This document shows, piece after piece, positions 1 through 64,000 of a DNA stretch of 64,000 bases. The first letter of the stretch is position 1. Each line of letters opens with the position of its first letter. The stretch covers positions 45,818,001 to 45,882,000 of the forward strand of contig NC_135758.1 of NCBI RefSeq assembly GCF_052425735.1, given 5' to 3'. The notes under the pieces are model-generated. The model was not told the origin of the DNA. It did no database searches and was given only the letters and a program-made list of their open reading frames with translations. The DNA is from Oculina patagonica (taxonomy: Eukaryota). The translations under genes and the position numbers were made by a program.

Positions 1-11870: not shown

Positions 11871-13411
11871 GCAGAAATGAATGTATGTATAAGTTTACAA
11901 ATGCCGAGTTGCATGTGGGGTGGAAGAATTAAAATAACTGACATGTGCACTGGTGCTTACCGGTACTTATCATTTGTAAAGTTCCATGCAATCAAAAGGC
12001 TCACTTTAGTGTTCAAAAAGATAAGAATCAGTGCACGGTGCAAGAGAACATTGTAGAATAAATGGACTGTAAAACAAATTGTAGCTGGTCATACATTTGC
12101 ACATAGCAACACATAACAATATTTGTTGTAACAAGATGGGCCAAGGCAAATGGAAACAGCTAAAGCCTGGCTACTGATTTGCATCATGTTACTGGTTAAA
12201 ATAATAAAGTACCTTTGAATTTCTGGAACAGAACTCAAGGTCTTGTTGGAAGGTACCCTACATATAGCATTTCCTCTGCGAAAATAAAAATAAATTGCTT
12301 GAAATGAAAGACGTTTGAGTTCTTCCATCATATGTTCGAACAACAATGCCCAGAATAAACCTTCTACTCATACTTCATGCAAAATAGTCGGTATCTTGAA
12401 GAGATCTTTGATTTGTAAATGGAATGAACTATGACGTTTAGTTGCCTTCATAAATCTTGAACGCCTTTCGTCCTCTCTGCTTTTTTTGAATTCATTAAAT
12501 GATAAGGATTTCATGTCGCCTGCTGGTGTACTTATAATACAAAAAAAAATTCGAAGCTCATTCTTACATTGTACAGAAACAAAGTATTATCAGGGCCTAC
12601 CGTTTAAGTCCATCCCACAGCTGTGACAGAACTTTCCATTTTTTACCACTTTTGCCCGACAACCCTGGCAAAACACCATGCTGCCGACAACAACGAAATC
12701 TAAAGAAAGAAGACAACTGCTAAGAGACATGGTGGAAACGGCGGAAACAGTCAGGCACTAGTGCCCGGTGCCCACCCAGATTAATGCGCGCGCGCAGGTT
12801 TGAATTTTCTAGGGAAGCGTCTGAGTCGTCCCCAGTTGTCTTCATACAGCACATGGCAAAGATACAGCGGAGGGATAGCAGCGGAAGCGGTCAATTTTTG
12901 GTATCACTCCCAACCATAGTCAAGACCGCTTACAACCGGAGTGAGATCACTCCATCAAAAAAGTCTGATCGCTCCAAACAATAGTCCGATCGCTCCATGT
13001 AAATAATAGTGTAAAGTTTAATGATTTTCAGTTTAAGGGTGTTGAATACTTAAGCTTACAACAGATCGATCAAGACGATGGAGTTCTCAACTTCGCTTGG
13101 AACGTTCGATTACAGTGTATACTTAACGTAGACCAGTGTGTCATTTTGCTGTTTGTTTCGTCGTTTCATGGGGCTCAGGTGGTATAATATGTTTCGGGTG
13201 TCCTGTGCGGCACGTGCGCAAAATCTGTCGATTTTTGACATCACCTAATAAACTGCCAAAAATGGTAGTATGTTTTTTAGATTATTACACACGAAAGCAA
13301 GTTGAAAAGTAAGTTGTTTATATTTTTTAACAATGCCAACTTTTTAGTGGACTGCGCGTGGTAAATGTGATAACATATCTATTGTTTATACTTGTGACTT
13401 TGCTGTCGCAG

Positions 13412-14390
13412 ATCCTACAGACCTGGAGTTCGAGTTAGAAACCAACCACATCCCAAATGGCTTTCTTCAGTCCGATCTTCGAGTTTGTGCTCGCCGCCAT
13501 CTGATGTTCGCCACCGACCAGCACCTGGCCAAATCAAAGAATTGGTACGTGGACGCCACCTTCGAGTTGTGTCGCCATCCCTTCAAGCAGCTCCTTACAG
13601 TGAATGCGTTCATGAAACAGGACGACCACGCTAAGCAGGTGCCCCTGCTGTTCGTCATCATGTCGGGAAAGCTGGAGAAAGTCTACAAAGAGGTCTTCAA
13701 GCAGTTCAACCCACAACCCCAGCAGTACGGCGAATTACCATCGACTTCCAGAGCGCGGTTTGGGCAGCCCTTAGAGACGTCTACCCCAATGTCAAACTTC
13801 AAGGCTGTGTTTTCCACTGGACTCACGCCCTGTCGAGAAAGGTAAGATTTCACACATGACACTTCGCATCCAAGTATACGTATTGCAATATTTCAAAATA
13901 TTAACTTGCTAAGTTAACATTTTGTTATGTCGACATACGGCTGCTGGGAACCGAAACAAAACATGTCATTGAACTTAGTTTTGGAAATTGCTTATATCGT
14001 GTTACTTTTATTTACTAGGTGCAGGCATTAGGACTTCAGTTCGAGCATCTTCAACGAGGAGTGGAGACCCCGGCCCTTGTGCAGTTCGCTAGCTACATCT
14101 TCACTACGTGGATCAATGGAGCCATTTGGAAACCTACCGACTGGACAGTCTTCGATCAGCCGGTATGCACAAACAACGACTTAGAGGGATGGCATCACAG
14201 CCTTAACTGTACAGCAGGTGGGCGCGGACAACTGCTACTGTATGTTCTTACAAAGAAGCCGTGCAGACTGGCATCCAGAAATATCGCGACTTGCAAGCCA
14301 AAATCTTTGACCTATGGGACAAGTACGAGGCAGACGAAAAGACGGCCAGACAGCTCCTCAAAGCCTGTTCCTCCTTGAATGGTCTAGTGT
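13412..14390 (+). pseudogene. MULE (Mutator-like) transposase remnant with an intron at 13842-14018
   Basis: WYVDATF, QVPLLFVIMS, DF...GCVFHW and TNNDLEGWH motifs; AAG|GTAAGA donor and TTTACTAG| acceptor; frameshifts present. Confidence 0.85.
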
Positions 14391-15128
14391 AAACAGCATT
14401 CCAGCAGCTTCAGTACACAAACACACAAACAAACAGCTTCTTTAGGAGCCACCAAATAAAATAAAAGCAATGACCAACAAGTACCCAATTTTTTTAATGC
14501 TTTAATTTAAGATTGTCCATTTCTAAACGGAATCAAACTCTGGCCTTAGAAGGACTGGGTTAAAGTTCGATTAGAAATGGCCGATCTTTATTTACAGTGG
14601 GAATGGTTGTGTCTGACCAGGCGTGGTCAATCGATAGAAATCGATATCGGAAATCAATCGATACAATCGATAACTATCGATATCAATCGGTGATTGATAT
14701 CGATTGAAATCGGTAATCGATAACAATCGAACTCACAGAAAAAAATTATTATCGATTGTTATCGATTGAGAAAATCGATAAAAATCGATAGCAATCGATA
14801 ACAATCACTAATCCCAAGGAGCCTCTGGAGGTGTATTCGTTTCAAACATATTCTAAAGATGGCGTTACTATTTAATCGGGCGTGGCCGATTTATAGTTTA
14901 CCCTTTGGTCGTCCTAGAGCGTAGTCTCCTGGCGCGGCCAAAAAGACGGGGATAGCTTGGGGTTGCTACAAAACCGCTCCGGGTGACGCATACCGCAATG
15001 GTTTTCATTTTAGTTTTGACAGGAAATCGTTGCAGGCACACTTGGTCGACTTTTGGGTTAATGTGTAATAAGGTTGTGTTTTTTTGCTTCGGCGGAAGGA
15101 CAGAGAAAAAAGCTTACGGGGCAAAGTA

Positions 15129-16181
15129 CAGTATGGGGCCCAGTTCTCGGCCACTTTTAACGTAAACTTGTATTTCTTACCTCAGAAGAACCGCAGAAAC
15201 TTGAAATTTCTCCCAGAGCTAGCTACATTATTCAGCTTTTTGGTGTAAAGCTATCGACCGGTCAAAAATTAATTTGCCCGAGCAATAATAAAAATAAAAG
15301 CTCCATTTGTGGGCCCAGTTCTCGGCCACCTTGGCCCAGTTCTCGGCCACTAAAAAGCTTGTGCGTAATTATCTGTAAAAAAAATGCTCAATTAATTTTC
15401 ACAGTCATAAAATCACTCTGTAAACCTATTTATGTTATATCGATCCCAAATTATTTTTATGAGGCTTTGTTTTACTTTAGAAAAGAAGGATTTTAACGCG
15501 CCTAGTTGCCTATGTGCAGGTTCTGGCAAAACCGCATTGTGTGACCCGTGCATTTAGATGGTTTATTTTGCAGTGAAAAGGTCTTGAAAGATTTAGGTGT
15601 TGTAGAAATAATAGACAAGACAAGAGTCAGCTAAAAACTTAGAGATAAGATTGAACTTTAGTTTTAAAACATTCATTTCTTTCATTCTGGCAGCAGCAGA
15701 TGAAATTATGTTAAAAACCAAGCGCTAAGCTGTGATAGCGAGCAGGGTGGCCGAGAACTGGCAAATACGCAAACGTCGCAAGAAAAAATTTCGAAGTAAA
15801 TTAAGACCAAAAAATACAACGGTTCAACGAAAAGTTAACTAAAGCAGAAAGCTGAATTATTCTACGTTTCACACGCCAAAAATTAGCTCGTATGGTGGGG
15901 GCTTTTGGATAAAATACGAATTTAACTACATCCATGAATTTTAAGGAGCCGTAAACAAACAAATTTTTCGGGAATGCAAATTCACCTACCTCCGCGTAAA
16001 CTCGACGTGTGAGCTTTCTATATCGAATTGAACGATCAAACTCAAGATACTTAAAGCACATGAATCAGTCTATCGTTTGAAGGTAATACCTTTTTCTTTT
16101 AATTCAACTGGAGTGTGAAAAAACGCGTTAAACACAAAGTGGCCGAGAACTGGACCCGGCCGAGAACTGGGCCCCATACTG
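15129..16181. mobile_element. Tc1/pogo-type MITE
   Basis: TIR cagtatggggcccagttctcggcc, TA TSD, internal repeats of gcccagttctcggcc. Confidence 0.9.
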
Positions 16182-17793
16182 TACTGATTTTCACCATTGT
16201 GAAATTGCACTTACTTTGACAAGTTAAAGTTATTTTTGTAGATGAAAAAGGTAACGTCCTTGATGTCACGCAGTGTTTTTTTTAGCAAACTAGATGGTTT
16301 ACTGGTTTCTGACTATGAATGGGGGTGTGATCTTGCGGTATATTTTTTGAGCCTGACTCCGCCGTAAAACTTTTTTTTTATTTAGCAAGAACTGTGTCGA
16401 TTTTCATTTCTGAACAATTGGTCGTCAAGTTGTTTGTCACAAAGAGTAGAATGTTTGTACAGCATGTTTTGGAATTATTTTAGATTTGGTTAGTAAGACG
16501 CTTCTGAAGACCTGAGCAAAACATTGGGAATGTACAGTATTAATAGGAACTTGAATGGAATTTTTCACAAGTTGGATTAAGGTATCAACTGAAAAAAATG
16601 GACTTCAAAATGAGAACTTGGATTTTGTTGTAATTAAATTTTATCGCGGATTGGATGCATAATATCACGGCTTTGAAAGTCTTCAAATAATTAGAAAGGT
16701 TCCTTTCTTCCTTTTGATCTTATTGTTATTTTCGTGTATTGATTATTCGAAAGTGGTTTTCGTTGATACGAAAAAAAAAACGGGTTTTCACTGAATTGCT
16801 TGAAGTATTTTTAGACGTGATAATATTGGCTTAATCAAATTACATTGTGCACGAAATATTTGTTATTCTTCTGTCTTGAAACTTGAGGAAATTGAAATTT
16901 TTGTTTGACAGTAGTGTATGAAAGGAATTTTATAGAACTGAATAAAAAATAAAAAACATTGATAAAGGTTATTTCAAAGATTTATTTTGCCTGATTTTGA
17001 AGGTCTTCAGGAGTTTTAAAGAGTGCTGGTAAACGGCTGTATGTTGTTTGTGATTACGGATCTTATTTAGTTTCGAACGCTCTAATTTTTGAAAGGTTAA
17101 AACAGGTTAAAACCGGGCGGTTTCATAAGTTTTTTGGGTATAAAGGTACGGTGGTGGTAAAAAAAAAATGTTTAGAAAGGAATGACTGTAGTAGCACGTA
17201 AGTCGGAGGTTTGCGTGAGTCACGGGGTATAGTATGCGTGAGCTGGATTTCCGGCGTCATAACGGCATGTTTTGTTTACTGAAAGATACACTCGACGTTT
17301 AGTTAGCTTAGTCGGCTTGGGAAACTATTTTGAAAATGAATGTTGTAATAGTTAATTAATAGTAATCTAGAATTAACCCACTCTCGATTGGAGTCTGTTC
17401 TGGATTCGCGCTACCTTTTCGCCGCGAAGGAATTTTGTAAAATTTCGCTAGTGGAAAGAGGTACTGTAAGAACAGTATCAATAACTCAAAAGGAGGAACT
17501 TCTTTGTAGCTCTGAATTAAGACGTATGATAAAATTTTAGAATAAGAAACTTTCGATATATGGTTTTCATATTTCAGTAGTGTAAGGCCGCATTTGCATT
17601 ATCATATATATGGTTTTCATATTGTTTTTGTCAATTTCCTTTTGTGGCAGATTTTTTGAGAATCAGCTTTTCTTTCGTGTGATGACAGACACAGGACAGA
17701 ACAAGAGGTGGATGAGAAAGATGCCGAAGATGAATAGGCACCGAAAAACGACAAGAACCGTCAAGGACTTATCTTAAGAGGGCGGGGAGTTTT

Positions 17794-18769
17794 GGCATAC
17801 TGTATTTCGAGGACTGGACTGGACTAGTAAAACGCGGACTAGTAAAACGCGGACTTGTAAAACGAGGACTAGTATAACGCGGACTAGTAAAACGCGGACT
17901 TGTAAAACGCGGACTAGTAAAACGCGGACTAGTAAAACGCGGACTTGTAAAACGCGGACGGACTAGTAAAATGCGGACTTGTAAAACGCGGACTTGTAAA
18001 ACGAGGGCTTGTTAAGCACGGACTTGTAGAACGCGGACTTGTAAAACAAGCGCTTGTAAATATAAATATAAAACTAAACGGTTTAGCGAGCGAAACAATT
18101 TGTGTTTGAAGCTTTTGTGTGTTTCTTCGACGGCATATTTCTAGCTTTTTTGAGCACTCTATGGTCTGTTTTAGCGTGGAGATGTTTTTGCAGTATAGCA
18201 CATGTTCGTTCTGCAAACCCCTACTAAAACAACGGGATTGATGCTATGAGTTGTGTGCATATGTTTCTTTATTTCCACTACTTGACGTCTGTTGAATGCA
18301 GTCGTTTGTATTGCTCGCACGAGGAAGAACGGGGCCCGTCCAGAAATCAACAGTCAATGGTAAATAAAGGTGACGGGCCTACACGACTCCTACGTTCGTG
18401 ACATTAGAATATTTGCCGTTAAATGTTTAAATTCGGTCTTTCGACCTTATTTGCCTCTGACTTCTTTCTGAGGGTACTGTTTTAATTTGGGGGCAGTATG
18501 TGGTAAATAAAGGTGACGGGCCTACACGACTCCTACGTTCGTGACATTAGAACATTTGCCGTTATATGTTCAAATTCGGTCTTTCGACCTTATTTGCTTC
18601 TGACTTCTTTCTGAGGTTACTATTTTTTTGAGACATTATGTATTGAAGAGAGCCGTAAGATAATTGTGGCCAAGGAAGTGTCTAGAGGCGTTTTACAAGT
18701 CCGCGTTTTACTAGTCCGCGTTTTACTAGTCCAGTCCAGTCCAGTCCAGTCCGCGAAATACAGTATGCC
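17794..18769. mobile_element. MULE-like non-autonomous element with 15-bp subterminal tandem repeats
   Basis: TIR ggcatactgtatttcg; 10-bp TSD ggggagtttt (17784-17793, 18770-18779); (ggactagtaaaacgc)n arrays; internal ~125-bp direct duplication (~18358 and ~18501). Confidence 0.88.
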
Positions 18770-20217
18770 GGGGAGTTTTAGTATAGACAAAAACGTCTGC
18801 AAGTCCCCAAACACGAAGTCTTTCTATGCAGGCTGAATTCTTTTTTGGTTAAACCGGCGGTCATGTAGGTCTACAGAGATGCATATGAAAATTCGTAGCT
18901 GAGCAGCAATTAGTGAGAGGTATTTCAGGGATCTCTCGGAATTTTTGGCGCGTGGGATCAGCGATTAGAATCTGAGACGTCCATGGTGGGGGATGGAGGT
19001 AGGGGATGAATTGGGCCTAAAAAGAGTCACGTTTGATAACAATTAAGAGGTGGGGGGCGGGAGATAGAGTCGAGGTCTGGGACCGAATAGTCATGTTCCG
19101 ACAACTTGTGCCCAGAACAGGTGGTTTATTTTGCGGGCGCATGAAGCGCGATACAGCGAGCGCGAAGTGCGAGGGCGAGCGTGAAGCGCGGAAAACTTGC
19201 AATGCGATCAAGTTACGATTTCATAAAGCCTTCATCAATTGCTATTACAGTAATGGTATGAAACAAATGTTCAATCATTCATCAACAAGTTGTGATCATT
19301 TTCTTGACAATAGTAGTTCCCCGGTAAACAGTTGTAGTACTGTCCCATCAAAGTGCAATGGCTGGAAAATACCGAAAAGCACACGACCTTCAGGTGAAAC
19401 CGCACCTTACAGTATTACCAATACACTGCACTTTGCTAAGTCTTAAAACTTTACATTTTCTAGTCGTCTACTTCAATCGTTTATTTGTATTGTGTGAAAT
19501 ACATTTATAAATTGAAACCATCATGTCATTAAGTAATAATGCAATCTCGACAACGTTCTAGATATTATATTATGCACACTAATACAGCTCATGCAAGCCC
19601 TGTGACTTACACAAACACAGTCGGACTGAGTGCTACTTAAGTAACTGCTTCGTGGTTTCTGCTGTACTGACCTGCCTTTCAAGGCAAAGCGCCCGATTTT
19701 AAGCTTCTCAAGCTTCTCAATGTTCTTGTTAGTAAAACAATACGAGACCTGCGTTAAAATGGTGAAACATTTTATTAATTCAGCATCTAGTCCTGCCGAA
19801 GTCCAGCCTGGGGTCCAGGCAGAATGTTCATCAAGATTCTCGCGGTTTGGGGCTCTAAAATATTTTAACTAGTCCATTCAACCCAGGCAGCGCTCAGAGC
19901 GCTGTCGATTGCATCTCCTTTATGCCTCGCGTAGGTGAAAGTTCAACTCGATCCTCAGTATATGCACGGACATTGTAGCCCTCCAGACCGATTCCAACTT
20001 TTTGCTTCATACAATGTATTAATCAATGACGTTGTTATAGCGAGACTAGAGGGTTGCGGACCGCTACTTTGGGCGCAACTTCTTCTTCTAATTTTGGATC
20101 GCGCTGGAGTATCAATATTGTTCATGTTCTTTTAGTACAAGCTTGGTAATATTTGCATTACATATCCACGATTGAAGGACTCAATAGACCCAGAAAGCAA
20201 CATCGTGTCCATGTTAA

Positions 20218-20498
20218 GAGCAGTTTTCAATTGAGTGTCGTAAAACCAAAACCAAAGTAATTACTCTGGCCAATCACAAAAGGCACAAACAATCCAGTGA
20301 ACCAATCAAAACTCAAAGCAAATACATGTAGCCGGCACGAAGCGCGGGAAAACGTGCGTGAGTGAGTCACGATTGGTTTTGGTTTTAGTGTTGATTGGCT
20401 GAAAAAGTGGCGCGAGATTTTTAAGCCAATCACTAAGCGTAGTAATTCAAAACCAAAGCAAACGCAATTTACTTTCGACACTCAAGTGAAAACCGCTC
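20218..20498. mobile_element. PIF/Harbinger-type MITE
   Basis: TIR gagc(a/g)gttttca(a/c)ttgagtgtcg with TAA TSD. Confidence 0.85.
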
Positions 20499-20962
20499 TA
20501 ACATGTAGAAATTGACGCAAATAACTTCCGATAAAAATCGATAACAATCAATAAAAATCGATAAACCAATCCTTATCGATTTCCGATGTCAATCGAACTC
20601 ACAACTTTTTTTCCTTATCGATTCCTATCGAGTGGTATCGGAAATCGATATCAATCTTCGATTGATATCGATTGTTATTGATTGTTATCGATTATCGGTT
20701 TATCGATTGACTACGCCTGGGTCTGATGACGCGTCGATATTGTGTTTTATACCATGCCATAGAAAATACAGCCAATCAGAATACAGGAAAGGCGTTGTAT
20801 ATTTGACGGTATTCAACCCAACCTTCCCATCGTGCGCTGCAATCTTATTCTCGATGAAATTTAGTGAGCGTATTTTCTATGGCATGGTATAAAATAGTTA
20901 CACAACACTTTCTCGTGGTATACTATGGAATATCCCACGAGTCACTTGTATTTTCTTTGTAT

Positions 20963-22211
20963 CATAGGCGTACGGGCTGGGGGGGCAGGGGGGGCTGCAG
21001 CCCCCCCAAATTTTGGGCAACACAGATTTTTTGGGCAGCAAGAGAAATTTGGGCAAAGCCAGTTTTTAAGAAGTTTTTTTTTCGAAGTTTTAACCTGAAG
21101 TCGGCGTGTTAAAGCCAGTTCAATTCACAGATTTTAAATTCTTTTACTGTTGGGCACTGTACTGCAAATCTCTGTCACAGTGATAAAGACAGTTTTTCCA
21201 CGTTGCTAAATTTTACAAAATCGACAGCGAGATTCTGGAAGCCGAGTAAAAATGATGTGCGTGAGTTTTCGTAATGTGCGCGGAATAGGCTATATGACTG
21301 TTTTAGAAATGCAAAATGAGAGAATGATATATTTGCTAAGTTTTCAGCAGGGTTGTTTTCAGAGTTTTTTTACGTGGTTCATATCCATGCAGTGATACAT
21401 CGTGTTCTGCTGAACGATCATTCAGTGCATTGCGCAGATTGAAAACTTACCGCTGCAGCACCTGATGGGGCAACAACGTGTCAGTAAGGCCAAGTTAAAA
21501 AACAAATGTTTCTCGTTCCGCCCGTTTCATTTTTTGGGCAGCCTCTTTTTTTTATTATCTGTTTTTGGAAAAGCTAGAACGAACAAAAACCAACACTATT
21601 TACTTGTACTTTGTACGGAGTAAGGTATGGCTTTTGTCTGCCTTTTAATTCAAACTAAGGCCAAAAACTTTAAATCGATCCTTGTTACGCTAGGTCCCTA
21701 TTGGATAGGTCAATTACCTTGCAGGATTTATTTTGTAAGTTCGCTTCTGGCCTGAAAAATTTGACGAGGGAGGAAAAAATCGATATTCGAACAACACACG
21801 TATCGCTACGACAAGATAATAAATAATTAAAAAATAACAAAAAACGCGCCCGCCCGCTCTCTTTTTTTTTTACAGAAATCCGAACGAGAAACATTTGTTT
21901 GTTTTTTACTTAAATTTTTACGTGTAATCGCAGTTATACTCTTTTTTTTTATTATAAGAATACAGTTTTTCCGACCCAGGCTGAATATTCTTATTTTTTG
22001 CCGATTTTAGGCTTAAATATTCTTATGAACATTCTTAGTAAATACGGTAATCAATTACAAGTGTTTGGTGTCCAGATGTGTATTATGTTACATTGTGCAC
22101 ATGAACGATTACTTTTCGTTGCAGCCTGGCCGTTTTGGCTTTAAACATAGCATTCCTCACAAAGATAAAGTGACGGAAACGATAATACCTGATTTTGTTT
22201 CAACTAAAAAC

Positions 22212-22244
<33 letters not shown>

Positions 22245-22623
22245 TTCTTAAAATATTCTTAAAAATTCGCAAATTTCAGCCTCGATATTCTTATAAACTA
22301 GATTCTTAGAAAATAAAAAGAGTGTATTAGCATTTATTGGTATATTCAAACTCTGTAGTCAACAATAACATGGATCGCATTGTAGATATCTACGGCCGTC
22401 GAAATGCTAGAGGCAGCTATTTCTTTTAACGTGTTTTATGAGCTCATATCATAGATTCTTATGTAAGGATTTTTCACTTCATTTGTAAGCCTATGTTAGT
22501 GCATCGTATGACCCTCAGTCGTTTCCTCTTGACTGTTTCGAAAAAAATTGGGCAACTTGCGATAATTTTTTGGGCAAATATCTCACCGCCCCCCCCTGGC
22601 AAAAAATTGCCCGTACGCCTATG
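20963..22623 (+). mobile_element. hAT deletion derivative with dimerisation-domain remnant; contains two nested MITEs (~21486-21915 and ~21935-22327)
   Basis: TIR cataggcgtacgggc; 8-bp TSD ctttgtat; remnant SCSAERSFSALRRLKTY at ~21400. It is inserted into the centre of a hairpin-type repeat (20915-22705). Confidence 0.88.
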
Positions 22624-22762
22624 CTTTGTATACACACTCGCCTAAAGGCTCGTGTGTATACTGAGAAAATACAAGTGACTCGTGGGATATTCCGTAGTAT
22701 ACCACTCGAAAGCGTTGCATAACTAGTATGTATAGATCAGATTCCCGGATCAGATTCTATAC

Positions 22763-23027
22763 AAGCAAAGATTAACGTTAAAAGCCGACGTTTCGGCGTC
22801 ATCGTGACACCATTCTCAAGGCAAAGTGAATAAATAATGCGATTTCAGTTTCTATAGTCTCTACGAATTAACATAATAACAAAGGATCACAAATTCTTCA
22901 AGAGAGACTATAGAAACTGAAATCGCATTATTTATTCACTTTGCCTTGAGAATGGTGTCACGATGACGCCGAAACGTCGGCTTTTAACGTTAATCTTTGC
23001 TTGTTTATGCTTTAAGAAATCATTATT
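22763..23027. mobile_element. Minimal PLE-derived insertion: two inverted pLTR copies with hammerhead motif
   Basis: 102-bp inverted arms (22761-22862, 22903-23004); 15-bp TSD gatcagattctatac; motif GCC-TTGAGAA-T-GGTGTCA-cga-TGACGCC-GAAA-C-GTC-GGC. Confidence 0.8.
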
Positions 23028-24069
23028 GATCAGATTCTATACCTGTAGAATCACCAGAAACTCGATGGAAAACAAACAGTAAATTTAATGTGCTCGTCCG
23101 TTACAGAGCCATTTGAGTTTGATCGTAGCACGAGTCAAGTTAGAGCCCGAGTCAACTTCGAGTCACGAGTCAAGTTAAATTTCTTTTTTTTTTTTGCAGT
23201 TTTATTTTTAATTGCTGTGTAAAAATTATATACGTACCGGAGGTATAAGAACAGCAAGATTTAGTCATTTGACCTTTTCTTTCAGTTTCACTGTCGATTG
23301 CGACAGTTTAGTCCTGCATTTGTTCGCAGCTGCTTTTCAAACGTTCCTCGGCATTCATAATAGATTTTCCTCACAGATTCCTACCTGTATTAATTACACA
23401 CAGCGAGGCAGAGGTTCCATTTCAACAAGAAAGCGTGAAAATTGACGTGAAGTTCAAAAATATTAGCCCTTCTTGACTCGAGCGCCATCTTGTTTATCCA
23501 TAGGGATCCCATACAAGAAATGAAAGGGTGACCCTATTTGGTGGAATGGAGGAATGACGGAACGGCACGGCGGAATGGCGGAATACCCTAAAACGTGGAA
23601 TGACGGAAAATCCTAAAACGCGGAATGACGGAATATCCTAAAACGCGGAATTGTGAAACATTAAAAAAAGAAGCAACAACAGCAAAAAAAACAAACAAAC
23701 AAAAGGAAAATTATACATGCTTATTTTCTCAGACGACGATTAAGGCTAAGAATGATTCAGGTACTTTAACTTGTGGATATTCGTCGCTGTGACAGAAAAG
23801 CCAACTTGTTTACAGCGGCTGCTAGCAGTAGAAAACCAGAAAACAGTAAATATAACCCATAGACGAAGGGTTCTTTATATATCTTCTTAATCCTTCGAAG
23901 AATACTCGAGTGATCGAGGGAGGATTTCGTTATTTTACAGAGTTCTTGTCCCGCTCGAGACAATGAACGTATCAAGCCGAAGTACGCTAACGAAGCCGTT
24001 AGAGAGAAAACGAAAGGGCCTGAAATTAACTGAGTTTGTACTGAGAAATTAAAAAAAAAAAGGAAATCC

Positions 24070-24170
24070 ACAACAAGGGGTTTCCAGATGGTCACCCATC
24101 CAAGTACTAACCCCGCCCAACAGGGCTTAACTTTGGCGATCGGATGAGAACCGTTGTTTTCCATGTGGTA
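24070..24170 (-). pseudogene. 5S rRNA-derived sequence (diverged)
   Basis: Minus strand reads ataccac...ggttctcatccgatcgccaaagttaagc...ggttagtacttggatgggtgacc, matching the 5S A-box and C-box regions. Confidence 0.85.
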
Positions 24171-24302
24171 TCAGAAAGAGCGCGTAAATCAGCTTATAAC
24201 AGTGTAAATCCACTTAGATCATCGTTCAAAAGATCCATTATAACCAGGTGTTTCTGTTCTTTATTTCCATGACTCTTGTAAGTCTTTGCTTCGTCTGGGA
24301 CT

Positions 24303-24349
24303 GATACCACAAGGAAAGCACTGGTTCTCGTCTGATCGCCAAAGTTAAC
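24303..24349 (+). pseudogene. 5S rRNA 5'-half fragment
   Basis: gataccacaaggaaagcactggttctcgtctgatcgccaaagttaa. Confidence 0.7.
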
Positions 24350-24627
24350 TTATATACCCCCCTCTTTTAACTGGTCCGCTGCACGGTTACACGCATTCGG
24401 CTGCAGGTATAACTGTCGAAAAGAAAAAGAATTTCCGTTTAAGGCTTCTTTTAAGTCTGCTTTAAGTCTAAGATCTTCTTCAATCTTCAACTGTTGTGAA
24501 CTTATCTCTAATCAATAACAACGGACACCCAGCCAACTTTTTTCAGGGCTTTTCTTTTGTAATTTAGGAAAGAAAATCTGTAACGGTTCAGCCCCAATTT
24601 CTTTTTAAAAATGGTTTTTATTTGACT

Positions 24628-27130
24628 GATAACGGCTACCTAGAGATCCTGTCTCATTATAGTGACCCAAAAGTAGCCGTTAAGTCATGTCGATAACGGC
24701 TACCCAAAGATCTTGTGTTATTCTACTTACGCAAACGTAGCCGTTAAGTCAAGTGGCTAACGGCTACCTAGAGGTCTTGTTTTATTTTACTTACCCAATG
24801 GTAGCCGTTAAGTCATGTGGATAACGGCTATCTAGAGATTTTGTGTTATTTTACTTACCCAAAAGTAGCCGTTAAATCATATCGATAACGGCTACCTAGA
24901 GATCTTGTGTTATTTTACTTACCCAAAAGTAGCCGTTAAGTCGTATCGATAACGGCTATCTAGAGATCTTGTTTCATTATGCTGACCCAAAAGAAGCCGT
25001 TAAGTCATGTGGATAACGGCTACCTAGAGATCTTGTGTTATTTCACTTACCCAAAAGTAGCCGTTAAGTCATATCGATAACGGCTATCTAGAGATCTTGT
25101 TTCATTATTTTGACCCAAAAGAAGCCGTTAAGTCATGTGGATAATGGCTACCTAGAGATCTTGTGTTATTATACTGACCCAAAAGTAGCCGTTAAGTCAA
25201 GTGGATAATGGCTACCTAGAGCTTCTGTGTTTTTTCTTACCCAAAAGTAGCCGTTAAGTCATGTGGATAATGGCTACCCAGAGATCTTGTGTTATTATTC
25301 TTACCCAAAAGTAGCCGTTATGTCAAGTGGATAATGGCTACCTAGAGCTTCTGTGTTTTTTCTTACCCAAAAGTAGCCGTTAAGTCATGTCGATAACGGC
25401 TACCCAGAGATCTTGTGTTATTATTCTTACCCAAAAGAAGCCGTTAAGGTGGCCCGCGGCTAATTCCGGGAGCGAAGGTGCTATTTTTTAAATCGAATTT
25501 TGGGGATGAAAACCGTAACCGATTTCTTTGATTTTTGGTAGTCGTAATAACAAATGTTTAAATTTTATAAAGCTTTATCTTTTAAAGCCCCAATTATAAA
25601 CAATCGCGAGAAATAAGCACTTTATGGAAAACCTTTTTTTCGAAAATATGCGAATATTTTCAAAACGCGAAGATAGATTTTTTTCTAATTAAGGTCAATT
25701 ACTTCAAGTAAGCCTAGGTTTCATGTGAGCAAGTTTCAACTAAATCGGCTGGGTAAAAATTGCTGCACAGTTGACTGTTTATTTTTGGCATAAAAATATT
25801 GTAATTGGATATTTTCGCCAGCTATTGCAACAATGCTTAATTAATGCTAAGATCACTTCTGTCATTTGAAAGCTCAATACCTCCTAAAAAGTTGCTGAAA
25901 AATCTGAAACGATCTGGTATTCTCCGCTAAAGTTATAATCAAATGAAACGTAAGTGGTTTACGGTGCGAAAATTGCAAATTAGAAAAATTCAATCTTTTT
26001 CGAATTAAAAAAAATCGACCGATTTTTTTTCTTTTAATTTTTAGTATACAAAAATCCAACATATAAGCAAACGCCCTTATCTAGTTTCGAGCGTGAAGTC
26101 TCGATGAAACTCATCAAATTTGGCTCTTCAAGATAGCTACCTCTCGTCCTTCAGTTTAAAGCGCTTTGGAAACCCCTCAACTAACAGTGAATTATTCAAA
26201 CATGCTGCATTCTCAAGATTATTTAGCACCTGGAAATGAACGCCCGTTTATTTCAAGGTGCTAAAAAATCTTGGGAATGCGGCAAGTTTGAATAATTTAC
26301 TGGAACACAAGGGTTTCCAAAGCGCTTCAAAATGGAAGACGAGAGGTAGCCATCTTCACGTACTAAATTCGGCGAGTTGAATCCAATTTACACACACGAA
26401 ACTAGATAAGGCCGTATGTGTACATGCTGGATTTTCTCATACTTAAAAATAAAAGAAAAAAAATCGGTAGTTTTTTTGTAGTTCGAAAAACAATGAATAT
26501 TTTAAAAATACACTTTACGCACCGTAAACATCTTCTGTTTTAATTGCTTATAACTTTTGCTAGGAGTTTCCGATCTTTTCAGAATTTTCAGCATTGTTTT
26601 AGCTGGTATTAAGCTTTCAAATAATCAATGCAATCAAAACATTACACAAGCGTTGTTGTAACAACTGGCAAAAATACACCAGCATAATATTTTTAAGCTA
26701 AAATCTAACAGTCAACTGTGCAGCAATTTCTACCCAGCCGATTTCGTTGAAACTTGCTCACATGAATTCTTGGATAATTTGAACGTATTGACAGCAATAA
26801 GAAACAAATCTATCTTCGCGTTTAGAAAATATTCGCGTTTTATTAAAAAATAGGTTAATTTATAAGTGCTTATATTTCGTGTTCACTGTTTTTGTTTGTT
26901 CCAAATTTTAAAACTTTATTAAATTTAAACATTTGTTTTTACGACTACCAAAAATCAGAGAAATCGGTTACGGTTTTCATCCCCAAAATTCGATTTAAAA
27001 AATAGCACCTTCGCTCCCGGAATTAACCGCGGGCCACCTTAAGTCATGTGGATAACGGCTACCCAGAGATCCTGTGTTATTATGCTTACCCAAAGGTAGC
27101 CATTAAGTCATTGGGTTAGTGGCTACCTTC
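24628..27130. repeat. 64-bp tandem satellite (~13 units, then 1-2 more after an insertion)
   Basis: Unit gataacggctacctagagatcttgtgttattttacttacccaaaagtagccgttaagtcatgt(g/c), starting at 24628, 24692 and so on. Confidence 0.92.
25448..27038. mobile_element. Kolobok-like non-autonomous element; whole body is an imperfect palindrome
   Basis: TTAA TSD; termini ggtggcccgcgg...ccgcgggccacc; arm complementarity continues to the centre at ~26243. Confidence 0.88.
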
Positions 27131-27613
27131 AGGTAGGTAGTATTTAATTAAATAGGTAGGTAGTATTTAATTAAATAATTGTATATATTCTATAACTTTT
27201 AGCTCATTTTTAATCAGGAAATGCGTCGCACACATTTAAAGCTTTAAAGCTTTGAAGAATTTTATTGACTTTATTTTATTTTATTTTATTTTTATTTATT
27301 TTTTATTTTTTAATTTTTTATTTTCATTGTGGCTTACCTGTAAACTAGCTGGTGCGTTCCCGCAGATTTTGCTAACCATATCTGCGGGACGCATCGAAAC
27401 CATAGCTAAGTGTAATGACCACATTAAACATTGTATTGTAATTGTATTGTTGTTGTATTGTATTGTATGTTCTAAACCAAAGGCAGCCGTTATGACACTG
27501 GGTTAGTGGCTTCCTCCAGGTCTGTAAGTAAGTTATGCTCTCTGACCAACCATTTGGCTTCTTAAATAGCTCGTATGTACTGACAAACGAAACTACGAAA
27601 AAAGCCGTTATCT

Positions 27614-27905
27614 AAGTGCCGCATTCCAAAGCGGGTAGAGTCCGGTGTTGTTGGTATGCTCTGCAACGGCGAAAGTTTGGGTGCGTGCGAGTCGGATGTC
27701 CCGGTCGTGTTCTTTGATCTTATCTTGCATAGGTCTTCCAGTCTCGCCGATGTAAACTTTGCCACATTCACAGGGAATCATGTAAACAACGCCATCTTGC
27801 TTAGTCGAATCAACAGCGTCTTTCGGCCGTACTAGTTGTGATCGCAGTGTAGTTTCCGACTTGAAAACAGCGCGTACACCTTGTTGTTGTAGGCAGCGGC
27901 GAAGT
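27614..27905 (-). pseudogene. Second PLE GIY-YIG fragment
   Basis: AVFKSETTLRSQLVRPKD...GVVYMIPCECGKVYIGETGR...KEH. Confidence 0.8.
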
Positions 27906-28848
27906 TGTCGATTTTGTCGACCCGACGCCGACGGTTTGATGGGCCGCGCATAACAAAAGCAAAACTCGCACTTTGGAAGAATTTTCTACGCCTCACTGGG
28001 GCACTCGGAACTAAATGGACAACGATAGAAAAGAGAAATTACCGGAGATTACGGTGCTGGAAATTCTGTAGCGATTTGACCAATTTCACGGAAGATATTT
28101 CGCTTCGAGTGAGATGCTGTCGAAAATAGTTTCCAGCCTTGGGAATATTTAATAAAGTACACGTGTTCAAAATTTCGCCGAGCAATAACTCGTCCAAATC
28201 GCTTCAAATTGGCTCGAGGAGCTGGCAAACAAGAAAGAACACGAAACTGCAACAGTGTAAGTCAATTTTATTCATAAAATGTTCGAATTTTTATATCGTA
28301 TAAAAAGAAAACTGTTTCATCCCATACAAATCCTTATAAATCGAGTCTTAGAGTACTGTGGCTCTTATCGTTAGCTTGGGCTGCCTGTGATAACACAAAA
28401 TCAAAAACAGCCAGACACAAGTGTGACGTAACAAATGACGTCATTTTCGCCTTTAAGTGCAAATATTTTTTTTGGAGCATCGGATTTTGGGAAATGATAT
28501 GGCCAGAGGTCTTGAACTCTTCGTATGCCAAGTTTGGTGCTTTTGTCCGGTCTGTAACGATTTTCGCAAAATGTAGCACTAACCCACTGGACTATCAAGA
28601 TCATTCGTGTTCAAACTGGGCTGAAAGTCATCTCAGCAAACCGGGCCAGCCCGGCTAACTGGGCTCATGTAATACTTGGCTGAAAGACATCTTGGCAAAC
28701 CGTGCCAGCCCGGCTCATGTAATCAGGCCCTTAGACTACGATTTACTAAAATTCACAATTCAAACAGCAAATTAAGAATTGAATGTTGACGCAAATCACC
28801 CTATACGACTGTGCTGCTTCCTTCTGTCGTTCAATATTTTGATACATA

Positions 28849-28911
<63 letters not shown>

Positions 28912-29100
28912 TTTATTTATCCTAGAAAACTGGTCAGTCAATCAAGGAGATTGACTGGTATCAATCGGTGACCAGTATAAAAGCATAAAATTTACAAAGC
29001 ATAAAATTTAAAAGCATAAAAAATTACTAGCATAAAATTTAAAATTACAAATCTAAAAAACTGTGAATATATATACAAAAATTAAAATTTAAATTGTACA
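28849..29100 (-). mobile_element. (AAT)n microsatellite, probably the 3' tail of a LINE
   Basis: About 20 aat units followed by ctttattt (AATAAA on minus strand) and a UTR-like stem-loop. Confidence 0.6.
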
Positions 29101-31092
29101 CGTGTGATTTGCACTGTCCATGTTCATGTAAATGAAGTACATTTACCCCACACCCTTCCCTCGGGGCTGTTTGATGACTAGCTGAATTTCCTTAGTGTTT
29201 GAGGAAAACATACGGAATTATGAGACATTTCCTTGTGGGAAAGTAATCAAAAATCCCGTCAAAAAAAGCGCTGCAAAGGGATTTTCATCTCAAGCGCGAA
29301 ATGAACTGGGCCCTAATGACGTAATTTGATCGACGTCCTCGCCCCTCGCCTCAACCCCTCGCCAACCTGCACAGAAAGACGAGCGAAGGTGTTGGCGTGT
29401 TGCGGGGAATTTGCTTGAGAAGTTTGCATTTTTCTGCCATTTTAGAAGGGAGAATGTCAAAGGTATGTTTCTAGGAGTGTGTACTTTCTTCCAAAGAGTA
29501 ATTTTGTAGGAAAAGAAAACGCATTTGATAATTATCGAGGCAATTTGATTTATGCTCTAAACAGAGCTTGTCAGCTGACAGTTCGCGGTCTTGTGCTGCT
29601 CGTTTGAATAACTAATAGAGCTCTTTCTTTTTCGTTTAGGTAACTTTAAGATGTAAAAAATACTTTCATGCTCTGTATTCGGTGGAAGCTAGAATTTTGT
29701 GTCGTTTTTTTTGGACAGGAGAGGTTTCTGTACCGACCAAGTAATTTGAGCTGTTGCCGACATACTTGCACGTGTTTGCTCGGTTCTGGGCAATTGTTCT
29801 TTCTATTTTAAGGTAAGGATAATACGCAGTTGACCTTTAACACCAATTTATGCTTACAAGGTGTAGTTTAGGATGTTTATAGCGACCTATTCGGCGCAAA
29901 GTTTTATATTTTAGATCTCGCTGAAGGAAACTCGGCGAGGTGCTTTGGTTCGTTGCGAAACATGAAGGCTCTGTGGTGTATTAGCTGACATACCGTAATG
30001 ATTCGATTTAGCGCCCTCCTTTCAATAAGCGCCCCCTTCCGATAGCGCCCCCTTTTTTTTTTTTTTCCCCTTTCCTTTTTTTTTTTTTTTTTTTTTTGTT
30101 TAACCCCGCGCCTACTCGAACTACACCCATGAGCAAATTTTCCCGCGGACCAGTCGGCAACTGACGGTACTCTTTGGAGATGCCAGGCTAAGAAAATTCA
30201 CTGCTTTGGCTTTTAGTCATCGCTCTTTCTTAATTGTTTTTGCTGTTGTTTGCAGATCGACTGCGTTGGAGAAAAGCGAGAAAATGTCCCTTGAAAAAGG
30301 TAGGTTCGCTTGTCATACAATTTTTCTTTTGCTTCATCAGTGTTTCATTTAAATGAGTGAAATGACATTGTTTTCTCTTTATTTTTGCTACAGCGAGCTG
30401 AAGTGTTTGCTCATGATATAACGGAGAATGGCATTTACCAGAAGTCAGGGTACAGTTTTCGTCTAACTGTGAGTAGCCGGTTTAAAAGGGGGGGGTTAAC
30501 TGTATGAATATTTTCTAGAAGAACAAATTCAACGAAAAATTATTGCTTGGGAATTGAAGTTGAATAGTATGTCTGTTCAGACATGCTTTCAGTCTGGCCA
30601 AAAAGTTTGCCTTTCCTTTCATGCCTGGTAGAACAAAGTATGAAACAGGTTATTAAAGGTAAATAAGTGCCAGGTATTGTAAAATGCTGTAAAAATGCTG
30701 TAAAAGTTGTTGTGGTATTTGAACCGATATACAAGTGTTTTGATCACTTTCAATTCTGCCAGCAAACAAAGACTTGTCTTGTCAGATCCGAGCTCAGTGT
30801 TCTAATTGCGGGCCCAAGAGAGGCCAGTGTAACCTTAATCTTGACAGTGGCCAGCGGATTGCATATCATTTTTTGGTCATGTTTATAACAGGCGAGCTCA
30901 TTCTGGAAGTTGCAAATTTTGTTCTTCCACCTAGAACAAACAAATGCAAAAAAGTCATTTTGTTGAAAATCTGTTCTCTAAGAACGATTAGAATACAAAA
31001 GTGTGTCATTCGATCTCAACAGTTTGTCACATAAGATAGAGGCTTCTGTCAGATGGAAGATTGCAAACATCTGTTATGCAGACGTCCTTTAA

Positions 31093-32104
31093 GGTGGCTC
31101 CATAGGGTTTCTTGACCGCGCGAAGAATGGGTACTAAAAGGCGAGCTTGAAATGCCGGCAAATCAAAACAAACATGGCGGCTTCATGCGAGCGTGAAATT
31201 TTCGGCGAGAAAACGCGAGACTTGCTTCCTGCCAATGAAACAACACCCGTGCTTTCCTGTGTTGAGCAGATAAAAGAGTTTACAACACCCTAAAAGGGTG
31301 TTTACAACGTCCGCGGTGCTTCTGGCCGCTTTTGTGAAGTTCGTACGATCGAAAGCAAAAGAGAAAGAGTCTCCGCGATTGTGAGATACTTCGAGCAGAA
31401 TTTCAGAGATTCTGCTACATAAAGGATTAAGGTATATCTCTAACTAACCTTGGGGTTAACAGATATTCACACAAAAACTGACAACAACGGGGAACGCTCA
31501 TCTTTACACATCAACTCGTATGGTTCGAAAGTTCGCGCATGCTCAAATAGCGATCTTGGACAATTTCTATTCTGATGACGTAATTGTTATTCGGGCGAAA
31601 ATAGAAATTTTCCCCTTGTATTTACTAGAGTTTCCTTCGGTGAAATTCCTTAAAATTTGGCATAGATGTGATACCTTTTTAACTGCCCTTTTTGCCGTTT
31701 TTTAAAAAAAATTTGTAAGCCAATTTTTTTGCTTAGTCAAAAAAACACAAAATAACCAAAAACGCAAAAACGACCTGGACAACCCCTACTTTTTTTGTTT
31801 TTAAAAGTTGTTTCTCATCAGATTCAATCCGTTGGGAGAATTTCACAATTTTTCACCGAAGAAAATTAAAGAAATTTAAGATCAAAGCCATAAAAACACC
31901 AAAAAATAGGACTTTTTGAGTAGATGTAGCTCAAAAACAAAGGCCGTTATTTTAAAGAAGAATAATGCACAACATATTTTAGTCCTTGTTTTTAATATTT
32001 CGGCAGCTTTTATTTAACTAGTTTAAAAAATAACGCGAAAATGATCTCTTGATGGGTATCACTTGTGCGCGCGCCGTAATATCTCAAAACCCTATGGAGC
32101 CACC
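31093..32104. mobile_element. Kolobok-like non-autonomous element
   Basis: TTAA TSD; TIR ggtggctccatagggttt. Confidence 0.88.
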
Positions 32105-32277
32105 TTAAGCGTTGCTTTAAAGAGGATTTGCAAAACAACTCCAAAATTCGCGTGCATGTTTGTTTACATAAGTTAAACATTGTTATGGATTAATTTTTTT
32201 CTGCTCCGTTTCTGAGAATTAACATGAAAAAAACCTAGGTTTTTCAAGTCCGCATCTATATATCTTCTTTGTTTTAA

Positions 32278-34320
32278 AGTGCCTATGAAGTAAAAAATAA
32301 TTTTGCTCAATTTGTTTTTTTATGTCTTAGTTAGCACGAATAGGCGTGTTTAAGAGATCAAAAGCGCCTTTTTCTAGTATTTTTTGAGCCTCGAAGTTTG
32401 GATTTCGCAATTTGAAGTGGGTCCTTTTCGCGCGCGGCCAAACGCTCCGGTTTCACCGGAAATGACGTACTTAGTGGTTCTAAAGAAACCAGGATTATGG
32501 CGTAAAGAGAGCAAAGAGGGCTGGCGAAAGCTATATTTCGGCTTTTGAGTCAAATTAAGGCAATTGCGCAAACGAAACTGCAAAAAATACACTTATTTCC
32601 TTTGGTGAAGCTTCGCAGAGTAAATGGAAGCGAAATTTCCATGTGTATCCTAAAGCTATTCGTTCTGATAAAAAAGGGAGAAGAAACGAATTCTGTTCCG
32701 TCGGCAGTTCAAGGATCGCTGTTCTCAGCACAAGCTCTTCCTTGCCACAAATGAAACGATAAAGTCATAAAGCGAAGAGGGAAATTTATTAAAAGAGACC
32801 TCTGTAAAGGATATGGTTCTGCCCTGACTAGCCGAAAGAAAGATTTAGCACTCGCGCCAGGAGTTTCCCGGCGCGCCATAATAAACAAGAGGAAGGACTT
32901 TATTGAAAGCCTATATGTTACACAGCTGGGTACAGTATATACGTGGTATTCTTTTATTATGAGACTTCGTTCCTCAAAATGTAATTTGTATGGTTAGTAG
33001 ATCGTTTTATCATTCATAAGGTAGCAGTCGTTTCCTTTCCCAAACACTTGAAACGATCGATCGCCAGACGCAAACTAATGCATCTGTGAAAGAAGCAAAC
33101 TAGGGAATGTATTAAAATTCGACTTGAGTGAGTTAGAAATGCTTGTTTGTTTTCAAGTAGCGCGCTTCGAATGTTGTCATTCACGTCTGCATTTCCGGCA
33201 GTATTCTATGGCGAATGCACTTTTAAACAATACACTGAGATCTTGCAAAATCTTGGACAAATTTTACGGCTGCGTTCGCCGGAATTATTTGCCGATAAAC
33301 ACGCACTGTAATCAGGATTTATCGTATCCGGATATAGACGGTTGAAAATATACCGTAGAGCTAACGAATCATAAAGGGCAACAACTGCAGTTCTGTTTAT
33401 TCTTGAAGAGGAAATTATTGGTTTCGTTCAAGTCAAAAAGTGCTAATCTTGAGTTTGAAGAAGTGTTATCTTGCCGTGTTGTCAAGTTTAATTATGTCAC
33501 TCTCACGCTTCGGAGAAACATGTCAGTCCACTGCTGACTTTCCCACACAAGAACACAATCAAAATGAAAGCGAGCAACTGATCGCTACTTGTATTAAAAT
33601 CACCAAATCGTGATGTAATACCGAATAACCGCCGGGATAGGCGTACCATAACCTGGATTTACACTTTCGACAAGAAAGCAACCCCGGCGCGGCAAGCAGC
33701 GCTCGGGTCAATTTCGAAGCCCATTGCGACACTGCGAAACCAGTCACAAAATCAAAGCCCGTCGATGTATGTGCTTTTGGAAACAATAACAATTCTAGTT
33801 ATTCATTTTTTATAGGGAATTTCTCATTTGAATCTGCTTCGCCAAACTTCGATCGTCCTCGTCGACCAGCGCTTGTGTGAAATAGCGCTTATTCGGCTTA
33901 CGGCGGTTGGACAGGTCCAACTAACTACTTCAGTCCATTTAGTGTCACGATATTTCGTTGTGCGATTCTTTTCTGCTAGAAACCCGCTCAGCCAAGTCCG
34001 CAGATGGCAACATATCGTTCTTTTCGGAAAAGATTTCGATTTATCAACGAAAAAGCAGCAACAATCTCAGCTGAAGTAGTGAACTTCACTGTGTATCAAC
34101 AAAATCTAACTGTAAACTGATCCGTGGAACCACTAACTATGTCATTCGAGCGAAATTCGTGTCCAGTCTCCGGGCCCACTGTTTTGTCTTACCGAGGGCA
34201 CTTTAGACGGCAAAAAGTCCGATTTCTCTCTCTTTGACATTATTCTTTTTTTAGCTTTTCGGAAAGTAGACATAATAAGCTACCAAAAAAAGCAAAAAAG
34301 TTTTTTACTTCATAGGCACT
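32278..34320. mobile_element. Kolobok-like non-autonomous element
   Basis: TTAA TSD; TIR agtgcctatgaagtaaaaaa. Confidence 0.88.
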
Positions 34321-34588
34321 TTAATTGTACAAAGGAACTTCGAAAAATGCTGGGTTAAAAATCCGAACTTTTCCATATGTTATTTCTTGCAAACGAAGGT
34401 GAAACCCGCAGAATTAAATAAAGGACAAAGATTAAAATATGATAACAAATCCACATGCCAAATGGCGAGTTATTTTGTCAATATCCCTTTTTCGCAAAAA
34501 TTCCAGCCGCCCTTTTTGCACTGATCCCTTCAATTGTCTTTTGTGCAGTGATTTACCTACACTGAAAAAATTTGGTGACCTGTTTATA

Positions 34589-36059
34589 CAGTACTGTGCA
34601 AAAGTTATGCAAACGAAATTTGTTTTTTGTTCTCGCGAATTTTCGTCGAAATTTCTTTGAATTATCAAAACATGTTTCATTGCGCTCCAGGCGAAAAAAT
34701 CGCGAACTTTGTCGAAAATTCGAGACTGCAAAATTCGAAATAACAAATTTTCGAGGTAGACAAACAATGACTTACCAAAATTCGAAGCAGCAAAATTCGC
34801 TGCATGTAGCTTTCACTCGATCATAGTTAATAAACTATTGCGAAGCGTGTTCCATCTAGGTCGTAACAATTAAATAAATTATTTGAGCCATGACAAAGTA
34901 AAATATAACTGAAACATTGCTTGGGGTAAATTAAAGTTCCTAAAACTTCAAAGAACCCCACTGTAGAGGCTATATTTGCAACAATGATAAACAAACACGA
35001 TACTAATGTTTTCAGAAAGCGACTTTGAAGAAACAAGACGGGGGTTAAACAAATAAAAGGTTTACTACTGAAAACATTTCAGCCTTTTTTGGATGTGAGA
35101 AAACTTTATTGATACCTATTACAGTATATCAGTGAAAGCACATGGCGCGGCGACCACAAAGTTTACATGTCGATCGGACAAGAAACTTTTCGAACATCTT
35201 ACCTTGTAAAATAAGTCCCACTTTGTACGCAAAAATGTTGATAAAGTAAAAATCTTTCACCGCCTCCATATCTACCCTTTCCATTGATCTGGTTAAACAA
35301 ATGCCAGCACACGCTCGCCATGTGACTTGTCCGCCATGTTGAATGTTGACACACTTGCTTTGGGCACGTGGAAGTCTGGATTCAAGTATCATGAATTCAA
35401 TATGGCGGATGTGTTTACATGTGCGATCGAAAAAAAGAGTATAAACTTTGCCACTTAAACATAGAAAAGGAGGAATCAAGTTTTATTTCATTCTCGTCCC
35501 CATAGCCCTTTCGTTTCTCTAAGCCGGCCGAGCCTTGGCACGAGAAAACGAAGGGCTCTGGGGACAGAGAATTTCCAGTCCTAGATTCTAGGACTTCCGG
35601 TCTTCATGTATGCAGTCATGACGTTTTAAAAGAATGTATGAGGGAGTCGTTATGTTTTTTACTTCCATTTAGGAATTCTTTATTCCAAACAGCCAATCAA
35701 AAAATTCGAATTAATTCAAAAATCCTATGTCCCCAGAGCCCTCCGTTTTCTCGTGCCAAGCCGGCTAAGAAAAAACGAAAGGGCTATGGGGACGAGAATG
35801 GTTTTATCTTTGGATCACAGACTAAGGTAGAGGGCTAATTGCTTGGTCAAGTTTTAAAAGGCTTTCTCCAAAGTGAATTTCAAAGGAAGCAAATTATCAC
35901 GCAAAATTTTGCGAGGTTTAAAACAATGGGTCCAGTGAAAAAAGGCACTTTTTTGCTGCAAATTCGCTCAGAGCGAAATATTGCAATTTTTTTTGTTGAA
36001 AAGCCCCGAAAGTTACAAATTTCGACAAATTTTGTTTGCATTACTTTTGCACAGTACTG
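34589..36059. mobile_element. Tc1/mariner-type MITE with nested TIR element at 35489-35800
   Basis: TIR cagtactgtgcaaaagt(t/a)atgcaaac with TA TSD. Nested element has TIR cattctcgtccccatagccctt and a 9-bp near-TSD gttttat(t/c)t. Confidence 0.88.
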
Positions 36060-38464
36060 TAGATTGAATGTATTTTGCAATCTAAAATTATGCTCACGCT
36101 GTCACCAGTACAATAACAATAACACTAAACCTTATGTCAATTTGGATTACAGAGAAGCAAAAAAAAAGCAACAACTAGTTTTTGTGCCTATTGCTTACAT
36201 CTTATACACAAGGCTCTTTAAGTGCATCTAAGCCTGTGGTTACCACTACTGACTAGTTTAAAATTATAAACTATATTATCTTGCTCTTCATTTTCAAATG
36301 TTATGATGTCATTACTATTACTTAATGCTATGAGGAGGCTTAGTGGTTATATTGGATGCAATCAACCAATTAACTGACTTGAATAGAACTGAAAACTAAC
36401 TACAGGAATGTTTCATGAAGAAAAAAGTAATCATGGCATAGAACACAACCAATATACTGCCAGACAGCACTTATACTAAGTAAAAAACACCAATACAAAG
36501 TACAAAGCACTTTTACAAAGAAAGCTCTAATACTAATAGTACCAGATAGCACTAATACAAAGTATAATGGAAAAAGACAAATTACATTTGAGGAGTTTTT
36601 TTGGATTCACCTGTTAACACCTGGATGTTTTATGCATTCACCCTCCCCTAAATACCTGCCTTTTTATAGCATTGGAGGGAAACATGCACTGTAAATTCGT
36701 ACAAACGATTAGTTTCTGATTAAACTTTTATTAAAACTGGACATGTTGAAAAACCAGTTTATGACTTAGATTAAGAGGAAATCCGCCAGGACTTCGAGTA
36801 GTTATTGGACAAAATTATGTACCAAAACTATTTACACCTTATTACTGCTTCAAATATCTTATCGAAAGAAATATTTTCTTCAAACACCAAACATTGAAAA
36901 CAAATTTCGAAGTTCCACTGAATTCCCATAAATCGCTTAAAAGACGTGAGCTTTTGCCCATAGCTTGTGAACTTTGAATATCATTTTCTCAAACTCTGAT
37001 AAGAAATAGGCCATTTCCGAGTTACCCTTTGCCTCTGTTTCAAAACGAGTGTAAGTGCGAAACCATTCAAATGAAAATGAGTTTGATTTGCATGAAAATG
37101 GACCTGTAAATTGAAAATGCTTGATAGAGGTTATAATCCTAAAATTTATATTAAGTTCTGATGATATATTGCAAAAAAGGTATTACGATAACATGCAGTT
37201 AATTGTACCAATCCTGCTGTGATATGGTGGTGCTTTGGCATGTTGCTTTCATCTTTAGCCAACAAGTAAAACATTAAATTTTTGTCTGGCTGGGCAACCT
37301 CCTCTTCACATTCCAACTTACGTAGTGGTGAAACATTACTTGGTTCTACATGTCCTCAAAGCAAAGAAACAGACGGAACTATTCTGTCTAGAAAAACAAA
37401 AGAGACAAAAAGATGAATTACATAACTAATAACATGTTGTCAGTTTATCAAATGAGTTCAATTTGCTCATGTCTAGGCGCAATGACTTAATTCAGGGTGC
37501 TAAAATTCATCTGTGATCGCATGTGCCTGCATTAATACAGGGAAAATACAGGCAACAGTTTTCCTTTATACTTCATGAAGTGTTAACAAAAAGGCTTTTC
37601 TGTTCTCATGGCCCAACTAGTGTACATAAAAGTCTTGTAGCTTGTCTAGTGTACGTGCAGGTCTCTAATAAAGAAGACTCCCGTTAATTATACATGGATA
37701 GGGGTAAATAATCTGTATATTTTAATTACTTTTGCACTATAAAAAAAAAACATGAGAAAGCTTGACTTGCAGATAACCAAACAAAAAGTCAAAGTCTAAT
37801 CTTTGATAGCTGTATAAAAGACACAATGAAGGTCAACTGGTTGTGTGTTACCAAAAAAAGCACGCTGCTCCACAGTGATTGGTTGGTTTGTGATTGTTGC
37901 ATTTTGTTTTTTGATCTTCTGGTAGATTGTTCTCTTGATGGTTCACTGTCTCCAGTTCAGTTGTTGCGTTTCTTGGTCATGGGCTTAAATTTTTCTGGAA
38001 TTTCAATTGATGTAGTCAAGGTGATGTCTAACATGAATTGCATCTTTGACCCTGCATGTGTACCAATGAGGATCATGATCAGTTTTCTTTACTTCATTCC
38101 AAAGCATGTGGAACATTCTATTGTTGCTGTGAGTTTAGTGCAGAAGGTTGGATACACCATCAGAAAAAGCCATGTACTCATTGGTAATGACATCTATGGC
38201 CAGTTTCTCTGACAATTGGTGGGTCTTACAGGCACAGTCAACAGGCGTCATGTTATCTGCAGAGATTGATGGTAATGCTGCTAATGCATGAAGCTTTGGA
38301 ACTGTTTTGGTGGTATTCATGGTTGTGATTTCCTCAGGCCTTTTTTTGATCACATTTTGTTCCTGGGCCAAGCCATCTAACTCTGCTAAATTGTTGCTTG
38401 TGCCTCTGAAATGCTGATGGGAAGAGAAAAAGTGACACTGGCAGGGATTATGCACTGTTGTATA

Positions 38465-38746
38465 TCATAAACATTCTCTGGGGCAGGTCAACCAAATTTT
38501 TTGAGGTATGTGATTGAGGCCAAAAAAAATTAGCTGACATGATTCAGTTCTATGAAACTGCAGTGATTGCCTTGTAGAAAGATATCCTGTTGTGAATGCG
38601 AAATTGTAGTGAATCCTGTGCAAATGGTGTTCCAAAAACGTTTGTAAAAAATTGTGGTAAGGCTGTCGGTCAATTCCGGGTGATTTGTTATTTTCCCTTT
38701 GATTTGACAGCTTGGTGAAATTTGTTGATAGTAATGGAGCTGTCAT
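38465..38746 (-). pseudogene. Tx1/L1 RT N-terminal fragment
   Basis: NNKSPGID...FLQTF...YNFAFTTGYLSTRQ. Confidence 0.6.
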
Positions 38747-38999
38747 AGGTGTAAGCTATAAATCCTTCAGTTCAGAGTCTTTAATTGAACAGAGGTAATC
38801 CGAATGCATTAGACAATAGAGAATATGGTTTGACTGAAAAGCAATAGATTACAATACTTATAAGAAACTAATAAACAATGTTGAAAAGTGCGAATGCACC
38901 TGGGCTTGGTCCCTCACAAAAATAAATAAGAAAAGTAAACTGCAAGATAAAATCAAGAATGTAGAAGTGAAAAAATTGCCATTTTTCAAAGTTCAGAGT

Positions 39000-41440
39000 T
39001 CATTGTTCTTAATTATGTATCAAATTAAAATAAAACAAAGGAAGCATTACTAGATCATTAAATATAATTACTTTATTAAGGTCCCAAATCTATTGAAATA
39101 ATTAATAACAAATGCGAAACCATAAGTGGCGACTATATACAGCAAAAAACAAACCATACGTTAAGGAAGAAGAAGCAAAAAAGAACTATTTACTATTTTA
39201 CAGAAAGGCAGGTGTTCCCAGGAATGAAAAAAAGAAGAGTGAGTGAGGGGGTAGTGATCGCAAGAGACCCACTTGCAGAGTACGGCAAATTTTTTTTCTT
39301 CTAACCTGTGAGTTTTCTTAGCCTCTTTTTTTCCCCAACCGACCTTTCCTTTTCTTCTTGAGCCTTTTACTTTTATAATCCCTCCTTCCTTTAGTGTTTC
39401 CTAGCAGCTTTCAGAGCAGTTTATGAAATCCATTAAAAAGTAATTCCGACACCAAACAGTGGGCCCTCTAACACAACAGAGTTTGGTCACATTTAACCAG
39501 GTCATGCAACCCAAAAATCAATATTGTCTACATCGACCTGAGCGCGCTCATCGGAACGTGATCCTCGCACTACGGGGGTACCGCCTGGAACTTTGTTAAT
39601 TAGCAGGGCGCCTTCCTTGCTGTTGGACCCAAGAGCTTTCACGAGAGGCTTAAGGCCCTTAGGGATTTACTAGTTTTTTACTCGTAGTTGGACGAGGAAG
39701 TTCACCACTACTCTAAGGAGGTTCTTCAAGTAATCTTTTTTACTTTTGTCATCACTCTTCTCATCACTGGCTGTCGATGGCGGGGGTGTGGGGGTCATTT
39801 CAGGGTATTTTTACCGAGCTCCAGCCAGATGTTGGGGTTGTTGGTTTACTCCGAGATAGCCTGCTGTTGTAGCCTCTCGAGGATTAAAAGTGAAGGTGGC
39901 ATACGAATCGCGATTTCAGTTCCCTCTAGAAATTTAAAAGATTTAATAGTTTGTCATCCCAGCAGACACATGCCCAGGCGACTCTGTTAACATTTATGGT
40001 GCAAATGGACACCGCCATAGTGATAATAATAAGGCAAATCATGTTCATAGCGAATGTTAATGGCAGGCATCGGAATTAAAGATTTTGTAGCCAGTTTGAA
40101 TACGTTGAAGTTCAATCAGGAGTTGAGCATAGGTGTCCGGTTGAGGTTTGTCCTTTATGGCATCCCAGTTGGAGCGTACGTGGTCATTTGTTTTGTGTTT
40201 TCTGGCCAACGCGTCAGTGATCAGGCCGTGCTTATGGTGTAAATAAAGGGCACGGCACTTGTAAAAAGTGCCGGCCGGGACTGCTTTTACAAACAGGCTT
40301 CGCTCTGGGCCTGTAGTTGTAAGAACCTTTATGAAAGGCTTGAGGCCCGCAGGATCGACTGGTTTTTCACTCGCGGGTGCATTAGTAGATTCCGCGTCGG
40401 TAGATTCCGCGTTGGTAGAAGTAGGTTCGTCGATGGAGCGTTTCTTGCTGGAATTTTCATCCATCCAGTCGCTAGATGTTGTTGGCGGGGGGGTCGTTTC
40501 CGGGGGTCTCGAGCGACGTCGACCCCCTTTGCTTTGCTAAAATAAGCTCTTTCTGTTGTTGTTTGAGCTGTTCCAGAGCTCTGATCCCTTGCTGACGGTT
40601 CTGTTCTCTTTGCTCCGGTGAGAGCACGTCCTCTGTAGTGCCAGTGTCCGCTGCGGAGTACGAGAGGGGTGGAGGTTCGTCGATGGACCGTTTCTTGTTC
40701 ATGTCAACAGCAATTTTCCATTATTTATAGTCCATTATTGAAGTACAGAGTTCATTGTTCTTAATAATTAATCAAATCAAAATTAAACAAAGGAAGCATT
40801 ACTTGATCATTAAATATAATTATTTATTAATAACAAAAGTGAAACCAAAAGCAGTGACTATATACAGCGAAAAGCAAAGCAAAAAAGGACTATTTACAAT
40901 TGTACAGAAAGCGGGGTGTTCCCAAGCATCAAGGAAAGAAGAGCAAGTGAGGCAGTAGTGGTCGCAAGAGACCCACTTGCGAACATCAGGCAAGACGTAA
41001 CGGCAAACTCTTACAACAAATTCTTTCTTCTAACCTGTGAGTTTTACTTAGCCTCTTTTCTTCTCCAACCTAACTTTCCTTTTCTTCTTGAGCCTTTCAC
41101 TTTTATAATCCCTCCTTCATTTAGTGTTTCCTTAATTCCTGATGCCCTTCTCTTTTTATTCTAATTTCCTGTTCTTTATGTATTTTTCTACGGAATGTTA
41201 GGGTCTGCAACTCATGTTCCTGTAAGCAGGAATCATAGTTGATGACACTAACAGAAGTCCCTAATAGTTGTTTGCATGTCTCTATGCGAGCAGTTTATGA
41301 AATCCATTAAAAAGTAATTCCGACACCAAACAGTGGGCCCTCTAACACAACAGAGTTTGGCCACATATAACCAGGTCATGCAACCCATTGACATTAATTG
41401 CCAACAATGCTATCACAAAAATCAATATTGTCTACATCGA
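39000..41440 (-). pseudogene. Mosaic of Tx1-type ORF2 C-terminus/3' UTR and ORF1 C-terminal fragments, with a diverged direct duplication (~39000-39530 vs ~40750-41440)
   Basis: DVRKWVSCDHYCL..SSFLDAWEHPAFCTIVN (ORF2 end); KPFIKVLTTTGPERS...RALYLHHKHG...W...DTYAQLL (probable ORF1 end); paired nucleotide blocks. Confidence 0.6.
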
Positions 41441-43246
41441 CAATGAACGACAATGAACTGCCAGATGGCCATCTTCTTTACAGATCGAACACAATTTCAG
41501 TGCTGGGTAAGCTTTGGCTTCATGCCCTAAGTTTTCACAGTTAAAACAAATGGTATTGCTGCACTCGTTAGCATAATGGCCTTGGAGATAACATCGCCGA
41601 CAAGTTGGCACTTAGCCCTTGTAGCACAACAGGACCTCGAGCTTACCAAAACGCAAAAAACTGGGAATTTGCTTTAAAATACAAACCCGGTTTTGACGAA
41701 GGCCATTATACACGTCGCGCATGAAATCAAATCTGCCATGGAGATGATGTAAAACAGACTTAGCCGCTTAATGATGGCCACATCCGATAACTCAAAAGGT
41801 GCATCGAAGAAAAAGTAAAGGAAATTTGATGTAACCATAATCAGTGTAGCACAGTTAGGGGTCACTAGGATTTAAAAATTTCATGTTTGGCTTTCAGTTC
41901 ATTATACGTCTGGAGTAAAAAGGTGTCCTGCTTTACCATTCCTTCAAAGGGAATTCCATTGCTCTTGTTCATTTTCTGATGCTTGGCCTTTTCTTGCCGC
42001 AGACTTTGAAAAGTTCCCATATTTATGTTGGAGATAAAGGGCGCGACAGCGGTAGAAAGTTTATGGTGGAATTTTAACCATTAGCGTGCTGCGTTCTCAG
42101 CCACTATTTCCCATGGTGCTCATAAGATTCTTCAAATGGATGTCCACTGGAGGTGCAGGCAGTGTGGTTGCTTTCTCGGCCGACGCAGGAGAAGACGGAG
42201 AGGTGTTTTCCTCGGCGGAGGCAGGTTCTACAATGCGAACACTTTTAAGTATATAAAAGCTAGCAAGCTTGTGGGGTTGTGAAAATTAAAAATATTTTAA
42301 GTTTAAAATATTCACAATTGATTAAGCTATTTACATTCGAATTTGATTTTTAAAGAATCTTCCTCCTCGCTGTCGTTATTTACTGGCTGAGTACTTTTTT
42401 GTTGGCAAATGACCAATGACTGACGGTTATTTGAAGCTCTACCTTAACCAAAATAGCATTAAATAACAGTTCTATGCCCCCAAAAGAGTGCATCCATGGC
42501 TGATCAAGCTAAGCAAGTCCTTACATGCACTTACAATAATTATATAAAAAAAAAAATGAAAACTCATATTTTAGTACAAAATGACCAGCAAAAAATAAAA
42601 CTCACTTGCTTTCTTCGCAGTTAGCTATTGCAATAGGCAATACAGCCAGAGAACTCTGAGGACTGCTCCCTAAGCCTGCAGCTTTTCGGAACAACTCTAA
42701 TGGAAACTTGCGGTCTACCTAAAAAGTACAGTAAAAAAACAAATTGGGAATCAGTAAGGAAATTACGTCATGTTATTAATTGCATTATTTTACAAATTAT
42801 CAAATTTTCACTACAATAAAATGATTCATTCAAATACTAGCAAGAGGTCGTCTGTCCATTTTCAAATTGAGTTATGTCCTGATGTAGTCTACTCTGCCTT
42901 TTTTGCCAGATGAGGGACATTTTGAGGCTGATCCCATGAACTCTTAAGATCTTCAACCAGGGGTTCCAGCTCGAAACACTTTTCTTGTAACAGAAGAGAC
43001 CAGATCTTTCTGTGTCCTTATATTATTGGCGCTTAGCAGGAGTTCCACATCTTTAAATTTCTATAGGACAGTCGATTTGAATGAAAAGCAGTTAACTGAA
43101 TGCCTTTAGTACTGTCGTGATTCCATTTTGGCATTTTCACTGTTATGGAGTGATAACTAAATCAAGGTGGCGCACAAATAGTCAAAACAAACAAAGAAAA
43201 CACTAGAATAAGTGTTTATTTACCACCACTGTCACGTCTTCATAAA

Positions 43247-44190
43247 TCAAAACACACTGGAAACGTTTAGTTCGTGGATAGCTCTAACTGGGAGGAGGCC
43301 GGGGATTGCGATATAGCAAAGGTCTTTCACTTGAGTGAGGCCAGCTTCGATCCAGTGTTTGAAGTAAATACATTGGTCGTCGTTCTTTAGTAATTCGGAG
43401 CGAAAGAGTGGTTCATTTAGAATGTCAGGTAGAAGCGTTGGGATATCTGATCTAATTAGGTGGGGACGGTATTTGTTCCAGGCGCGGAGTAGTTCCTGGT
43501 GGTACTGCGGGATGGTTTTATCGATGTGTATATTTGAGTATGTTGTGGCGAGGGTGAGGCGTCCAAGCGGCATGTTGGAGACGCGGAGGAAATAAGCGGT
43601 GAAGCTTTTCCAGTAGGCAGGTTCAGGGTTGAGGAGGCGACGGAGGGTGTTAAGTCTGAGGGCCTCTATTTTCGTTTGGATGCGTTGGATGTTGAAACCT
43701 CCCTCCGCAGTTGAGAGGGCTAAGATGTCACGCGTGGTGAGTGGTTGCTTATTGTTCCAGAAAAAGCCATATATGGCTTGTTCTATTTCTGATATTGCCC
43801 ATGAGGGCATGGTGTTAGATGTTGCTGTATACCATAGGGTGGAGGTGAGTAGACCATTAATTATAAGTGCTCTTCCTTTAAAACTAAGGTCTCTATGGCG
43901 CCAGGCAGCGATGGTGTCATTGATCTTTTTAATTTTAGGCTCGAGGTTGAGGCAAGTACAGTCTATGTTTCCAAAATATTGTCCGAGGATTTTATCAGGG
44001 ATGAAATCATTAAACCAATCAAAATTGTTTAAACTATCTGTTCGGGTTTTTAGTGCACCACACCAAAGTCCTTTACATTTGTCTGTGTTGATCTTGACTC
44101 CAGATGCGCGCTCGTAGAGGTCGAGCGTGCTGAAAGTTTGACGTACAGAGTGGTCGTCACGCAATAAGAGGGTCGTGTCATCCGCGTAAT
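43247..44190 (-). pseudogene. Tx1/L1-clade ORF2 fragment (RT C-half onward)
   Basis: YADD at 44177-44188; YERASGVKIN, RDLSFKGRALIIN, EGGFN and LNEPLF motifs. Confidence 0.9.
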
Positions 44191-45654
44191 ATAAAGGTAC
44201 TACTGATCATGAAAAAAGACTAACGAATATTGACAGACAAACATTAAGTAAACCAAACATGAATGAATAAGGCCCATGCAGAAAATTACAGATTTTACAT
44301 AGCTAGATAAATTTCATATATCCCCTCCCCTGGTGCACCACTTCCCACCACCCTCCCCCATCCCACCAATAGGGTACCAACAAAATATTTTGTTTTGCCT
44401 AAACAAGAAATGAATAGCAATTAAATCTACCTTTCTGGTACCAATATTAAGGTGAGAAGCTTTTGCCTTGATCGACTTGGGAGTTTGTCGCCAACTTCAC
44501 GTACAATTGTACCCAATGGGGAAATCGAAGAGACTCCAAATGCCTTTGACTCAAGTCCTCGCCTACTATTGAGCCAAATGCTTTCTTGATTCCTTGCTTC
44601 TCAGCGACCGTTTCTAAAGCCGTCAATATCACATCTTCTACATACGATTGTTTTCCTTTTGAGCAAAAGCCCATAGCCAAAGGCTTTTCCGAGCGTAGAT
44701 GGACAAGGTGCAAGCTCTTCCTCCAAAACAGCCAAGCATTCAATTGTGAAGGCTCCCATTCGCTTGATCTTCAATTGAGACTCCAGTTGAGTTTTTTCAA
44801 TCTTGTTCAGGTCTTCAAACGGTTTAGCTAGATCCCGTTCGGGAGCTAGATTTGTTCCAATACTGCAGCCTGCTTTTACTTTGGGATTCATGTCCTTTGG
44901 CAACGATGGCGGTGTTTTGAGCAAGTTGGCGGGAATCTTACTTCTTCCTGCCATTGCAGTAATTGGAAGGGAGTTAACAACATCTCTTATCGCACTGAAT
45001 TGAAGGGAGGCGATTACTCTGCATTCCTTGGTAGTTTTCCCTTGCAGAGCTCTCCTTAGTATTCCAAAAAGAGTCGACATGACGACCAAATCTTTTTTCC
45101 TTGCCAATCCAAAACACGGTGCACTGACCTTCCCACCATTGCAATCGACAACTAAACTGGCGATTTCTTCGCTAAAATGGGCTACTGTGCTGGTCACTGT
45201 GTTGAGTTTCGGCCTTGAAAACCATTCAGTGGAAACGGCATACCACTTTTTTGGCATTTGATAGCGAAGGCCCAAACACTCGCTTGAGGCAAAGAGAGTA
45301 TGGGGATGGCACAGATACCCTCATTCCTGCTTTGCCGCTCAAAACCTTTGTCAAATAATCTCGCAATTATTCACCAACCACACAGCATGATCATCTTCCA
45401 TAAAAGTACGATAATAAGTGCAATTGAAAATTTCTTCCGGCATGCTTTGCGAGTACAACACCGCCTGTCTCAAATCACTATCTTCCTTTATCCGAATACC
45501 GAAAAGTTTGCCATTTTAAAAGTAAATAGTATTTACTAGTGTTTCAGCAGTGTAGCACCCAAGAAGACCTTTCTCCCAGAACATATTTTCTTCTTCCAGG
45601 GAAATTGTAACCATAATCAGTGTAGCACAGTTAGGGTTTACTAGGATTTTAAAA

Positions 45655-45945
45655 TGTTGGTTTTTCCGAAAGGTAAAAACAATTTCCCCAGAAGAACACA
45701 GCGGACGCTTGTGGCGTCGATTCCCACCTCGCCAAGGGCTTCAAAAATTTCTGTTGACGGAACTCTCCCGCGTGGATTGACAAACGCGGTCAACAGTCTA
45801 CTTGGGAGTATGTTTTCTTTACCTGGAACGAAAGCAACGGGGGGTTCTTCTTCAGGATCGTTCGGCTTGGCAGCACTGGCATAACTTTGCTCCTCCATAA
45901 TGATAAGAACAGATACATGTACATCCGAAAAAGCTGACGAATCGT
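45655..45945 (-). pseudogene. Tx1 ORF1 5' end preceded by U2 snRNA-like sequence
   Basis: MEEQSYASAAKP...STEIFEAL...SVRCV. Positions 45901-45916 read GTATCTGTTCTTATCA on the minus strand (U2 nt 36-51). Confidence 0.7.
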
Positions 45946-46046
45946 CTTCATCTTCCAATCTATTTTCAGGGGCTCAGACAACACATTTCATAGGGTGTTT
46001 CCTCAGCCTGTCAGCTGCTCTTTGGTGCTGCAAGGCTCTTGAACGT

Positions 46047-46460
46047 CTACTTTTGTAGTCGTCGATCCATGGCAGGTTGGTCTTCATCATTGAACAGAAG
46101 TTTCCTTTGGGCAGTGATGAGCATCGGGCAGCGATTAATGAAAGATTTTGGTGTTTGATATTTCACATCACAAGCGGTGTAGCCTCCCTTCGTCAAAATC
46201 TTCCAGTCGTCAAGGTCCATGGTTGAAGTACAGGCCTCGTTGATGAAGATGATTTCAGTAGATGTTGAGATCATTGCCTTGTTAAATACTCTTTGCTTGG
46301 TAACAGTGGCGATGTTGCTGTGATGAACTAGGCCTAGGATTGGCTGGAAGAGACTTGTTTTGCTGCTGTTGGCATCGCCAATAAGGCAAGGCACTCTGTT
46401 CTTGTTGAAGTTCAGAAGTCGCAGAAAGTCTTCGTAGAACTCGCCAATTTTGACTTCAGT
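46047..46460 (-). pseudogene. Superfamily-3 helicase fragment (small DNA virus or D5-like replicative ATPase)
   Basis: Walker A CLIGDANSSKTS, Walker B IIFINE, motif C PMLITAQ, Arg-finger AMDRRL. Confidence 0.7.
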
Positions 46461-46822
46461 CAGGCTGTTCCTCCTGGGCCTCTGCATCATCCTCAGTATC
46501 AGAATGACCAAGACCAGAGAACTCAGCCTGGTAAGCCTCTCTACGCGGGCAATGATTGGCTTGGTGCTCAGTATTACGACAGAAACGACAAGCCTTAGTG
46601 CAGTCCCTGGCAAAGTGGCCCGGCTCATGTCACAATAAACACCTGCCTTTATCGGGGCTTCCCACGGACGTACGCCCCCCTTTACTTTTACTTTTAAGCA
46701 GTCGGGGCATGTAACTTTTGATTCTTATTTATCCGATGAGCAAGGGCTCAGGAAAGTCATCTGCCAATTGAAGCTATCTGAATGAGAAGAATGGCCATTC
46801 CCGCTCTGCAATTTCTTGTTGT

Positions 46823-47245
46823 TTATGCTAAGTCTCCCTTTTGTTGTTTACGTTCTTTCTCCTTGCGCTCTTGTTCTCTGTGGTCTTTCTCCTTTTCTTT
46901 TGTCGCTTGGGCTCTCTTCTCCTCCACTACGACTTTAGCTGCCGATGCATACAAGATATTTTCACTCGGAGCTGGAACAACTTTGGCGCAAAAAAAGAGC
47001 AATAGCACATGGCATGCAATGCGTCATGACAAATCTTGTAGACTTCAGCTTCTTCGCAATCTTCGATCCTATGGCTGGGTTGTTCACAATTGAAACATCT
47101 GATAGAGTTACATGAGTTACCCATGTGTCCGCTATTGCCATATTTGCTGCATGTACGCGGCTGGGAGGGATAACTGATATAGACTAACTCCCCAAGAACA
47201 TAATGCTTTTGTGAAACCCATTCTTGCTGTATGTATACCATTGCG
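46823..47245 (-). pseudogene. Tx1 ORF1 zinc-knuckle fragment
   Basis: GIRNGIHTARM; YPSQPRTCSKYGNSGHMGNSC..IRCFNCEQPSH...CKICHDALH. Confidence 0.8.
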
Positions 47246-47896
47246 AATTCCTCTCGATAGCACAGGAAAAAACCTTAAATTCCAAAATTGGGTAAATGTT
47301 GGTAAATTCTTGGCAAATGGCATAATTCCCAAGAAGATCCCAAACTTGGTAAAATCGAGCATTCCCAATTTCAGTTCATCTTTGGAATTCGAATTTATTA
47401 AAGTTTTCCCAAGACGATGAGTTATTCTTTACCAAGAAAATACCAAACTCAAAGGCCAAATCCCAAGGTCCAAAAGTTGGATGTATGTTTGTAATATATT
47501 GGTAAATAATATAATTCCCCAAAAGATTCCAAACTTGGTAATATCAAGTCTTTCCAAGTTCATTTCTTCATTTAAATTTAAATTTACCAAAGTTTTCCCA
47601 AGATGGTGGTTTATTTTTTACCAACAAATACCCAAGGTCTCTAAGTTGGGAAAAACGTGAAGAAAAAAGGACAGCAACACCGGCAGATTTTCCGACACCG
47701 AAAGACCAAAAACATTGCCCATTTCAAAGAGGTTCAAAACGATCAGCTTGCTTTTTGCAAGAAACGTGAGTTTCCTGTAGCAGAAAAATGTCAAAATTCA
47801 AATTATCGAGTTCTTGAATAATCTGAGAAAGCTTACTAGAGGAACCAATCCCTCTTATGTTAGTAGAGATAATTTTGAGCCTTGTAGTCATTTTAA

Positions 47897-49393
47897 TTAA
47901 TGGTCATATCTACGTTTACGTCTCGTTGCCACTTGCCAACCATAGTCGTCATCTTTGTGGTAATCGCGGCAGGATGAGCGATATTTGCGTTCGTCGCGCC
48001 GATAGTGGTCAGATCTTCTTTGGCGTTCCAACCACTCTTCTTCCTCTCGTTGTTTCCTTGCCTTCCATTCATCGAATTCTTCCCTATCCTTTCGCTCGCG
48101 GCGTTCTCGGCTTGATGTTCTGCTTCTGTCCTTTCGCTCGCGGCGTTCACGGCTTGATGATCTACTTATGCGTTCAGGAGTCTTCTTTTTTTGATCTTCG
48201 CGCTTGTCTTCTTCCATGGGCTCATCTCGTTTCAGGCGGTCTTCAGTGGATTTACGGGTTGTTTTGTTGGCGGGCGGGCGCTGTTGGACATTTTTCTGCT
48301 GGGCGACATGTGGAGGTTTTGCCTCTTGTTGTTTGGCCTTTTCGGCTTGCTTGCGTTGCTGTCGATCCGCTTTAGCCTTCTCTGTCTCCTTGGCGTCGCG
48401 CAGGATCTTTTTCGCAATCGAGGATTTGACGTTAGCGCTGTACACCAGAAAAGGGCATACATTTAAAACATGATCTGGCGATTTGCAGAGAGGACATAGC
48501 TGTATTTCTGTGCAGTCACGCGAAAGGTGGCCTGGTTGTTTGCAATTAAAACACCGGACCGAATCGCATTCCTTCGCCATGTGGTCTTTGGATCCACAGT
48601 TTCGGCAGGTCTTCAGTTGCGACGGGTACCAAATTCTTAGAAATTCGCCGACCAAATTGATGGTGGAGGGAATGTGTCACAAAATGTGGATTCTGGCTGT
48701 CCTTACACCGTTCTCAATACATTCGACAATGAGGCCGCGACGGAAACTTAACACACGACAGTTATATGACAATCAGCCAATTACCGCCGTGTCTGGCAAC
48801 TCAGAAGGCGCTTCGTAAATCTTAACAAGGACTAGGCGGTTTTCACAGTCACCCAGAAAAACCAAAGTGCCGTTTATTTCGATGCACACGGTTTCCAGGG
48901 CGTCTTCCTTTGTTGTAGCAGAGTCGAAAGTTACGACCCACCAGCGGTGGGCGAAATTTCATCAATGTCAATCCCTGCCTTGTCGAAGGCTTCTAAAATT
49001 TCCTTGCTGGTGCAGACAAAGTCAACGTTGAAATAAACTGAGCAGCATTTTGACAATTTCGTATCATAATTCCAGTAACACGAGGACGCTTTTTTGAAAC
49101 AGACTCCATTGTTGTTAAGAGACGACAAATCATCTGGCAGTGCCCCAGGAGAATCAAAAGCCTCATCACACAATTCGTCCCACAGGGTCGCAGCACTTGG
49201 CTGGGTTGTTGGATCAACACTGCTGGGTGCTGTCATTCTCGACGACTAACACGGTTTCACCAGGAGTTGTAAATTGGCTAATATGCTGACTATCTTCACT
49301 ATTCTTATCCATATTTGAAAAAACACACTGTCAATAAAAATTGATTGAACGCGAAACAACTTTAAGAGCTTAGCCTAAAGGCCGAGAAGCGAT
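47897..49393 (-). mobile_element. Keno-like Tx1 element 5' part: U2 head plus frameshifted ORF1 (three CCHC knuckles)
   Basis: U2 nt 1-25 at 49369-49393; LVKIYEAPSELPDTAVIG; CRNCGSKDH, CFNCKQPGH, CPLCKSPDH; charged tail. Confidence 0.85.
49369..49393 (-). pseudogene. U2: U2 snRNA 5' fragment (nt 1-25, 1 mismatch)
   Basis: ATCGCTTCTCGGCCTTTAGGCTAAG. Confidence 0.9.
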
Positions 49394-49556
49394 ACTGAAC
49401 ATACCCCTACCTAGGAGGGTGGTTGAGGGTTTCCTCCTTCCATATATGGTGCACAGTATATTGTCGCTTACAAAAAGGATCTGTCGTCAGGAAAAAGTGC
49501 CACAGGTCGACTACTATAGCTGTTAACAGGCAGTGTTTCTAGTGTGCCTGAAGTTA

Positions 49557-50215
49557 GTATGTAAGTAAGTAAGTAACGTCTTTATTTATAGAGGGTACCA
49601 CTTAATAGCTAAAAAGCTAACAAACTCGTGGCCCTCCTATTTACAAGTATTAAAAAAAATCTAAGATACACATTAAAAACCTACGATATACAATAATATA
49701 TAAGAAACGAATTACCAATTAAAACCTACTTATTAAAAACTAATTATATAATTAAAAAAAATTGCATTCGAAATAAAGTCTTACATTAAAAAATGGTCAA
49801 TAAAATGTTGTTTCCTTAAAATTGAACTGCAAAAACTATTTCTAAAACTGTTAAGTGAAGGTTTTTTTTCTTAGCTCAAGTGGCAGGCTGTTCCATGCTT
49901 GGCATGTTTGTACTGCAAAAGTTCTTCCACCTTCAGTTTGTCTCTTAAAAGAAGGGCAAAGTAAGTTGAAGTTCAAATATCTTGTATGTCTACCATGCAA
50001 ACTACTATTTAACTTTAGACTCTCTTGAAGATATGAAGGCAAGAAACCTTGAACCCTTTTATATGCAATTACATCTTGTCACTTTTGCATCATCATAAAA
50101 CAGAAGCGATTTGAGACGGCTAAACAGTGGAACGGAAGGGGCCGTTCTGTCGGCGTTTAGAATAACTCGCGCAGCTCTCTTTTGTAGCTTAAGTACCCTG
50201 CTAAGATTGTCCTGA
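49557..50215 (-). mobile_element. L2/CR1 LINE 3' end with (TTAC)n tail
   Basis: KLQKRAARVIL...PLFSRL...PSYL...GRTFAV...WNSLPLELR; gtaa repeats at 49560-49578. Confidence 0.85.
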
Positions 50216-50229
50216 AATGAGTTTGCACA

Positions 50230-51190
50230 GCCATAGTGATAATAATAAGGGAAATCATGTTCATAGTAAATGTTTGTGTCAGGCATCAGAATTAAAGATT
50301 TTGTAGCCAGTCTGGATACGTTGAAGTTCAATCAGAAGTTGAGCATAGGCGTCCGGTTGAGGTTTGTCCTTTATAGCCTCCCAGTTGGAGCGTACTTGGT
50401 CATTCGTTTTGTGTTTTCTGGCCAACGGTTGGTGATCGGGCTGCAGTTTTGATGTAAATACAGAGCACGGCACTTGTAAAAAGTGCCGCCTGGGACTGCT
50501 TTTACAAACAGGGTTCGCTCCAGGCCTGTAGACTAAAGAGCCTTCATGAAAAGCGCAAGGCCCGCAGGATTGACAGGATTTGCACTCGCGGGTGTACTAG
50601 GGCCGTGCTGGTGGTATAAATAAAGGGCACAGCACTTGTTAAAAGTGCCGGCAGGGACGGATTTTATAAACAAGGTTTGCTCTGGGCTTGTAGATGTAAG
50701 AGCCTTTATGAAAGGCTTGAGGCCCGCAGGATCAACTGGTTTTTCACTCGCGGGTGCATTAGTAGATTCCGCGTGAGTAGCTGGAGGTTCGTCGATGGAC
50801 CATTTCTTGCTGAAGTTTTCATTTCATTCATTGTGTAGGAAAGGGGTGGTTGTGATTGTGATTGCAGGTCAGGGGGGGGGGAATTTTCTTGGGCGTCCAT
50901 ATCAGTTTGCTCGGTATCGTCGGTTGCAGGCGGACTTCGGTCCCTACCCTGGACGGGAGATTGACGTCGCACAGGGCAGTTTTTAACCACGTGTTCAAGT
51001 GAATGACAGCTGTGGCATGTCACGGGTTGACCAGAATATTTGAAGCCAACGTCTAATCCTCCAAGTGACACGCGCTTGGGAATATTGGATATCTATTCGC
51101 AGAAATTCATTGACACGCACACCGTTTTCGATATGTTCGTAGCCTTTCTCAGAGAAGCGAAGGCGGTAAACACGGCAAGATTTATGTTCC
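50230..51190 (-). pseudogene. Tx1 ORF1 fragments, partly duplicating 40020-40470
   Basis: HIENGVRV; YSGQPVTCHSCHSLEHVVKNCP; repeated 'cctgcgggcct...cccagagc' blocks. Confidence 0.75.
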
Positions 51191-51229
51191 CTATAAGTGG
51201 AAAGTAAAGTTCCTCGTCGGGGTATTACA

Positions 51230-51722
51230 CTACATACATACATACAACATACATGGGGGCTTTTCGAAGATAATATACTACTAAAATCAATAATATTACA
51301 TTCTATTAAAATTAAAATTAAAATTTAGATAATCTAATTATAATAACAATAATAATCTAATTTAGATAATCACAAATTTAAAAATTCTTCAATTAATTTA
51401 CGTTTCAATGCCTTTTTAAAAATTAAAATAGATCTACTGAGTTTTAAAGTAAGGTCCAATGAGTTCCAGATGGCAGTTGTCCTTTAACAAAATGTTCTTT
51501 GGCTAGTAGCAGTTCTGAATAGAGGAATGTTTAATTGTTGAGAGCTCCTAGTGGTACGCGTGCTTATGTCTGCAAGTTTGATAAAAATAGAGGTCAAATA
51601 GTCACGAGCACATCCTGTCATGCACTTGAAGGCTAAAGTGGCCTTTCGATAGTAAAGCTGGCTTGATACTGGTAGCCATTCTAATTCTTTTAGTATGGGC
51701 GTGACGTGATCAAATTTCCGTC
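51230..51722 (-). mobile_element. L2/CR1 LINE 3' end with (TATG)n tail
   Basis: RKFDHVTPILKELEWLPV...AFKCMTG...TRSSQQLNIP...WNSL. Confidence 0.85.
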
Positions 51723-53475
51723 AGCTACGTTGATATCAAAAAATTTCCCGCCGTGGATTGGAACAATTCCTTTAATTACCTCTCTGTAATCAGGCAGAGA
51801 CTGGGCTATTTTCAGTGCATCTATTTCACCTAAGTCTTCATCGACGGTAAGCGGAACCGTTCGCGGTGCGCCACGCGGCCTGCTCAACACCATCGTTGCG
51901 TGACAAGGTTGTTAGGCATTTCTGTGTTAAATCTGCCACACGAACTGTAATCACGTGGATATTGATTGACTGCTTACCATAAAAGCGTTGTACAGAGACT
52001 AAACCATTGCTAAAAAATACACCTAGAAGTCTCCTCTTATTTATCCATTTGAGGCCAAAAGGAGTGGCAACATTTGATCGCCACCTACCAAGCCACACCT
52101 CTGACTTAACAGAATTTAACTTTGCCCCAGACCCCTTTTCATACTTATTTACAAAAGCTAACAAATTACAAAGAGATTTCTCATTTTTAACAAAATTAGT
52201 AGCATCGTCAGCATATTGCGAGATTTTGAAATAAAGCCCACCGGCTCCAGGGAGCCGGAAGCCTTCGATTTCCTTACAATTTCTAATTTGAGTTGAGAGG
52301 ACCTCTGAAACTAAAACATACAAAAGAGGGGAGAGCGGAAAGCCCTGCCTAACCCCTCTACCCAGAAAAAATGCTCCAAAAGCTTACCATTACAAATAAT
52401 CCGTGAAAAAAACATTATTATAAAAAAGACTGACCCAGCCACAGAAATTTGGGCCGAATCCGAACTTGGTTAAGGTACACATAAGAAAATCATGATCTAC
52501 ACGATTGAAAGCTTTTTCCTGGTCCAACGAGACAAGGATACCAGCTTCATTAGTTTTATCGATCATGTCTAAAACATCATGAACTAAATAAAGATTAGAG
52601 AAAATTTATCTACCCACTACCCCGCAAGTCTGATCAGAATGAACAATAGAGGACATAACAAGTGTTAAACGCTCAGTAATCACCTTATAATCAGTGTTCA
52701 GTAAATAAATCGGGCGCCAATTTTTGGGCATATCGTGATAAAACTTAACAAGTATAGATTCTATTTCTGATTGAGAAAATTTTTCGCTCCCGTCAACATC
52801 AAGGAAAGAAGAGAAAGAGTTCCCAATAGCATGCTTATTTTCTAAACGAAAAAAATAACAAGTAGGTTTTTCACCCTCTTCAAACCATTGCGCGCAAGAA
52901 CAAATAGTTGCGCCCTCCGCCTCTTGACGAACAAGAGACGAAAGAGCGCTTTCTAAAAACTTAATTTAATTCCTAATTTACTTGGCACTTGACCATCGTA
53001 ACGTAAAAAAATTAGGATTTTGCCAAAGCGTAAGAAGCTAGGAATCGGTTTAAGGACGCGAACCCGAAAATGCCGCAATCCATTGCACACATGCAATTGC
53101 GGGCATAAAGTCAAATTTACCCCGGCGATGGTGCAACATGTCACAGAACGGGCTTAGTCGTTTGATGATAGCAACATCTTAAAGCTCAAAGGGCGCATCA
53201 TAAATAGTTAGATAAGTTAATGGACGATCAATGTCCTGAATTGCGTAGTTTTCACTGTTTATGCAAATCGAGTTCAAGCATACAAATTTCTCTTTCGCTT
53301 CCGCCGTTTTGAAAGTAATGACACATTCCCCATTCATTTTGCGTTGTAGACAATTAATTTCTGAGGCACTAATTGCGGCATTGTTAAGAGCCGCAAACAC
53401 AGACCTAGCCGAGGTGCTTCGCAAAGGTGTGAACAGCGCTGAACAGCACTGTGGACGCTTTGGAATATTATCCAT
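51723..53475 (-). pseudogene. Abutted Tx1 pieces: ORF1 N-terminus (51723-51893), internally deleted RT (~51990-52950), another ORF1 N-terminus (53179-53475)
   Basis: SQYADD, GVRQG.PLSPLLY, DQEKAFNRVDH, WRPIYLLNTDYK, EGEKPT.YFF; LTYLTIYDAPFEL. Confidence 0.8.
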
Positions 53476-53926
53476 ATTATCCTATTGATCAAAGTCATTC
53501 TTCTCAAGCAGCTGCTTGAAGTGCTGCTTGATTTCTTCTTCACTGAAGACTGCTAACTGCTCGTGATCATTAGGCCAGTGCCTTACTTCCAGTATACATG
53601 CTGCACTGAGGACAGGGTTCCTGCTCAAAGTTGTCAAACCGGTCACCCAAATTCTGATTAGTCACATGACTACCCTGTTCTTCAGATTGGTCAGCTCTGC
53701 ATCATCATGCACACACTTGTTCAAAGTGACGGTTTCAAACACATTGCCATTGACAGACTGCTCAAACTGCCTCAAATTTGCACCTGGTTTTGCAAGCAGG
53801 CAGTGAGTGATAGCCTGGTGCGTTCTTGGGCATTCTTGACATTGATAACAGCAATTTCATCCTTTTGAAATGTTAAGCTCAGTTTCTGGAGTTCATCCAG
53901 AAGGTGAGCCTAAGGTGTAGCCTTAA

Positions 53927-56288
53927 CCCTTTCCCTACTAACCACGCCCAAAGATAGATGTCTCTAATTTCCTAGGCTTCTGATGAACAACATAAGCGAA
54001 ATGGGCTTAAAATCAAAACATGCATGCTCAGTAGATTTGTAGAATTAGATAGGGGCTATAAAAGAAAGGAAAATGCAGTCCAGTTGTGTTTAATCAATAT
54101 TCTGTACAAATATAGTTGCAATTACATTCTGTGTAGGTGTAATTCACAGCTAAATGTTTGACTCAATAAAACTTTTGAATTTGCCGCCATTACAACAAAC
54201 TTATATCATTGGTTCAGGTAAGTTGTATATACTTCTCATAGTCACAACAGCAACAAAAATGAATAAAAATATTTACAAAATGACTGGTGTCTTATATTTA
54301 ATCAGAAAAACCTAGAATTTTCGCAAAGAATGTTTTTTTATGCGGAGTGAAAGCGAAGGAAACAAGGATCCTTGCACAAAGCTACGCCACATTGGGCACA
54401 CTCAAAGATGGTCTCCTTCGCTCGATCGCTTGAAGTTTTTCGCCCGTCTTTCTTGCATTGCACACAGTGCCTTTTCCTTGCTTTTCCCTCCCTTCGAGTA
54501 ATGAAATGCCCTGTAGCATTCTCTGGAGTAGTAGTGGCTTCTAAAGACGCGGCTTTCATCGTGCGCTTTCTGTTCTCCGCTCGACTCGAAAACCCAGCAA
54601 TGAGCTGCTTTGCGAGTGCAAAACGAAAGTTGACTAGGGTCCTCCTTCCCCTCCTCTGGACATTTTCTTTAAAGATAATAAAAGAATTGACAAGAGAGAG
54701 ATCAAAAATAAACCAGAACAGGTACTTGTACCACTTTTTTGAGGGTCGACAGGCGCTGTAGTATGATCGAAGTTGATCAGAGCGATCAACACCACCCATG
54801 CTGTTGTTGTACAAATCAACACACGCCGGTTTCTCAACACGCACAACATCGCCGTTTTTTTTTCTTCTCTCCTTCACAGTTTTAGGCGCAAGGGGATCAA
54901 AATTTGTTGTCAAGATATTTACATCGCGTTTATCGTGCCATTTTGTATAGACAAGATTCCCCTTTTGCTCGCAGATTGTTTCTCCTTCTCTCTTTAGCTT
55001 TCGACGCGAAGATGGCGGCAACCCGATACGACCTGCACGAACTGTTGAGCAGGCGTAAGTTCCTTCATTCTGAAGATCTTCTAACAATTTGGGGGAAGAA
55101 AAATAATTATCAAAATACACATGGTGATTTTTGTTTAAAAATGGGGTCATCAATTCCATAACCACGCTGTAGCCTAAGCCGTTTGCAAGAACACGACCTG
55201 GCTGTTTACCGAGGTAAACTTCATGATTGATGACAAAACCGTTTGAAGCATCGGCTGCCATCCACACTTTTATGCCGTATTTTGTTGGCTTCGCTGGCAT
55301 GTACTGGCGAAAAGAAAGCCTTCCTTTGAAACCTATCATTCCCTCATCTACGGAAATATGCTTTCCAGGTTTGTAGAGCTCTTGTATTTTAGTATTGAAG
55401 TGGGAAAGAATTGGCCGCACTTTGTAAAGGCGATCGTAGCCATCTTCTCCTCGCCTAGGTTCCATCGACGAGTCGTTGAAATGAAAAAAGCGGCTGATAT
55501 TTTCAAAGCGATTTTTTGTCATCACTTTTTGTATTCCCTCATTGCCCAGAAATGGATCACTTGACCAGTAGTCAGCAGTAGAAGGAAGATGATTTACACC
55601 CATCACAATACACACACCAAGAAATGCCTTTATTTCATTTAGTGTCACATCTTGCCATTTATCAAGTGCTTCGCCTTCAAGTTTTTGCCGAGCATAGCGG
55701 TTTGTTTCCGTCACAATAACATCGAGAATTTCATCATTAAAAAACTTTTTAAACACATCTATCTCTCTAGCCTCATTTCCTATCTCAAATGTAATTCCAA
55801 CACGCGAAGTAAAATCGTTAACACGAATACTATGCAAACGATTTGACCACTCAACTGCTTCATCGTCTTCGCTCTTACTCTCGCCTCCACTCTCATCATT
55901 TTCATCGCTCTCATCCTCCACTTCACTAACATCAATATCTGAGTCTTCGTTATCCATTTCTTCGTCAGAATTGCCGAACAGTTCATCATGTTCCTCTCTT
56001 GAAATCTCTAATGGTTGAAAAGCACGAGCCGCCATGTTGATAAATTGAACGCGAACGATCGATCGAAAATAATGCCATGTGCTTGCTTCACAGAGCGAAT
56101 AATTTATGCGCAGTTGCTGCGATTTGATTGGTCAGTGTTTGAGAAATAATTATAAAACAATAGAGAGCAAAGACAGCCACTCTATGGGTAGGGAGGGGAG
56201 TTTATTTTGCTATGGCGGTACAGGGCGGCATAGGAAAATGGCGGCGAATTTTTTAAGGGCGGTACAGGGCGGCATAGTAGGGAAAGGG
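53927..56288 (-). mobile_element. Full-length piggyBac transposon (2362 bp)
   Basis: TTAA TSDs (53923-53926, 56289-56292); 14-bp TIR ccctttccctacta; subterminal direct repeat ggcggtacagggcggcatag x2; intact ORF. Confidence 0.96.
54338..56035 (-). CDS. piggyBac transposase (PGBD4-like), 565 aa, uninterrupted
   Basis: DDD triad contexts SVDEGM, YFDNYF and GGVDRSDQ; KPTKYGIK; C-terminal Cys-rich domain CxxC...CxxC...CxxPCF..FH. Confidence 0.95.
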   Translation of the reverse strand: MAARAFQPLEISREEHDELFGNSDEEMDNEDSDIDVSEVEDESDENDESGGESKSEDDEAVEWSNRLHSIRVNDFTSRVGITFEIGNEAREIDVFKKFFNDEILDVIVTETNRYARQKLEGEALDKWQDVTLNEIKAFLGVCIVMGVNHLPSTADYWSSDPFLGNEGIQKVMTKNRFENISRFFHFNDSSMEPRRGEDGYDRLYKVRPILSHFNTKIQELYKPGKHISVDEGMIGFKGRLSFRQYMPAKPTKYGIKVWMAADASNGFVINHEVYLGKQPGRVLANGLGYSVVMELMTPFLNKNHHVYFDNYFSSPKLLEDLQNEGTYACSTVRAGRIGLPPSSRRKLKREGETICEQKGNLVYTKWHDKRDVNILTTNFDPLAPKTVKERRKKNGDVVRVEKPACVDLYNNSMGGVDRSDQLRSYYSACRPSKKWYKYLFWFIFDLSLVNSFIIFKENVQRRGRRTLVNFRFALAKQLIAGFSSRAENRKRTMKAASLEATTTPENATGHFITRREGKARKRHCVQCKKDGRKTSSDRAKETIFECAQCGVALCKDPCFLRFHSA

Positions 56289-56537
56289 TTAAGAACTAAA
56301 ACGAAACATGTTTGTAGCTCTCCTGCTTTGATATCACATTTTGTGCTCTTCCCTTCGTGGTTGCACTGCTGGTGTCAGCCACAGCTGTTTGATATATGTG
56401 TGCATGGATGACTTTGTACTTGTTACAGACAACTTTAATAAAACGTATCAATTCTAGTTCTAATTATCGAGTTATCACGGGTGTTTTTGCCAGTCCAGGT
56501 GAATTGGCGGAGAGTTTTGTTTCTATTTCTCCAAACA

Positions 56538-57164
56538 TCAGATAAGTTGTTCTGAATCAGTACTGGGAGAGTAAATGTTAATTAAATTGATTGTGTGGTC
56601 ATCGAGAGATAATGTTATTTTTAATGTTCGGCCAAGAGCGTCACGCGAAATTTGTTGAGGGTGACAGCATAGGCGTTGATGGATAAGTATTGCCACACCA
56701 CAGGAGTTGTCTGTGTCGTTGTTAAAAAATATTTCGCCGTCCCATTCATTTTCAATCATGTTGTGTAAATCAGGAGTCCAATGTGTTTCTTGAAGGAGAA
56801 TTTAATCATATTTGATCCGATTAATAAAATTAAAGGCTGTTTGGATTACTGCATCCTCTGTTACGTAGGCTTTGAGGCCTATCACGCTGACGTTGATATA
56901 ATAACCTCTCGGTGGTCTGCATTCTACGTGTATTTTGCGGAAATCCAGTCCACTGTCTATGAAGGCTTCGGCTTGCGATTGAGAGCCAAGCTCGACAAGG
57001 TATTGACCTCTTCCCAGGTCTTGTGTAACATTGATTTCAGCAGATTTGTCTTCTTTCTCAATACAGCTTTTAACATCAACTAGCGTCGCCGTAACTGGCA
57101 GTTTGAAGGTGATCGTTTTCGCCTTCCGGTAGGCCATATTTGCTTCTCAGTTGGCTAAGACAAG
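56538..57164 (-). pseudogene. Tx1 ORF1 N-terminus (56802-57137) fused to an AP-endonuclease fragment (~56538-56800)
   Basis: MAYRKAKTITFKLP...INVSVIGL; LQETH, GVAILI, GRTL, INIYSP. Confidence 0.75.
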
Positions 57165-57929
57165 AATTACCAAATAGCTTCACGTTGGAGCTATAAGCAA
57201 TGGAAATATTCCTTTAAAAGAAAAACTGATACACTTTCACAATGGAATCGTGAAAGATTTGCTCTGGAATGCCTAAAGGAAGGCGAGATTATAAGGATTA
57301 GCCATGTGTCCGCTATCGCCACATTTGCGGCACGTAAGCGGCTGGGAGGGATAACTGATATAGACTAACTCCCCAAGAACCCTAATGGACAAGGGAATTG
57401 CTTTCGCGAGATGCATTCTTGCTGTACGTATACCATTGCAAATTCCACTCAATACCACAGGAAAAAAAACCTAAAATCCCAAAATTGGGTGAATGTTGGT
57501 AACTTCTTGGCAAAAGGCATAATTTTTAAGAAGATCCCAAACTTGGTAAAATCGAGCATTCCCAATATCAGTTCATCTTGGGAATTTGAATTCACCAAAG
57601 TTTTGCCAAGATGATGGGTCATTCTTTACCAAGAAAACACCTAACTCAAAGGCCAAATCCCAAGGTCCAAAAGTTGGAATGAATGTTGGTAACTTCTTGG
57701 TAAATAGTATAATTCCCAAGAAGATCCCAAACTTGGTAGAATCGAGCATTCACAAATTAGTTTTTCTTGGTAATTTAAATTTACCAAAGTTTTCCCAGGA
57801 TGGTGTTTTTTTCAAACGACAAATAGGTTCTTAATGTTGGGTATACATTGGTAATTTATTGGTAAATAATATTATTCCCCAAAAGATTCCAAGCTTGGCA
57901 ATATCAAGCCTTTCCATGTTCATTTCTTT

Positions 57930-58420
57930 CACGTCGATCTCGACTTCTTTCACGTTGCCCTTCGATGGTCACGGCGATCTAATTCCTCCCTGTGCTTCTT
58001 CTCACGGCGTTCTTTCTCCTCCAAATTCTTCTTCTCTTCAGCCTTTTTCTTCTCCTCATCAGCCTTCTTCTTATCATCCGATCTACCTGGGGTGCGGTTT
58101 TGCTGGATCGGCCGCTGGGCGGGTTGTCTAGGCTGTTTTGGTTGCTCCTTAGCTGCTTCGGCAAAAGGCGCCACACCAGAAATGTCCTTGGCTTCTACAT
58201 TTGCACCAAGCCAACTCCGGCTGATCGATTTGTGCCTGGAGACCACAAGGCGTGACCGCCCCATTGTTTTCCCCAGAACTCACCTTGTGTGACATCCGAC
58301 AGATGTGTCTCTTGTAGGAGATAAATGTCGAAATGTTTAGACAATAAATAATTAAAGAATTTCTCCCGTTTGGGATGTTCGGCGATGCCATTCGCGTTAA
58401 TTGTACAAATAAACACCGCC
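57930..58420 (-). pseudogene. Tx1 APE N-terminus fused to an ORF1 C-terminal fragment
   Basis: ICTINANGI...YLLQETH...WSPGTNRSAGVG joined to ANVEAKDISGV.PFAE. Confidence 0.8.
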
Positions 58421-58499
58421 ATAATTAGGATCAAAAGGAGAGTGGTCATCTTGAATGTTATATAATCAGTGTTGTAAAATAAACAAAGGTTCTTTACGT

Positions 58500-59803
58500 T
58501 TTTTTTCGCGACGCTCCATCTCTTCCAAAATCATCTTCTCCTCTTCAGCTTTCTTTCTATCATCTGATCTGCCTGGGGGGCGATTTTGTTGGGCTGGTTG
58601 CTGGGGGGCTGTCTTGGTTGTTTTGGCCGTTCCCTAGCAACTTCAGCAAAAGGCACCACACCAGAGATGTCCTTAGCTTCCACATTTGCGCTAAACAAAA
58701 TAAACGGGCAACGCGATGTTGCGTGATCTTCGTTGATACAAACGTTACACAAAGGTTCTAAAGAACATTCATCAGCGTGATGGCCAGAGGCGTCACAGTT
58801 AAAACAACGCGGCAATTATTGCGATATGATCATTGCCGCCGCAACGGCGACAACTTTTTGGCTGGGAGTCATAATAAAACATGATTAATTCACCACAAAT
58901 CCGCATCGATGCGGGAATCGGGTGCGCCACACGCATTCTCGCTGTGCAAACTCCGTTTTCCAAATCTACGCCAAGGCGATATCGGCGAAAAGACAAAATT
59001 TTTCCGTACTGGGAAAGCCTGCCAATCAAAACAGTATCCGGCATTTCGGGCGGCGCTTCATAGATTTTAACGATAACAGTTTGATGCTCGGCGTCCCCCA
59101 GAAAAACTTCGCACCCACTAATGGTGACACTGTTCAGTTCAAGCGCGAAAGCTTTGTTTTCTGGGGTGTCGAATGACACAACCCAAGTTCTATTTGAATT
59201 TTTTCGTTGAACGTGGTCGATATCGATTCCTGCAGCATCAAAACCGAACAAAATGTCCTGGCTCGTACATACAGTGTCTACAGAAAACTTGACCGAATAG
59301 CCTTTAAACAATTTGGCGCTCTCATCGTCATTGAACTTCCAATTATTCGGCGTCCGCTTAAAGCGAACGCCAACGTTCTCGGGCTGGGATAGGGCGCTCG
59401 GTACTTCGACAACTAAATCGCCACCGCTCGCTTCCAGTAACGGCGGCGGGGCTGCACCATTCTCATTCATATCATCATCTTGTTGAGCCGTTTCGGCCCA
59501 ACTTTCACTACGCTCATTCTCAGCAGTATTCTCAAAGAGTTGCGCCGTTCCGGTCTCGTCGATTGGTGTATTGACCTGTTGGCCGCATGGCAAACTCGGT
59601 TTATTCTCCTCAGTTACACGCAAAACTGTCTGAACTGACTCCGGGTTGCTCGGCTGGTTGGGTGCACTCGACGGTTTCTGAGATTTGTCAGATTTCTTAC
59701 CAGTTGTCTTCTTACTATTATTAGCCATTATAAACACAAAGCAAAACGTTGAAAAACGTTGACCGCAGACCTCTTGATCTTAGCCAAAAGGCCGAGAAGC
59801 GAT
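58500..59803 (-). mobile_element. Keno-like Tx1 element 5' part: U2 head plus near-complete ORF1 (one frameshift at ~58810)
   Basis: U2 nt 1-31 at 59773-59803; VKIYEAPPEMPDTVLIGRL; CRRCGGNDH, CFNCDASGH, CNVCINEDH. Confidence 0.88.
59773..59803 (-). pseudogene. U2: U2 snRNA 5' fragment (nt 1-31, exact)
   Basis: ATCGCTTCTCGGCCTTTTGGCTAAGATCAAG. Confidence 0.95.
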
Positions 59804-59816
59804 ACCGAACATACCC

Positions 59817-61450
59817 CTACCTAGGAGGGTGGTCGAGGAAAGTCGCCCAGCCAGAAGGGGAAGAGGCAAAACGCTTCACCCACTGAGCCTGGAGCGACCA
59901 AGTTTTAAACTTAACATCTACAACAGAAAAACCACCAAAAAGTGAGGGCTGAGAAACAACAGAGCGAGATACAAGGTCGCGTTTCCCGCTCCAAAAGAAC
60001 TTAAAGGCCAGAGAAGTGAGCTCACTTTGGACCCAAGCTGGCATGTGGACAAGAGAAGCCACATACCAGATACGGGACAAGGCCAGAGCGTTGATGACAA
60101 GAGCCTTGCCACAAAAAGACAAAGAAGGAGAACGCCACGATGCAAGAACATGGTCAACTGCATCAATACGAGGACGCCAATTAGCCTCATCGAGGTTGCC
60201 AACCCCAATAAAAACACCAAGCACTTTGATCTTAGAAGACGTCCAATCAAGGGCGACAGGAGGATTGGAGCGACCACTCCAACCCCCAAGCCAGAGACCC
60301 TTGGACTTAGATTGGTTTAACTTGGATCCAGAGGCCTTCTCAAAAAGAGCATAGGTCTCAAAAGACGCAACTATGGAATCGTCAGAGGACAAGATCAAGG
60401 ATGAGTCATCAGCGTACTGAGAGATGGGCGACAGGGGATCAGAGCCGGGTAGACGGAGACCAGAGATACGGGGGTTACAACGGATATTAACAGCCAAGAC
60501 TTCGGACACAAGCACATACAAGAGAGGAGACAAAGGACAGCCTTGACGGACACCACGGGACAAGTCAAAGAAGGACGAAAGATAACCATTAACATTGACA
60601 GCACTCTGGACACAGTTGTAGAAGAGGTCTACCCAAGATACAAAAGAAGGACCAAAGCCCATCGCCAGTAACGTTGAACGCATGAAAGACCAGTCAACTC
60701 TATCAAAAGCTCTCTCTTGATCAAGAGAAAGGATAGCCACAGGGACGCCAGAAGATGTTGCATACTCAGCAACGTCTTGTAGGAGGGCAACGTTTTCACC
60801 GATAAACCGACCAGGCACACCGCAAGTTTGGTCTTTGACAACAACTAAATGGATGACTTTAAGAAGCCGCCCGGCGATCGCACGGGCGGCAAGCTTGTAG
60901 TCTACATTCAAGAGAGATATTGGACGCCAGTTCCGAGGATCAAGACGATCGCCTTTCTTATAAGATAATGAAATGACTCCTCTATGCTGAGAGAGAGATA
61001 AGCAGCCAGAGTCAAGGCAAGAATTAAGCACAGCAACAAGGTCAGACCCGAGAACATTCCAGAATTTAAGGTAAAACTCCATGGGAAAGCCATCAAGGCC
61101 TGGGGCCTTACATCTAGCCATCCCCTGAAGAGCCACAAAAACTTCCTCAATAGACAAATGACCTTCACAAGACAACGCCTCATCCTGCGAGAGTACAGAA
61201 GAGAGGTTGCCGAGCATGTCAGACTGGACAGACTGATCAGTCCCAGCAGCCGTGAACAATGAGATGTTAAAGTGCGAGAAAGATCGACACAGCTCATCAG
61301 GAGAGGAGACGATGGTGCCATCATCATTACGTACAGCAGAAATCCACCGATCGGCAGATCGCTTCTTCTCAAGACGAAAGAAATACGAGGAGGAAACCTC
61401 ACCCTCCTCCACCCAGCGAGCACGTGAGCGGACCTGTGCGCCCCTAGCAT
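59817..61450 (-). pseudogene. Tx1/L1-clade ORF2 internal fragment with a complete RT domain (531-aa open frame, truncated at both ends)
   Basis: KAPGLDG, WRPISLLNVDYK, LDQERAFDRV, GVRQGCPLSPLLY, SQYADD. Confidence 0.93.
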
Positions 61451-61959
61451 ATTGAGCATATTGAATAGCATAAGAATATTGAGCATTGACTGATGGGACA
61501 GTGAAATCCCAGACTTTTGGAATCTGTAATTAATTATTTATAACTAATTATTTTAAAAATACCATTACAGAAAGGAATGACAAATTAAAAAGCACTAATT
61601 TTATCTGTTTATTTGATTAATTTGAAAATAATTTCTTGTTGTTAAATGATTCCCACCAGCGATCATCAACAAACAGATGACCATTACTTTTTTCCTGAAA
61701 ATTATAAACATCAGCTGTTTTTAATTTAAACACCATATGCATGGGCAAAACAGTTACATCATACTTATAATTTTGGATGATGTCAGCAGCCTTTGCCCTA
61801 AGATCATCCTTGCAAGCTACTCCTTAGGCAAAAACATAAGTTTCTTTAAGAAAGTGCAATCACTTAAGTTATAATAATAACAATAATAATCATAATTATA
61901 ATAATAATACGCACACCTTTGTCTCAGCTTGACCATTTACAAATAATTTGCTAACAGCA

Positions 61960-62357
61960 CAGTATTGATACGCTGATCAAGATTCAGCAGCATGGCATAG
62001 ATTGTTCCAATTGGTGGAATTCGCATTGTTCCACTTCTCTGGGATGGCTGTTATCACATCTAGAAGAGCTGGGCACCTCTCTTTGGCTTCTGTAAGTATT
62101 TAGTCCCAGCAAAAGTCTCTCATTGTTTCAAAAGACTTGTTTCGTAATACAGATGGCAGATAGCCCCGTGTGTATTTGGCTACATTTTCGCATTCATTGA
62201 TAATTTCTTCTAAATGCAAACGCTTTAGATAGTTCCTTGCCTCCGAAATGAGCCATACTGATAAAGCAATGACTGAAGGCAGCCTTGAGCAAACTGCCAC
62301 ACTAAGTGATCTGACATTAATAGTTTCAACTGGTTTGAAGCTGTTTTCCTTTTTCAA
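61960..62357 (-). pseudogene. Fragment of an unidentified DNA-transposon-like protein
   Basis: PSVLRNKSFETMRDFCW...EAKERCP.LLDVI pattern; family uncertain. Confidence 0.3.
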
Positions 62358-63069
62358 CTGAAAATAAAAAAAACACGGTCCTGTTGGTCATAGTATTAAT
62401 ATGCGGACCGCTGAGGAAATAGCATAAACATACGAATCTTCAATTTTACGTCCTGTTTTATGACAATAATATAAGCATGTAGATTTGTCCCCCCCCCCAA
62501 AAAAAAAAAACAGTACAACTACTTCTCTAATAAAAAAAAAGGTACTTCAGCACTGCTTAATGAGTGAGTTAACATAAGTTGTTAAAAAGCGTATAGGGAA
62601 TTACTCACGTGAGGGAAATTACGTATGCAGTCACAAACCACATGCCACTAAAAAATGCATTTACTCATACTGGTTTATTTACGACCTTACAGTCAGTTTT
62701 AAAACTTAAAAACAGTAAAAGACTCGACCAAAATTGTTATGACTTATTTTCTGCTTTGCTGATTTTCCAGATATTCATCCTGTTTTTATATGCACTTTCA
62801 CGATGAATCGCGTCCTTATTAAAGAAATGAAAACCAGCGAACTTACCAACGGGTTGTTATAACCTGAGTTGGAAATTATTTCTAAGGCTGTTCTTCCGTC
62901 TGTTTGCAAATCCACTTCCTTTGTACTAACTTCTGAAGTTGGTACGGTGGTACTGCGGTTTCAGGGTTGCCAGCTGACAATTTTGAACAATGGTCTTGTC
63001 AGTTTCCGCTGTAGTTGAAAGCCTGTTTTTGTCATTCGCACTTGAGGTAAACTTTGAATCTTCTCTGTC

Positions 63070-64000
63070 GCTGAATAAACGCGAGACACGAAAGGTTACC
63101 GAAAAATGTCTCGTGCTTGGAATGTTTATTTGGCGTATAGAGATTTATTAACTGAAAGTTTTTACCGTTCAGCGCCAAATTGGCCACTACAACTCGGCCG
63201 TCCGAGTCGATATTATGGCCGGTGACCTGAATTGCGCTCCCAGGATGGAGTAGCAAGCCCACTCCGGCCGATCTATTTGTGCCTGGAGACCACAAAGCAT
63301 GACCTCCCCATTGTTTTCCCCAGAGCTCACCTTGTGTGACATCCGGCAGATGTGTCTCCTGGAGGAGATAAATGTCGAAATGTTTAGATAATAAATAATT
63401 AAAAAATTTCTCGCGTTTGGGATGTTCGGCGATGCCATTCGCATTAATTGTACAAATAGACACCGCCATAATCAGTATTAAAAGGGGAGTGGTTATCTTG
63501 AATGTTATAGAATCAGTATTGTAAAATAATTAAAGGTTCACGCAGGTTTAAAAAAATCGCACTTGGCTTTGAGCTCTTGATAGAGCGTCAGAAGCTCCAA
63601 AAAGGCGTCCTGTTCAACAATGCCAGCAAGGGTTTTTCAGACTTCTACTTCGTTGTCGGAGGCCTGGCCTTTTTTGCCCGCCGTCTTTGAGTAATTCCCA
63701 TGCTTGTGCTGGAGGTGCAGGGCACGACAGCGGTAAAAGGTGGTGGGTGGAATTTTTTTCATTAGCGCGCTTCGTTCCCAACCAGTGTTGGCCATGGCAC
63801 TCATGAAGTGTTTCAGGCGTGATCGATAGGATGGTCCGGTTCATCTGTTGATTTCTCAGCTGAGGCCGCAGAAGGTGGGGGAGTATTTTCGTCTGCAGCG
63901 GCAGAAAGACCCGGGGGCTGGCGTACCGAGATGGTGTTGGGCTCGGCGATGCGTCGGGCATGGAAATGACAGCTTTTTTGGCCAGTTCAGCCTCGTCACC
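63070..64000 (-). pseudogene. Tx1 ORF1 C-terminus, inter-ORF spacer and APE N-terminus (runs off the window)
   Basis: MAVSICTINANGI...LQETH...SAGVG...DSDGRVV...INLY.P; spacer nearly identical to 58420-58500. Confidence 0.85.

What the first reader, a model, noticed from the sequence alone, without database searches (positions are those of the whole stretch)
49369..59838. Two different Tx1 families both capped by the U2 snRNA 5' end plus the same ~35-nt upstream flank
Seen: U2 nt 1-25 (49369-49393) and U2 nt 1-31 (59773-59803) lie just upstream of two homologous but clearly diverged ORF1s. Both are preceded by the same 35 nt (49394-49428 vs 59804-59838, 2 mismatches; minus strand cctc(a/g)accaccctcctaggtaggggtatgttc(a/g)gt). 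In the second copy this flank is fused directly into an unrelated RT frame. Known: Keno (Tx1 clade) inserts site-specifically into U2 genes. Inference: the fragments were copied from U2 loci carrying Keno insertions, including sequence upstream of U2 +1, so they came from DNA or read-through RNA rather than from mature element mRNA. A plus-strand transcript would contain piRNA-length anti-U2/Keno junction sequence.
Basis: partly seen in the sequence, partly recalled or inferred. Interest (0 to 1): 0.8.

Follow-up and report, generated by a model that had tools for sequence, protein, structure and literature searches.

The report
U2-gene leader on dead coral LINEs
Two dead copies of jumping genes that normally insert into the coral's U2 splicing-RNA genes still carry the first 25-31 bases of U2 plus the genuine U2 promoter-side sequence. 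This is a known kind of element in a new host, but the way the pieces are stacked hints at how they are copied.

Summary
On the minus strand, U2 nt 1-25 (49393..49369) and nt 1-31 (59803..59773) lie just upstream of two ORF1s that are about 46-48% identical. Both are preceded by the same 35 nt, with 2 mismatches, both at CpG sites.

The genome is the stony coral Oculina patagonica. In other, unnamed coral-type assemblies the same flank (32/35 identical) sits directly upstream of intact U2 genes in 2,084-bp U2-U1-5S tandem arrays. There, ORF1/ORF2 relatives of both window copies sit inside U2: the 5' junction falls at nt 22-33, and poly(A) is followed by U2 nt 39, the published Keno site. The flank is therefore host U2 promoter-proximal DNA, not an element-encoded leader. 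It extends to -80 in copy 1.

The "unrelated RT" upstream of copy 2 is a truncated Keno-like ORF2 of the same family.

The window copies are broken and lack 3' ends, U2 tails, U1 and 5S. They belong to a minus-strand block of LINE pieces, most of which keep their 5' ends and all of which have lost their 3' ends.

I favour reverse-transcriptase-mediated stacking of RNAs that carry a short U2-promoter leader. Deletion inside an occupied U2 array is not excluded.

An earlier scan note (s1-306434) covers the same stretch.

The parts
59839..63539 (-). Piece R: a Keno-like Tx1 ORF2 fragment truncated at both ends. ORF2 ATG is at 63469, the EN domain runs to about 63092, and the RT region is 61454..59889. 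It ends at about aa 871-880 of 1157, directly against the U2 flank.
   Evidence: tblastn with a U2-resident ORF2; Pfam RVT_1 E=8e-27; 69/73 aa and 91.6% nt identity to the ORF2 start at 58492..58204; the same junction in L001.
59804..59838 (-). Copy 2: U2 gene upstream flank, -35 to -1.
   Evidence: 32/35 identical to the flank of intact U2 genes in L008-L013.
59773..59803 (-). Copy 2: U2 snRNA nt 1-31 (the head).
58493..59772 (-). Copy 2: 44-nt 5' UTR (59772..59729) and ORF1 (ATG at 59728), frameshifted near 58800. It has CCHC knuckles.
   Evidence: 57% identical to the ORF1 of the U2-resident element L002a.
58204..58492 (-). Inter-ORF segment plus ORF2 aa 1-73 (ATG at 58422). It is cut at 58204 and joined to an ORF1 C-terminal scrap of a related family.
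49394..49473 (-). Copy 1: U2 gene upstream flank, -80 to -1. It includes a conserved block that I take to be PSE-like.
49369..49393 (-). Copy 1: U2 snRNA nt 1-25, with 1 mismatch.
47897..49368 (-). Copy 1: 5' UTR and ORF1 (ATG at 49312), broken by frameshifts and stops. It has CCHC knuckles.
   Evidence: its best relative is the U2-resident element L003b, at 58-60% identity.
47650..47891 (-). Copy 1: ORF2 aa 1 to about 80, then cut.
57298..57928 (-). Tandem repeats of about 190 bp plus an ORF1 fragment of another LINE, downstream of copy 2. A homologous block downstream of copy 1 lies at 47117-47640.
   Evidence: 84% identical over 531 nt.

Best explanation
Shown: these are the 5' ends of two dead copies of different Keno-like LINE families (U2-gene-specific, Tx1-type). 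Each is still attached to host U2 gene sequence: U2 nt 1-25 or 1-31, plus 80 or 35 nt of the U2 promoter-proximal flank. Inferred: they did not reach this non-U2 block by random decay of a U2 array. Reverse transcription brought them in as RNA-derived copies whose 5' leader began a short way upstream of U2 +1. In Oculina the leader begins at about -35 in two independent junctions, at -70 in another, and at -80 or further in copy 1. Each new cDNA was joined to a 3'-truncated older LINE piece in the same orientation. This could happen by repeated target-primed insertion at one site with loss of the upstream neighbour's 3' part, or by template jumping. The result is a strand-biased stack made largely of 5'-anchored LINE pieces, all of them cut at the 3' end. 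The copies are now non-coding relics with CpG decay, frameshifts and truncated ORF2. Any present role, for example as an antisense small-RNA source, is untested.
For: Flank identity: intact U2 genes (192 bits) in 2,084-bp U2-U1-5S repeats carry the flank immediately upstream of +1. The flank differs between assemblies that appear to be from different species while the elements stay related, so it tracks the host locus. Family: relatives of both ORF1s sit in U2 with poly(A) followed by U2 nt 39, which is the Keno site according to PMC4640811. RNA-mediated origin: (1) No U2 tail, U1 or 5S lies next to any of the five truncated-flank heads in Oculina sequences. (2) Flank lengths are short: 35, 33-37, 70 and at least 80 in Oculina, and 177 and 227 in the other assemblies, out of roughly 2,050 nt of non-element unit. 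(3) Two independent junctions, with different partners on both sides, end within 2 nt of each other at about -35. (4) Every identified upstream partner is a 3'-truncated LINE piece on the same strand. (5) No Tx1 ORF2 residue beyond aa 871 was found anywhere in the window, and no minus-strand poly(A) in 40-64 kb, although C-termini of divergent families are detectable elsewhere. (6) The R-type segment starts at the same nucleotide twice, with different upstream neighbours. (7) L020 shows the same stack in place inside a U2 unit: head1, two 3'-truncated elements, 177-nt flank plus head2, a full element, then U2 tail, U1 and 5S.
Against: No Oculina U2 array could be fetched, so the unit size and the true extent of copy 1's flank in this genome are unknown. 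The U2 promoter should start transcription at +1, and no evidence here shows a start at -35, -70 or -80. No target-site duplication, poly(A) or terminal U2 tail is visible for the window stack, so no insertion event is directly documented. Some pieces in the block are also 5'-truncated. Break-prone DNA at an active promoter could also concentrate breakpoints near +1. Window and L001 share one junction, so that counts as one event, and the number of independent junctions is small (about six).
Confidence: 0.55

Rival explanations
1. DNA-level relic. The block is what remains of a U2-U1-5S array whose units were occupied by Keno-like elements. Later deletions joined the middle of one element to the promoter region of the next unit. 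Under this reading the flank and head never moved.
For: R and the ORF2 start next to copy 2 belong to the same family (69/73 aa), as expected for neighbouring occupied units such as those in L002. One deletion of about 3 kb would explain the R|flank junction. A possible CCTC microhomology lies at the junction. The junction was later duplicated as DNA (window versus L001), which shows that DNA-level rearrangement occurs here.
Against: Right-hand breakpoints all lie within 230 nt of +1, and within 70 nt for three Oculina junctions, out of about 2,050 nt of tail, U1, 5S and spacer. Roughly, (230/2050)^5 is about 2e-5 if breakpoints were uniform. No tail, U1 or 5S scrap accompanies any head. Two independent junctions coincide at about -35. 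No ORF2 C-terminus or poly(A) survives.
Confidence: 0.28
2. Homology-primed copying. The element RNA starts at U2 +1. At a site without a U2 head, the cDNA end (complementary to the U2 head) anneals to another U2 gene. It is extended for a few tens of nt along the U2 promoter DNA before end joining.
For: This needs no unusual transcription start. It predicts short, variable flanks (33 to 227 nt). Homology between the cDNA and upstream target is a recognised aid to 5' joining of site-specific LINEs (cited in PMC4494074).
Against: It does not predict two junctions ending within 2 nt of each other. Nothing here supports it directly.
Confidence: 0.1
3. Element-encoded leader. The 35 nt plus the U2-like head are part of the elements themselves and only resemble U2.
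For: The leader recurs in front of at least four ORF1 families.
Against: The same sequence continues upstream to 5S and precedes intact U2 genes with no element present. It changes with the host assembly, not with the element family. Flank length varies between copies.
Confidence: 0.03
4. Assembly artefact: repeats joined wrongly.
For: The region is repeat-rich.
Against: The R|flank|head|ORF1 order recurs at a second locus of a public O. patagonica assembly at 95-98% identity (L001). A Logan contig also confirms head-to-ORF1 continuity (L018).
Confidence: 0.02

Closest known systems
Keno (U2 snRNA gene-specific Tx1-clade LINEs; Kojima & Fujiwara 2004, as cited in PMC4494074 and PMC4640811; reported in fish, frogs, lancelet and Hydra)
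   Same: APE-type endonuclease plus RT plus zf-RVT in ORF2, a CCHC ORF1 and a poly(A) tail. The 3' flank starts at U2 nt 39 and the 5' flank is the U2 5' end with a variable junction.
   Different: The host is a stony coral. Several diverged families coexist. The window copies lie outside any U2 gene, lack 3' ends and carry promoter DNA upstream of +1. Placement in an RT tree with Repbase Keno was not done.
Tx1-Mar and SINEU elements with U1/U2 heads and 5' extensions in crocodilians (Kojima 2015, PMC4494074)
   Same: Tx1-type elements and their passengers begin with a U2 or U1 5' fragment. Some copies carry extra 5' sequence taken from the DNA flanking the source copy.
   Different: In crocodilians the heads are ascribed to template switching onto snRNA, and the elements target a Mariner transposon. 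Here the head is the 5' half of the target gene and comes with non-transcribed promoter DNA.
R2/R1 rDNA-specific LINEs (co-transcription with the target; variable 5' junctions; own knowledge and as cited in PMC4494074 and PMC4640811)
   Same: Site-specific insertion into a tandem multicopy RNA gene. The RNA can include upstream target sequence, the 3' junction is precise and the 5' junction varies.
   Different: R2 uses a restriction-like endonuclease and a ribozyme to trim the co-transcript. Rfam found no ribozyme at the two window sites.
L1/SVA 5' transduction (own knowledge; SVA-MAST2 cited in PMC4494074)
   Same: Source-locus DNA upstream of the element is carried into new copies because transcription starts upstream.
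   Different: Here the carried piece is an snRNA promoter-proximal segment, and the copies sit in a stack of truncated pieces rather than at dispersed sites with target-site duplications.
Uni-strand piRNA clusters such as Drosophila flamenco (own knowledge)
   Same: A block of about 24 kb of TE fragments lies almost entirely on one strand.
   Different: No small-RNA data are available. The 5'-end bias of the fragments is not a known cluster property.

Membership tests
Keno (U2-specific Tx1-type LINE) | 5' flank is the 5' part of a U2 snRNA gene | tested here: met
   U2 nt 1-25 and 1-31 lie directly upstream of the 5' UTRs.
Keno (U2-specific Tx1-type LINE) | 3' flank is U2 from nt 39 after a poly(A) tail | tested here: inconclusive
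   Met for relatives in L002, L003 and L020, where poly(A) is followed by TCTGTTC.... It cannot be seen for the window copies because their 3' ends are missing.
Keno (U2-specific Tx1-type LINE) | ORF2 with an APE-type endonuclease and RT; ORF1 with CCHC knuckles | tested here: met
   Relatives carry Exo_endo_phos + RVT_1 + zf-RVT. In the window, piece R has RVT_1 and an EN N-terminus, and both ORF1s have zf-CCHC.
Keno (U2-specific Tx1-type LINE) | RT groups with Keno inside the Tx1 clade in a phylogeny | not tested
   No Repbase or Tx1 reference sequence was available. Database hits carried no clade names.
Genuine U2 gene upstream flank | The same sequence directly precedes intact U2 genes | tested here: met
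   At least 15 intact U2 copies in L008-L013 and L016, plus L022, carry it, 32/35 identical to copy 2. These are from related assemblies, not from Oculina itself.
Genuine U2 gene upstream flank | Present upstream of intact U2 genes in this genome | not testable with these tools
   No whole-genome search of O. patagonica was available. The indirect routes failed.
piRNA cluster | Strand-biased array of TE fragments | tested here: met
   In 40-64 kb, long open frames total 3,761 aa on the minus strand and 881 aa on the plus strand. All Tx1 hits are on the minus strand.
piRNA cluster | Small RNAs of 24-31 nt mapping to the block with 1U/10A signatures | not testable with these tools

The most novel reading that the evidence does not exclude
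Keno-like LINE RNAs in corals start inside the U2 promoter (a discrete start near -35, others near -70 and at or beyond -80) rather than at U2 +1. Reverse transcriptase then builds long one-strand stacks of 5'-anchored, 3'-truncated LINE pieces, either by serial insertion at one nick with loss of the previous element's 3' part or by template jumping. On this reading the stacks form a new kind of TE-fragment cluster that contains sequence antisense-capable against the U2 5' end.
Probability: 0.25. Interest if true: 0.65.

Novelty: new member of a known kind. Interest (0 to 1): 0.4.

Why it matters
The finding places U2-specific Keno-type LINEs, in several diverged families, in stony corals, where they sit in the 5S-U1-U2 tandem arrays. 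It also settles what the shared 35 nt is: host U2 promoter-proximal DNA. The short and partly coincident flank end points, together with the stacks of 5' pieces, give a concrete and testable handle on two open points for site-specific LINEs. One is where their transcripts start when they sit in an snRNA gene. The other is how 5' ends are joined. If the block is a small-RNA source, it would contain sequence complementary to the essential 5' end of U2.

Tried and rejected
- **Oculina U2 array, first route.** I searched a 38-aa frame running through the flank against the representative protein library and got no useful hit.
- **Oculina U2 array, second route.** I searched a spurious spacer ORF and its Logan contigs. 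This returned only the other flank type.
- **Ribozyme at the U2/element junction.** Rfam shows only U2 at both sites.
- **Flank beyond -80 in copy 1.** No significant similarity to the other assemblies' spacer was found. The spacer may simply have diverged.
- **Nested-insertion model.** Rejected: no 3' remainders of Tx1 ORF2 occur anywhere in the 64 kb.
- **Prematurely polyadenylated transcripts.** Rejected: no A-tracts occur at piece ends.
- **Splice junctions.** Rejected: there is no AG/GT at the expected positions (read by eye).
- **Window 5S gene.** The 5S at 24062-24181 is not linked to the U2 pieces. It has an inverted partial copy nearby and may belong to the foldback transposon noted in s1-271015.
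- **Clade naming.** Database names and the Atlas search gave nothing.
- **Findings search by sequence.** Blank.
Full report
**Observation.** On the minus strand the window reads, for copy 2, flank (59838..59804), U2 nt 1-31 (59803..59773), a 44-nt 5' UTR, then the ORF1 ATG at 59728. For copy 1 it reads flank, U2 nt 1-25 with one mismatch (49393..49369), a 5' UTR, then the ORF1 ATG at 49312. Pattern searches find each motif exactly twice in 64 kb, against 0.00 expected in shuffles. Rfam's U2 model recognises both sites at sub-threshold scores, as a 25-31 nt fragment must. The two ORF1s are homologous at 46-48% identity. Both flank mismatches are G/A differences at CpG sites.

**Organism and relatives.** A protein search with copy 2's ORF1 returned a 95%-identical gene model from Oculina patagonica, plus many unnamed ENA and Logan proteins. 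An earlier scan note also describes this genome as a coral of the Oculina lineage. I fetched the DNA around several hits. L001 is a second O. patagonica locus. L018 is a Logan contig 97-98% identical to the window and L001. L002, L003 and L008-L017 come from ENA assemblies ERZ25067872 and ERZ26051807. L019 and L020 come from two further assemblies.

**What the flank is.** In L008-L013 a 2,084-bp unit repeats head to tail. It contains U2 (192 bits), U1 (156 bits) and an antisense 5S gene (117 bits), all above Rfam gathering scores. One such contig is labelled 1818x where other contigs of that assembly are labelled 34-40x, so there are probably hundreds of units. Immediately upstream of U2 +1 every unit carries the flank, 32/35 identical to copy 2, followed by an intact U2 gene. 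The similarity of copy 1 to these units runs to -80 (49473) and includes a conserved block that I take to be the proximal sequence element. Further upstream nothing aligns. L019 and L020 have different flanks in front of the same U2 start. The flank therefore follows the host locus, not the element. Linked 5S-U1-U2 repeats are already published for Acropora (PMC8167085).

**What the elements are.**
- In L002, L003, L014-L017 and L020, relatives of both window ORF1s sit inside U2 units. Copy 2 is 57% identical to L002a, and copy 1 is 58-60% identical to L003b.
- Upstream of each resident element lies the full flank and U2 nt 1-22 to 1-33. Downstream lies the rest of the unit.
- Where the 3' junction was read (L002a and its upstream neighbour, L003a), a poly(A) tail is followed by U2 from nt 39. 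The branch-point recognition bases are therefore lost.
- The Utopia paper states that U2 downstream of Utopia insertions starts at nt 39 and that Keno's 3' flank is identical (PMC4640811).
- ORF2 carries Exo_endo_phos, RVT_1 and zf-RVT, and ORF1 carries CCHC knuckles.
- These are therefore Keno-like elements by architecture and target site. An RT tree with reference Keno was not possible.
- Keno is already recorded from a cnidarian (Hydra), and Tx1 families with U1 or U2 heads are known from crocodilians (PMC4494074).

**The window copies are not in U2 genes.**
- No U2 tail, U1 or linked 5S occurs near them.
- Copy 2's flank stops at -35 and abuts piece R (63539..59839). R is a Tx1-type ORF2 fragment covering aa 1 to about 871 of 1157.
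- R's first 286 nt are 91.6% identical, and its first 73 residues 69/73 identical, to the ORF2 start that follows copy 2's ORF1. It is therefore not an unrelated RT.
- The same R|flank junction is present in L001, which rules out misassembly and shows later DNA-level duplication.
- Both window copies are dead: ORF1 is frameshifted and ORF2 is cut after about 73-80 residues.

**Pattern of junctions.** Heads with a shortened flank were found as follows.

| Junction | Flank end | Upstream partner |
|---|---|---|
| Window copy 2 and L001a (one event) | -35 | R, ORF2 |
| L018, second head | -33, or -37 with one mismatch | C-terminal end of a copy-2-type ORF1 |
| L001b | -70 | ORF1 zinc-knuckle fragment |
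| Window copy 1 | -80 or further | Not identified; a LINE ORF2 C-terminal scrap lies about 580 nt upstream |
| L020, second head | -177 | ORF2 cut at aa 113 |
| L003a | -227 | Unrelated, non-LINE sequence at the edge of an array |

- Where a partner was identified (all except copy 1 and L003a), it is a 3'-truncated LINE piece on the same strand.
- In the window no Tx1 ORF2 residue beyond aa 871 was found, and no minus-strand poly(A) in 40-64 kb. C-termini of divergent families are readily detected in other loci.
- The R-type segment begins at the same nucleotide twice, with different upstream neighbours.
- Long open frames in 40-64 kb lie mostly on the minus strand: 3,761 aa against 881 aa.
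- L020 shows the same arrangement in place. One U2 unit holds head1, two 3'-truncated elements, then a 177-nt flank plus head2, a full element, the U2 tail, U1 and 5S.

**Mechanism.** It is shown that the flank and head are host U2 gene DNA joined to the 5' ends of Keno-like elements. The rest is inferred.

Random deletions in an occupied array should leave tails, U1, 5S and long spacers as often as short flanks. Five breakpoints all within 230 nt, out of about 2,050 nt, would have a probability of roughly 2e-5. Two independent junctions also coincide at about -35. I therefore favour an RNA-templated route, in three steps:
1. Source copies in U2 genes give RNAs with a short promoter-derived leader.
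2. Their cDNAs are joined to older LINE pieces, which lose their 3' parts.
3. The joining happens either through repeated target-primed insertion at one nick with upstream deletion, or through template jumping.

A variant has the RNA starting at +1, with the flank copied from another U2 gene after the cDNA end anneals there. A DNA-level origin remains possible, with a break-prone promoter concentrating the breakpoints. I give it about 0.3.

I rejected three other readings. Nested insertion leaves no 3' remainders in the window. Premature polyadenylation leaves no A-tracts at piece ends. Splicing has no consensus dinucleotides at the junctions.

**Not done.** Transcript starts, copy depth and small RNAs are therefore untested, and the piRNA suggestion stays a speculation supported only by strand bias.

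**Verdict.** This is a correct and well-seen observation. The core interpretation is right. The elements are a new host record, with several families, of a known kind. The carried promoter flank and the 5'-anchored stacks are the parts worth following up.

Noticed in passing
L004:1-30, L006:1-30 (also L007:40-60); Logan contigs, not the window: A Tx1-type family whose ORF1 is 58% identical to copy 2 has no U2 head. Instead it starts with the 3' part of a type III hammerhead ribozyme core (CTGATGAG...CGAAAC). The Rfam Hammerhead_3 match is partial, cut off by the contig end, at E=0.14. This is either a ribozyme-bearing target repeat or a 5' processing ribozyme.
   Followed up: partly
L002:3968-6236, L016:3576-5488, L014:4490 onward: Poly(A) retroelements of about 2 kb, with an ORF1 but no ORF2, are inserted in U1 snRNA genes after nt 18. 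They have a 16-bp target duplication (ACTTACCTGACGCGGG), which is the 5' splice-site recognition region. A 2015 paper lists no U1-specific LINE.
   Followed up: partly
window 24062-24181 (-) and 24304-24348: A full 5S rRNA gene (71 bits) with a nearby inverted partial copy, not linked to U2 or U1. It may belong to the 5S-carrying foldback transposon noted elsewhere in this genome (s1-271015).
   Followed up: no
window 54338-56035 (-): An intact 565-aa ORF that I read, by eye only, as a piggyBac-type transposase. It lies inside the fragment block and is probably a later DNA-transposon insertion.
   Followed up: no
window 57298-57928 and 47117-47640 (-): The same monomer array of about 190 bp plus a short ORF1 fragment (84% identical) lies downstream of both U2-headed copies. 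The monomers look like a tandem-repeat 5' UTR of another LINE family. Both Keno-like ORF2s are cut within about 10 codons of each other (aa 73 and about aa 80).
   Followed up: partly
window 57138-57164 (-): The 5' UTR of another ORF1 contains a stretch whose reverse complement resembles U2 nt 1-26 with a gap (noted as s1-306455). This could be an inverted, decayed head or chance.
   Followed up: partly
U2 flank -21 to -6 (window 59809-59824): The flank contains GTAGGGGTATGTTC, which resembles the Keno target GTAGTATCTGTTC in U2 nt 33-45. It may be a pseudo-target or chance.
   Followed up: no
window 46047-46628 (-): A helicase-like scrap (weak DUF5906 match, E=0.0015) lies in the same orientation inside the block.
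   Followed up: no
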